Assembly: GCA_035221665.1 (NCBI GenBank)
Contig: CM069165.1
Coordinates: forward strand, 18,786,001-18,850,000
Direction: 5' to 3'
From: Okamejei kenojei
Taxonomy: Eukaryota
DNA length: 64,000 nucleotides
A program made the translations under genes and the position numbers. Shown piece after piece: positions 1 through 64,000 of this stretch. Within the stretch, counting starts at the first letter, position 1. Every line of letters begins with the position of its first letter. Below the pieces are notes generated by a model that saw nothing but the letters and a program-made list of their open reading frames with translations, searched no databases and was not told the origin of the DNA.

Positions 1-101
1 GCGTCATGGCACCAAGTTACCAGCTTCTCAATCTCCTTTCTGTACTCCGTCTCGCCGTTATTCGATATCCGGACCAATATGGTGGTGTACTGGCAAACTT
101 G
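1..101 (-). mobile_element. Rex1/Babar-type LINE reverse-transcriptase fragment (continues off the window edge)
   Basis: Minus strand reads KFA..TT.LVRISNNGETEYRKEIEKLVTWCHD (with a frameshift), homologous to the KFADDTTVVGLISDNDESAYREEVQHLTTWC of the copy at 35.4 kb. Confidence 0.7.
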
Positions 102-171
102 ATGTTAATCAATTGAGAAAATCAAACTTGATGTTAATTAAGGTCAATAACATTTCATCAGAACATTTATT

Positions 172-1005
172 AGGGGGCGCCATCCTGTACGGGTATGGCT
201 GCCCAGCCTGCAGCTGTACGTTTTTCACTTCTTTTTTTTATTTTTAGTTAGTTGAGTTTTTGTTTTTCGGAGCTCTAGTCTTTTTTATGTGGGGGGGCGG
301 AGGGGAGGGGGAAGGGGGAAACTACTTTTTCAGGGTCCCTACCTGATCGGAGAGGCAGCTTTTCTCCGGGCTGCATCTTCGACCCGTCCTCGCGGCCTAC
401 CAGCCTGGCCTGGAGCGGCGTTTCCCGAGGGGACCGCCCAGAACTTCGGCTTCGGCGGCGGTGCAGCGCTATCGTGGAGCGGAGCGGGCGATGCCTTGCC
501 TGGGTCGCCGCGCTGGGGCTCCGGTGAGCTGAAGACTGCCGACAAAAACATCGCGGAGCCGCGGGACTGTGGAGCGGCCAGCTGCGGGCGGCGGCGCTGA
601 ACTTTCTATCGGGAGCCTCCATCCCAGTGGTGGAGCTCCATCCGGCGTGGCCTTGTTGGCTTCGGAAGCCGCGGACCCCAGTAAGAGGCGGCTGTTCCAG
701 GTGTCCCAAGCCGCTGAGAGGGTGCTCCCGATGCCGGAGCACCATCACCCGGCGAGAACTGCCTGGAACATCGGGCCCCGTAGCAGCGACTGCGGAGGCC
801 TCAATAGGCCCGACTGTGGGTGAACTGGGGATGGGACTGGACTTTGCTGCCTTTCCCCACAGTGGGGGGATGTTTTTATGTCTACTGTTAATTCTATGAT
901 GTTGTGTATTATCTTTATTTGTGTGCTGCATGGCAAATCAAATTTCACTACACCAACTGGTGTACGTGACAATAAATGTCATTTGTCCCTTTGTCCTTTG
1001 TCCTT
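172..1005 (+). mobile_element. GC-rich non-coding, non-autonomous retroelement with Rex1-type 3' tail, apparently full length
   Basis: Starts GGGGGCGCC, then T-rich and G-rich blocks and a CpG-rich body. Ends with a TACACC/GGTGTA stem-loop, GTGACAATAAA and a (TTTGTCC)n tail. Related copies at 27085-27432 and 53925-54632. Confidence 0.7.
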
Positions 1006-1989
1006 TATTCTTTCCACGGATGCTGACTGACCTGCTGAGTATTTCCATTTTTATTACCGAATACACACGTCTTGGTTGGAGGGAACAGACATTATCTGGG
1101 GCTAGACACCAGATACCTAGAGACATCAAAGATTTGAGAAAGATAGAGAAGGATAGACCTAGGTATCAACGGACAACCTGTCTTCCAATAATATGTTGCT
1201 GAGGGACATAATATAAATGAGAAACAAGAGGTGACCAAGAATGGGTTATTGTGAAGATTTTAAACGAGAGATTGAGACAAACATAGTGATAGAATTTCCA
1301 ACCCAGATAAGATTGTCTCCAGTGTTTTATAATGTAGAGGCACGACAGAGAAGTTCTTGCTAGGACCCATGCATTCTGAAAGTCTGGCCTTTTCTTGCAT
1401 TCCATAGTGAGAAAAAGGTTGTCCATACATTACATGAATGCTGGTTTACAGAATCAATGCAATCAGATTGACATGTGGCTGCAGACCTTCAGCGGAGCTG
1501 AATTGTTTGCACTAACATATGTAGTCAGGTGCCATCCCACTCTACAGGAGTTAGGGAATGGTAACTCTGTACGATGATTTAGCTCTTGCCTCAGCTGGGG
1601 ACATTGTCACTACCAATACCTCACTCACCACCCTGGGCAGCACCTGTTAACTTAGCACAGGGCAGCAAGCAAATATGTCAACTTCCTGGCTTCAATACTC
1701 AGTACCATTGTACATGAGTCAGCAGGGGAGCAGCAAGACTTTGTTTTGTTACTTGAATAAAAAGCAACACACATCTTGGAAATTCTGACCGCAGTTTACG
1801 GCTTTGAGATTGTATCACAAAAACAGTTCCTCGCCATTCTTCACACGTTCACTCCATTTTTGTTTGTTTGTTTCCACCTTAACATCCAAAGTTTGAAGAC
1901 TGCTTACATACATGGTTTTATCTGGTGTCTCTGCTATCCGAGACCCTTGGTTCAATACTATATATATCTCAATGATGCACATGCGAGAA

Positions 1990-2153
1990 AAACATTTGGA
2001 ATCAAATTCGCTGCACTTTGCATCAGCACTTGGTGCTGTGCAGACACAACTCCAGTCTATCCTTTCTGCACAATCTCTACGGTTTATCCCATGAAGACCT
2101 TGATTTAGCAAGCTTGGAGGCGAGCCTGCAATATCCCAGCAGATTTTTAAAAG
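1990..2153 (+). other. MYOZ1: Putative non-coding exon 1 of MYOZ1 (start uncertain)
   Basis: Perfect donor AAG|GTAAGT at 2153/2154; TATA-like CTATATATAT at about 1958-1967; vertebrate MYOZ1 has a non-coding first exon. Confidence 0.5.
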
Positions 2154-2598
2154 GTAAGTCACCACAAACATCTTATAATAAGATGTCGGATAGTCTTGGC
2201 AGTGGTTGTATCTCCCTGGATTTGTAAGGAGTAATGGATCTTTGGTTCAGAGTTTTATGTGGTTGGCCTAATACAAGGGTAACTGTTCTCTTTCAAAATC
2301 TTTGTCATATAAATGTTTGTCTGAAAATATGAATAAGACTGAACATTTTATTAACTTTCTTGCATGCATTCCCTGTTGTGTTTTCAGTATGTGCTCAATA
2401 TATCAAGATCAAAACATTTGTGGTTCTTAAGTCACTAGTTTTGGAGTACTTCATGAGAATCAGACAAAATGTGAATGCTTTTGGCAGTAGTTAGTGCGCA
2501 CCGTTGCAAATGTTACCCTGGGTGTAAATGTCATTGCCAATGCGTGTGTTTTCTTTTCTTCACCCTTCAGTGGCAAGAAAGGATAGACTCCATCGACC

Positions 2599-2674
2599 AT
2601 GCCGTTAGCTGGGACACCCGCGCCCTCCAAGAGGAAAAAGTCGTCGAGAACCATTATAAAAACGTTTAAGGATG
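2599..2674 (+). CDS. MYOZ1: Myozenin-1 coding exon 1 (exon starts 2571): MPLAGTPAPSKRKKSSRTIIKTFKD
   Basis: Polypyrimidine acceptor CAG ending 2570; ACCATG start; matches MYOZ1 N-terminus MPLSGTPAPxKKRKSS; donor G|GTAGGT, phase 1. Confidence 0.93.
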
Positions 2675-3029
2675 GTAGGTCCAGGACATGAGAATCGCTC
2701 CACACACATCGAGGATCACAGCCCTCCCTATAAAGATACCAAGCTCTTCCAAAAAAAGCTGAAGCGGTTACTCGGATTACAGGGTCATTTATCTTGGTGC
2801 TTGTATGTATCCGCAGCTGATTTGCAATGCGGTAAAACTGTGAAATGGCGTTTCTGCCTAATGCCGGCATTTCTATCATTAGTTGTGGTTGATATTAAAT
2901 AGCTGGCCTTTTTTGTTTGTTTGTGAGAAGTTTTGCAGGCTGAGTCTTATTAATAAACACCTAATTTCCCCCTAGATTTTAAAAAATCAGTCACTGATTG
3001 ATTTGACACCCCGACAATGAAACATAGAA

Positions 3030-3122
3030 TATTTTTGGAGGTGCTGGAGAAACTCAGCGGGGGCAGCAGCATCTAGGGAGCGAAGGAAATAGGCAACGTT
3101 TCGGGCCGAATCCTTCTTCAGA
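3030..3122 (-). mobile_element. Penelope-derived short element, hammerhead-bearing subfamily (GTT cleavage triplet)
   Basis: Minus strand TCTGAAGAAGGATTCGGCCCGAAACGTTGCCTATTTCCTTCGCTCC..GATGCTGC..GCTGAGTTTCTCCAGCA; closely related to 21758-21853. Confidence 0.75.
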
Positions 3123-3441
3123 TATCCTTTTAATCTGGATATCCTTTTAATCTGAGCCTTCTGCAAACTTTGATTAAAAAAAAAAACAGTGCAGAGCCAG
3201 AGATCTCCCCTCTCCTCTCTGGAGTACATGTCAGTCCTTTGAGCTGGCGAATGCAAACAGCTGAAGATATGTGTGATTTACGTAGTGCAATGTCTGTAAT
3301 ATTTGCCGCGCTGGCCTGTAATTCCAGCCTCCAAGTCGAGAGGAATTGGCGAGCGCGCAGTTCAATAAATACCCAGCGCCAAAGGTGGGTCTCACTGCCG
3401 CCGATAATTATTTCACTATTTTAAACAATTTTCTGTAACAG

Positions 3442-3611
3442 CCGGGGCCGAGATTAACCTCGGGAAGAAGATCAGCATCCCTCGGGATGTGATGTTGGAG
3501 GAACTGTCCCTGATGAAGAATAAAGGGTCGCAGATGTTTAAAGAGCGGCAGCGCAGGGTCGAGAGGTTCATCTATGAGTCACATCCCGACGTCTTTCACC
3601 CAGATTCGATG
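3442..3611 (+). CDS. MYOZ1: Myozenin-1 coding exon 2: AGAEINLGKKISIPRDVMLEELSLMKNKGSQMFKERQRRVERFIYESHPDVFHPDSM
   Basis: Calsarcin motif LGKKISxPRDVMLEELSL..GS.MFK.RQ.RVE.F; AG at 3440-3441, donor GTAGGC at 3612; frame continuous with the previous exon. Confidence 0.96.
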
Positions 3612-5769
3612 GTAGGCATTTCTTCCTTCAGGATGTTACCAGTTAAAACCCAACCTCTAATGCTGCCTCAGAACAAATCTTGGAAACAACACGTTCCCAC
3701 ATATCCTTCCCACTCATGCTACCTCTCCATTTCGCCTTGTGTATTTTCTAATGGCTGATAGTGAACCTCTACCATTTAAGATAAAGGGAATCCCAATACA
3801 AGATGTGGTCATTTATATGCTGGTGTGGAGTAGCCGCAGGATGTTATCACATCTCCAGCCTTGTCCCAATGATGTATACGCCTTCATCTTTAGGATCACA
3901 ATCCAGGAGAATGATCTTAATCTGAAATGTCGACCGTCCATTTCCCTCCACAGATGGTGATGGATCCAATGACTTCCACCTGCGAATTGCTTGTTGCTCC
4001 TGAGTCAAGCATCTACACCCTCTTGTGTGTCAGCATCCTCAGGTACTAGGTATGCTAACCTGAACATTGATGTTCAAGTGGCTTCACCTAACAACATCAT
4101 GCACTGTTGGGTCTAATCCACAGCAGCATCCCTGAGAGAGAAATTATCTCTCACTTTCCTCCTCTGTTGTTAAGGTCCTTCTCAATTGATTGTCCCCTGG
4201 CCTTTCTAACCACACCTCTGACAAGAAGGATGAGGTCCCACTTATACCACGATGGACACCCACTTTCAGTCTACCCTTTCCATTTCCCAACCACACAAAG
4301 CAGGATGTAAGGATTCCACTCAATCCTGTGATCACACCGCATTCATTGATAGTTCCATTTCCCCCATGAACCAAGCTCCTATCATTCATAAAGCCAATCT
4401 TCTGCACCCTTACTCCATTCTCACTAAACATCTATATCAACTTCTCTTCCAGATACCTATGTGTGTTATTGTAAGTCCCACCTCCCCGTCATAACCAACA
4501 TGATCACCTTTAAACTGCAAAAATTGGCATTTCTCCCAATTAACTGTTTAACAATACTGCCCAATCATTGGTTCACATCTTTGCATACTATTTTTGGGTA
4601 ATACATTTTAATTATATGTCCTCCAAAAAGGTGTATTTACATGCATTTTGTGGTGAAAAATCAAGGAAATATTTTCCCCATAATATAAAGAAATGATTAC
4701 ATTTGTCAATTAGATTGACATTTCTGTAGTCAGGTTGATAGTCAATCGTCTCGTCTTGAGATGAAGAAGACAAGGAATAAAATGAAAATAACATCAAAAT
4801 AAGAAATCCCCTCATCCAGAGAATGGATTTTGTCCTATAGGGATATTTAACTTGTTAATAGTTTTAAAATGAGGTTTGAACAGATTAATAAAATATTTAA
4901 AAATAAAGTGCACTTTAGCTAGTGTGGTCCAACCCAAATATTACAGATAAGAAACTATTTTTGATGAACATGGTTAAAAAAAAAGAAACCTGAAACTACA
5001 GTAACAAGAGGAATGGGAAGAATAGGATAGCCATTGGAAATAGCGACCAATTAGTGAACCTATCATTATAATGTGTACACAAAGCAATTATAACACTATC
5101 TTCAGTGAGAGAGACATCTTCCAAGGCATACTGAATTAATTCATATTGAATTGACTCCTTAGCCTTTGTAGCACCTGACATCCTTTGCATGGTATACTTC
5201 ACTCCTGATTTTAAGCCATGTTGAATGTTTTGCAAGCATACTTTACACAATGCCAACTTTTATCACAATTTCAAACATGCCAGATCTGCTCACCATTTGA
5301 TTTAATCCATCTGACTGACATTCGGCCTCATTTTCACCCATATCCAACGTATTATTTTCACTTTCTTTTCTCTTGAAGTTGATGCATAAATTAACTTTAT
5401 CACCATATTGGGTTTGATCTAAATTAACATTTACAGAATTTTAATCCAAGAAGAGGATTAGGCTGAGGGGATACCTGATAGATGTATATTAAATTATGAG
5501 TGGCATACATCATCATGCAGATTGAATTAATAAAGTTGGAAAAAAGAGCCACGAGAATGAATTCATGGGGTGCATTTGGGATCATTTTTTAGAAGATTAT
5601 ATTATAGAGACAGCAAACATGGATCTGATAATAAGTAATATAGCAGGTTTTTAATTAATAGCCACAATATGATAATATTTTGTAATTAATTTGAGAGGGA
5701 GAAATTTAGGTCAGAAACAGTTGTGTTTAACTTAAAGAACGGAATTACAATGAATTTGGATTTAATTGG

Positions 5770-6800
5770 CTATCGTTGACTGGACTGATAAATTAATGGG
5801 GAAGATAATTGATGATAAAAGAAAATGGATAAGAAGGTAATTCATAACACTCAGCAGATTAATCATAGTAAGGAGAAACATTTCCATGGAAAGGATGAAC
5901 CAAGCAGATTAAAAGAAAAATAAATTGTACAAAGGTATTTAAAGAGAAAACATATGGAGGCAAACATCAGCAGTGGACCTGAAGACTGGGATACATTCGG
6001 TATCAGGCAAAGGAGGCCAATCATAATAATAAATAGAGGAAATAAACTGAGAGCAAATATATGGGAGTGTAAACCTGGACAATAAGATGTTCTTAAAGGA
6101 AGAATGATGTCCCTGATCATTGGCCCCTTAAAGAATGAGCTTGTGAAATAGTTTTGAGGTAGAAAGAAGTGGCAGAGGAATTAAACGGAGACTTTGCACC
6201 CATTTTTATAGTGGAAGATACTACAAACATCCTATTAATACTGAATGATGAAGGGAGAAATTAAATACCGTCACCATCAGAAGAGATTTAGAATGAAGCC
6301 AACTAATGGGGTGAATGGCTGATTATTTCCTGGTCCGATGGCTTGCATAATAGAATCCTAAAATAAATAGCTACTGAGGTAATGGATGCACTACTTACAG
6401 TATATCTTTCACAAATCCCTTGGTTCTGGAAAAGTGTCGCTGGACTAGACAATTGCCAATTTGACACCCTTGCCCTTAAGATTCTTTGGGGGGTCGGCAG
6501 GAAAACATTGAGAGGATGTTTCCTCTCGTGGGGAATATGTAAAGCAATAGTCAATCTGAGAAAGATGGGAGGGCTGCTGTAAGCTTGATGTCTCTCACAT
6601 GTACATGAATCTTTAGAACTTCTTATCACAGAGAACTGTGGGCAAATGTCTAATCAGTAAAGGAATGCAGAGTGATGGAAAGTGGTATCCAGGAATATTA
6701 TCCAGGTATCAGCTTTGATCCAACATTTCTCGATAATGAATGGCGGTCCAAGCTTGATGGGCTAAATGACCTACTCCTGTTCCTACTTCGGATGGTCGTC
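5770..6800 (+). mobile_element. Old, degraded CR1-type LINE remnants
   Basis: Decayed CR1 ORF2-like segments (CCTGGTCCGATGGCTTGCAT..GAATCCTAAAA; W..AN.TP-like) and a 3' tail GATGGGCTAAATGACCTACTCCTGTTCCTA. Confidence 0.55.
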
Positions 6801-7754
6801 TGGTCTTACAGTAGGTTAGAGGTCTGAACAAGAGATTAAAAACTGATTATAAATTGACCGCTTGGACCCTACTTGAGATGCTTTCCAGAACTATTCCATC
6901 TTTTTTCATTTTTTTCCCCTAAGTTCAATAGTCTTGAAGTCAGACAATGAGTGAATGCTAAATGCATTGACCTGAAGTTCCATTGCCATTCAAAAGTGCG
7001 TCAATATCTGTCGAGGAGACAGGATATGCAGACTGATGCTTTTAGCACTCAATGATACTGATCTTCTATAGAGCAAATTAAAGTTGAAATTTAGTCTTTG
7101 GGAAAGAATGATCAGAACATGAAAGTTAACTAAAAAGACATATACAAACATAACAGAGAAAAGTGAATTAAATTTAAACAAGAGTAAACGAGAATCAATG
7201 GAACTATGATTGCTCTATAATTAGTAGATACGAGACTAATCTATAGGCTGGATCAATGCTATCCAATCGACCACGCTATCCAGTTAAGTACAGAATAATT
7301 TATGGTCATTGGTACAACTACAAATATCCGTGTTGCTATATACTTGTAGTCTACAGCAAAGGTCAGATAATTTTATGCCTCACTTTGCAGATACTGTTGA
7401 AATCACACTGCATCCGGCTTTAGCCATCTATCAGGATTAGTGATGCAGAACAAATTGTGTTTAATAATAATAAAGACTGTTACTATAAGTAACATGTTGG
7501 CGGATTAGATATATACCTCATCTGTCAACAAGGTCATTCATCACAATCATTGTTCTTATGATGCCGACAAGCAATTGAGAGTATCGCGTGGAACAGGTGA
7601 ATAGACTAGAAGTGCCTTGGTTCATCTTTAATGATAAAATAGAATAATGCACAGATTTACAGGTTTTCAATGCTGGTATAATGTAGATCTGGATATGGGT
7701 AAAGAATTCTCAGTTTCCAAATTGGCAATTAGTTCATAGTTAGTGGACTAACTG

Positions 7755-7959
7755 TGACACAGCTGTACAGCGCCGGAGACCTGGATTCAACCCTGACTAA
7801 GAATGAACTATAAGTTCACCCTGTGATGAGGTGGGTTTTCTCCAGATGTTCTGGTTTCCTCCCACATTCCAAAAACGTGCAGGTTTATAAGATAATTGCT
7901 GGACTCAGTGGGCTGAAGGGTCTGTTTCCATGCTGTATCTCTAAACAAAACTAAACTAA
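7755..7959 (+). mobile_element. HE1-type tRNA-derived SINE (internally deleted)
   Basis: B-box-like GGATTCAACC, central GGTTTCCTCCCACATTCCAAAAACGTGCAGG, tail GAAGGGTCTGTTTCCATGCTGTATCTC(TAAAC)n. Confidence 0.8.
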
Positions 7960-8504
7960 TTTCAGTATTGGATGACGCCTGGAGGAGGGATATATAAATA
8001 TTGATCCATGAGCATCTTATCAGGACATGTGAGGTTGGGAAGGGAGACTGGAATGACTTAGGATGGGTTATTGTAATGAAAGAACACAATTTATTTGATA
8101 ATGGAAAATATTTTGTCCAGTGTATTATGTAACCTATTTCCAGTTCATTACTCAAATGTTGAAATCCAAAGGAGAAAATATATCAATTACTAAAACAATG
8201 GTTTGAGGAGAGTGATGGGATGATGGCATTGGGTGAATTGCAACTCAATAGAAGACCATTTCCAAATGTAGTAACATGAGGATGGCAAAGACCTAAATGA
8301 AAGAAAGGACATGGCTCATGGCGATCTAAAAGGGAAATGTGTCAGGGAGAGATATTCAGGTTGGTCTGTGGTAGACTTTGATAAAACAATTGGGGAAATA
8401 TTTTGAGAGGACATTTTCATCTCACACTATAGTTCTTCCATTGACAGCATTTCTGTAGATAGTGAACTATTCCGAGGTTCCTGGACCCAGTTCCTCTTTT
8501 GGTT

Positions 8505-8955
8505 TAATGTGGACGCAGCCCAGACCATCACGCAAACCAAACCTCCTTTCCATTGACTCCATTTGCACTTCACGTTATCTCTGGAAGGCCACCAGCATAA
8601 TTAAGAACCAGTCTCACCCCGGACACTCCCTCTTCTCCTCTCACTCATCAGGTAAAGAAGTGTGAAAAAGTGTATCTCCAGATTCAGGGACAGTTTCTTC
8701 CCAGCTGATATCAGGCAATTGAACCATCCTATCACTAACTAGAGAATGATCCTGACCAACCATTTACCTCATTGAGGACCCTCAGATCAACTTGAATTGA
8801 ATGTTACCTTGCACTAAACATTATTCCCTTTGTCCTAGATCTGTACACGCTTGATTCTAATCATGTATAGTCTTTCCACTGACTGGATAGCACACAACAA
8901 AAAAAGTCACTGTTCCTTGGACACGTGATAATAAACCAAACTAAACTAAACTAAT
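8505..8955 (+). mobile_element. Rex1/Babar-type LINE 3' fragment
   Basis: KATSIIKNQSHPGHSLFS (Rex1 C-terminal motif), 3' UTR ending CACGTGATAATAAA and (CTAAA)n. Confidence 0.75.
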
Positions 8956-9200
8956 GGACATGACAACTCTCTGTTCCCTGACCTTTTTCTGCATTTACCC
9001 AATTTATCCCTGAACATCCTACAACACTTCCATTGCTGAAAATACAATAAAGCCTTATTTAAATTAGGAGTTGATACATGAGATCTATAGTTCAAGTTGA
9101 ATTGAAACTAAACAGAAACTAATTCTCCTTATCCTTGGACACTGTTTATTGTGAGTTTAAAAGTTTCTTGGTTTTTTTCTTTGCTATTTTAATTTTCCAG

Positions 9201-9465
9201 GAAAACTTTCAGAAATACCTTCCTGGATCTGGTGTTATGCTGACGACTGGGCCAGGTGGTATTCAGATAATGGACTCCAAATTCCAAAGTGGGTACAGCC
9301 AGTATGGTACACATGCAAAGGGCACAGTACCAACACCATACCCCAAACCTCAGCATCTTGCTGCTGTCTCCGGGATCATTGGAAAACATGGAAGTGGCCA
9401 AGGAGAAGGAGGAAGCGGTGCAGCTGGAGGTGCAGCTGGAGGTGAAGCGGGAAGTGGGGTACATG
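9201..9465 (+). CDS. MYOZ1: Myozenin-1 coding exon 3 (Gly-rich): ENFQKYLPGSG...GEAGSGVH
   Basis: Acceptor TTTTCCAG ending 9200, donor G|GTAAGC; FQK.LP motif and the Gly-rich linker typical of MYOZ1; phases 0/1 consistent. Confidence 0.92.
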
Positions 9466-10554
9466 GTAAGCATGTGAACGAGATTCACCCCAACAAAACC
9501 AAATAGCTTTGCAGAAAGTGTCGAAGACCTGAGGAAATCACACTTGAGCCTTGTCAGTAAACATGCGAGGTTCTCTGAAGCTGTTCACCTGTCAGAGTCT
9601 AATTCACCTCATGATACATGTTTGAATTAGAGGAAGGTATTAATGGGGATAAAAGATGGAAAACCCAAGGGGCAATTTTGTTGTGACTTGGAGTGAGAGG
9701 TCAATCGATCTCCGAAGAGTCACCATTCTAGTGACCCCACAGTCTACAGAAGGCTTGGAAATGAGAATGAGACATCCATGTGGCTTGAGTATTAGATGAC
9801 ATGTCTACATTTTACACAGTGAGCAGAGTTGCTCAGAAAATAAAGATGCTAACCAATTTGAAAGTAATTTAAAACTTGTATGAAGCTCAGGCACTGAGTT
9901 AGTTAAAATTGTATTTGTCTGGCCAAGAAACAGCAACAGTAATGTTAAACACAGACCAATGTATGTAAAGTTAGGAAGTAAAATGGATCTTACGGTCTCT
10001 CAAAACTTCAAAATATCCCAGCAACATTTTGCAGCCAATTAACTTATTTTGGAATTGTTTCTTAGTTATGAATGGATTGAACTGCTTCATATATTTTCAA
10101 GAATTGCATTATTTTTTGTGAGGATTTTCATAGAATTTGTTAGTTGTGAAGAACTTGGGAAAGGTGATGCAATTCTAATCTTTCAACCCATTGGTAACAA
10201 AAAGGAAACATATTTTTCTGGTCATCATTGGGAATGCTACTGGCAGTGACAATGGCATATTTAAGTTCCTGCTGAACTAACGAGAAGGCAATGTTGGGGT
10301 TCTCCTTGAATCGAGGTGCTGCAAGCCAATCGACAGATGGGACTTGAGCAAGCTACCTGAAAACGCTTTTCAACAACTCCAGATTTTGGTCATTGACCTC
10401 ACTCTCTGAAGAATAGGAAGAGAATTATCAATCTACAGCTTGCTTATGATTGTATTTAGCTGCAGGGCCCCCTCGGATAATTGGTCTCAAGTGTTCAGGG
10501 AGCCACACTGATGATTTGACTCATGAGTAGCCAATGAAATTTGACATAAAGTTC

Positions 10555-10715
10555 ATGTCATAGGAGCAGAATTAGATCATTCGGTCCATCGAGTCTACTC
10601 TGCCATTCTGTCATAGTTGGTCTATCTTTCCCTCTCAACCCCATTCTCCTGCCTCCTCCCCATAATCTTTGACACTCTTACTAATCAAGAATCTGTCAAT
10701 CGCCACTTTAAAAAT
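10555..10715 (-). mobile_element. CR1/HER1-type LINE 3' end
   Basis: AGGAGCAGAATTAG..CATTCGG.CCATCGAGTCTACTCTGCCATT, shared with copies at 17.7, 25.8 and 30.7 kb. Confidence 0.75.
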
Positions 10716-10978
10716 TCCATCATTCCTGGAATCATATAACCTACTCCAACATCTATTTCATGTTATGTCCTGAAATGCCCAGGAACTGTGTAAATCCAAT
10801 TTCACTGTGTATAGTCATATTAATGGGTACTGGTAATCTTTGGTCTCTGCTCTCCTGGTGATCAGGATTATGTGAATGTTAAAGTAGCATTATCCGGAAT
10901 GTTAAAATGGCATCATGTTTAAATGCATGATTGCTCAGCTGTTGCTCACTTTTTACTGTGCTGTTTGCTCCCTGACAG

Positions 10979-11162
10979 GTGGTGGTGATGATGGGAAGGG
11001 AGCTGGAGCAGGAGGTAAAAAGCACACATCGGTAATCAAAACGTACTTATCACCCTGGGAACAGGCCATGGGGAATGATGCGGATCTGAAGTCCACCATG
11101 AATCTTCACATGCAGTTACCAGGTTGCGCAACCAAACTTCATGCCTACAAGTGTTTCAACAG
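10979..11162 (+). CDS. MYOZ1: Myozenin-1 coding exon 4: GGGDDGKGAGAGGKKHTSVIKTYLSPWEQAMG...HAYKCFNR
   Basis: KTYxSPWExAMG and YKxFNR calsarcin motifs; CAG acceptor ending 10978, donor AG|GTGAGG. Confidence 0.95.
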
Positions 11163-11409
11163 GTGAGGTTCCTGTCATAAAGTGAACAGAAGGTGTGAGA
11201 ACTAGTTACCCAGTAATTAAATCACATTGATAGAGATGTTTAACCTCTTCTCCTTTGGTTGATTATCTGTCCAATGACAAGAAATGAAGACAAGAGAGTA
11301 GGATATGAGTAGAAAGGATGGGAGAGATGTGGGGGCAGATGTGGTATATGGGTAGGAAATCCACTCTGTCTGGAGTGAAAATCCTCCCAGCTCAATCCCA
11401 GTTCTCGCT

Positions 11410-11657
11410 TCTTCTATGTAATCCCACTTTCGCTTCCACTCCCTACATATTAGGGACAATTTTACAGAGGCCAATTAACCTACAAACCTACACATGTTTG
11501 GGATGTGGGAGGAAACCAGAGCGTGGGAAGGAAACCCACACAGCTACAGGGAAAACATGCTAACTCCACACAGACAGCACCCAAGGTCAGGATCGAACCC
11601 GGGTCTGTGGTGCTGTGAGGCAAAAGCGCTACCAGCTAGGTTACTGTACCACACTGT
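11410..11657 (-). mobile_element. HE1-type SINE
   Basis: B box GGTTCGATCC on the minus strand and conserved body GGTTTCCTCCCACATCCCAAAC. Confidence 0.8.
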
Positions 11658-11789
11658 GTGCATGAGGATAGCGATTTTGACGTACTTTTCACAGAATTGT
11701 GCAGATATTTTACAAAACCCTACAAGGCAGATTGATTATAATGACTACGTGGTCGAAAAAATGGTGGCTCTTGGATTACATTTTTTTCA

Positions 11790-13240
11790 GTGGGAGAACA
11801 GAAAGGGTATTAAAGCTTAAGTGACTGGAGGGTTGCAACAGGAATATTTCACAGTGTTCCTTTCTCTTTGCAACATACATGGATATCTGGGATATAAATG
11901 CAGAACTGTGATTGTGGACCTAGCCAATGCTTCCAAAACAGGTAGTGCAGCTAATAGTGAAGAAGAATATCATAGAGGGCATTAAAGTTTAATGGACATA
12001 AAAGAGGCAAATATAATTCAGTCAGGATCAGTTCAGTGTAAGATAATGCCTTTGAGTATGGCGAACAACTAATAGGGTCACAATGAAAAATAGCATACAA
12101 AAAAAAACATTGAGAAAAATTGGGATTTTGGGAGTGCACATCAACAGAAGGTAATAAAGTAGGGATTAATGATACTTGCCTTAGGTGTTTCAGACAGACC
12201 GTATAAGAGTAGAAAGGCATTGCTGGTACTGAAAAAAAACTTAGGATACAGTTAGGGTATTATGTACAATTCTGGTCCCCGATGCCATGGTTCAACAATG
12301 ACCACATTGACACTCGCAATAGGGTGAACTCACATGGTTTAGTCCATGTAGTAAGCAAGTCCAGGACCCCATGGGGGCACTGTCCCTTGCCATCAGAGTG
12401 CATGTGCGATGACGTTGGCAATCTCGGGCTTGTCCCAGCAGCTTAGGCCTGGTCTTTGAAGAAGGAAGCTTGGCGATCTCAGGCTTCTACCTGCAGTTCG
12501 CCCCTGTCTCGAGAGGAGCTGCTGATGGTACAGGATTCTTCCTGGCAGCTCAACTTTGAGTTTGGCGAGGTGACACTGGAGGTATCTTGATTATTCCAGC
12601 AGCCAGTCGTTGCCTCTGTGTGTGTGGGCGTAGTCCCTCATTGTCTGTGGGCAGGTAGAGGTTCTGGCAACTCACGCTTGCCCTGGCCACTCAGTCTTAG
12701 CCACAGGTAGAGGTGCTGGCTATTTAGGGCATCTTTCCTGGAGGTCTAGTCTTAACTACACAGTGGCGCTGGTGGTCTTGGGTCTGTCCCAGTGGCTCAG
12801 TCTTCCTCGTATCTGCCTCAGGAGCACACAACTGTGAGGGAAGGCCCACTTTGTTTCCCTTCCTCCCATCTTCCTTCTCCTTCTTCCACTTTCTCTTCAG
12901 CTTCCTTTCTCATCTTCTCCCTTCTCACAATCTCCCTCTCTGGCTTGAAATCCTGGGTTTGAAAGAGAGTAGGCTGACAAGCTAAAAAGTGAATTGGTTC
13001 TGGGCATTGGTCTCTCCTGGTCGGTCAGCCTGTTAATGGAATCAGAGCTGCACCCAAGGGAGAGGGAGCTATCACAAAGAGTATGGCAGCTCAAGAGAAG
13101 AGTTCTGAGGACATTTACTATGGTTTTACCAGGCTGGAGAATTATAGTTACATGGGGAGATCAATCAGGCCAACATTGTTTACTTTGGAACTGAAGAGGT
13201 TGCGGCCCAAATTAATTGAGGTGTTCAAAGTTATGAGAAA
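11790..13240 (+). mobile_element. Old CR1 LINE interrupted by an ~800-bp insertion (about 12290-13085, possibly an antisense Tx1/L1-type fragment)
   Basis: YYVQFWSP-coding sequence ends near 12281 and the continuation RRVLRTFTMVLPG resumes near 13095; the insert reads IASVNV on the minus strand, like a Tx1 ORF2 start. Confidence 0.5.
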
Positions 13241-13246
13241 CTATTA

Positions 13247-13528
13247 GGCACAGTGGCACAGCTAGTTGACCCACTGCCTTAGCACCAGTCCAGGTTCAAT
13301 CCTGATCTTGTTTGCCATCTGTGTGGAATTTGGATGTTCTCTTCTGACTGCATGGGTTTTCTCTGCTGCTTTGATTTTCTCCAACATCTTAATGACATGC
13401 AAGTTGCTAGATTGATTTTCCGCAATGTGTAAGTTAGTGGTAGAATCTGTTGTGCAAAATTGTTTGGTTAATGATCGGTATGGTCTCGATGAGCTGAAGG
13501 ACCTGCTTCTGTGCGGTATCTAAGTTTA
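13247..13528 (+). mobile_element. HE1-type SINE (diverged)
   Basis: GGCACAGTGGCACAGC A-box region, GGTTCAATCC B box, tail GAGCTGAAGGACCTGCTTCTGTGCGGTATC. Confidence 0.75.
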
Positions 13529-14855
13529 AAGGTACGTAAACAAATGAAGTCTTGTTTTCTCTCTCTTTTTCTTTATTTGCATCATTTGGTTCCTTCCAAA
13601 TTCTAACTGAATTTGTCCAGGCACCAAAGTGGTTTCTTATAGTGAATTCCTCCAAGAGGCTGATATATGATTGTTTTTATATGCATTGAGTTACCCAAGA
13701 GATTGAAGAAGTGACAGTGAAGAAGTGCAATAGATACACATATGGACTTCCTAAAGGCGCTTCATGAGTAACCACAGTGCATCAGTAACCACATCAGAAT
13801 TAATCAAAAAACTGAAACTTATGTTTTTAAAGAGATAACATGGCCACATAATTGTCTTGAGATAGGAGGCAATGATCATGGTGATTTTATTTCTGAATGA
13901 AGTAAAATATGCATTGGAGTTTTCCTGGGATTAATAGTAGGACCAATTTTTTTATTTGGGTTTAGGGATTTTAATTTCAGTTGATATGAATCTTGGGAAT
14001 GTGAGCCAATACACAGTATGCAAATGAATGTGAAATGGTTCTCTTTGGGAATAACAACCTGGAGGAGCAGTGCCATTTGGTTCTGATTTGAGCATGTGCT
14101 CGATCAGAGGACCCCAGGGTGTCAACAATACAACTCTTTGTAGATACAGGGCAAGTTGATCAGGGTAGAAACAAGGAACTGCAGATGCTGGTTTACAAAC
14201 AAGGATACGGAGTGCTAGGGAATGAAAAAGGACTCAGCAGGTCAGGCAGCATATCTAGAGAACATGAATCTCTGGAGAACCTGTCCATGTTCTTTAGGAA
14301 GCATGTCAGGTATATGGAGGAAATAAAGAGAATTATCAATGATGAAGCACTTTATCTGTTATTTAATTAGATGTGCTGGGACTGTTCTGCTCACAGCAGG
14401 CGGGAAAATGGGTTCCAAATGGCAAAGAGCTGTGGTGCAATAAGGAGGTGAAAATTATTTTTTCTGCCAGCATGGTGGTAAGCCAAAATGAGGAGATTAA
14501 AAACAATGGCAATGGGAATGGAGGGGATACTTCTTTACAATTAGGGCTTTGAAGAGATGGATCCTTTGAGCTAGTCCCATACAAACTTTTAAAAGAAAAA
14601 TTGATAGACACTGGAAGTAGATTGATATGCAGCTTTCTTTGGAAAAGGGTGGAATGTGGGACTAAATTATTTATCATATATGTTGGGGAAATTATGGGCT
14701 AAATTACATCAGCCAAATTTAGAAACAGACAAACTGTGGAACAATTCAGCATGGTTCTCTCTTCTGTACTTTCAATATCAACCCTCTTGCCATCCATTGA
14801 GAGCAGCATGAGGTGGTGTTCCCAGATCAGTGAAACCATTTCCCAATTCAGCGAT

Positions 14856-15043
14856 AAACACAAATTGCTGGAGTAAATCAGCGGGACAGGCAGCATCTCT
14901 GGAGAGAAGGAATGGGTGACGTTTCGGGTTAAGACCCTTCTTCAGACTTCATACATCATTGATGCTGCCTGTCCCGCTGAGTTACTGAGCATTTTGTGTC
15001 TATCTTTGGTTTAAACCAGCATCTGCAGTGACTTCATACACAT
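14856..15043. mobile_element. Palindromic Penelope-derived element with intact minus-strand hammerhead core and 11-bp TSD
   Basis: Inverted arms; TSD AATTCAGCGAT at 14845-14855 and 15047-15057; minus strand CTGAAGA-A-GGGT-CTTA-ACCC-GAAAC-GTC at about 14914-14947. Confidence 0.8.
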
Positions 15044-15564
15044 CCTAATTCAGCGATTACTCTTGTTCAAGTGACTAATATTTCACCAATTACCATCTGG
15101 GCAGGCAGTCCGTGGATTGTTATAACATGGAAATACATATATCTTGTATATGGAAATAGGATGAAGGCTGTTTAGGCTCTCAATTCTGACATTAAATATA
15201 ATTCCACCACTTTTTTTGCCCAATTCTATATCCCTTGATCGCTTTGAAAATTATGATTACATTCTGGATATTAACAAATAATTACTCTATGCATAGCTGT
15301 ACGCATCTATGATGGATGTTTTTACTCTTCATTACACCTGAGATGTTCAATCATTTAGAAAATAGCGATCTACCCTGTGGAGGTGTCCAGGGAGCAGGTT
15401 AAGGCTATTTCTGTTGACATTTTCATTTAACATGCATGTGAAGTAAGCCGGTGTATTGTAAATGTAGCCTAAGGTACTTATCTTCTATCTCCCTTGCTCC
15501 TCTCCATCTCAGACCTGGGTAGCCTGTTGTAATTGCCGAAGTTCGTTTCCAGTTAGAATATGTT

Positions 15565-15692
15565 CAGAAAGAACTGCAGATGCTGGTTAAAATCAAACAT
15601 AGACACAAAATGCTGGAGTAACTCAGCGGGTGAGGCAGCATCTCTGGAGAGAAGGAATGGGCGACATTTCATGTTGAGACCCTTCTTCAGAC
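15565..15692 (-). mobile_element. Penelope-derived arm ending at the hammerhead 5' edge (core mutated)
   Basis: GAACTGCAGATGCTGG...GCTGGAGTAACTCAGCGGG...CCCTTCTTCAGAC. Confidence 0.75.
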
Positions 15693-16789
15693 CAGAATGA
15701 GGTACTCAATTTTCTGACCCAAGAGCAATCCCTTGCCATAGCACTAAGTTCAGCATGGAACCACCAGATCCCAACCTTTCCACCACATTTTAACATTCTG
15801 TTGGTGCAGTTCATTCTATCTTGAAAATGAATGAAACACTGGATTGTGGAAAGAATATGGAGCCACTGTTTTCTGAAGAAAGGATCCTGCTTTCAGGAAT
15901 GTTTTCATATTTCTCTTTGAGCAAAACTAGGTAATATAAACGAAAGCCCTGTTTCGGGTGTCTATATTTGTATGAGCAACCAGAATTAGAGCCGGGAATG
16001 AAGTGAGGAAACACATCGATATGGTAAACATTTCTAAATGCCAGTTGTTAGTTGACTGGTAAATGTCTGTTACAAGGTATTAAGGATTGTTAAATATGAG
16101 GCTGTCCTACTCTCACTGATTATCGGAAAGGTCTGAGAGGCTGAATGACCTTCAGATCCAATGTGCAGCTTAAAGGAGGTGCAGGTTGTTGCTAGAGATC
16201 ATTGCAAGAAAATTGGTAGACTGAAGGTGGTGGTAGTAGTGGTGACGGCTTGGGTAAAAGACATTATGTGTGTAGAAAATACACTTGTTGCTTCGAACAG
16301 TTGGCCAGATTGCACTGTCTTCCGTGACAAAGACCAGCTGGCCAATAACCAGCCCACTCTTCAACTAGAAGATAATTAACAAATACAGGCTCAGAGTGAA
16401 CAGAGCTAATTTTGTAGCCACCAATAAATGTAGGGTAATATGGACATGAAAGAACAGTTTTGCATGTAACCGTCGAAAAGATGATGAGAGGTTCAAAATT
16501 ACACTGCCAGAAGTCTCTAATATCTGTGTGACCTGATCAGTACTCTTAAATTAGACTGTTGCCCTGTGACTTGATATAGCTGTGTCACTGGATATGGTGG
16601 CTTAGTTTTGAAATCCATCCACATTCTTCCAGTAGAGCTGCCTCACTTAAAGGACTTCAGACTCCTTGGAAAATAAAATAAATATTAAATGCATTTCTGC
16701 AAAAATGGTGCCATATTGGGAAGTACTGGTAATACGGAATTAAATAAATGGATGACAATCCAATGATTTACATTTATAATCCAGAGAAA

Positions 16790-17042
16790 AAAAGACACAA
16801 GGTGCTGATTCAATGGGACAGGCAACATCTCTGGAGAACATGGATAGGTGACATTTTGGGTTGGGACTCTTCTTCAGACAGCATTATTTATTCCTGGCTC
16901 TAATTTCCGTGTCTGAAGAAGGGCCCCAACTCTAAACACCACCTATCAATGTTCTCCAGAGATGCTGCCTGACCCGCTGAGTTATCCCAATACTTTGTGT
17001 ATTTTTTCGTAAACCGGCATCTGCAGCTCCTTATGTCTACAT
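16790..17042. mobile_element. Palindromic Penelope-derived element with ~30-bp spacer
   Basis: Left arm ends TCTTCTTCAGAC, right arm starts GTCTGAAGAAGGG; both hammerhead cores degraded. Confidence 0.75.
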
Positions 17043-17212
17043 TTTATTGCTCTAATGCAATATCTCCTCAATGTGTGCCTACTTTGAAGTTCTCATTTGT
17101 TTGAAGAAGGGGCCTCTTCTATCCTTATTTCATACTTTTGATGTTTTCATCTCTAGCCTTCATCCAACCATCTGTCAATCGAAACCGCTCTCACCTATAA
17201 CCATCTATCATT

Positions 17213-17888
17213 TGTGTAGGAATGAACTGCAGATACTGGTTTAAATCGAAGTTAGACACAAAATGGTGGAGTAACTCAGGCAGGACAGGCAGCATCTCTG
17301 GAGAGAAGTCTGAAGAAGGGTCTCGATCTGAAATATTACCTATTCCTTCTCTCCAGAGATGGAATACTTACTCCAGCATTTTGTGTCTACCTTCCATCTA
17401 TCACTTGCCAGGCTGTGTCCTGCCCCCATCTCTCTTCCAGCTTTCTTCCCCCTACGACAATCAGTCTGAAGGCCAAGATCGAGTGGATGTGGAAAGAATG
17501 TTTCCAGTAATGGGAGAGTCTAGAACTAGAGGGCGCAGACTCAGAATAAAAGGACGTACCTTTAAAATGGAGATGAGGGACATTTTTTTAGCCGAAGGGT
17601 GGTGATTTGTGGAATTCATTGTCAGAAATGGCTGTGGTCGCCCAGAGATTTAAAGCAGAGATTGATAGGTTCTTGATTAGTAAGGTTATGGGAAAAGGCA
17701 GGAGAATGTTGAGAGGGAAACTAGATCAACCATGACCGAATAGCAGAGTAGACTCGATGGGTCGAATGGCCTAATTCTGCTCCAATGTCTATTGGTTGAA
17801 GAAGAGTTTCGACCTGAAATGTCACCTATCCGCATTCTCCAGAGATGCTGCCTGACCTACTGAATTACTCCAGCACTTAGTGTCTTTT
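17213..17888 (+). mobile_element. Penelope-derived palindrome plus pyrimidine-rich UTR, with a CR1 3' fragment (about 17472-17795) inserted in the hammerhead core
   Basis: CAATCAGTCTGAAG, then CR1 (VDVERMFPVMGESRTRG, tail GAATGGCCTAATTCTGCTCC), then TGAAGAAGAGTTTCGACCTGAAATGTCACC. Confidence 0.7.
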
Positions 17889-18289
17889 TGTCATTAAAGT
17901 CAAGCCAGGAGATCAGCCTGGGTTCAGTAGAGTGGAAAGGTATGCCAGAAATAGCACGAGGCATACCTAAAACCGAATTGCCAACATGGCAAAGTGGCAA
18001 TATTAACTACACGAATGCCAAAAATATGGTTCAATTGTCTTGTAAACAACAGTCAAACTCAACTCTCTGCAATCCTGCCTCTGTAAATGGTATAAACCAC
18101 CAACATTTAGCCATGGGAAGCATTAATCAAAGGAAAATGCTCCATCATTTGGAGCCATACTTCTCCAGGAAGATGGCTTCAGTTGCTGTAAGATAATCAT
18201 CACGGTCTCATGATTCTAATAAGATTGTACCCTCAGCGCAATTATTTTCAGATGCTTCATTAGGAATGACCATCTCCAACGTGGGACAA

Positions 18290-18960
18290 TCTAACCGCAC
18301 CTTTGAAATCCAGTGACATTGCTAACACAGTTCTTCAGGATCAGCAGTCTAGGGAGTCACCATTTACTAGAAATTCAGCAGGGCCACTCACATAAATGGA
18401 AAACAGATCCAAGGTTAAATGTCCTGTAGTGAATGAATCACATCCTGACTTCCAAAACCTTTCCACCATCTGCAAACCACAAGTCAGGAACATTATGGAA
18501 TATTTACAGATGAGGATTGCTTAATCAACACCTGAGGAGCTCAATATTATCTCAGACAAAACAGGGGTGTTGGATTGACATATTATTATATAATCATTCC
18601 CTCCTTCCACCACTGCCATCATTTTCAAAATGCAAAGTAATTATTCAATTTGGTTACTTTGAACAGCACCTTATAAATCTAATACCGCATCACCAATAAT
18701 GACAAGGAACGTATGTACATAGCTATGTACAATATCGATACGTTCCCTTCCAAATGATAAACCGTTCTACCTTGGAAATACTTTTTTTTTTCATTGTTAC
18801 TGGGGTTTCAATATTTCAATTCCATATCAAATGGTACTGTGGAAGCACTTTCATAATACAGCACATCAAAGTGATTCACCATCCTGACTTAAGGGCAATT
18901 AGTGAAGGACAATAAGTGCTGACTGTGTTAGCAATGGCCACTTTCAATGAATGGAGATAT
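18290..18960 (+). mobile_element. Old CR1/L2-group LINE 3' remnant
   Basis: TICKPQVRNIMEY-like coding remnant and 3' end AAGGGCAATTAGTGAAGGACAATAAGTGCTG; related minus-strand remnant at about 36880-37140. Confidence 0.45.
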
Positions 18961-19308
18961 TAAAATCATGGGGCATCTGATTTTTTAAATATATTTGTTA
19001 CTTTTGTAAATTATGTACTTTTAAACAACTTTGCACCTATTTACCTTGAAGCTGCAATACACGTGCTTGCTATTTGCTCCATTGTGTCCGTATAAGATGT
19101 TTATGCGCCAAGTGAGCATCCTTTCACATTCATCCTGTTAATATTTCTATTCATTATTTTTCTTGCCTGTTATTGTTGCTGACTTGTTTACATTTCAAAT
19201 GACGACAGAATGTTATTATTCCTAAAGGATGAAAGAAAGATCAGGAGTTAATTTAATATATTGTCCGATGTAATAATTAAACTCAAACATGTTTAAAATC
19301 CCTTCCAG

Positions 19309-19540
19309 AACTGCAGTGCCCTATGGAGGGTTTGATAAGGCAGCGAAAATGATGACTTTTCAGCTCCCAGAATTTGAGGCAGCTCTTCCAGAACCCGAGC
19401 CCATGGTTGTGTTCCACCAAGATATCAGCACTCGGCCTAATTTTAACAGGACCCCTCTGGGCTGGACTCCAACAAGCACGGAGAGTTTGGTTAACCTTGG
19501 AATAGATCTCGAGTTTAACGCTGAAACTGATGACCTGTAG
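19309..19540 (+). CDS. MYOZ1: Myozenin-1 last coding exon: TAVPYGGFDKAAKMMTFQLPEF...RPNFNRTPLGW...NAETDDL*
   Basis: TAxPYGG and RPxFNRTP motifs, C-terminal E[ST][DE][DE]L PDZ ligand; joined CDS is 76+170+265+184+232 = 927 nt (308 aa plus stop). Confidence 0.96.
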
Positions 19541-19786
19541 AGGCCTTGGAAAAGTGCCTTGAAGCCATCTGTTTCGAGCACTCAGTTGGTGAGTGCTCAG
19601 GAGCACTTGGAAAATATTGGATTAGAAGTGACACTTGGCTATAATCATCACTGCATAAAATGTGTATTCTTTAAAAGCTGGTTGCTTCGCTCCCCCATAC
19701 ATTATCAACACATTTTTTAACTTTACTGTACACTGATCAAGAACAACTTTTTGGGTTCCTGTGACACATGGGATCCACATTATTTA

Positions 19787-19872
19787 AATAAAATCAAATA
19801 TGGTGGATATACATTTATGCCTTACAGATGCCTCTATTTATTGTTGGGCAAATATTTTCTAAATGAAATAAA
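19787..19872 (+). terminator. MYOZ1: MYOZ1 polyadenylation signals (AATAAA at 19787-19792 and 19867-19872)
   Basis: Two AATAAA hexamers 250-330 nt after the stop; the second is followed by a T-rich downstream element. Confidence 0.65.
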
Positions 19873-20059
19873 ACGTTAACAATATCAGAGTCTATTATTT
19901 TTCTGTACAAATTCACTCAGGCTGTTTGAAGAACAGTTACAGGTTGTGATACTTTACATTGGAAGCAATATTCCCTGTCTAAGGCGAGAGTAATACAATA
20001 CTAGATCCTACCTTCCAGAAGAAAAATCAATGACATGCCAGGTGTCGCTATTCTACTTG

Positions 20060-20680
20060 CATAGTTGGAAAACTTACAACCCAACAGTATGAAAATTGAA
20101 TTCTCAAATTGTAGGTATCTACCCAACAGCCCCCCCCCCAACCTTTTTTCTCCCCCTTCCCCTCGCTTCCCTGTGTCGCACCTAGATTCACACACATTTC
20201 TCCTCTCTCCATCTCATTCCACCTTCAGTCATACCTGTGGCTCCACAACTCTTCAATCCTTATCTCGCACCTTTTGCTTTTTCATCCCTGACCTTTCTCC
20301 AACCATCTGCCTATCACAACCCCCTCACCTGTATCTCTTCTAACTTACATCCCTCCCCACTAATGGGTAAGCCATTTAGAATGGAGACAAGGAAACACTT
20401 TTTCACACAGAGTTGTGAGTCTGTGTAATTCTTTGCCAGAGGGCAGTGGAGGCCAGATCTCTGGATACTTTCAAGAGAAAGCTAGATTGGGCTCTTAAAG
20501 ATAGCGGAGTCATGGAATATGGGGAGAAGGCAGGAACGGGGTACTGATTGTGGATGATCAGCCATGATCACATTGAATGGCTGTGCTGGCTCGAAGGGCC
20601 AAATGGCCTACTCCTGCACCTATTGTTTATTGTCTATAATCAGTCAAGAAGGGTCCTGACCCAAAGCATCACATTTCCAT
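20060..20680 (+). mobile_element. Penelope-like element 3' end (GIY-YIG tail, UTR, degraded hammerhead) with nested CR1 3' fragment (about 20362-20637)
   Basis: ENLQPNSMKIEFSN matches GSLQSSGMNVD of the 62-kb copy; pyrimidine-rich UTR; AATCAGTC-AAGAAGGGTCCTGACCC follows the CR1 insert. Confidence 0.65.
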
Positions 20681-20689
20681 GTCACGCAA

Positions 20690-20945
20690 ACCACCTCTAA
20701 TCTATCTGTATGTGATCCATATCCCTCCATTCCCTGTGTATTCATGTGTCCATCCAAAAGTCTCTTAGCCACCAGTATCATATCTGCTTTAACTACCATT
20801 CCCAGCAGCGCATTCCAGGCACTCACCACTGCCCCCGTGTTAAATAAAATTGCCCAGCACGTCTCCTTTAAACTTTGCCTCTCTCACCATAAAGCTAGCA
20901 TTTGATATTTCCACCCTGAGAAAATAAAGTTCTGACTGTCTACTC
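20690..20945 (-). mobile_element. CR1/HER1-type LINE 3' fragment
   Basis: MVSAWNALLGMVVKAD..KRLLDGHMNTQGMEGYG, a typical CR1 ORF2 C-terminus. Confidence 0.75.
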
Positions 20946-21757
20946 TAAATGTGCATTAATAATTATATACAGCATATATTTTATACACTCAAAACACTGC
21001 AGTTCCTTCGTAAACATCTTAACCAAAAGTTAATAGCTGTGGACAGAAAAATGGTCATCAATGAATAAGCTTCAAAACGAGAGCCAGAAAAGATATGACA
21101 AATAGTTAAAGTGAATAGACAGTGTGTTGTAACTGCACAGTTAAATTAAATGGTTAATCTCTCAAAACATTCACTCCCTGTAAATTGGTTCTACTGAGCA
21201 TGTCATGGGAAGGACCAGTTCCATTGTGCAGAACTCCATGAACCTCAACCCTGTTGGTAAGTGAAATTAAAATGAGACCAAGGGAAGAGAGCCAAGGAAA
21301 TGCAACAGACATTAGAATATCTCATAGGATGCAGAGATGTTGAAGAGATCTGCAACTGATAAATCCTATACAGATCAATGGTCAATAAACGGGAGACCTA
21401 ACTTCAAATATTGACATAAAGGTCAATGTGATACATGTAGGTGCTTAATCCAGATAATTCATGGTTCAATTTGATATTTGCACATTCTATTTAGTTAACC
21501 TCAAGAGTCAGTCATTTGTTCTTAAAAAATGATTCACCAACAATAAAAGAAATGTATTGTGTTGAAGGAATCAGTTGTCAAGGTAACACTGTTGCAACAC
21601 AGAAATGTTGGACTTGCACAATTCAAACATTAACAAACAAGAGCTACAATGGATACTGCCTGACCTTCAAGTAATTCCCACATTCCAATGAAAATAGCTA
21701 CAAGTTTAGGTTTCAAGGCACTGTTAAAAAATATATAGATTAAATATATAGATGGAA

Positions 21758-21853
21758 GTCTGAAGATGGGTTTCGGCCCGAAACGTTACCTATTTCCTTC
21801 GCTCCATAGATGTTGCCGCACCCGCTGAGTTTCACCAGCAATTTTGTCTCCCT
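21758..21853 (+). mobile_element. 96-bp hammerhead-bearing Penelope-derived insertion with 9-bp TSD
   Basis: TSD TAGATGGAA at 21749-21757 and 21854-21862; GT-CTGAAGA-T-GGGT-TTCG-GCCC-GAAAC-GTT-AC. Confidence 0.8.
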
Positions 21854-22139
21854 TAGATGGAATTTAAACCAGAAAAGCTGTAATTTTGGCTGAGGGAATC
21901 TTTAAAAATAGGCAATGGAATTGACTGCATAGGAAACATTCCAGCCCTTGTATACATCCATAATATACCAGCTTAATACCAGCCATCCCACACACACTTT
22001 ACTGATCAGTCTGTTATAAGCCTGCCTATCATACACTACTTGCATTACACCAGATCACTAAAGACCCATTTGTTACATATCCCTATTATGGATGTTGGTT
22101 GCCTGTTATAGATGATGATAGCATGGTTATGCAGTCTCA

Positions 22140-23000
22140 TGTCTTGTGGGATTGAGTGTGGCTCATGAGACTGCTGTGCAAGCCACACACATGGGAGCAG
22201 TGGGGGCACAGGAAGGCTGCTGTTGGAGGATTTAGGCCTGCAGCCTTCCTCCTGCCTCTGGCACGAACAGGTCAGCTTCGACGATTGTCTTCAAAATTGC
22301 TGACCACCTTCCTAGTGGTTGTATGCCAGCCAGTCCTATACCTGGCACGGGGTTTCATTTCTTTTGGGGGCTAGGCCTGCATGCTGGAGGTGGTCCTTGA
22401 TGCAGTCTTTGAACCGTTTTATTGGGCACCCTGGTTCCTTTGACCCTGTGACAGAACTCTACAGGAGTTGACGAGACATGTGGGATTCATCCGGATCACA
22501 TGGCCTGTCCCATCGAAGCTGGGCCTTTATGATCATTGCTTCGATGCTTGTGAAGCCAGACCGGTCCAGCGCTTCCTTGTAGGTAACTCTGTCTTGCCAT
22601 CGAATGCTCATGATGGACTGCAGAGTGCATGTGTAATTTCTCAAGCTGGCAGATGTGTTTCCTGTACTAGGTCCATGTTTCACATCCATACAGCAAGCTG
22701 GAGAGTACTACAGCTTTGTAGATTTTCAGACTAGTTGACAGCTCGATGTTGTGGTGGTTTAACACCTGTGCTCGCAGTCGACCAAGTATTTGATTGGCCT
22801 TGCTGATCCTGGGCAATATTTCCTTGTCCAGCGAACCATCAGAAGATATCACGCTGCCCAAGTGCTTGAGAGCATCAACTGTTTTCAGCTGTGTGTTGTC
22901 AATGTGTACACATGGTGGTGGCCCTGAAGAGCCTGGGGCTGGCTGGCTGGTGGAAGACCTCTGTCTTATTGAGACTGATATTAAAACCAAACAGCTGTGC
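22140..23000 (-). mobile_element. RTE-clade LINE ORF C-terminal half and 3' end
   Basis: HLGSVISSDGSLDKEI..RISKANQILGRLR..V..HHNI.LST.LKIYKAVVLSSLLYGCETWT; IRWQDRVT..E.L.R; AQLRW. Confidence 0.85.
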
Positions 23001-23244
23001 CGCTTCTGCAAATCTAGACACGATAAATTGGAGATCAGACTCCTTGTGTGCCATGAGGGTACAATGGCCATAACACACCCAGTCATTTCACATTGTGCCA
23101 CACCACTCCCTTTATTCACCTGGTACATACCTATTCATGACACACCCACTCAATTACATGCCCTTCTTTTTGAGCAGTCCCTCAGGATCAAGGATGATTT
23201 GCTTCCATACCATTTTTTAAGATTCAGAAATGACTGATTCGGAT

Positions 23245-23410
23245 GAAGATAAACACAAAATGCTGGAATTATTCAGCAGGTCAGGCAGCATTTTTGGAGA
23301 AAATGGATACGTGAAGTTTCAGGTTGGGACCTGTCTTCAGACTGATTGTAGTAGATGGCCGCAGGGGGGGAGTGGTCACTGGAAGCAAGAAAAAAATATG
23401 GACAAATCGG
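23245..23410 (-). mobile_element. Penelope-derived 3' end (degraded hammerhead)
   Basis: ACACAAAATGCTGGA..TCAGCAGGTCAGGCAGCAT...TCTTCAGACTGATTGTAG. Confidence 0.7.
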
Positions 23411-25782
23411 TACCGGCAACAGTTGACCTGACAATGAGGCTGTTGTCTGAACCACAGATTCTTCCACATACGCCACAGGAGATTCGCTCTTTCTCACAGA
23501 AGAGTTTTAAACTTTTCAGTCTTTCCTGATCACACCATGGAACGATAGAAAGTTATGGTGTAGTAGGAGGCCAATCAACCCAGTCCAGCCAAAAAATGAT
23601 CTATTTAGATTATTCACACTTTGTAGCTCTAGGACCTTTGTCTTGAAGGCTACATCTCCTTACGTTATCCACAGATCTTTTAAATAAGGATCGTTTCTGC
23701 CTTAAATCATATTTACAGGACTCATCTTCTTTCCATTCTAGTTCTCCTCGAGTCAAATGAGTCCAACCCTTTATGACCATCTTTTTCCCATCACAACGTG
23801 ATAATTGGTTGCCACACTAACACTCTACATTTAATGTACCTCAATCAATGTATAGCCTCTTAGCTTTCAGCCTGGAGCTAAACATGTCGAGAGGAACACA
23901 TGAAAGATTTCTTCCAACATCCCTAACTCTTGTTGATCAGCTTGTATGTGGGTGTTTCCATAAATAAGGGTACCAACCTGTGACATGGGTGGCCAAATAT
24001 TAAATTATAACAAAATACCACAGCATTGAAAATGGGCCTACATATGATTCTTTTGAGCTAATTTGTGATCAAAATCGACCAGAATTTGACCTTGAAATCA
24101 TTAAATTTCAAAATTTGAAAAATAAACGAGAAAAAAAACATTATTTATAAATTGACATTTTCTTTTAATATACATAAATAAAGAAGAATATAGTAACCTT
24201 TCATCGAATTCGATGTTAATTTACTCAAAATTTGCCTAGAACCAAAAGCATGTGTGTAGACAGGAGCATACTTTCAACGAGACATGGCATTATCTGGGAC
24301 CAGGTCAATTTCGATTTCCTTCGCTACAGTGCACACACTTTACAACAACATAGCAACAAGCAATGAAAGTTTAATGGAATTTAAATATTTATATAGTAAA
24401 CAAGACGTAACATTTACTAGAAAAGAACGAAAAAGTGCAAAAGGATTTTTACTACAATTATTCCAAGCAAAAAAAAGTGAACACAGTGTTATTCAGAGCA
24501 CAGTGTGCTCACGTCTCTTATACTGATTTCTAAGCTCCCTTACAAAATGTCGGCACGTAACCTACCACGAGGCCTGTAGTTCAGGTCAGGGTTATTAGAA
24601 TAAGGCCTTGGGTTTAACCAGATATGTTTTCAGAGAAAGCACGTTCTCTCTCATCTCTTCATTGTTTCGCTAGGTTTGTTTCCAGCCCTAATCTGTCTCA
24701 CAGTTTAATTGCCACAGGCAGATCTTCTGAACAATTCCCAATTCAGAATTCCATGATCAAGCAATTTTAAACAACCAAATCCTTCAGATTAATTTTATTA
24801 ACAGCCTCTGGCTTGATATTCCTTTCCCATTTTCAGAGGGCTTCAGAGACCATTAACAACTCCTGTAATATGGCCATGTCAAAACATCTGTTAAGGCTGA
24901 AAACATTGTCGATTTTTCTATTTCATGATGGTTGATTTAACCTCAGACTTGTACACTGAGCAGTTCAGTTGGACTTTTCATTAAAACTGACCCCAAACGT
25001 TTACTCTGCTTCTATTTCTAAAAATGCTGCCTAACCTATTGAGTGTCTCCAGCGCTTTCTGGTCTTATCGCTGGCACCCATGTATTGAATAGATGGGAAA
25101 AAATGGAAAAGATGGAATTTTCACTTAAACTGGTAAGTACAACCTTTTGAAGCATTTGTCAGCTGATGGTTGGAATGTTTGGTCTATGTTTTCTCTTGTA
25201 GTTGCTATTTGGATTGGAACAGCAGGGGGAGCTATTGATGGCTAGTGGGGCGTTATTCACATAAGGTTGCAGAATGACTGAAAATAATAAATTGACAATG
25301 CTTTGGAAACTTACACTTAAAAAAGACATAACTAATTAGCTGCTAACATCGCCTGCAAAATCTGGTCTTTTGGAAAGTTTGGAACTGAATTGTATTGGGC
25401 CTGACACTGCTACATATTATTTCCTCGGATTATTCAGTTTGATATGCAGCATAGCACAATAATGAAAATTTCCTCTCGTAACCAAATAGCATGTATTAAT
25501 TAACTGTGTTCTAATAATTACTATTACTTTCACAATTTTATTTGGAATTCACTCTGTTACTGACTTATTAGAGACTTTTTTTTAAAACGAGGACAAACAT
25601 GTAGACAAAAAATCCAGCTGTTAAAGGCTTCCAAAGTTAGGCAGGGAGTCTGTGTTCATTCCTAGTGTTTTCACCAAATAATAAAGGCTGAAGCATCTGA
25701 ATGCAAACAACACTTATGCTCTATGAAACACTGGCACCGATCTTCCATCATTATTTTCATTCGTTTTTGACAGTCTGAACAT

Positions 25783-26185
25783 AAGACATGCTGTATGAGT
25801 AGAATTAAGCCATTCGGCCCATCGAGTCTACTCTGCCATTTGATCATGGCTGATATATTTTTCCCTCTCAACCATTCTCCTCATAATCTTTGACACTCTT
25901 ACTAATCAAGAACCTATCAATCTCTGCTTTAAAAATAGCCAATGTATTAGCGTCCACAACCATCTGTGCCAATGAATTCCACAGATCCACCACCCTCTGA
26001 TAAATTCCTCCTCATCTCCATTCTATAGGTAGGTTCTTGTATTCCGAGACTGTGGCCTCTGGATTTAGACTCTCTCATTACTGGAAACAACCTGACCACA
26101 TTCACATCTATCTAGGTCTATCATTTTCTGGTAGGTTTCACTGAGATCCCCCGTCAACATTCTAAATTCCAATGAGTTCAGACCC
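25783..26185 (-). mobile_element. CR1/HER1-type LINE 3' fragment
   Basis: Same 3' tail as 10555-10715, plus upstream CR1 ORF2 remnant. Confidence 0.75.
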
Positions 26186-27084
26186 AGAGCTTTTTAATGG
26201 AAAAATATCGAACCTCCACTTCCAGACAAGGTCGCTCAGCATTTGTAGCTGAGCTAAAGGGCAGAGATATTGCTTGCATTAGTACTTGGTCTAGCACCAA
26301 ATCATTATTGATTAATCCATTGAAGTAAATAACAGAATGGGCTGTGTACACAATATCTGCAAAGCAATCGTACTCTACTAATTTGCCACACTTTAACATC
26401 ATGCCCTCTGTAAAAAAAAAAGATTCATTGTGAGACCCTGAAAATGAGGTCCATTTATTTCCCTTACCTTGAGAGCCATTTTTCAATGAAGGCAGTGGTG
26501 AATTTCATCATGTCTCCTTTACTGAAAAGTAGTACCTGAGGTATGGGAAGTGATTCTATATTATCAGGCACAAGCTGCCCCATCTGGGGTAAAGACTGCT
26601 GATCCCACATTGATCTCATCAGTTACCTTAGAATCCATTGTGAAGCAAGTCACCCATGACCTTGAAAAAATACCTAAGAAGATGACCCAAAATCCTGCTG
26701 TAATTGGAAATAGTGATCACTGACATACAATTGCTTTCAGCCTCCTGCCTACAACACTTACACTAAATCAAGCTGTATTCACAGCCTCTCCTCAGTCTAT
26801 ATCCCAGGCAAAAGAATATCTCCTGCAAAACTGCAGTCTCCTGTGGAGCATTCCCCCATGTCTCAAGAAGCCAAGCCTCTTGGCAGCATTTGTCTCTCAA
26901 ATTATCACATTATATGGTGAATCTAATTCCTCCTACACTTCAGAGAAATATATTCGCTGAAAAAACACCCAGCCAGAGAAGATATTTAGAGTTGATTAAA
27001 TACTTGGTTAAAGAGAGGAGTGTTAAAAAAGCTGTTAAAAGTTTCAGAGCAGTGGAGAGGTAAACTAGTCTGAGGACAGGAATT

Positions 27085-27432
27085 GTGGGCTTTAACATGG
27101 TGAAGCCTGCAGTCTCTGGTAAGAAGAGGCCGATTCTGGAGCTCCATGCCGCGGAGAGTTTGAACCGCCCCAATGCAGGAGTTTCGATCACACCGGGAGC
27201 TTCGATCGTCGGCTCCGGGGGCTTTGATCGCCCCGACCATAGGAGAACAAAGAGGAAGAAGATTGAACTTTATTGCCTTCCATCACAGTGAGTAATGTGG
27301 AATTCACTGTGGTGGATGTTTATGTTAACTTTTATGTGGCTGTGTGTCCTGTTGCTTTTCACTTAGTAGGGCAACTCAAATATCACTGTACCTTAATTGA
27401 TACATGTGACAATATCTGACCTTGACCTTGAA
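27085..27432 (+). mobile_element. 5'-truncated copy of the GC-rich non-coding element with Rex1-type tail
   Basis: TTTAACATGGTGAAGCC..GTCTCTGGTAAGAAGAGGCCGATT matches the 54.1-kb copy; ends TGTACC..GATACATGTGACAATA and (TGACCT)n. Confidence 0.7.
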
Positions 27433-27574
27433 AGCAAAGCCACTAATGGTGGATTAACAAAGAATGAACTGGACACCAATTAGAGGGTCAGCAGGTTAAC
27501 CTGATAAAGTTGTGGAAATCTTAAACATAGCCCCTCGAAGGATATAAAATCAAGGACGAAGGACATCATAAGAA

Positions 27575-27900
27575 GGAGACACCAAGAGACTGCAGATGTA
27601 ATCTTGAGCAAAAAAACAGTGTGCTGGGGGAATTCAGTAGGTTAGGCAGCATCTGAGGAAGGAAATGGACAGATGACATTTCAGGTCCGGTCCCTTCTTC
27701 AGATTGATGGAGTAGGGGAAACAATATGGGCAGATGGGTGTAGATATTGATAAAGGTAGGAGGCGAGGTGAAAAAAGCAGTCCGATAAGAAGAAGAGTGA
27801 AAGGTAAAGCCAGAGGGAAGAGAATCCAGGTGGAACGGGCACAGGAGAGGAGGGATACATTAAAAACAAAATTTTGCACACTAGTAGCCAATGTATTTCA
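27575..27900 (-). mobile_element. Older Penelope-derived 3' end with UTR
   Basis: GACTGCAGATG...GGCAGCATCTG..GACATTTCAGGTCCGGTCCCTTCTTCAGATTG followed by a purine-rich block (pyrimidine UTR on the minus strand). Confidence 0.65.
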
Positions 27901-30724
27901 GTAGATACGGTGGGCATGGAGCAAGAGGATAATGTAAGACAGACTTTTAGATGAGTTTAAATCTATGGAAGTGGAGAACGGGGTCAGCCAAGTACTAGAA
28001 AGGTTTATTCCAGAGAAGGAGAAAAAGGTGGAGATTTCAGCACCAGAACCGAGACAGGAATGGGCAGTTAACATTACAAGGGCAAAAAAAGGTAGACATT
28101 GTGGTGGAGGCTAGAGGTTCAAAATACCTGAAACCAGTTTGTAGATTTTATTCAAAACAAGGTTATCAAGGTGAAACATTCCACGTGCGACTTGAAGAAC
28201 TGTCTTAGACGCGAGTTTGGATTTCTTTATCTTTATTGCCAGAGTAGGAACAGATTCAATGTTCAATTTGCCGAGTTAATTGACGAGTAACATTCACCTT
28301 GCAATATTAATGTGACAAAGAGTCTGGCAGGTTCCAAAAAGTTGATTAGCGAGTAAAATGGTTGAGTATGTACTTAATACAATAGTGTCTTGAATTGATT
28401 GCAAAGACTGATCTTAATGAAAACTCACATTTAAATCAAGTACTGATGATTCATCAGTAGAATAATACAACTTCAGAAACATAGTGAATGGAGTGAATTT
28501 CCCAGCCATGAAAAATCCACGATCTGCAGCTGGAGTTACATTGAATTAAAATATCATTAGCTCAATATCATTTTATTTGAGTTCTCTGGTGGTTGATGAA
28601 AGAAGAAGACATCCTCACACAGTTAATAATGTTCAAGAAATAATTACTGTCAGTTCATTGATTAAAAATTAATTCTTCATTGACTGGATAAAGAAGGTGT
28701 GCAATGTGATGAAGACAAAGTAATAGCTGGTTACTGGATAAGTTGATTAACAAATAAAAATGCAGACATAGGAAACTGAAATAAAAACAGACGATGCAGA
28801 ATAGCATCAATAAAGAAAACACATTAAAAACAGGAGACCATCTGGACATACCTCTCCTTCGTTATTTCCTGATTCTGCACCTCATATCCGCTATGCTCCA
28901 AAATCCCACAGCCTTAGACTCCCAAAGCGTCCAAAAATTTCCATCCCCAGTCTTGAATAGTTTCATTTCAGTCCTGAATTTCAAAGAGTCAAACCTATTT
29001 AAAAAATTAAGGCCATATGTTGTACAAGATGCCCCTTTGCTTTGTCCTCTCTTACTTGAGATTACACAACAGTGAATCATCTAATTTATTCTGAACATAG
29101 CTATGGATGATTTACATGGAGTTACATGAAATTGATAGATGAAGAACAGGCTATTTGACCCAAAGTTCATGCTCTATACATAAGCTCCACCTGACACTCT
29201 TCACTGCGTCCTTTCTAAAGACCTATTTTTTTTCTTATTAATCATTTTGCCAAGAATGCAACTGTGTTATTTGCCAGAACCATTCTCTGTGGTCATGGAC
29301 TCCACATTTCTCACACATATTTGGGTGATACAGATAAGAACAGATTAAATCAGCAGACCACAGCTGGGTAACGTCATGGCATTCACTGTCTGAATAATGG
29401 GCCCTTTAAATGATGAGTTATATACCACCAAGGCGTCAAGTACTACTTTATTTAAACAATTATATTTAAAGCTTAAGGACACCTGCCTGCCAAATTGTTA
29501 TTTTGCCTTTGGAAGTGAATGTCTCAAATGAATATTATGTAAGAAGGATTTTGAAATGGATCAAAGGAACAGTTTCGTTCTGTGGTTTGATTGTGATGCG
29601 ACCTTGCATCAAGACCCAAAAACTTCCTGTAACTTTGATCACAGAATAGTCAGAATCATGACAGAAGCTCTTTCAAACCAGACACAGAATGTGGTTTGTG
29701 ACTGTGCCAAATGGAAGCTAAACTCAGCCAGCATATCGGGTGAGAAGCTGAGTCATCAGAATAGAATCAACATTTAATTGCTAATGATGTACTTGAATTT
29801 TTCATCATAACGTTGTCAGGTGATACCAATAAAAAAACAAAAATGTGATTTAGTGTCAGGAATGTCTTTGATACAGTTGTTGAAGTTACATATTCCAACT
29901 CTGAGTTTTGGCCAAGTACAAATTAATTCAAATCGGGTTAGAACTAGAGAAGCATTATAAACTTCAGCTCCCAACTTGACAGTGCCAATGCAGTCAGAGC
30001 AATTAATTTTTTTCCCCTAAAATTACAGTTTGTAACACAACCCGACGTGCACACACTAATAGATCAAATAGAACAAGTTGACCAACAACTTTAGGCTGGT
30101 ACACGCCTTTGCAAGAAGATCTTGAAAAAGTGCAGAAGCAGACTATGAGGAAACACAAACTTTAAAAGAATAATAAGATTATTATTCAAAATCTTTTATG
30201 AGCTATAACTAAGTTTATCACAGCTGAAGAACTATGTGTATATAGTTAAAATATATATAATTATTAATAAATCAGTCCCAAATAAATCAATGTTATACCT
30301 CCTAAGTTTTAGTTACTCAAGCACTTTGTGTCGTTTTCTGTAAACTAGTATCAGCAGTTTCTTGTTTCCACACTGAGAAGCACAGGTACAAAATGTACTC
30401 TAGTTGGGAGAGGTTTCCAAAGCTCATCTCTAATTGTAACCCAGTAACAACACTGATTACAAGCTGAAAGCCAGGGATGCCACACTTTATTTAAAGCTCA
30501 GCAGAAGATGAAGAGTGTATGATCGAAAAACCTGAAAGCTAGAAATCACAATTAAAACTTGAAAAGGATGAAAATACTCAACTGAAATTCTGTAAATGAA
30601 ATGACAGGAGTAGGCAGAAACAGTAGGTCTGCCAGGGCAGTTCATTTAAGGATTTTGAAAAGGTATTTCAGAGGGACCGGGTATGAAGAAAGGTCTCGAC
30701 CTGAAACATAATCGATTTGGTTGT

Positions 30725-31140
30725 GTGATAGGAGTAGAATTAGGCCAATCAGCCAATCAAGTCTACTCCGCCATTCAATCATGATCTATCTCTTCCTCCT
30801 AACCCCATTCTCCTGCCTTCATCCCATAGACCTTGACACCCGTAATCAAGAACTATCTCTGCCTTAAAAATATCCATTGACTTGGCCTCCACAACCTTCT
30901 GTGGCAAGGAATTCCACAAATTCACCACCCTCTGACTAAAGAAACAGTTCAATTTAGTTTATTTCCACATGAAACGCTTTTTGTTGTGTGCTAACCAGTC
31001 AGTATAAAGACAATACATGATTACAATCAGTCCATTTACAGTGCACAGATACATGATAAGGGAATCCTCCTCTTCTCTTTCCTAAAGCAACGTCCTTTAA
31101 TTTTGAGGCTGTGACCTCTTGTCCTAGACTCTCCCACTAG
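30725..31140 (-). mobile_element. CR1 3' fragment with a nested Rex1-tail insertion (about 30945-31063)
   Basis: CTCTGACTAAAGAAA|insert|TCCTCCTC continuity compared with the 26.0-kb copy; the insert resembles the reverse complement of 8820-8950. Confidence 0.65.
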
Positions 31141-31752
31141 TGCAAGTAAATGTTCCCAATGTTGGGTGAGTCCAGAACCAGGGGCCACAGTCTTAGAATA
31201 AAGGGGAGGTCATTTAAGACTGAGGTGAGAAAAAAACGTTTTCGCCCAGAGAGTTGTGGAATTAAGGAATTCCCTGCCACAGAGGGTAGTGGAGGCCAAT
31301 TCACTGGATGGTTTTGAGAGTTAGATGGAGCTGGAGGGGCTAGTGGAGTCAAGCAGTGCTGGATCAACCATTATGCAAAATAAGCACGTGCTTAGGGCAT
31401 CAAGGGAAGGGGGCACCACATAAATGGTAGGAGAAAACTTTTCAAATATAAATAAAGTGGAAGTATACAAAAATAAACATTATTTTCAATCTTATTGTTT
31501 GTTTTGTTTCATTTTGAAAAGTAAAAACATATTTTATGGTTTATTATTATTATTTATATTTTGAATTTGGGGTCACCAAAATCTTTTAAGTGTTTTGGAC
31601 TATGGATCTTAATCCGGCCCTGGAGTCAAGGGATATAGGGAGAAGGCAGGCACGGGTTATCGATTAGGGATGATCAGCCATGATCACAATGAGTGGCAGT
31701 GCTGGCTCGAAGGGCCGAATGGCCTCCTGCACCTATTTATTATGTTTCTATG
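31141..31752 (+). mobile_element. CR1 3' fragment split by a hAT MITE
   Basis: MFPMLGESRTRGHSLRIKG motif; tail CTCGAAGGGCCGAATGGCCTCCTGCACCTATT. Confidence 0.75.
31354..31622. mobile_element. Non-autonomous hAT (Tip100-like) MITE with 8-bp TSD
   Basis: Exact TSD GAGTCAAG at 31346-31353 and 31623-31630; imperfect TIRs CAGTGCTGGATCAA / TTAATCCGGCCCTG. Confidence 0.8.
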
Positions 31753-31864
31753 TAGTGGGAACATCCTCTCCACGTCCACTCTTATCACTATATTTCTATT
31801 CATGGCTAATTCACCATTTCATTATTCATCCAGATGATGCCGTTGATTTAATTCCAGCACTTAG

Positions 31865-32260
31865 TGTCGATGTTGCTGCTGCTGCTGTGCGGCGGCGTTG
31901 CCCCCCTCGCACGGAGGCGACCGCCGCCTCCGTCTGTCCCCCTCCCTCCCTCCCGCCCTCACGACGGCCCGCGCCGTCCGTCGGTCCCAACGATCTGTCC
32001 GCTCGCGAGAGGCGGGCGCCGCGCCGCGCTGCGGGCCAACGGCCGCCACGTCTCGCGATGCTTACCCGCCGGTCCTGGCCATCCATCGCATTCGCACCGT
32101 CGTTGCAGGCGGACCGCGTCCATCTTAACAGGTGAATACCTCAACGATGCGCTCGGTGACGGCGAGGTTCAGGATTCAGGAGCGTCAGGTGTCCGGAGAC
32201 CCCGAGTGCCGCGCTCTCTCCGAACGGACTGTCAAAGGCTGTGATCTGTGGGGACGGCAG
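31865..32260 (+). promoter_or_regulatory. USP54: CpG island / promoter and putative non-coding exon 1 of USP54 (donor CAG|GTGAAT at 32131/32132)
   Basis: Very CpG-dense with no repeat similarity elsewhere in the window; (GCT)n/(GCG)n leader; GC boxes; canonical donor; lies upstream of USP54 coding exons on the same strand. Confidence 0.65.
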
Positions 32261-32299
32261 GTATTGACCCTTGACCTGGCCGGAGGAGGCAGTGACCAA

Positions 32300-33170
32300 G
32301 TGGGCAGCAACACCTCCCACCCTCAGCTACCCCTCCCTCCGTCCCCCATCTTGCTCCCACCCTACCCGTACAAACTCTGCTATGCTCAGCCACCTTCCCA
32401 CCCTCTCAATTCCCCTCGTATCCCATCAAACTCCCCCAACCTTATTCCCCAAATCTCGCCATCTCCCTAACTCAGCCATCCTTCCCAACTGCTTCTCCCT
32501 CCACCTCTCATTCCCTTGTACCGGTTTCCCCCTTCTCCTCCTCTGTTCTTTCCATCCCATCCACCCACTACCCCAGCCCCAGCCCCATCTGTTCCTCACT
32601 TGGTCAGTATCCAATCTTTCTCTCTCCCCCCATCCCCCATCTTCACTCTGTTCCACTCCCCTCCCCATGCCCCCACTTCTTTATCCACAACTGTATAGGT
32701 CCTCTGCTGCACTTGCAACCCCGACCCATTCCTCCCCAGCCCCTGCCGGCTCTTTGACCCCTTCCATACCCCACCCTCGTCTGCCGAGCAGACCCCTTCG
32801 TCTCCCCCACTTGCCCGACCAACCAACCCATTCAACATCCCCGCCCGTCCAACTGATCCTTTCATCTGTCCCCGATTGACTGACCTATTTCTTCCCTGCT
32901 GTTCCCTGACCCCTTTCTTCCCCGCCTGCCCCCTGAACTCTCCCCCCTCCTCGCTGGCCCCCTGACCCCTTCCTGCCTATGCCTGCCTCGATCATTTTTT
33001 CTCCCACCCCCCCGACCCCGTCCCATGCCTCCCTCACGCTCCCCATCCCTTCCTCCCCTCACACGTCTTCTGCGTCCCATACCCTCCCAAATCCACGCAT
33101 AACTGGCTCCCCTGACTGCTGCTCGACCCTCCCTGCCATCCTCTGCCCAGCTTGATCCCACACCCCCATC
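32300..33170. repeat. C/pyrimidine-rich low-complexity tract (G-run-rich on the minus strand)
   Basis: Dozens of CCC+ runs and very few G on the + strand. Confidence 0.8.
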
Positions 33171-34090
33171 TTTAAACAGGTATATTAATAGAACAGATTT
33201 AAAGGTATATGGGTAAAATGCAGTACATGGGATGGTGTGGATGGGTACCAGACAGTATGGACAAATTGAGTTGAACTGCCTGTTTCTATTCCTCCCCAAT
33301 CCCAAATCTTCATATTCGTATTGTGTGATTCTCAGAAAGTATTACATTGTTTTGACAGTTTTTCTTCCTTAGTACTCGAATGTTCATGTTTGGTTTGCTC
33401 CATACTAAAGGAAGACACAAACAAAAGTAATAAGCTGATCATGAAGTTATGAGGAGGGGAGGATGCACAAACAAATGATATTTAAAAAGGGTTACGTTTT
33501 TTTTTGTTGAGTACAAATGATTGGAGATCTGCTGCTAATGTTTAAGTGGTTTTCTAGGCTTCTCTGAGACAATTTTAATGCTTTAATTTATGGTGCCAAC
33601 CTTCAACAGTACAGCATTTCCAAGCTGCAACTTCCCAGATGAAGATTTTAATTGTGGATATTGGGCTGAATGTGACATTAGGCTTTCACCAAATATCAAA
33701 AGTGGTGTTGAAGAGTTCGCAGAGAGTATTGGCTTTATTTTTTACTTTTTGCAATTGATGTAATCTCTTGGATACCAGTGGTAATCTAGACTTTTTTTTT
33801 TAACCCTGTTGACCTGCCTTTAATTTTCTCCCTGATTCCAAAATTTCAGTCCCTTAGTTCCTAATCACAATTAATTTGTGTTTGGAATTATTTAGAGTGC
33901 TTCCTCCTTTGCCTCTCTCCTCTCATTCCAAACTCTTGTATTTCATTCTTTCTATTCTGCTCATGTACTCTTCTGCTGTAGCCCTGAACTTAACTACCTT
34001 TAAATGGAAACCAATTCAGTACCCAACCCCCTACCTTACTGTAAAATACTTAAGTTCTCCTTTGACTCACTCACACCAGCAATCCGTTCC

Positions 34091-34255
34091 GGGACAGCAG
34101 CATCTCTGGAGAGAAGGAATGGGTGACGTTTCGGGTCGAGACCCTTTTTTAGACCCATTCCTTCTCTCCAGAGATGCTGCCTGTCCTGCTGAGTTACTCC
34201 AGCATTTTGTGTCTATCTTTGATTTAAACCAGCATCTGCAATTTCTTTATTACAC
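34091..34255. mobile_element. Palindromic Penelope-derived element
   Basis: GCAGCATCTCTGGAGAGAAGGAATGGGT pairs with ACCCATTCCTTCTCTCCAGAGATGCTGC; probable TSD ATC(C/A)GTTCC at 34082-34090 and 34256-34264. Confidence 0.8.
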
Positions 34256-34664
34256 ATCAGTTCCTACCTATTCCTTGCCTTACATCGTTTGGGATATATG
34301 AAGCAATTGTGGTTCAAGACTGGCTCAAATACTAGACTGACTGGAGTATTTAATTATACTCTTTGTCATCCTTTCATCTTCACATCTCTTACACTTCCAT
34401 TCTTAAACCTTCATTTCAATTTCTGCGGAGAGGTTATTACTAATTATTGTTAGTCAATTGACTCCACAGCTTGACTGTTTTGATGACTCTACTCCATATG
34501 TTGTTTTCCTATCTTTATCCCATTTGTTTTTGGAATTCATTTTTCCACCAGACCTTCCAAAATGCATTTTTTGTCTTCATCGAAGGTCTCCACCTTATTG
34601 TGCTTGATGAGGTTTCCAAAAATCTATGAAATGTCTGTTGCATTTCACGTATTTGACTGATGAA

Positions 34665-35468
34665 GATAATTCAATTCAATTCAATTCAACTTTAATGTCA
34701 TTGCACAGATACAAGTATGGGTACAACGGTCAGTTTGAATGTGGATGGAGAGACTGGAGAAATCTATCGGCGGGACTCCGAGTTCAGCAATGTGATGGTG
34801 TTGTTATAGAAGCTGTTCCTCATCCTACTAGTGCGGGACCTGAGGCTCATGTACCGCCTCCCTGATGGTAGGAGGGCAAACAGTCCATGGTTAGGGTGGA
34901 AGGGGTCTTTGATGATCTTCCCGCCCGTCTCGGACACTGTTTTCGGTGGAAGGCATCCATGGCAGGGAGCGAGGCACCGATGATGTACTGGGCGGTTTTC
35001 ACCACCCGTTGTAGTGCCTTCCTATCTGCTATGGTGCAACTGCTGTACCATACCGTAAAGCAGGTGGTCAGGATGCTTTCGATGGTATAGCGGTAAAAGT
35101 TGGTCAGGATCTGGGGGGACAGGTGGGCTTTTTTGAGCCTCCTCGGGAAGTAAAGGCGCCGCTGCGCCTTTTTGATCAGCTTGGAGGTGTTGAGGGACCA
35201 GGACGGATCCTCCGAGATGTGTACCCCGAGGAATTTGTAGTTGGAGACCCGCTCCACCTCAGTCCCGTTTATGTGGATGGGGCTGTGTCTGCCCCCTCTG
35301 TTCTTTCTAAAGTCGACAATGATTTCCTTCGTCTTCTGGGAGTTGAGGACGAGGTTATTGTTGGCACACCAGGTTGTCAGGTGCTGGACCTCCTCCCTGT
35401 AGGCTGACTCGTCGTTGTCACTGATCAGTCCTACCACCGTGGTGTCGTCGGCAAATTTTATGATGGCG
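34665..35468 (-). mobile_element. Young 5'-truncated Rex1/Babar LINE (RT C-terminal part, 3' UTR, (GAATT)n tail)
   Basis: Open frame KFADDTTVVGLISDNDESAYREEV...KTKEIIVDFRK...FLGVHIS...KKAQRRLYF...TIESILT...ALQRVVKTAQ; CpGs retained. Confidence 0.9.
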
Positions 35469-35990
35469 ATGGATGTTTTATACATGGATTTTAGCATGAC
35501 TTTAGATAAAGTCCCTCATGGTAGGTTGATCCAGATGATTAAGATGCACGGGATTCATGTTGACTTAGTCATATAGATTCAGAACTGGCATATTCATAAA
35601 AGTCAGAGGGTTGTGGCGATAGAAAATGTTGTACCTCTATTTAAGAAGGGCTGCAAGGAAAAGCCTGGGAACTATAGGCCAGTGAGTATAACATCTGTGG
35701 TCGGAAAGTTACTGGATAATATTCTGAGGGATAAATATATATGTGTTTAGATAGACAAGGGCTGTTTAAGGATTGTGAGCATGGTTTTGTACATGGGAGA
35801 TCATGTCTCTCAAATCTGATGGAGTTTTTTGAAGATGACTAAAAGGGCCGATGAGGGCGCGTACATGAACAGGATAGGTTTGGAAGGATATGGGCCAAAT
35901 GCAGGCAGGTGTGACTAGTGTAGATGGTCGGTCGACATGGCAAGTTGTGTTGAAGGGCCTGTTTCCAAACTGCATGACTCTATAACTAAT
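35468..35990 (+). mobile_element. Rearranged CR1/HER1 fragments
   Basis: DVLYMDFS..DKVPHGRL, NVVPLFKKG..KPGNYRPVS, HGF...RSCL.NL.EFFE, and a tail GAAGGGCCTGTTTCC shared with HE1 SINEs. Confidence 0.75.
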
Positions 35991-36434
35991 TACTTTGCAT
36001 GAACCGTGTTTTGTATATTGCCAGCAAGAAATCTGTTGTCCTTGAGGATGTGAGCAGGTGGTAATCTGGTTTTAAATTCAAACATGAAAACAAAACAGCA
36101 AGGTTGTAAAGTTGCATCATGACACCAACATGCAGAGTATGTATAATTAAAAATTGATGCATTTTGGCTCTTTGGTGAGCTGATATAATTTACTAGAAAA
36201 ATGTTTTAAAATAATGAAATTTTATAAAGGGGTTGCGTTAATGGCTGCTTCATCAACTTAAACATTGCAAACAGTTTTAAATATGTTTTTGGAATGTGGA
36301 CACTATTACATATGACTAATATGTGATATGTGAAGATGGCAGTAAATGTAACTGTAAATGTTAATTGAGCAAAATTGAAAGGCTCAAGATAGGCATATTA
36401 GGTTGCCAGTAAACATGAAGTTGACCAGAGAGTA

Positions 36435-36565
36435 TTAGAAACAAGGAACTGCAGATACTGGTTTATTTAAAAAAAGACACAAAGACACAAATACTTGAAA
36501 AGTCACTTATTCATGTTCTCCAGAGATGCTATCTGACCTGCTGAGTTACTCCAGTACTTTGTGAC
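36435..36565. mobile_element. Penelope-derived palindrome with deleted centre
   Basis: GGAACTGCAGATACTGGTTT arm followed by CCAGAGATGCT..GACCTGCTGAGTTACTCCAG arm. Confidence 0.7.
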
Positions 36566-38574
36566 CCAAGAATTTATGCTCTCCGCCTTAAACTTACAAA
36601 GCGTTACATCAAAGAGTTGGCTGCAACGAGTTGTTCTGCTGTAATAGTCTTCTGAAGTTCAACTGGTTTGAAATCAGTTTCAATATTATTTATTTGACTA
36701 TCTTAATTCCTGCATTTGAACCACACCTCCCATTAAAGAAAATGTTGTTTGTCTGGAAAGTACTGTATTTCCTGAAATATGACATGAAATGGAGTTATTG
36801 AAATCAAAATAATTTTTATTCTTGAGTGAAACTGCATTTAACTTAAACCTGGACTATTTATATGGTTTTCTTTGATGCATTGGTGCATATCAATGTAAAC
36901 ATAAGCATGTTGCCATTTGTCAGTCATTATCCACAAATAATCCACCTTTGTCCTTCTATGTGATAGAGGTCACAGATTTATGAGAAGCATTTGATGGAAT
37001 TTTGGCAAGTTGTTACAATACACTTCTTATTCAGGGTACACATTAGCAATGGTTCTAGTGAACATTTAGGATAGAAGGTTTGTTGCCAATCAATGGGATT
37101 GCTCTGACCTGGATGGGTGTGAACGTGTTATTGGTTGAGGGATATGCAAAATACAGCTAATGGGGCAATTGTGCAATATGCACATAAAAATGCAGAAAGC
37201 AGTAAGTCAGGCAGGATCTGTTGAGAGCAAAAGCATTAATTAATATTGACAGATGTCAGCACTTTATCTGTCCATTTTGACTGACTGGTCTATTCAGTAT
37301 TTCAAACAATTTTAGTCTGCAGATGAATCTATGCTCAGTGATACAAACAGTAAGTTTCAAAAGTAAACAAACCTCATCGAATATTGTATTCAATATAAGC
37401 CAGAGGAAATTTGCAATCTATAAATGTTATTCTGATCAGTCCAGAAACTCTGAAGTTGTGTCTACTTCTATTTACGAAAAAATAAGACAGATAGAAAATG
37501 AACTGCAGAGATGAACCAGAAGGCTGATGGGGGAGTATAAACAACAGCTTGTATTTATATGGTACCTTTCGCATTACAAAACATCTCAAGGTACTTCACA
37601 GGAATGTAATAGAACAAACAAAGACACTGAGCCAAACAAAAAGAAAATAAAAGTTTTGAAAAAGGGTATGAAAGGAAGTGATGCAGAAAGATTACTGAAA
37701 AGAATTTGAAAACTAAGAGTCCAGACAACTGAGGAAATGATAACTGTGAAGAGGAAAGGGGATGAATAAAAGTCAGAGGAAATCATGCATTTTGTTCTTT
37801 AGAACTACAGGAAGCCAAAGATAAGGCTGAAATCATGGAGATATTTTAACATGAAGAAGGGTTTTATTTAGAATTCAGGCATTGATTGGCAAGGAAACCA
37901 TTTGTGGTGTGTTCTTGTTCATTGAATTAGATTGAAATTGATCTGCTATTCACTTGCCATTCGGGCAAAAATTTGAAATAGTTCTGACAAACTGAAAGGG
38001 CTTGAATTTGTGAAATTCAAATTTCTGGAAAAGAGAAATTAGCTTAAATTTAAGAAAATGCTGTGGAAATGGTTGATTTGAAGTGAAACATTGAGAATTG
38101 GTCCATGCTGTCTGATATTAGTTGCTTAATCTTGCCAACACATTTATAGAAATTTTAGAATTTGGCAATTGTAACCTGTCATTTTTGTGTCTGTGTGGAT
38201 AAGTCATACATATATATTGCATACCACATAGAGGATGTAGATAATTGTTTTCTAATTTTCCATGTTCGATTCTGAAAATTTCCCTTCTGATGCAAATTTC
38301 AAGACAACAGACAGCTCTGTGAAGAGTGATTGTCGAGTTTTGTATTTGATTGTTAATTGAAAAAGATTAGAGACAACAATTCCGTCATGGTGAATTCTCA
38401 ATAAAATTGGAGGCAAGTTAACTAAATCAACTCACTGCCAATTTTCTGTTTACCTTCTCTGCTGGATCTCTTCATTGAGCTTCTCTCCTCTGTTACCTCA
38501 ACCTGATAACATTTATTTATGTTGGCATTTGACGGACAATTTGAGTCATGTTGTGTGGCAACAGCGCTAACAGC

Positions 38575-38690
38575 AGCGTGTTGGTGCAGCCGTAGTGCTA
38601 TTACCACACATTGCCAGTGACTTGGGTTCGATTCTGACCTTGGATCAACTTGGAGTTTACACCTGTTTCCTGGGTTCCTCTGACAAGCTA
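38575..38690 (+). mobile_element. Degraded HE1-type SINE head
   Basis: TGGTGCAGCCGTAG A-box-like and GGGTTCGATTCTGACC B box. Confidence 0.55.
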
Positions 38691-40746
38691 ATGGGGTACA
38701 GTAAATTATCTCTAGTTAGCTAAATGGGAGCAACATTTTCACAAGTATCATGCTCCTGTCATCTTAATTTGCTCAAGATTGTTCTGTTACATAATATAGA
38801 AAACATGTTGAATGTTTTACTATAAAGCCAAAATAATTGAAGCGGCAACCAGCAAAGAACTATTTCACTATTTTAACATTATTACAATCAAAACTATTTG
38901 AAATACTAGTAAGAATTTAGTTTATGCATGTATCTTCTCAACCAACTATTAGGTACATTAATATATTTTTCCCCTTCTAAAGCCTGTGTTAGCACATGGC
39001 ATATGGCCAGCTCAATCTTCACAGTCAGTTGTTTATGTTTGTAAAACACAATAAATCAATAATAACTCTGCTGAAAAAGTAGTGCAATTCTGTTAATGGA
39101 GAATGGAATCCAGCATAACTTATTTAAATATTTATAAATAACTTAAAGGTAATTAATTGTAATTTCCTTTTAAAAAAAATCATGAATATGAAAGTGAGCG
39201 GTAATTTTATTTGTGCAGTTTCAGGATATAATTTATTTAAAAGAAATTCTGCTTCGAACATTGATTTAGTTTGCATGATGACTAATCACAGAATCATTTC
39301 ATGTGCCTTTTATTATGCATATTCCATTAAAAATATATTTAAAACACCAAATGTTAAGGTTTATCTAGCTAAATTTAAATGTATATTCACATGCTGCTAA
39401 AAGTATATTTGAAATGTTTTTATTGTTAGCCGCTTGGTAGATAATGCTTCAAATTTGAGATTGAGATTGGCTTGGCCAGTGCCCTTTTATATTGTGGTAG
39501 GGTCCAGTAAGAATTATAGAACAGTAACCACGCGATAGTCTGAACTAAAGGGTCTGTAGAGTCTGGAAAGAGTGTGTGGCTCTCTTTAATTTCTCTACAC
39601 AACCATGGCCATTAATCCACCATCATTAATGGCTGAAAGCCACTCACTTCTATTTTAGGCCAAATATGATATGAAGTTTAAAAAGTAGAGTTGTATCTTT
39701 CTTGACTTTTAGAACAGTCTGAGTGACATGTTTATGGCTTAAATGATGAATAGGGAAAGCAGCCCTGCTGCTTTGCTGGCATGAGTTATGGCCAAAAGTC
39801 ATTCCTGCAGAATCCAAGCAAAGGATTTAATATGGCATGAATGGGAATGTTTAATTTTCTTTATGCATGCTTGATTATTTGATCCCGTTTAAAATTGGTG
39901 AGATTTTGTCACAAGTTGAAACAACCAGGCTTTTGGACAAAATTCAATGTGAATGCAAAGGAATGTTTGTAGGTTTCCCAGATAGAGTTTACTGAAGAAC
40001 TGACCTTATTTTTTCGTATATCCAAAGCAGGAAAGTTAACATTTCAGGTTAATTATGTATCTCACCTTATAGATGTTGTCAGCATCTTCAGCATTTTCTT
40101 CTTTTATTTCAGAAATCCAGTATTTGCAATTTTTTTTCTTTTTGCTTTTAGACTTCATGAACCTGACCTGATACACTTGTATTTTCCAATTTGACCCAAA
40201 AGCTGAGCTTTAAATGCCCTCCATTTATATTTAATACCATGTGTTTCACACTGTGATCACTTTAACTTTAGGCCACTCCTAAGCTCATCATTAGCCTCCA
40301 ATTCCTTACAGTGTCCTTAATATATATTTGTGAAATTTTGAGGGGAAATGGTTGAAGATGGAATGAAAGCTATGGAGAGTTTTCGTGCTTTAGAGCTTGG
40401 AGATATTCAAATTCTGCGGGGAGTATCACTTAGCATGGAAGCCAGGAAAATAAATTGGCGATCAGCAATTTGGTGGAAATGTGCTTCAGAGACCAAATGT
40501 TAGCTCTAATGTGTTGAACTGGTAGTGAATACGGGAGCAATAATGGAAATAACAGTTCATGGGTAGAACACTTTTTGTTGGGTGTAAAAATGAATCTTAG
40601 AGTTTCAGAAGCATTTGAAAGAATGTTATCTGGTTGGTGAGGAAGAAATTCATCAACTTACTCTATTGTTATCGGTAAGTGGAAAAATAGATAAAATAAA
40701 TGTAAATACATTTAAGAGTAGGAGACATGTATCCACCTCTGCAAAC

Positions 40747-41057
40747 AGTCTGAAGAAGGGTCCCGACCAAAATGTCACCTATCCATGTTCTCCAGGGATG
40801 CTGCCTCGCTGGCTTAGTTACTCCAGCATTTTGTGTTTTTCCTTGGTAAACGGACATCTGCAGTTCCTTGGTTCTCCAAGTAGAATATAGTATAGAAAAG
40901 CAATCTCAAGATGTTTTGAAACAATGAACTGCAGTGCTGGTTTACAGAAAAGGACACAAAGTGCTGGAGTAATTCAGCAGGTCAGGCTGCATCTCTGGAG
41001 AACATGGATAGATGACCTAGTCTGAAGGAAGGTCCCAACCGAAACGTCACCTATCCA
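40747..41057. mobile_element. Two adjacent Penelope-derived elements with mutated hammerhead cores
   Basis: CAGTCTGAAGAAGGGTCCCGACCAAAATGTCACC... and ...TAGTCTGAAGGAAGGTCCCAACCGAAACGTCACC. Confidence 0.75.
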
Positions 41058-42521
41058 AAGAGTCAAACCTATCAAAGAGTCCTATTACAAATCTTGAATA
41101 TTAGTTGTCTACAAGTTTAGAAAGATATATTTTTTATTAAACTACTCTTTTCAAGCTTAAACCTGTTTGCAGAACTTATGTAGAGCTGCCTGAAGTACAT
41201 GGTCATGCAATGATTTTGAGATTATGTATTTTGGGAGTTTTACTTGTTTGTTGTCTTAAAAGCAGGAAAAACAAATTACAATCTTAAAACAAAGTGATGC
41301 TCGGTAAGCAGTTTGAGGACCATTGCACCGAGATCTCATGTTTAAAATGCAAGTGAAAATGAAAGGTACACGAGAAACCACATTGGCAGCAGTTTTTGAG
41401 AATAACTGGAGTGCAAACAGAACTAATTTAACATGGAGACTGATGCACAGTTTGAGGAAATCATTAAGTGCCAAAGGCATGCTGAGAAGTACAGCAGGTT
41501 TAGATAAATGATGTTTCGATAAGTACCTTCCATAGTATAAGAAGATTCCCTTCAGTGAATGTTCTGTACAATATCCCCAGAGGTGATTCAAAAGTAGTAT
41601 GCATTTATTGTAGCAAAGTTGTAATACTCTGAATTCTGTGTATGTTGGTTATTTTTCAAGAAGTGATCATTCTTGGTGAGTATTGTAATGATTTGATTAA
41701 ATATGTAGGGCTTCTTCTTTTGTGTGGTGTGCACAGCCTAAAGTTGTTGGACAACTTGTTCTATTTGATCTTCCATTTGTGCACATCGAGTTGATTGTAT
41801 TAGTCGAAACAGAGTGGACCACGTGAAGGTTGCAATCTTCCACACCAATATGTAGGGCTGAAAAGACTGGACTAGATTTTATAGTAAATGCAACCCATGC
41901 AACAACAAAGGAAATTGAAATGAAAAATATTGTGATGAAAATAAATGCCTTTGTTAATTGTGTATTATTTCTTGTGTTGACTTGGTAATGTTCTATGTTG
42001 GTGTGTTCCATGTAGTATGTGGTGGACATACTGGCCTTGTGATCTTTTCTAATGTTTTCTTTGCTGTTTTGTGGAATTATTTGTTTTCAAATAATTGTCT
42101 TAGTTCCTCCCTTTGGAAAGAATATTGGAAGTGGTATGCACCACAAATTGATGCCTGGGTCAGCTTCTCTTATCAAAATTGTACTTAGGTAGTTATGAAT
42201 AATACAATGAAGATTGATTAAGGCAAATTGTAAAAACTTTGACATGAAATAGGTAGGGTTTAATTTAACATGGAGTAGTGTGAGACAATGCATGTTTTGA
42301 GCAAACAGAATATAAAAGTGAAGTAGAAATATTTTGCGACGTCATTCACTGAGTACTGTGTTAAAAATGTAGCCATCTCTTTGTATATTTTGTAAATTAA
42401 TGACTAAATGTACATGGAGCAGCAAGTTTGTGATACTATTTTACGAGCTGATACCGAGATCAGAGAGTTCTGTTCACTTTTGGGATTCCTGCTATGGAGG
42501 GGGCATTAAAATGGAATTGAT

Positions 42522-43743
42522 GAGGATGCCATCAAGGGTGATAAACTATGCCAATGCAAGATACTGAATACTGCAATTATTTATAGTTATAAAAGGAGTT
42601 GATTTTAATAAACACCCAAATACAGAAAAATTAATAGCGTATATATACAATACTATCTTGGATAGGGAAATCCTAACTTCGGAAATATATTGACAAACAT
42701 GGGAAAATGAAATAGGTTTATCTGTAACGAAGGACACTTGGGAAGAAAGCCTACAACGTATACATCATTGCTCATTAAATGCTAGACATATATTGATACA
42801 ATTTAAGGTATTACACAGATTACGTTATTCAAAAACGAAATTAAATAGAATTTATCCTAACATTTCTCCTATTTGTGATAAATGTCAGAACTTGGAAGCT
42901 AATTTAACGCATAGTTTTGTAACATGTATAAAACTCAATTATTATTGGACAGAAATCTTTAGAGTTATCTCTGAAGTTCTTAAAATTAAACTGGACCCAG
43001 ATCCAAAATTAATAACATTAGGAGTTCTGGATTCAAATTTAATATTAACAGTAAACCAAAGACATTTCTTGGATTACTGTTTGATAATAGGGAAAAAAAT
43101 TAATATTTAAATTTTGGAAGGGAACATTATCCCTCACAATTAAAATGTGGACAGTGGAAATGTTGGAGACGTTGCATTTGGAAAGAATCAGATTTGTCCT
43201 AATGGACAAATACGAACTCTTTGAACAGATATGGTCTCCATATACAGAATATTTGAAGGGGTAGCTGTTCTTGGCATCACAACTCAATGGGTACCCGGCA
43301 CGATTCGATGAAAAAATTCCTTTTTTATTTTTTGATTTGCATACATGTCTCTATTGATATCGTTATTTGAAATTGTGTTATTCACTATTAAGATGTATAC
43401 TATAATCTTTTTTTAAATATATATATAATACTTTGTTTTAATTAAATATATATAACAAAATATTTTTTAATTTTTTTTTCTCTTTCTTTTCTCTGTCTCC
43501 CTCTATATAATCAAAATTATTATTTAATCACTATTCTTATTGATTAAAATCTATTTTCTTTTTTCTATTTTCTAAAAAATAGAAGGTTATAAGAATTATT
43601 CGTAACATCCGTATACTTATTGAAATAAGTTGGTTGTGTATTTGAAAAGTTGTTATACTGTTGTTATGATGGGGTACTTCCAATAAAAATATTATAAATA
43701 AATAATTAAATAAATAATTAAATAATTAAATAATTAAATAAAT
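42522..43743 (+). mobile_element. 5'-truncated L1-clade LINE (ORF2 C-terminus, AT-rich 3' UTR, tail) with TSD
   Basis: SLNARHILIQFKVLHRL..SKTKL.RI.P..SPIC.KC......L.H.F..C zinc-knuckle; AATAAA at 43682 and a (TAAATAAT)n tail; TSD AAATGGA(A/G)TTGAT at 42509-42521 and 43744-43756, at a TT/AAAA site. Confidence 0.85.
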
Positions 43744-43927
43744 AAATGGAGTTGATCGTTTTAAAATGATAACTTTTGATAGGGCGAGTTGGAAAAAACT
43801 ACTCAGCGAGTCAGCAATGAAGAGTTAGCAATTTAAATTGGCGTTGAAGGAGCAAATATTTTTCATTGGTACCACTCAGAGGAGGAAATTGGTGTTTTGA
43901 AGAGGACGTTTATATAATACTTATGCA

Positions 43928-44025
43928 AGGTCTGAAGAAGGGTCTCGACCCGAAACGTCGCCTATCTCCTTCGCTCCTTAGATGCTGCTGCACCCGCTGA
44001 GTTTCTCCAGCTTTTTGTGTACCCT
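43928..44025 (+). mobile_element. Penelope-derived element with an intact minimal hammerhead ribozyme (43928-43963)
   Basis: Stem I AGGT/GCCT, CTGAAGA 43932-43938, extra A, stem II GGGT-CTCG-ACCC, GAAAC 43952-43956, GTC cleavage triplet 43957-43959. Confidence 0.8.
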
Positions 44026-44536
44026 CCACAAAAAATAAGTTGGGATTACTGTTGCAGCATTAAAATCTGTAACAAATGATTTATTGGCATATAGCTAATA
44101 TAAGCTTTAGTCAGCAGGAATAATTTTCATTGAATGACAAATGAAAACAGTACAAGGTTGCATTAATTCTGAACAAACATTCACTTCTATAAATGTCATT
44201 TGCTGTGGATTAGCATGTGAAGGAACCAAAGTAAAAAAATCATCTAGAATGATTTGAAACACTTTTCTATAAATTAATGAGAATGTTTATAATTTAGTGC
44301 AAATTTGCTGCTGCAAGATTATGAATGTCAGTTGATTGGAAGATGGCATTCTTTGTAATTATGAAAGATAGCACCTATATTTAATCAGTTGGATAAATTT
44401 GACCTGAGTTTTCCAATTTCGAAAAATAATCTTAAGTAATTCACAGATTTTATTTCTTTTGCTGAGTCTCCGATGTAATATTTCTAGCTATCCTTGAATT
44501 ATATTTGGTAAGTTGGAATTTGATGAAAATTAAAAT

Positions 44537-44720
44537 GGTTTAGTTTAGCTTGTTATTGTCACGTGTACCGAGGTATAGTATAAAGCTTTTGTGGCATGTA
44601 TTCCAGTTGAAGAAAAGACTATATAATTACAATCAAGCCGTCCGCAGTGTACAACATAAAGTCTGATAATGTCCGATTAAAGATAGTTCAAATGTTTCTA
44701 ATGAAGTAGATGGGAATTGT
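44537..44720 (-). mobile_element. Rex1-type 3' tail fragment
   Basis: TTTAGTTTAG..TTATTGTCACGTGTACCGAGGTA, the reverse complement of the 8.9-kb tail. Confidence 0.65.
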
Positions 44721-45271
44721 GATGAAAGTTTCTGTAACTGAGATTTCCTTTTAAAGTTAAAGGAATAATAAAGTATAATGAAATCAATAATGAGCCACAT
44801 TTTCTTCTTTGAGAATTATTTAATTGTGTGAATTGCTAAATTGCATATGGGTGTTTCCAGTACAGAGGCAATTATAGTAAATAATTATTAAAAATCCAGG
44901 AATTCCTGCCCAACTGGTACTATAACCTTGCATAAGGGTTCTGTGTCAGTACAAAGAGGCATTTCACCACTGCTGAGACCAATTAAGAATAAACAATAAA
45001 TGCAATAAACATTGATCTTCCTAGATCTCATCAAAGAGCATAACAAAGGTTATGATGGAAGAAATCAGTACAGATTTGGAGATAATTCCTAGATATCTAA
45101 CCAAGCAACGTATCCTTCAAATGTTGAGGATGTTGACAGGACTTGAGGTCCTGTGCTACAGAGAGAGGTTTGGCAGACTAGGACTTTATTCCTTGGAGTG
45201 CAATAGGATGAAGAGTGAACTTATAGTGTATAAGATCACCCCTGAAAGGGTGAGGGTAATAGATTGGGTAA

Positions 45272-45422
45272 GTGAACAGATACCCTTTAATAAAATCTGA
45301 CAATGTGCACTTTAACCACATGTGATTTTTTTTCTATTACAAATCTCAAATTGTGGAGTACAGAGGCAAATAAATAAATGATAAATATAAATAATGTCCC
45401 AAACATTATGGAAGGCACTATA
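45272..45422. mobile_element. Tc1/mariner terminal fragment next to a CR1 remnant (45120-45240)
   Basis: Ends TCCCAAACATTATGGAAGGCACTATA, resembling a Tc1 TIR (CAGTGCCCTCCATAATGTTTGG) plus TA. Confidence 0.5.
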
Positions 45423-45545
45423 CATGTCCAGATGTATTTTACATTAACAAAAATGTGTATTTTTTAAGTAGCTTAAAATGATATGATGATTACTAGCCAT
45501 ACATCCCAAAACATTTTTTTCTCCTCTAAACTACTTTGAAATAAT

Positions 45546-45745
45546 GTGTAGGAAAGAACTACAGATGCTGATTTAAATCGAAGATAGACACAAAATGATG
45601 GAGTAATTCAGCGGGAGAGGCAGCATCTCTAGAGAGAAGGAATGGGTGACGTTTTGGGTTGAGTTTGGGGTCTGAAGAAGGGTCTTGACCTGAAACGTCA
45701 CCCATTCCTTCTCTCCAGAGATGCTGCCTGTCTTGCTGAGTTAAT
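45546..45745. mobile_element. Palindromic Penelope-derived element with near-intact + strand hammerhead (45668-45703)
   Basis: GGGT-CTGAAGA-A-GGGTC-TT-GACCT-GAAAC-GTC-ACCC; stem I GGGT/ACCC; long inverted arms. Confidence 0.8.
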
Positions 45746-47202
45746 CTATCTTTTTGTGCCTACTTTGAAATAATGATCTTTTAGGTTGCAGGAAGATTTT
45801 TTTACACCAGTGCATGCCATATTGGGTGCGTACCATTTGGTGCCTGCTGCTGCACTGCTGTGAAGGTGAGATGTGAATGGGATCATTAAAAAAAAGTTGG
45901 GTCTGTTTATAGAATTGTATAACAGTTTCTAGCTGAAATCTAGCAAAACTGGTGTTTTTACTGATTAATTTATCAAAGTGTAGTATCACCATCTGTTAAA
46001 GTAGCTAATTGAAATGCAATTTTTCAATCTGTTTGAGAAGCACAATATTAACTAATACAGAAAGTACCCTTTCATGAAATCTTGGTGTAAACATGTAAGA
46101 AGGAAAGCAAGAGAGGACAGAAAATGATAAATTAACCGTATGGAGCAATAGCCAAAAAAGATGCATATTTAATAAAGAAATTCAATTGAAAATGAATTAA
46201 ATTATCTGAATAGCAATAATTAGTATCAGCAATAAAATAAGGGAGATGTAGAAAATATATGATGAACATACAGATGGACAATGTCACAGCAGTAAAAAAA
46301 GAGATGGCCATAAGGAAATTAAAATAGAATCCATCTGGAGAGAAAATAAAACAAAGATTTGATTCTACAGGTAGTGGAAGAGATGTGGACGAAGACATTT
46401 GGACAAATTATAGAAAAAAATAGAAGGTTAATAATTTCAACTCGCCCAACATTGATTAGACTGAAGAAATAGTTATTGGGAGTAAAGGAATGGAGATCTT
46501 ACATTATATAAAGGATTCTTTCAAGCGTCAAGAGTGTTTAATTGTCATATGCAATGAGAATGGACCAATGAAATTCTTGCAACTATCTTCGGGAAATAGA
46601 CACAGTAGCCTGAGAGTTTTTACCTTTGGGTTCTAGATTAGCTTCTTCCCGTCAACCCTCAAGTTATTGAACCATGCCGTACAATCCTAACCATAACACT
46701 ACCACAGCATCGAACTACGAAGAGCTTTTAAGGGTTGAACAACAAAATTCGGCCTGCATTATTGTGGTCCTGTGACCCAATATAACTGATATTTTATTAT
46801 ATTATTATTCATTACATATTTTTACCTAGTTGTGTTCATATGCATTTTGCATTCTGTTTTCTAAATAGAGCTGTGGAATTTTTCCAGGTTCTTGTTTTCA
46901 ACTGAGCTATTTATAATGTCCAATTTGAAATGTTTGCTTTGAGCTCTTTTGATGCAATCGTAATTTGATAACATTCAATGGGAAGCAGTGATATGGATAA
47001 AGGAAAAGATCAATATTGTTTTTGTAATTATTAACATAATGATTGATAAAAAAATCACAAAATGTGACTTTATGTTACCACTTTGTGATCAGTTTAGAGC
47101 TTTAAAATATGTTAATATGTGTTCACATTGTTTTGTGTTTTCCAACTTGCATGCTTTGGATCAGTGATTTTTGAGAAAATGTTTTTCACTTTGTATGACA
47201 TC

Positions 47203-47461
47203 ACTGTTAACATTTTCTGTCTCTTAATTTTTTTGGTTTCTGTTAACATTTTTTGTCTTTGTTAACATTTTCAGTCTTTGTTAACATTTTCCAACTGTTG
47301 ACATTTTTTTTTGTCTCTCTTAACATTCTCATGGTCTGTTAACACTCTTGTGCTCTGTTTGGCATAAGTCAAATGTGGTGACAAATTAATCTTGAGTCAC
47401 ACTGTAAGTATATATGACACCTAACTAATTTTGACACCTAATATGACACCTAACTAATTTT
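47203..47461. repeat. Degenerate ~20-bp minisatellite (TGTTAACATTTT core) followed by a TGACACCTAA(CTAATTT) tandem
   Basis: About 8 copies of the (C/T)TGTTAACATTTT-like unit at 47203-47360; triplicated TGACACCTAA at 47414-47461. Confidence 0.75.
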
Positions 47462-47749
47462 CTGGACCAGAGAGTCAACCAGAAATACTTTGTTTACCAG
47501 AAATGCTACTTTGGTGATCTATTCATGCCAAATTGTTAAAATGTCTGTAAATTTGCTATGTTGTACAATGGAATCTTGATTTTGAGAATTATGTTTAAAT
47601 TAGCCAAATTCACGGAATATGTTTAAGTGAGAGATCTTTTAACATGTTTATTCTAACACAATAAAAACCTACAAGGTTGTCTATGTAATTTATTTCTGGA
47701 ATGTGCTGTCTTTATCCATTTTATCTCTGGCTATTGGTGGATTACTTCC

Positions 47750-48240
47750 ATATTAAGAAAATGATGGGCTGAGCAACGTCTCAATTGTACATGAGGAATC
47801 TCCAACGTCTGCAGAAAGTGCTATGGAAAGTATTCTGAAAGGAAAGAACTCAACCTTGTATGGCAACTGCTCTGCTTTTGACCACCACAACCTACAGAGA
47901 TTGATGAGCAGAGCCCAGTCCATCACAGGCTCGTCATTTCATTTCTTCCAGACTTCCAGACTGGTTGCATTGCACCAGAAAGATGGAAGTCAAGGATGCC
48001 TGTTACCTTGGCTCTTTTCTACTTCTGGGAGAAAATACAAAAGTTTGAAAGCTTGGACAAAAAGACCTAAGAACAGCTTCTCCCAACCATGGTCGGTCTA
48101 TTGAACCAACCTCTTCTATTATACCCACTTCATAGAGGTGTTGCAATGTAATTATAACTCATTTGGTTATTCTGTCATTGCGACAGCAAGTTGTTGAGCA
48201 CTTTATTTTTTGCACTACTTCGCATTGCGCTATAATCTTT
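47750..48240 (+). mobile_element. Old Rex1/Babar LINE 3' remnant
   Basis: MESIL....LYGNCSA.D..NLQRLMS.AQSITG...SGRKYKSL...T.R.KNSF. Confidence 0.65.
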
Positions 48241-49924
48241 GCACCACATTCCAATTTAACACTGAGTTGGTATTCTGAAATTATATCAAAACTATCACGA
48301 CGGGATCTGAACTAGTGTTAATATTTATCAGGTCTCTCAATTAAACAGTCTATTAATTTAAATACTGCTTTGTTTCAGCAACTAGTTGTACATTCGGTAC
48401 AGGTTTGTTTTCCCAAATATTTTTATATTAATTTCAGGTGCCAAAGTGGAGATTCCTGTGAAACATCAGCTAATGAATACAATTATCTCTCCCCTAAAAA
48501 CTGCTGTGTAATTTATTTGAGAGGTGTGGATTGATGGGTGTCAGGGACAAGTGCCTCCACTAATCATATGCTTTGGCTTTGTATGTTTGTTTCTGTGGTA
48601 ACTGTGTGTGTTGTGCAGAAACTTAGTCATTTGATATAAGTTATGGCCAGTGTATTCCATTGGGCAATACAATGATCCTGCCTGTCCAATATTAGATTTG
48701 TATATACTAGAACATGCACTGTAAATATTTGACTTATTAAATATAAAGCACACTGAAGCTACGAAGAACATTTGTATTGACAGGAAAAATTATTTCCCAC
48801 TCTGATTTGCATTATTCTGCTTGGTAAAAATGTATTTAAACTATTGCCTTTTGTCGTATTTGATTAATCTAACAATGTACCAAGCAAAATTGAACATTAT
48901 TGTCCTGTGTCTCCCTGTTCTAACACCTCTCTTATCATCCCTCATAGCCATCTCCTTGTAGCTTCCCACCTATTGCAAACATTCCCCTTTGTATTTTTCT
49001 TATGTTCCTGCCTTTCTCTTCAAATGATAACAAAAAATTCTCCATTTCCAATGAAAGGTCATTGATCTGAAGTATTAATGCAGAGTTTTCTCACCCTGAT
49101 CTGCAGTCTTATTATATTTCAAGCTCTATTTGTTTTATTTTAAATATTATGGGGCTGAATAACTTGTTTCTATTCTCCATTTCTATACGGATGCAATGCT
49201 GGTGCCTTATCTCATTTATTCACTAATTTCACTTTTAAAAAAGCACAATCAAATAAAATACCTCATATATATATATATATATATAATGGTTGATAAAATT
49301 GAAAAGATGATTCAGTGATGTGAAAATTGGCTTCTTTTGCAAGTCATTTTAATTTTTGGAAAATATTAATATTTACCAGATTTAACTCATTTAAAATCTG
49401 ATATTATTAAATCATGTCTTGTTCCATTTGATTTTTGACTACTAATGAGATGGGTAAAAATCTAAGGCTGGTGACAGATAATCACTCATCAAGGATTTGT
49501 CCAGAGAGCTTATTTTTATTGTTCGACATATTAAGCTTATTGACCAAAATCATCAGTTAATTGTACTTTACAGTAATGTTATTGCAACACCTGCTAACGT
49601 TTTAAATAACAGTCAATCCACAGGGAGAAAACAAAATTTATGTTCAAAATCCTTCACAATTTTGGTTAGTGAAGATACAATTGAACTATAAGATTCTAAT
49701 TTCAGCTCATGGTTGCTGGTGAGATTGGATACGTGGGCTCCTTGACCTGTTAAGATTCTTGGCAAAGAAATGCAAATTGGCTAAGATTTCTGGGTGTTGC
49801 AGTTGGTTTGGTGAATGAAGTTTGCTGAGTGAAGCTATTTTGTAAAAATTAAGTGTTAACAATATATTTCATTATAATGGCCTTTGGACAATTAAGTATC
49901 TTGAGGTTCACAATTGTCAAACTT

Positions 49925-50500
49925 AGGTCTAGTCAAGTTTATTGTCATGCACAAACAAGTATGATGAGAGACGGGTACAATAAAAAATCTTGCAGCATTA
50001 CAGGCATGTAGACTCAGACAAGCACACAAAAACAAATTATACGTAAATTATACATTACACATACAATTTCTAAAAAATAAAGAAGACTGCAAATTAAAAA
50101 CAAGACATCAATGCAAAAATGTAATTAGAAAAAAATGTCTGCAGTAGTCAAGAGGTGGATCATAGTGCTTGACTGTAGAGCTAGGATTAGGTCTGTGCAG
50201 ATTGGTTAAGAACCTGATAGTTGTAGAAAGTTAGCTGCTTTTGAACCATGGTGGTGTCCTTCCTGCCCGGTGATAACAGTGCGTATAAGGTTTGATCTGA
50301 ACGGTGGGAATCCTTGATGATGGATGCCACCTTCTTCGGACAGTGTCTCATATCAATGCTTTCAATGAAAGGGAGGGCTATGTCCATGATGAATTGTGCT
50401 GAGTCCACCATTCTCTGCAGCCATCAGTGTCCCTTTGAATTGGAATTGTCATATCAGGCCATGTTGCAATCAGCTAGGAACTTTCCGCAATACCTCTGCA
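49925..50500 (-). mobile_element. Old Rex1/Babar LINE 3' remnant
   Basis: MVDSAQFIMD.ALP.IESI...C.KK.ASIIKDSH, with a TGACAATAAAC tail on the minus strand. Confidence 0.65.
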
Positions 50501-50615
50501 GAAGTTTGCAAGAGTACAGGTACTTGTGTGAACTTGCACTTGTGTAAACAATTTGCAACAAGTGGTTCAGTTTCCTGAATGACCTGTGTTATCGCAACGG
50601 AAGGATGGTGAGGGT

Positions 50616-50716
50616 TTCCCGCAATCTTCAAAGATATAAATGCATCGCTCGGCCTTCCCGCAATCTTCAAAGGTATAAATGCATCGCTCGGCCTTCCCAC
50701 AATTTTCAAAGATATA
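50616..50716. repeat. 39-bp tandem repeat, about 2.6 copies
   Basis: Unit TTCCCGCAATCTTCAAAG(A/G)TATAAATGCATCGCTCGGCC at 50616-50654 and 50655-50693, partial copy 50694-50716. Confidence 0.9.
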
Positions 50717-51719
50717 TTGCTCGGGCTTGCTGCTCTTCCAGTTTCGGCATCTACCAGTGCCACACAGGAACGCAAAACTAGAACGAGGGCTGTTTTCCCG
50801 GCCGAGTCACCAATATTTTCCACAAAATGCATCCGCAAGCCTTTTTTCACCAGTTGCCACACCATCCAGTTGACACAGCTGTTGTTGCGGCTCACGTTGT
50901 AACCCCTGGTTACTACAATCCTCAATGCCCCACTTGAAAAAATAATGTGGAAGAAATCTATCTTACCAGTTAATCATAAATTGTGAAATGATTTTAAGTA
51001 ATACATGGTACAAAAAGATCAACTGGGGTACCTGAATTACCTTTGAATCGAGGGCAAGGAGAATCACACAGTCTATGTTTGTACAGCTAATTCTCATCTA
51101 GCTATCCCACACGGAAGAAAATATTGACCTTGGCTTTCCATAAGTACTCTGTTGTGTCTGCATTTAGTAAATGAAGTTCTTAATACACTGCAATTAGATT
51201 TCAAGCTGGGACATGGAGATGGAGCAATTGCTGGTGTTCCTGCATTTACTTGTAGATGACAGGAGATCTCACATATGGAACATATGGAAATTTGCCCTGC
51301 CAGCTTGGGCAATGCAGAATTCAAAAGCACAATGTCACTGGAAATTTACTTCCTTGAGACACATTTATGAAGCACAATGCAAGTATACCAAGTCACAACA
51401 AACAAAGTGCAGCTTACATTGTTACAGTATATTTACTGTGCATAGAAAACTACAGTAATCTATGACTTCGTTTAATAACAGCACTTGGATGTTTTGTTAA
51501 AAAATAAAATGTTGTTATTTTATGGGTAAGAACTGTAAGCATTACATAGATAACAAAGCACCAACAATAGATATTAAAATGATCAGTAATTTTCTTTTGT
51601 ATTTGTTAGAAAAATATGGAGCAGAACAATGGAGTAATACATTGTTGTTCATGCATTGCTCTGGGATGTTTCCTCTAGACATTTGCATGGAATCAGGGAT
51701 AACTTGCTTCCATTCTGGC

Positions 51720-52300
51720 ATTGAGTGTTCTGAAGTCCGAATGAGACCAATGTAGGAATTGTTGACTCTTCTAAAGATTGGGCAGAAGATGGCTGATAAA
51801 ACAGGCAAGTGCCTGGGTTTGTAAGATGGTGTGCAGTCTCTACGATATGCACAGGACTTCTGTGTGTTCCTGATGCATGCTCTTCAGATTCTATGAACCA
51901 TCTCGAGTGTCCCTTTTCCATCTTAAGCAGTCATGATTCAGAAGTTTCCAGGAACCAATGGAGATGTTGCATGCCTTCAAAGAATACTTGATAACTCTTT
52001 TAAATCTTTTTCTCGATCCACCTAGTAATTTGCTCAAGATAGAACTATCTGTTTCAAAAGTCTGGTGTGTAGTATGCAAATTACATGGCCAGCTTAACCT
52101 TGCTGACTGAAAGAAACAAGGGCCAAAATGATTAGAATGTTGGTTTGAAAGAGGACACCGAGGTTGGTTTATTTGCCCTTCCAGCAAATTTGGAGGATTA
52201 TGTGAAGATAACAATGGTGGTATTTTTTTAGTGCCTTCTGCATGTTGTTCGGGTCTCGCCAGCAGATAGGAGAGCAGTGAATAGAGTTGCCCCCTGGGCT
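51720..52300 (-). mobile_element. Old RTE-clade LINE 3' remnant
   Basis: GGSRKRFK..IK.SLKACNI....W..L..D...W..; H..C..C-like tail; ARLSW. Confidence 0.6.
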
Positions 52301-53924
52301 ACGAGTTTTATGCAAAGTCGGCGGTCCTGGTGATCAAATGCCCTTTTCCTCAATTGACGAGAGACTCTGCTGAATCATTGAATACTCTGCTGAATTTCAT
52401 CATTGATCTTTGGGGTGTTTAGTGTATACCTAAATGGCTGGAACAGATTGTGTTTTGCAAAGAAGTGTATACTAGAATGTGTAAAGAATGTTATTTTTTA
52501 CAAGTAAGGAATTTTTGCAGATGTTACAACCTTGATTCAGAAAAGAAGACAGAGGAGAAAAATATTAATATAACCATAGATAAATGGGAGTGTGTGTGAA
52601 AAAAACACATTTTCATATATGCTATCTCTCAGGACATTCTGTATGATGGATTATATGAAAGATAATTATTGTTTCAATGTAAATGGCTGCACAAAACTAT
52701 CCTCCAATTATCAGTTGATTGAGCAACCTATTTCTGATGATGTTTGTGAGGGAGAGATGTGGTTGAGATAGTAATCCCACGCAAGTTATCTATTACTGAC
52801 TATGACTGTTTTTAAAAAGTTGTTCTTTCATCCTGAAGCAGACATATGGCTTGGATGCTGCTATGCCTCATTTGGAAACTGACAAAGCAGTTTCACTGCA
52901 AACGGGTGAATTTTGTGCATTATTAAGCTTGTATGTGTATGTTTGCAATAGCACCAAACCAAAATTGGTAGTATAATTCAAGTTTAAGATATGAAATCTC
53001 AATATAAATTACTAATGAGAACTAGGTGATTTCATCTTAGCATTTGGTGCATCCTTAACGGAAAGTTGGGATTTATTTTAGTGTTTGTTTCCAGCTTTGG
53101 GCTTTTCCTGTTTGTGAAAAAATAATGAGAATTGTTTCACAAGTATTAACATTTTAATCAACCTTCAGGCGACAACATGGAGGGAAAACAGCAGAGCTAC
53201 ACTGTTTAAGTGGTACATTATAAGTAAAGCCTTGTTTACTAACTGAACAATTTTTGGTACCGTGTCTATGTACCTAAAGTATTAAAATTAATCTAAGCTT
53301 TCCATTGCATGACCTGTGAGACTCTGTTACTGTATTTGATGACTACATGTTCTAGAGTCCTACTGCAGAATATACTGGTGGTTTGGGGGGGGGAAATGAC
53401 ATACCACGTGGCCGACTGTAAACTGGAGAGTACCATTTTTGACCATTAATTATTAATAATTTAAGACTTTTTTTAGTGTGTAATTGCACCTTTCTGTAGT
53501 TCATACTTCAGCAATTTGCTGCTCAGATCTGAAAAAAACATTGGTTTGCTGCTGTGTGCAATTTCACTGCAACTGTGCAGGATATTGGATTTTGAAATAG
53601 TTAAGCTGGAGGAAAAAAGGGCGAGAAATTGCATTTTCTTTTTATGTTTCCAGCTCTTGACTGACATTTTCAATATTTATGTTTTATTTTTTAGGCTGAG
53701 GAATAAGTAATTGTGTGACATGGAAACCACAACTATTTGAATTATTTAAATGATCACAGACTTATACTGTTTCATATGAAACTGTGTAAGCCTGTGATCA
53801 TTTAAATTGTTACATATGCTTCAATCTAGTGATTCGAAGTGATTATGTTAATGAATCACAGAACTTTATGTTCATCTTCATTACAAAGAAAGTGCTATAT
53901 CTGTTTTATAGAAAGTCAGTTAAT

Positions 53925-54632
53925 TTTATTCATCACATGCACCCGAAGGTGCAGTGAAATGAATTTGCCAGCAGCGATACACTTAAAAAGTACACACAAT
54001 ACACAATAGAATTTAACACAAACATCCACCACTGCATTCTTCTCTGTGGTGGAAGACAACAAAGTTCAGTCAGTCCTCCTCCTTCGTTCATCCGTGGTCG
54101 GTGCCATGAACCCTCTGTAGTCTTTGCACACTTGGAGTGCCCGAATCGGCACTTTTCTACCAGAGACCGTGGCTTCAGGATGTTAGAGGCCGCAGGCCGG
54201 CGGTCGGAGCTCTTCTCTGGCGATCCCCAACAAGGGATCCCATGTAAGTCCACGCCGTGCCCGGGGCTACAAACTCCGCAGACCACAGCCCCATGATGTC
54301 AGTCATCAGGCCAGCGATCGGAACACTCCTTTCTGGCGACCCCCAGCCAGGGTTCGCCCGCTCCGTGATGGAAAAGTCCACGCTGCGCCCGCTGCTGAGC
54401 TCCAGGCACGACTCCGGGAAAGGCCGCTCCAATCCAAGCTGTTAGGCCGCGAGAGAGGCGACATGGAAAAAGTCGCCTCTCCGTCGAGGAGGCGACTGAA
54501 AGCGGTTCCCCCCCCACTTCCCACACAAGACACACCAAGAGACACCTAAACTAACATTTAGACACACCAAAAAAAAAGTCGAAATAACGAACACGCTGCT
54601 GGCAGGACAGCTGATTCACAGCGCCCCCACCG
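53925..54632 (-). mobile_element. Full-length GC-rich non-coding element with Rex1-type tail (same family as 172-1005)
   Basis: Minus strand starts GGTGGGGGCGC, T-rich then G-rich blocks, GAGAGGCGAC/GTCGCCTCTC hairpin, CTCGCGGCCTAACAGC; ends TGCACC-TTCG-GGTGCA TGTGATGAATAAA. Confidence 0.7.
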
Positions 54633-55079
54633 ACCTAACAATGTTAGATTCCATCAGCAATACTGCTTTGGACATATCAGTATGTGTTGGCCTTGGAGGT
54701 CGTAAAGCACTGATTTATGAGAATAATCCTGGGCGTTAACATGTCACTTATGAATGAAGGTGACTAATACAGCTTGTTGAGGGGTGATCTAATACAGCTA
54801 TTTCAAATAATGAAAGGATGTATTAGAATGGACATTGGTAATTGTTTCCTCTTGTGGGGAGAAACCAGAACAAGGAAACAAAGCCTTAAAATTGGATCTG
54901 TTAATCTGAGGATGAAATTAGGAAGTTTGATTTCAGCAAGAGGTAGTACAAATTTGGATATTCCCCACCTCGCCCTTGTATTAATTGGAACGTTCAAGAC
55001 TGAAACTGCAAACTTTGTTTGGCAACTTCATCTTAGAATTTGGAGTCAAGCCAGGTAAATGAAGATAGATAAGAGGGAA

Positions 55080-55172
55080 AGGACAGAAAGTGTTGGAGTA
55101 ACTCAGTGGGTTAATCAGCGTATCTGGAGAATATGGATAGGTGATGCTTCGGGTCGGGAAGCTTCTTCAGAC
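55080..55172 (-). mobile_element. Penelope-derived arm (degraded hammerhead)
   Basis: TGGAGTAACTCAG...TTCGGGTCGGGAAGCTTCTTCAGAC. Confidence 0.7.
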
Positions 55173-55583
55173 TGGGAGGGAAATTTGGAAATGATAAAAC
55201 TCAATTTGTACAATTTATTTAGATGTACCATACCTCTTGAGGCTGGAGCTTGAGGTTCATAGACTGGGGGAATTGTTCCCTTGTTTTTCTTCCTGGTAAT
55301 TGCTTTCAATTCTGTGCAGAATAATTTCAGAGCAAGAGTTAGATTGACAAGTCAGTTGTGAGAAACTGGAGTGAAGAGAACAAACAATGTGATGTTGTCT
55401 ACGGATTGCATATGTAACTCAAGCATGTCTATCCTTGATCTGGAAAACAAAGGGCTACACTTTTTTAGCAAAGCTGCAAAGATGGATAAAACATAAATCC
55501 ATTAGGATTGTGCTCGAATCATTGAAATATAGGGAGCAGATCGAGTAATCTTATAACTCAATAAGACTGAATAAAGTGTTGCG

Positions 55584-55873
55584 TTTAGTTTAGAGACACA
55601 ATGCGGAAGCAGGCCCTTCAGCCCATTGAGTCCGTTCTACCAGCGACTACCCCATACACAAACACGATCCTACACACTAAGGACAATTTACAATTTTTAC
55701 TGAAGCCAATTAACTAACAAACCTGTGTGTCTTTGGAATGTGGGAGGAAACTGGAGCAATTGGAGAAAACCTATGCGGTCAGGGGAGAACGTACAACAGC
55801 ACACATAGTTAGGATCGAACCCGGGTCTCTGGCGCTGTAAGACAGCAACTCTACTGCTGCACTACCGTGCCGC
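55584..55873 (-). mobile_element. Near full-length HE1-type SINE
   Basis: Minus strand GCGGCACGGTAGTGCAGCAGTAGAG (A-box region), GGTTCGATCC (B box, 55812-55821), conserved body and (CTAAA)n tail. Confidence 0.88.
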
Positions 55874-56253
55874 TGTTCTAATCTGATTTGTGTTAATCCA
55901 AAAAAAAGAATCCTGTTTAATTAGTTTTAACTCTGCTTTAGTTACTGTGTCCCGAGTGAAATATTGTGTGTTTATCTAACTTGAAAGGGGTAATTAAGAT
56001 TGTATTATCAGCCTAACTTTATAATGGTAAGATGGTTCCTGATTTTCAAATATGGTAGTTACAATATTACTTCAATTCATTCAAATCATTAGATAACTTC
56101 CATGCGATAATGATTGATTGTATCAAGAGCAGCTTTGATAGGCTTAGCTGTCAAAATACAATATTTTGTTGTAGATTGGGAAATGTGTGTGGGAGAAGTC
56201 ATTGAGCTAACAATGTAAGGAAACTGAACAGTCGTTACAATGATGCAGTTGGT

Positions 56254-56440
56254 CTTCTTTTCGTGTCCATCTTGTTACAAATGTTGGCCTCGCTGTCATC
56301 GTCCGTCCTGAAAAGGACGCAGGCTTCCGGCGACAAGCAGTGGAAGCCATCACTTGTCGCAATAGATGATGGTAGTAGCAGAATTAGCTCAGGATACTAC
56401 CAGTTTCCAGCCCCGCGACGTGGACGCTTCTGCTATGGGG
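56254..56440 (-). mobile_element. 187-bp short retroposon with a 5' HDV-like ribozyme, structured body and AAG-rich tail
   Basis: 13-bp TSD TGATGCA(G/A)TTGGT at 56241-56253 and 56441-56453; minus strand ends GAAAAGAAG; CpG-rich relative to its flanks. Confidence 0.8.
56376..56440 (-). ncRNA. HDV-like (CPEB3-type) self-cleaving ribozyme fold
   Basis: P1 CCCC/GGGG(CT), P2 TAGCAGAA/TTCTGCTA, P3 GCG/CGC, L3 TCCACGT, P1.1 CC/GG, J4/2 GCTAA with the catalytic C at 56387. Confidence 0.8.
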
Positions 56441-56845
56441 TGATGCAATTGGTGCATTATGGACATTAATGACTATTGAGTTTTCTTGATCTGTCAAGTT
56501 CTGATTTCTATTGTTAATTTACAGGGTCATTATTGATCACAAAACTGTTTACATTGACATTTATTTTATATTTGTGCTGTCTTGCTGTTTAAGTGTACCC
56601 TTTTTTCTGCAAGATTCATTTGGTGCTGCAAAGGTATCTAGAATTGCTACTATGGAATGGAATTCTTTATTGTCACATGTGCAAGGCACAGGAAATTCTT
56701 TGCTTGCATACCCAATGTATACAAATAGCGGTCTCCTACGGTGCAGACAAAGTTACAAAGCACGCTGGCTCCTCCTTTTGTTCTCAACTAACAAGCACTC
56801 ATAGGTTTATTATTCATAGTGTAACTGGTATGGTTAAATATTAAG

Positions 56846-57089
56846 TGATGACCTCATCATGGTGTGATTTGCTATCTGTTGTCTAGTGTATGAGTCATTC
56901 GTTTTTAAAGGTTTAATTGTTTATCGTGGAGGCTGACGTCCTTCAAGGAAGTGCGACCAATACATTGTTTTTCATTTCATTGGATAAATGAAGCACTATT
57001 GTTCCTGTAAAAAAAAAAATCAATGGTTTCTCGGTTTTCCTTGTATTTTGAATTGACGTGGCATACTTCACCATTAGGGAATGTATAAG
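56846..57089 (+). promoter_or_regulatory. USP54: Candidate alternative promoter / first exon of USP54
   Basis: AP-1 site TGAGTCA 56891, TGACGTC 56934, GGAAGT 56947, CCAAT 56957, ATTGG 56979, TGACGTGG 57054, donor AAG|GTATGA at 57089. Confidence 0.35.
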
Positions 57090-57204
57090 GTATGACAAAG
57101 CAGTTGTCTCATATTTGTGCAATCTGCTGAAGTTAAAGTAAATCTCATTTAACCAGTAAGCTCTGGAACAATCTAATTGTTTTTATGTTCTCCTTTGTTT
57201 TCAG

Positions 57205-58032
57205 ATTTTTGTCCTATAATCTGTAGCTGATCTGAACAATTTAGCAGAAGAACGGACCACTGGGTAAGAGAGATACTGGTCAGTGTACAGACATAACCCA
57301 CGTAAGCTTTGAATACTTGATTAATGATCCAGAAAAGGATTAAGTAACATCTTGGAGCTTTGGCTGCTGCTTTAAAGCAGTGAATTCATAGCCATCGTAT
57401 CAAGGAAGCAAAGGCAGAACGCTGAACAAATAAGGAATACATGATGCAACAGTTAATGAAGTGCTCTGGCTGAACCTGACGTGTTTGCATCTTTCAGAGA
57501 TCGCCGTGCTGTTTCACAGTATTTGAATAACTCTGTGCTGAACTCTGAAGTTCGATATACTTCTATTCGGCTTTCAGTTATTGCTAAGTGATGGGAATCT
57601 TCATTTCCAGATTGTGAGTTAAAAATTACAGCTTGTGGTACTGTGAAAGCTGGGTCACTTTTCTGTGAGTCTAAAACACTGGAGCTGGATTAATGACTCA
57701 AATTAATTGCTTGTGGAGTTATACAAACAATTTGCACAGCTTCAATGTGGGACTAATTTATCATGAGGCACTGTTTTAAAACTTATGTTGGAGCAAAAGA
57801 AAGAAATGTTTGATATTGGTTTTTATCTACAGTACTGTAATGGAATTTCGAGGAATGGGTGCTCAAGGTCTACCCCCTACTATGATGTTTAATGCACATT
57901 CGTGGGATAACTTGAGTGACGTTAAATTTCTACTTTGTCATCTGATGTGAGATGACCTGCCCCTTCGGTTAACAAAAACAGCAATTTTGCTGTAAAACAC
58001 TAAGTATTAAAGTGTGGAAGTATTCAGCTAAG
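57205..58032 (+). other. USP54: USP54 5' UTR region (acceptor at 57204; internal alternative splice sites likely)
   Basis: Branch-point CTAAT 57173, long polypyrimidine tract and CAG; further donors (57263, 57301) and acceptors (57497, 57832); free of recognisable repeats. Confidence 0.55.
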
Positions 58033-58176
58033 ATGTCCTGGAGGAAGAATTATTTCACACCGAACAATAATCTGCAGGGGATGTTTATGCCCCGGAGCAC
58101 AACCTCTATCGCGGCAAGTAAGGGACTAATGAATGAACCTGGGCAGAACAGCTGCTTTCTCAACAGTGCGTTACAA
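58033..58176 (+). CDS. USP54: USP54 first coding exon: [48 protein letters not shown]
   Basis: USP Cys box [18 protein letters not shown]; the MSWxxNYF..QGMFxPRS start is USP54-like rather than USP53 (MAWVKF); donor CAA|GTAAGT. Confidence 0.95.
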
Positions 58177-59214
58177 GTAAGTAGCTCTTCATGTCAGTAT
58201 CTGATATTGCTCGATAGATACAATTTGAGATATAGCTTTTTGGTTTAAATCTTAACAAATTGATGTGCCAACAATTTTTTTTAACGCCTTTAGAAACTAA
58301 AGGATAGCTCATCAAGCACATCACTATTTTGCCATTATTCTAATATATTGTTTTACTTCATTAATTAGAATTCTGAGGCTTTGAGAAATTTCTAATAGGA
58401 AAAAAATGCCAATTACTACTCAGGCTTTACAATTCAAACTGCAGTCTTTACCTGTTAAATATTCTGGTTTAAGTTTTTGGTTTGGATCATACTTTTAATT
58501 GAAATAAGCTTATCTAATGTTTACAAATTATACAGTATTCCTGTTGTTGCCTCCGCTTTGCTAGATTGAATGAGGGCAATTATTACCATGTTGTGACGAC
58601 TTATGATTTTTATCCGATCTCTAAACTTTTCTTCTCGTGGGTGTGTCATGAACATGTTACTTCCTCGCAATCTGATTGAAACGAGGAACGCTCCAATTTC
58701 AGGTGTTCTGGAGAGAGTTTGTGCATGGATGAAACACTTGGGCACATGTATTGCGAGTAGTGCACTTGTGTAACACCAGACTTGTGAATCTAACAAGAAA
58801 ATTGGTGATGGTCAGATTGTTATTCTTCAAGAGTACAGATCAGCTAATGTAACATGCAAGATGAAAGAATTTGCATTTTACATAATAAGGTTTTAAATCT
58901 CCCTGGCCTACTTTTCATTTTAATGTTTCCGATTCAACTATTCAGCCACTGGAGTACACACAGTAGCATACTGGTCATGTTTTAGGACTAGTAATCAGGC
59001 ATGAACCAGTCATTCAGAGATCTGGAGTAATGATTTTGGGACATGTCTTCCAAATCCCATCATGATTGCTGGGAGATTTTAACTCAAAAAAATGTTTTTG
59101 TGAAGGATGACTTTTGTTGATTGAAAACCCACCTAATTCACTAATGAACTTCAGTTTACTCTTGCACCTTTCTTCTTTTACTCTCAAACCAATAACTTCT
59201 AGTTTTTGATTCCC

Positions 59215-60480
59215 CAACCATGGGACAAAAACTGTGTGTATTCACCCTACATATGTCCCTCTATACAAACACCCCACAGTCTCCTTTGCTCCAAGAAATA
59301 AAGGTCTAGCCGGCCCAACCTATCCCTGAGATTCAGTCCCTCGGGTTCTGGCAACATCCTCGTTTATCTTTTCTACACTTTGTTCATCTCAATGGCATCT
59401 GTCCTATGGTGGCAGGTTGACCAAAACTAAACACAATTCTCCAAGTGCGGCCTTATCAAAATCTTGTACAACTATAGCATAATGTTCCAACTTCTATACT
59501 CAATGCTCTTACTAATGAAGGCCAGTTGTCAAAAGCCTACTTCACCATTCTGTCGACCTGTGTCACTACTAGCTGGAAACTATGCATGTGCTCCTCAGTC
59601 TCATCGTTCTACAACACTCCCCAAAGCCCTACTATTCACTGTGAAAGTTCTACCCTGGTTTGACTTACCATAATACAACAGCTTGATGAATTAAATGCAG
59701 TTTCCCAATCCTTGGGCCTCTTACCCAGCTGATTGTGCGTTCACCCTCTCTAATCCCCTCATGATTTTCTAAACCTGTATAAAATCACTCCTTAGCTCCC
59801 TGAACTCCAAGGAATAAAGTCCTTGCTTGCCCAACCTCACCCTATAGCTCAGGTTCTCAGATCCTGACAACACCTTTGTAAATCTTCTGTGCACCCTTTC
59901 CAGCTTAATGACATCCTTCCACCAATATGGTGACCAAAACTGAACATAGTACTCCAAGTATGGCTTCACCTCCATCTTTTAAAACTGTAACATAATGTAC
60001 CAACTCCTATACTTGACACCGTGAGTGATGATGACCAGTGTACCAAAATCCTTATTAACCACCCAATCTACTTGCAGTGCCACCTTCAGGGAACCATGTA
60101 CTCCTAGATTCCTCAACACTCCCCCGGGACCTTACCATTACTGTGACAGTCTTGCCCTGTTTTGACTTCCCAAAATGCAACCCTTCACACTTACCTGCAT
60201 TGAACTCCATTAGCAATTCTTAAGTCCAGCCCACTTGCCCACCTGATCAAGATTCCATTGTAATTCATGATACCACAAATTTTAGTGTCACATGCAAACT
60301 TACTAATCATGTCTTGTACATTCTCATCTAAGTGGTTGATATGGGTGATAGACAACAATGAGCCCAGCACCGATCCTTGAGGCACACCACTAGTCACACT
60401 GCTCGACTTCAAAAACAACGCTCCATCATCATTTCTGCTTCCTACCATTAAGACAATTATATTTCCAATGAGGTAGCTCT
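59215..60480 (-). mobile_element. CR1-type LINE fragments (two tandem overlapping copies)
   Basis: VTSGVPQGSVLG..L, ISKFA.DTKI, LEYYVQFWSP..KDVIKLERV.RRFTK; segments about 59270-59700 and 59780-60210 are homologous. Confidence 0.85.
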
Positions 60481-61171
60481 CCCTGAATCAATTGATGTGA
60501 GCCGGTGCTGTTGCAAAGCAATCTGCTTTTAAACAGAAAATTGGACTTGAATTAAATTTATTGCTGAGGTTATTGCCTGAAATGTAGAAAATAAATTTAA
60601 ATTGTATTATTTTCCCCCTTCAAGGTGACAGTTGAAATTATAGAGAATTTGATACATTTATATGAATTGACAGGATTGAAGATGTGAACAGTGTTGTGGA
60701 GGAGGAGAGGGAATTTTATCTAACTCAGAAATCAACAATGTTAAATTACAAAGTTAGATTGAACAAGTGTAAATGAGTTTAATGGGGGGGTTGATAGATG
60801 CATTTTGTAAAAGAAGAAGTCCAGGCAACAGAAGATGTGCTTTTGTGCTGTTTTCCTGAAGTATCCAAGTATCCTCCCCTTTCTTAACTGGAATACTGTA
60901 TAAGATCATTCATATTTACAAAGACCAGATGTAACCCTTGTGCAAATATTAGCATAGATTTAACTGGCCATGCAAACAGTCATCTTACATTTTGGCAAAT
61001 CTATTGAGAATTCAGAGAAAGTAGTTCTGATGAAAGCAAGCAGTCACCTCAAGCTATGCATTTGTTTTTAATTGAAACATGTTTTTGTTTTACAATATCT
61101 TACATTAGTGAGAATAATATTTAAAATGTCATTGAATAACTTAAGTTATTTCCATAAATCCTCCTTCATAG

Positions 61172-61264
61172 GTTCTTTGGCATCTTGATATTTTTCGAAG
61201 GAGTTTCAGGCAGTTAACCACTCACAAATGTATGGGGGATTCCTGCATCTTCTGTGCTCTCAAG
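61172..61264 (+). CDS. USP54: USP54 second coding exon: [31 protein letters not shown]
   Basis: TAG acceptor ending 61171, donor AAG|GTAGGA, phase 0/0; H-x-C-x4-C-x2-C zinc site of USP53/54; the gene continues beyond the window. Confidence 0.96.
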
Positions 61265-61654
61265 GTAGGAGCTTTGCACAGTGCTGATTTATTGTAATTA
61301 TTTTTTCAGTGGTCTCGGGTTGAAGTTTTTTTTTGGTGGTTATTTTGTTTAGTAATCATGATTTATTAAATTACGCTGCATAGTTAGGAAACTCTTCCTT
61401 ATCATCTTGATCTGGTCTTTGGAGTAGTTAGCTGAGGATGCCTTCGTGAAAATCGGACATTACCAGTTATCAAAACTGTTGCTTTGTCCTCTTTGGTCTA
61501 GAGACTAAATCGGTCTCCGCTAAGTGATTGAAAGCCAGCCAATATTTAGCCAGCCAATGGAAAAAGATTGGATATTACTGTGCATGGCTAACAGTTTTTC
61601 TTTCAAAAAATATTTCAGAATGATGCCTACCAATCTAACTTGCCCTTGATTATA

Positions 61655-62200
61655 ATTTGTAAGAAGAAACTGAAGATGCTGGTTTAAACCAAAGATACAC
61701 ACAAAAAGCTGGAGTAACTCAATAGGACAGGCAACATCTCTGGAGAGAAAGAATGGGTGGCGTTTCGGGTCGAGCCACTTATTCAGACTGGTTAGGGATA
61801 AGGGAAACGAGAGACATCGATGGTGATGTGGATGAGTAGCGTGCAACCTCAGTGGGAGAGGGATGGAGAGAGAGAGAGAGAGAAGGAATGCCGGCATTAC
61901 CTGGAGTGACATAAATCAACATTCATACCACTGGACTGTAAGCTGCCCAAGCAAAATACGAGATGCTGTTCCACCAATTTGCGTTTAGCCTCAGGTTGGT
62001 TCATGCGGGCTGAGCGAAAGTGTTCCGCGAAACTATCCCCCCGTCTACGTTTGGTCTCGCCGATGTATAAGAGTCCACATCTTGAACAACAGATACAGTA
62101 GAGGAGGAGGTGCAAGTGAACTTCTGCCTAACCTGAAAGGACTGTTGGGGTCCCTGGACAGAGTCGAGGGAGGAGGTATAGCGACAGGTGTTATCATTTC
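61655..62200 (-). mobile_element. Penelope-like retroelement 3' end: GIY-YIG endonuclease remnant, UTR and hammerhead-bearing pseudo-LTR
   Basis: LLYCICCSRCGLLYIGETKRRRGDSFAEHFRS...EQHLVFCLGSLQSSGMNVD; downstream on the same strand CAGTCTGAATAAGTGGCTCGACCCGAAACGCCACCCATT and the common repeat arm. Confidence 0.85.
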
Positions 62201-62248
62201 ATTGCTTACCTGATTAGATTGATCGAAGTTGCTGTAAAAAAAGAAAGT

Positions 62249-62524
62249 CTGGCACCAGAGACCTGGGTTTGATCCTGACTTCGGGTGCTGCTTGTGTGGA
62301 GTTTGCATGTGGATTTCCTCCGAGTGCTCCAGTTTTCTTCCACATCCCAAAGATGTCTGTGTTTGTAGTTAATTGGCCTCTGTAAATTGCCCTTGGTGTG
62401 TAGGCTGTGGGAAAGTTGCACATTATAGCAGTACATGTGAACAGGTAATTGATGGTCAGCATGAACTTGATGGGCTGAAGATCCCTTTTCAATGCTGTAT
62501 CTATAAGCTCTAAACTAAACTAAA
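62249..62524 (+). mobile_element. 5'-truncated HE1-type SINE
   Basis: GGGTTTGATCCTGAC B box, conserved body, (TAAAC)n tail. Confidence 0.8.
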
Positions 62525-63010
62525 ATATGCTATGGAGCTCTTGCCAAAACTAATTCTGTCAAAATTTGTGTTAAAATGAAAGAAATACTGTAGTGCATCA
62601 CAATTTTATTCATTGGGCAGGTGACAACTTTTAAGGTTTGATTTGATGTGCAGTGATTTTGCTGTGTAACGATAAATGTTTTAAGCTACAAATGCTTTGA
62701 CTGGAAGCTGAATTGTAATAAGCTATTATAATAAGTTTGTTCTGGTTTGCCTACATTCTCGCTTGTTATGACGTATTAAAAATGTCACTTGTTTGATCTA
62801 TTTCTTTAATGAAAGATGGTGCATTTATTATTTTCACATAGTTGTAGTACTTTTTGGGAGAAAAAAGCCTACCAAGCCTCTGCTAATTAATGATATGGCT
62901 ATAAAATGGGATTATTGTTTGGAGTTATCATGAAGATCTGAGTTTGATGCATTACACCCAGACATTTGTCCTCTTAACACATTGTATACCCTAATTTTTT
63001 CACAACCTGA

Positions 63011-63240
63011 AGGGCCTGTCCCACTTGGCGATTTTATCGGCAACTGCCAGCATCATTGACTGACATATCAGATCACCGAAAAATCTGCGGCGTATCGGCG
63101 GTGTGATGACATATTGACGCGCAGTGTTTTTCTAGTGTATTTGTTTTGTCGCTGCTGGATTTTGAAATGTTCAAAATCTTCTGGCGTCACTCATATGACA
63201 CCGGCAGTCGCCGAAAAAATCGCGAAGTGGGACAGGCCTT
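63011..63240. mobile_element. PIF/Harbinger-type MITE
   Basis: ~46-bp TIRs starting AGGGCCTGTCCCACTT / ending AAGTGGGACAGGCCTT; 3-bp TSD TGA at 63008-63010 and 63241-63243. Confidence 0.8.
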
Positions 63241-63815
63241 TGAGAGACCTCCAAATACTGGTGTAAAACTGTGACCTGATTACTTTTGCTACCTACTTAC
63301 ATGCTGAACGATGCCTCCCTTGGGGCCATAGCCGGTGCCTTTGTTGTTTTCTATATATTTTAATAATTTTGTCATGGTCCACAGGGTAGCATTTCCAGGT
63401 GGAAAATTGCTTGGAATTGTTGAGGAAGAGAGCAATAGGCTGCTGTAGGATATTGAGAGATGTCAGAAATTTGATACAATGCAGTAAGTGATGCTCTTCG
63501 GAGAATCAGTAAAGACACATTATAGATTGATTGTTACTGCCTCCCTGAATGAACAACTGGAAGAACTGAGTTTGATGCATAACGCACATATCTTGTCTTA
63601 TTTCTTGCATGTTGATGGTATCTACAAATCCTCAGAATAAACTCTGGTTGAGTTGATTCGTAAATGTTTGAGGAAATTAGTGCAATTCTGATATGAGCAA
63701 TCACTGAGCTTTTCATCTATGTTCGTGAAACTATATATTTTTAAAACAAAATTAAAATTCCTTGCAGTGAAAGCTATAATGTTCTAACCTTCAAAATATT
63801 TTGATATTAGTTTCC

Positions 63816-64000
63816 ATGGCTCTGGATCAGGAGAGGAGGTCCATGGGGAGGAGCGAATGCCACCTGAACACAAGTCGTGGTCTGATCAACCACGGCTGGG
63901 TCGCCTGGGTGAGGGTGTCTGATGTTGAACGACCCAAATCACCCAATGACCCCAGGTTACATCACTGATGATGTGTTTAGGAGCATCAATAGATGTATTT
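63816..64000 (+). mobile_element. HERO-like non-LTR retrotransposon 3' end
   Basis: Encodes WLWIRRGGPW, then a 3' UTR GGCTGGGTCGCCTGGGTGAGGGTGTCTGATG..ATGACCCCAGGTTACATCACTGATGATGTG recalled from fish HERO elements. Confidence 0.5.

Follow-up and report, generated by a model that had tools for sequence, protein, structure and literature searches.

A Vingi-type retroposon with a predicted CPEB3-like ribozyme at its 5' end, and a probable Vingi origin of the mammalian CPEB3 ribozyme

An ordinary-looking and probably dead retroposed copy of 187 bp leads, on our best reading of the sequences, to a lineage of Vingi LINEs headed by predicted ribozymes of the CPEB3 type. The copy lies in the window, by which we mean the whole 64,000-nucleotide stretch of DNA analysed here. 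The CPEB3 ribozyme of mammals has been linked to memory, and we put at roughly 0.85 the probability that it arose by domestication of a Vingi 5' end. A wider statement, in which the CPEB3 ribozyme came from Vingi, heads of its type work across cartilaginous fish, crocodilians and invertebrates and have spread partly by horizontal transfer among marine animals, and this is not yet in print, we hold at barely better than even odds. If the link is true, Vingi heads supply the outgroup that CPEB3 studies call missing, and a named mobile source makes the origin of the CPEB3 ribozyme testable through an insertion scar, dating and hundreds of natural variants, including a switch between a 1-bp and a 2-bp P1.1.

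The window copy and the predicted fold of its family

The element occupies positions 56254-56440 on the minus strand, between 13-bp target-site duplications at 56441-56453 (its 5' side) and 56241-56253 (its 3' side) that are identical at 12 of 13 positions. The original prediction had correctly recognised the duplication at the 5' end but ran the ribozyme into it: comparison with genomic copies places the last two duplication bases, 56441-56442, where intact copies have G1 and G2, and the element ends at 56440. What remains is a whole non-autonomous Vingi-type element clipped by 2 nt, its G1 and G2 having been lost upon insertion. Read on the minus strand, it begins with a P1 5'-strand remnant of 4 of the family's 6 nt (56437-56440), followed by J1/2 (one A) with the 8-nt P2 5' strand (56428-56436); P3, L3 and P3' (56415-56427), where the 7-nt L3 contributes CC to P1.1 and has the conserved U, C and G; the 6-nt P1 3' strand with the GG of P1.1 (56407-56414); a short, weak P4 region (56388-56406) with an A-to-T stem change private to this copy; J4/2 (56384-56387) with the predicted catalytic C at 56387, according to the defining positions in PMC6326823; and the P2 3' strand (56376-56383). 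Re-reading the sequence bore out this order, P1-J1/2-P2-P3-L3-P3'-P1'-GG-P4-J4/2-P2', as well as the claimed places of the catalytic C and of the full 8-nt P2'. Behind the head come the parent's 5' UTR, from which 45 nt are deleted, and the opening codons of the endonuclease ORF (56290-56375, minus strand, by match to the parent copy L157), and then the parent's extreme 3' end with a GACACGA motif and a GAA-repeat tail (56254-56289, minus strand; 81% over 31-36 nt to the parent copies L157 and L158).

A USP54-like gene has its first coding exon at 58033-58179 (plus strand), and the element sits 1.6 kb upstream of that exon on the opposite strand. Since the copy is clipped and antisense to its host gene, it is likely functionless. 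The window also contains exons of myozenin-1 (3441-3611 and 9186-9506, plus strand), and a myozenin exon finds its best named matches in rays and sharks. A stretch rich in G+C at about 31700-32250 might, as a guess, be the promoter of the USP54-like gene. Other LINE fragments lie at 22667-23134 (minus), 34847-35515 (minus) and 42694-43260 (plus), which we take to be RTE-like, Rex1-like and L1/Tx1-like, respectively.

The 20-nt core of the predicted ribozyme occurs once in the window, where 0.01 occurrences are expected by chance. At the gathering threshold, a search of the whole window with Rfam gave no match. Scored against the Rfam CPEB3 model (RF00622), the window copy reached 29.3 bits (E 1.6e-5), short of the cut-off of 35. 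Ordinary folding of the 187 nt was unremarkable (z -1.7) by a method that is blind to pseudoknots. The window copy has no G1 and 4 of 6 P1 pairs, and was missed by both our strict and our relaxed descriptors.

Intact genomic copies present the motif in full: a G1-U pair, a P1 of 6 bp (7 bp had been proposed), an 8-bp P2, a 3-bp P3, a 7-nt L3, a CC/GG P1.1, a 19-nt P4 region and C-U-A-A as J4/2. The canonical order of the nested double pseudoknot is kept, and the strict descriptor, which misses all decayed or other-type heads, passes the intact copies L008 and L015 and none of 280 shuffles. G1 pairs with a pyrimidine in a full P1 in the family, unlike in the window copy, and P1.1, the U, C and G of L3, and the catalytic C and the A of J4/2 are all present. 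The 2-bp P1.1 does set the family apart from CPEB3, as predicted, but it takes two changes (U to C in L3 and U to G after P1') rather than one. P4 is indeed weak; this is no peculiarity of the window copy, with intact copies at -1.2 and -1.6 kcal/mol compared with -0.7 here.

Several features count against an active ribozyme, namely the 6-bp P1, the one-A J1/2, the weak P4 and the small share of copies with the complete fold, only 12 among the 30 best in the genome and 6 among 20 taken from a core-motif list. Single-A J1/2 slowed the designed ribozymes of PMC6326823, whereas designs with other P1, P2 and P4 sequences were active; the J4/2 of those designs is C-R-R-A, with purines after the C, compared with C-U-A-A in this family. 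Across 27 heads of several families, 92% of 436 cells are paired and both partners have changed in 8 of 18 pairs, so that the suggested covariation check came out in favour of the fold; slid controls gave 34-57% pairing, and these statistics ignore relatedness. On the sequence evidence, the first 67 nt of the family make up an HDV-like double pseudoknot, and by analogy with HDV-family chemistry we predict self-cleavage 5' of G1.

A mobile family and its Vingi-type parent

A DNA search of the fish's own genome (2.76 Gb) gave 2686 candidates at first look; 40 of these were scored and, the window copy aside, are 93-97% identical. A 21-nt core motif had 402 exact matches compared with none for the reversed control; this count is a floor, as it comprises exact matches only, and it takes in a few sister-family heads. 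Among the 30 best copies, 24 start with GG and most are flanked by a duplication of 7-14 bp whose end falls on or close to that G; the 3' ends are GAA repeats, and non-CpG divergence is about 2%. A further 20 of the 402 motif matches were drawn from the plus strand of three contigs with the 5' end as no selection criterion; at the same place, 19 of them begin with G, 16 of these with GG; both samples were picked by similarity. The missing 5' GG of the window copy was thus rightly called, and most members of the family start with GG exactly at the predicted cleavage site. The stretch is present in 20 runs, which come from 11 studies and six coded organisms; four rows may represent its source. 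No RNA run is listed among them, and the one run suspected to be RNA consists of contigs, which carry no information on transcription starts or expression levels. In DNA contigs of three other organisms, the flank breaks at G1 in 204, 149 and 176 records compared with 20-37 at the listed neighbour positions, counted on the best-supported rows only. The contigs of these three organisms also have an empty site where one copy (L007:1498-1739) is inserted, and such insertions could therefore serve as phylogenetic markers. The copy counts, the low divergence, the flank breaks at G1 and the empty site together indicate a mobile and fairly young family with an exact 5' end. The predicted mobile, ribozyme-headed family in cartilaginous fish agrees with these counts and organisms and with the ray- and shark-like myozenin of the host. 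Two subfamilies differ at the 3' end (L167, L168, L178-L180, L182 and L184 versus L001-L030), and the one nearer the parent is not that of the window copy.

The parent is a LINE with a single endonuclease/reverse-transcriptase ORF and the same head and tail as the window element. The path to it ran through metagenomes: the proteins of L111, a full 3.2-kb metagenomic element with G1 at its duplication, an endonuclease, a reverse transcriptase, a cysteine motif, GACACGA and a 3-nt repeat, were searched back into the fish genome, and the endonuclease search found the parent. Of 14 endonuclease 5' ends taken from that genome, two (L143, which is L157, and L154) bear the head of the window family. 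L157 matches the window element in three blocks, at 90% over 82 nt (56360-56440), 87% over 68 nt (56290-56357) and 81% over the last 36 nt; it follows that the element is made of the first 200 nt of the parent, 45 of them missing, fused to the parent's last 35. L157 and L154/L158 have head, ORF start and tail in common and are flanked by duplications, a perfect one of 11 bp in L154/L158; both copies are broken, and L157 lacks about 0.6 kb. A different LINE family's 3' tail (L154:1-47) ends about 35 nt upstream of the L154 copy. The element consists of parent ends only, is flanked by duplications, has no small-RNA head and starts at the parent's first base, as bipartite non-autonomous LINEs do, and by sequence it is an internal-deletion derivative of a Vingi-type LINE.

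Several other approaches gave nothing: a guessed motif for the parent's ORF start had no matches, ten 5' windows upstream of reverse-transcriptase matches (truncated or misplaced) held no head, a 46-aa query had no database homologue, and among solved structures there were only distant reverse-transcriptase and endonuclease matches.

The original prediction had pointed to RTE- or R2-type retrotransposons, and here it gave way. The window's RTE-like fragment led to two families that have neither head nor tail in common with the element, and against 35 RTE-like loci the element had no match better than E 0.06; the end comparison covered RTE-like loci, and the parent is of another type. Pfam finds only domains for endonuclease and reverse transcriptase, with no RNase H, in the closest full-length relatives, on which the parent's own lack of RNase H rests since L157 is incomplete. 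This is the Vingi layout, a single ORF with endonuclease then reverse transcriptase and no RNase H (PMC13708176). The parent-type 5' end also resembles nt 2-74 of Vingi-2_Gav when compared by eye. We assign the parent to the Vingi type from the domain layout, the tail and this 73-nt head; protein searches returned no named Vingi protein, and our tree includes none. In the endonuclease tree the parent groups with P0109 (purple sea urchin by its NCBI name) and two unnamed proteins at a support of 100/99. L157 and P0109 are 66-74% identical in protein, and other relatives are about 44-60% alike. Horizontal transfer of the parent lineage between marine animals is possible on these sequences.

Kinship with the CPEB3 ribozyme and the making of the 5' end

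Searching the genome with RF00622 gave 59 scored matches, 30 of them above the cut-off of 35. The top 20 comprise at least three sister families, and some continue into an endonuclease ORF. Scores among the heads reach 66.8 bits (L066), 66.5 (L109), 64.7 (L067), 63.2 (L094), 62 (L068) and 59 (L099), followed by 52 each for L072 and L073 and 38.1 for L141; intact copies of the window family score 38.6 and 32.9 and the parents 28.7 and 24.8. No match at E<=1 was obtained for seven 5' ends belonging to related LINEs that have other heads. In one sister family (majority of L067, L068, L072, L074 and L077, by eye), 22-23 of 24 stem pairs equal the Rfam CPEB3 consensus, including all 7 P4 pairs; the differences are one compensatory P2 pair and one tied P1 position. 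The kinship with CPEB3 that had been proposed is thus closer in these families than in the window copy, and it extends beyond cartilaginous fish, to which the lineage had been confined: Vingi-2_Gav of the gharial matches CPEB3 at 35 of 37 nt from P1 to two nt past P1', and SINE2-1_AMi of the alligator has CPEB3's P2, P3, 7-bp P4 stem, loop length and J4/2 (both by eye). The supplement of PMC5786205 prints nt 2-74 of the former and the latter, which ends in GGACACGA plus As, without comment.

The window family itself agrees with CPEB3 at 20 of the 22 nt between the start of J1/2 and the end of P3' and at 11 of 12 nt over J4/2-P2'; the human core quoted in the original prediction agrees with the sequence given in PMC5984629 and with the Rfam consensus. 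With 25-39 bits on RF00622 compared with 38-67 for the sister families, the window family is, by sequence, a cousin of CPEB3 and not its closest relative, and alone it is modest evidence of ancestry. L111, which joins CPEB3's P1 to the window family's P2, L3, P1.1 and J4/2, bridges the two on the same kind of comparison.

Some observations on these families stand beside the main line. L087, L089 and L067 also have bipartite non-autonomous forms with duplications, and L141 and L142 mark the opposite ends of one full-length LINE from a further sister family. L081:72-165 is an element of about 95 nt with a ribozyme head and a GACACGA/GAA tail only, so short as to suggest a tiny 3' recognition signal. 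In L074/L086 and L076/L088 the head stands back-to-back with an inverted inner LINE part within about 6 nt of G1, and several other top matches look similar by eye; joins of this kind are compatible with twin priming, in which reverse transcription would reach the end of an RNA that stops at G1. In this genome, four or more further LINE families of the same broad clade (L144-L148 with L155; L150 and L151; L152 and L153; L156) appear to start with HDV-like folds of different sequence. With the relaxed descriptor, 5 of 9 other-head loci scored 33-37 against a shuffle maximum of 28; the L144-L148/L155 group and L156 beat the shuffles, L150 and L151 fell inside the shuffle range, L148, L149, L152 and L153 were missed, and the remaining groups rest on comparison by eye. 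In the metagenomic L109 and L110 a 66.5-bit head is followed by no LINE ORF; this is a CPEB3-like ribozyme standing alone in DNA of eukaryotic appearance.

We consider it likely that the 5' end of Vingi RNAs comes from an HDV-like ribozyme, that the CPEB3 ribozyme is one such head and that the element is a Vingi derivative. An intact source copy would be transcribed, most likely by read-through from flanking DNA; its first 67 nt would fold as the double pseudoknot and, by analogy, cut the RNA just 5' of G1. Vingi protein acting in trans would then recognise the short GACACGA/GAA 3' end, and target-primed reverse transcription would insert the copy with a 7-14 bp duplication. An RNA cut 5' of G1 gives new copies that start at G1. 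Of this scheme, the sequences themselves establish the fold, the exact 5' boundary, the parent, the short 3' end in common and the duplications. The HDV-family and LINE basis for read-through, self-cleavage, 3'-end recognition and target-primed insertion is given in PMC6765202. The same head with compensatory stem changes marks several Vingi families, and one such head was most likely kept in an intron of the therian ancestor as the CPEB3 ribozyme.

For the 5'-end step, the main rival is an internal promoter that starts transcription at G1, as Pr77 does in trypanosome L1Tc, with the pseudoknot serving mainly as a 5' cap, to aid translation or as a relic, and with no need for cutting. The data give the start points of copies and not the way in which the RNA end arises; the first 77 nt of L1Tc are both promoter and ribozyme (PMC8256844), and a review of gene-writing tools describes a cap-like role of the R2 fold. 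We nevertheless think a promoter of this kind unlikely, as the catalytic positions are conserved in families with altered stems. SINE2-1_AMi, which keeps a tRNA head upstream of its Vingi head, has an altered L3 and P1, as expected if cutting is real, since these changes should stop cutting and leave the tRNA promoter attached.

A second rival accepts a Vingi derivative with a ribozyme but traces the likeness to CPEB3 to catalytic constraint and G/C-rich stems instead of descent. L3, J4/2 and the P3-proximal part of P2 do recur in LINEs with other heads and in drz-spur-3 (oligonucleotides of PMC5984629), and as ACAGAA at the P3-proximal end of P2 is found in those LINEs too, part of the likeness is clade-wide. 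The P1 and P4 of the window family differ from CPEB3, and in the endonuclease tree the CPEB3-like heads form no supported clade (58/68 support with 36 rows; two changes with 11 rows). The stem letters are free in this fold, however, and other LINEs of the same genome use different ones, which makes convergence improbable. In particular, all seven pairs of the P4 stem are identical in the fish family and the alligator SINE although P4 is free to vary. A core-motif scan points the same way: of 29 metagenomic loci, 9 fold and 20 do not, and three of the four distinct elements among the folding loci head a Vingi-type ORF, whereas none of the 15 prokaryotic loci folds; there were no viral loci.

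As for direction, descent of the CPEB3 ribozyme from an element is suggested by the spread of the head over LINEs that are no more than about 44-60% alike in protein, by the CPEB3 ribozyme being reported in mammals only (PMC8233481), and by the Vingi trace, X12_LINE, that the human genome keeps (PMC5753468). The reverse, a host CPEB3 ribozyme later captured by a Vingi LINE, would draw on the conservation of the former over about 159 million years (PMC8233481) and on the possibility that Vingi crosses species, but the same observations make it very improbable, and none of the 59 scored RF00622 matches lies within 4 Mb of the fish's five CPEB-family loci, a weak test with few candidates scored.

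Relation to published work and known systems

It is well established that ribozymes occur at the 5' ends of LINEs and within the short elements derived from them, and PMC7761336 suggests, in general terms, that the amniote HDV-like ribozyme was domesticated. In the accessible parts of the literature we found no statement of a Vingi ribozyme or of a Vingi origin of the CPEB3 ribozyme; key primary papers and supplements may hold one, and our search covered papers rather than patents or database notes. On balance we lean towards the CPEB3-Vingi link being unreported. If it is true, Vingi becomes a further LINE clade that has a 5' ribozyme, and the precise starts of the copies are accounted for. 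It also bears on gene-writing tools made from the lizard Vingi-1, whose driver RNA retains its native 5' UTR.

Vingi LINEs and the parent have in common a single endonuclease-reverse transcriptase ORF without RNase H, a length of about 3.1 kb, a near-identical 5' head and GACACGA plus an A-rich or GAA tail. Internal-deletion copies of Vingi-1_EE are known derivatives like the window element, and the accessible Vingi literature contained no cartilaginous-fish family. The trypanosome elements L1Tc/NARTc and ingi/RIME, from the sister clade, also combine an extreme-5' ribozyme on an autonomous LINE with the same on its short derivative. Cleavage and promoter activity have both been demonstrated for their Pr77 HDV-like ribozyme, whose comparison with the window element here is one of layout. 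The 5' HDV-like ribozymes of R2 and RTE have the same fold and the same proposed job, release of the element from a co-transcript, but belong to LINE clades other than that of the parent. drz-Spur-3, a natural ribozyme that cleaves during transcription, likewise has a 6-bp P1 and a CC/GG P1.1, as parsed from the oligonucleotides in PMC5984629; its P1, P3 and P4 are unrelated in sequence, and the parsed oligonucleotides refute the idea that it is a CPEB3 look-alike.

A last comparison is with the mammalian CPEB3 ribozyme, of which the sister families have almost the whole RNA in common. The ribozyme proper is a conserved single copy in an intron of CPEB3, whereas the window family is multicopy and mobile, its copy here lying beside a USP54-like exon. 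The window family further differs from CPEB3 in its 6-bp P1, its 2-bp P1.1 and an unrelated P4, and the window copy lies below the Rfam cut-off.
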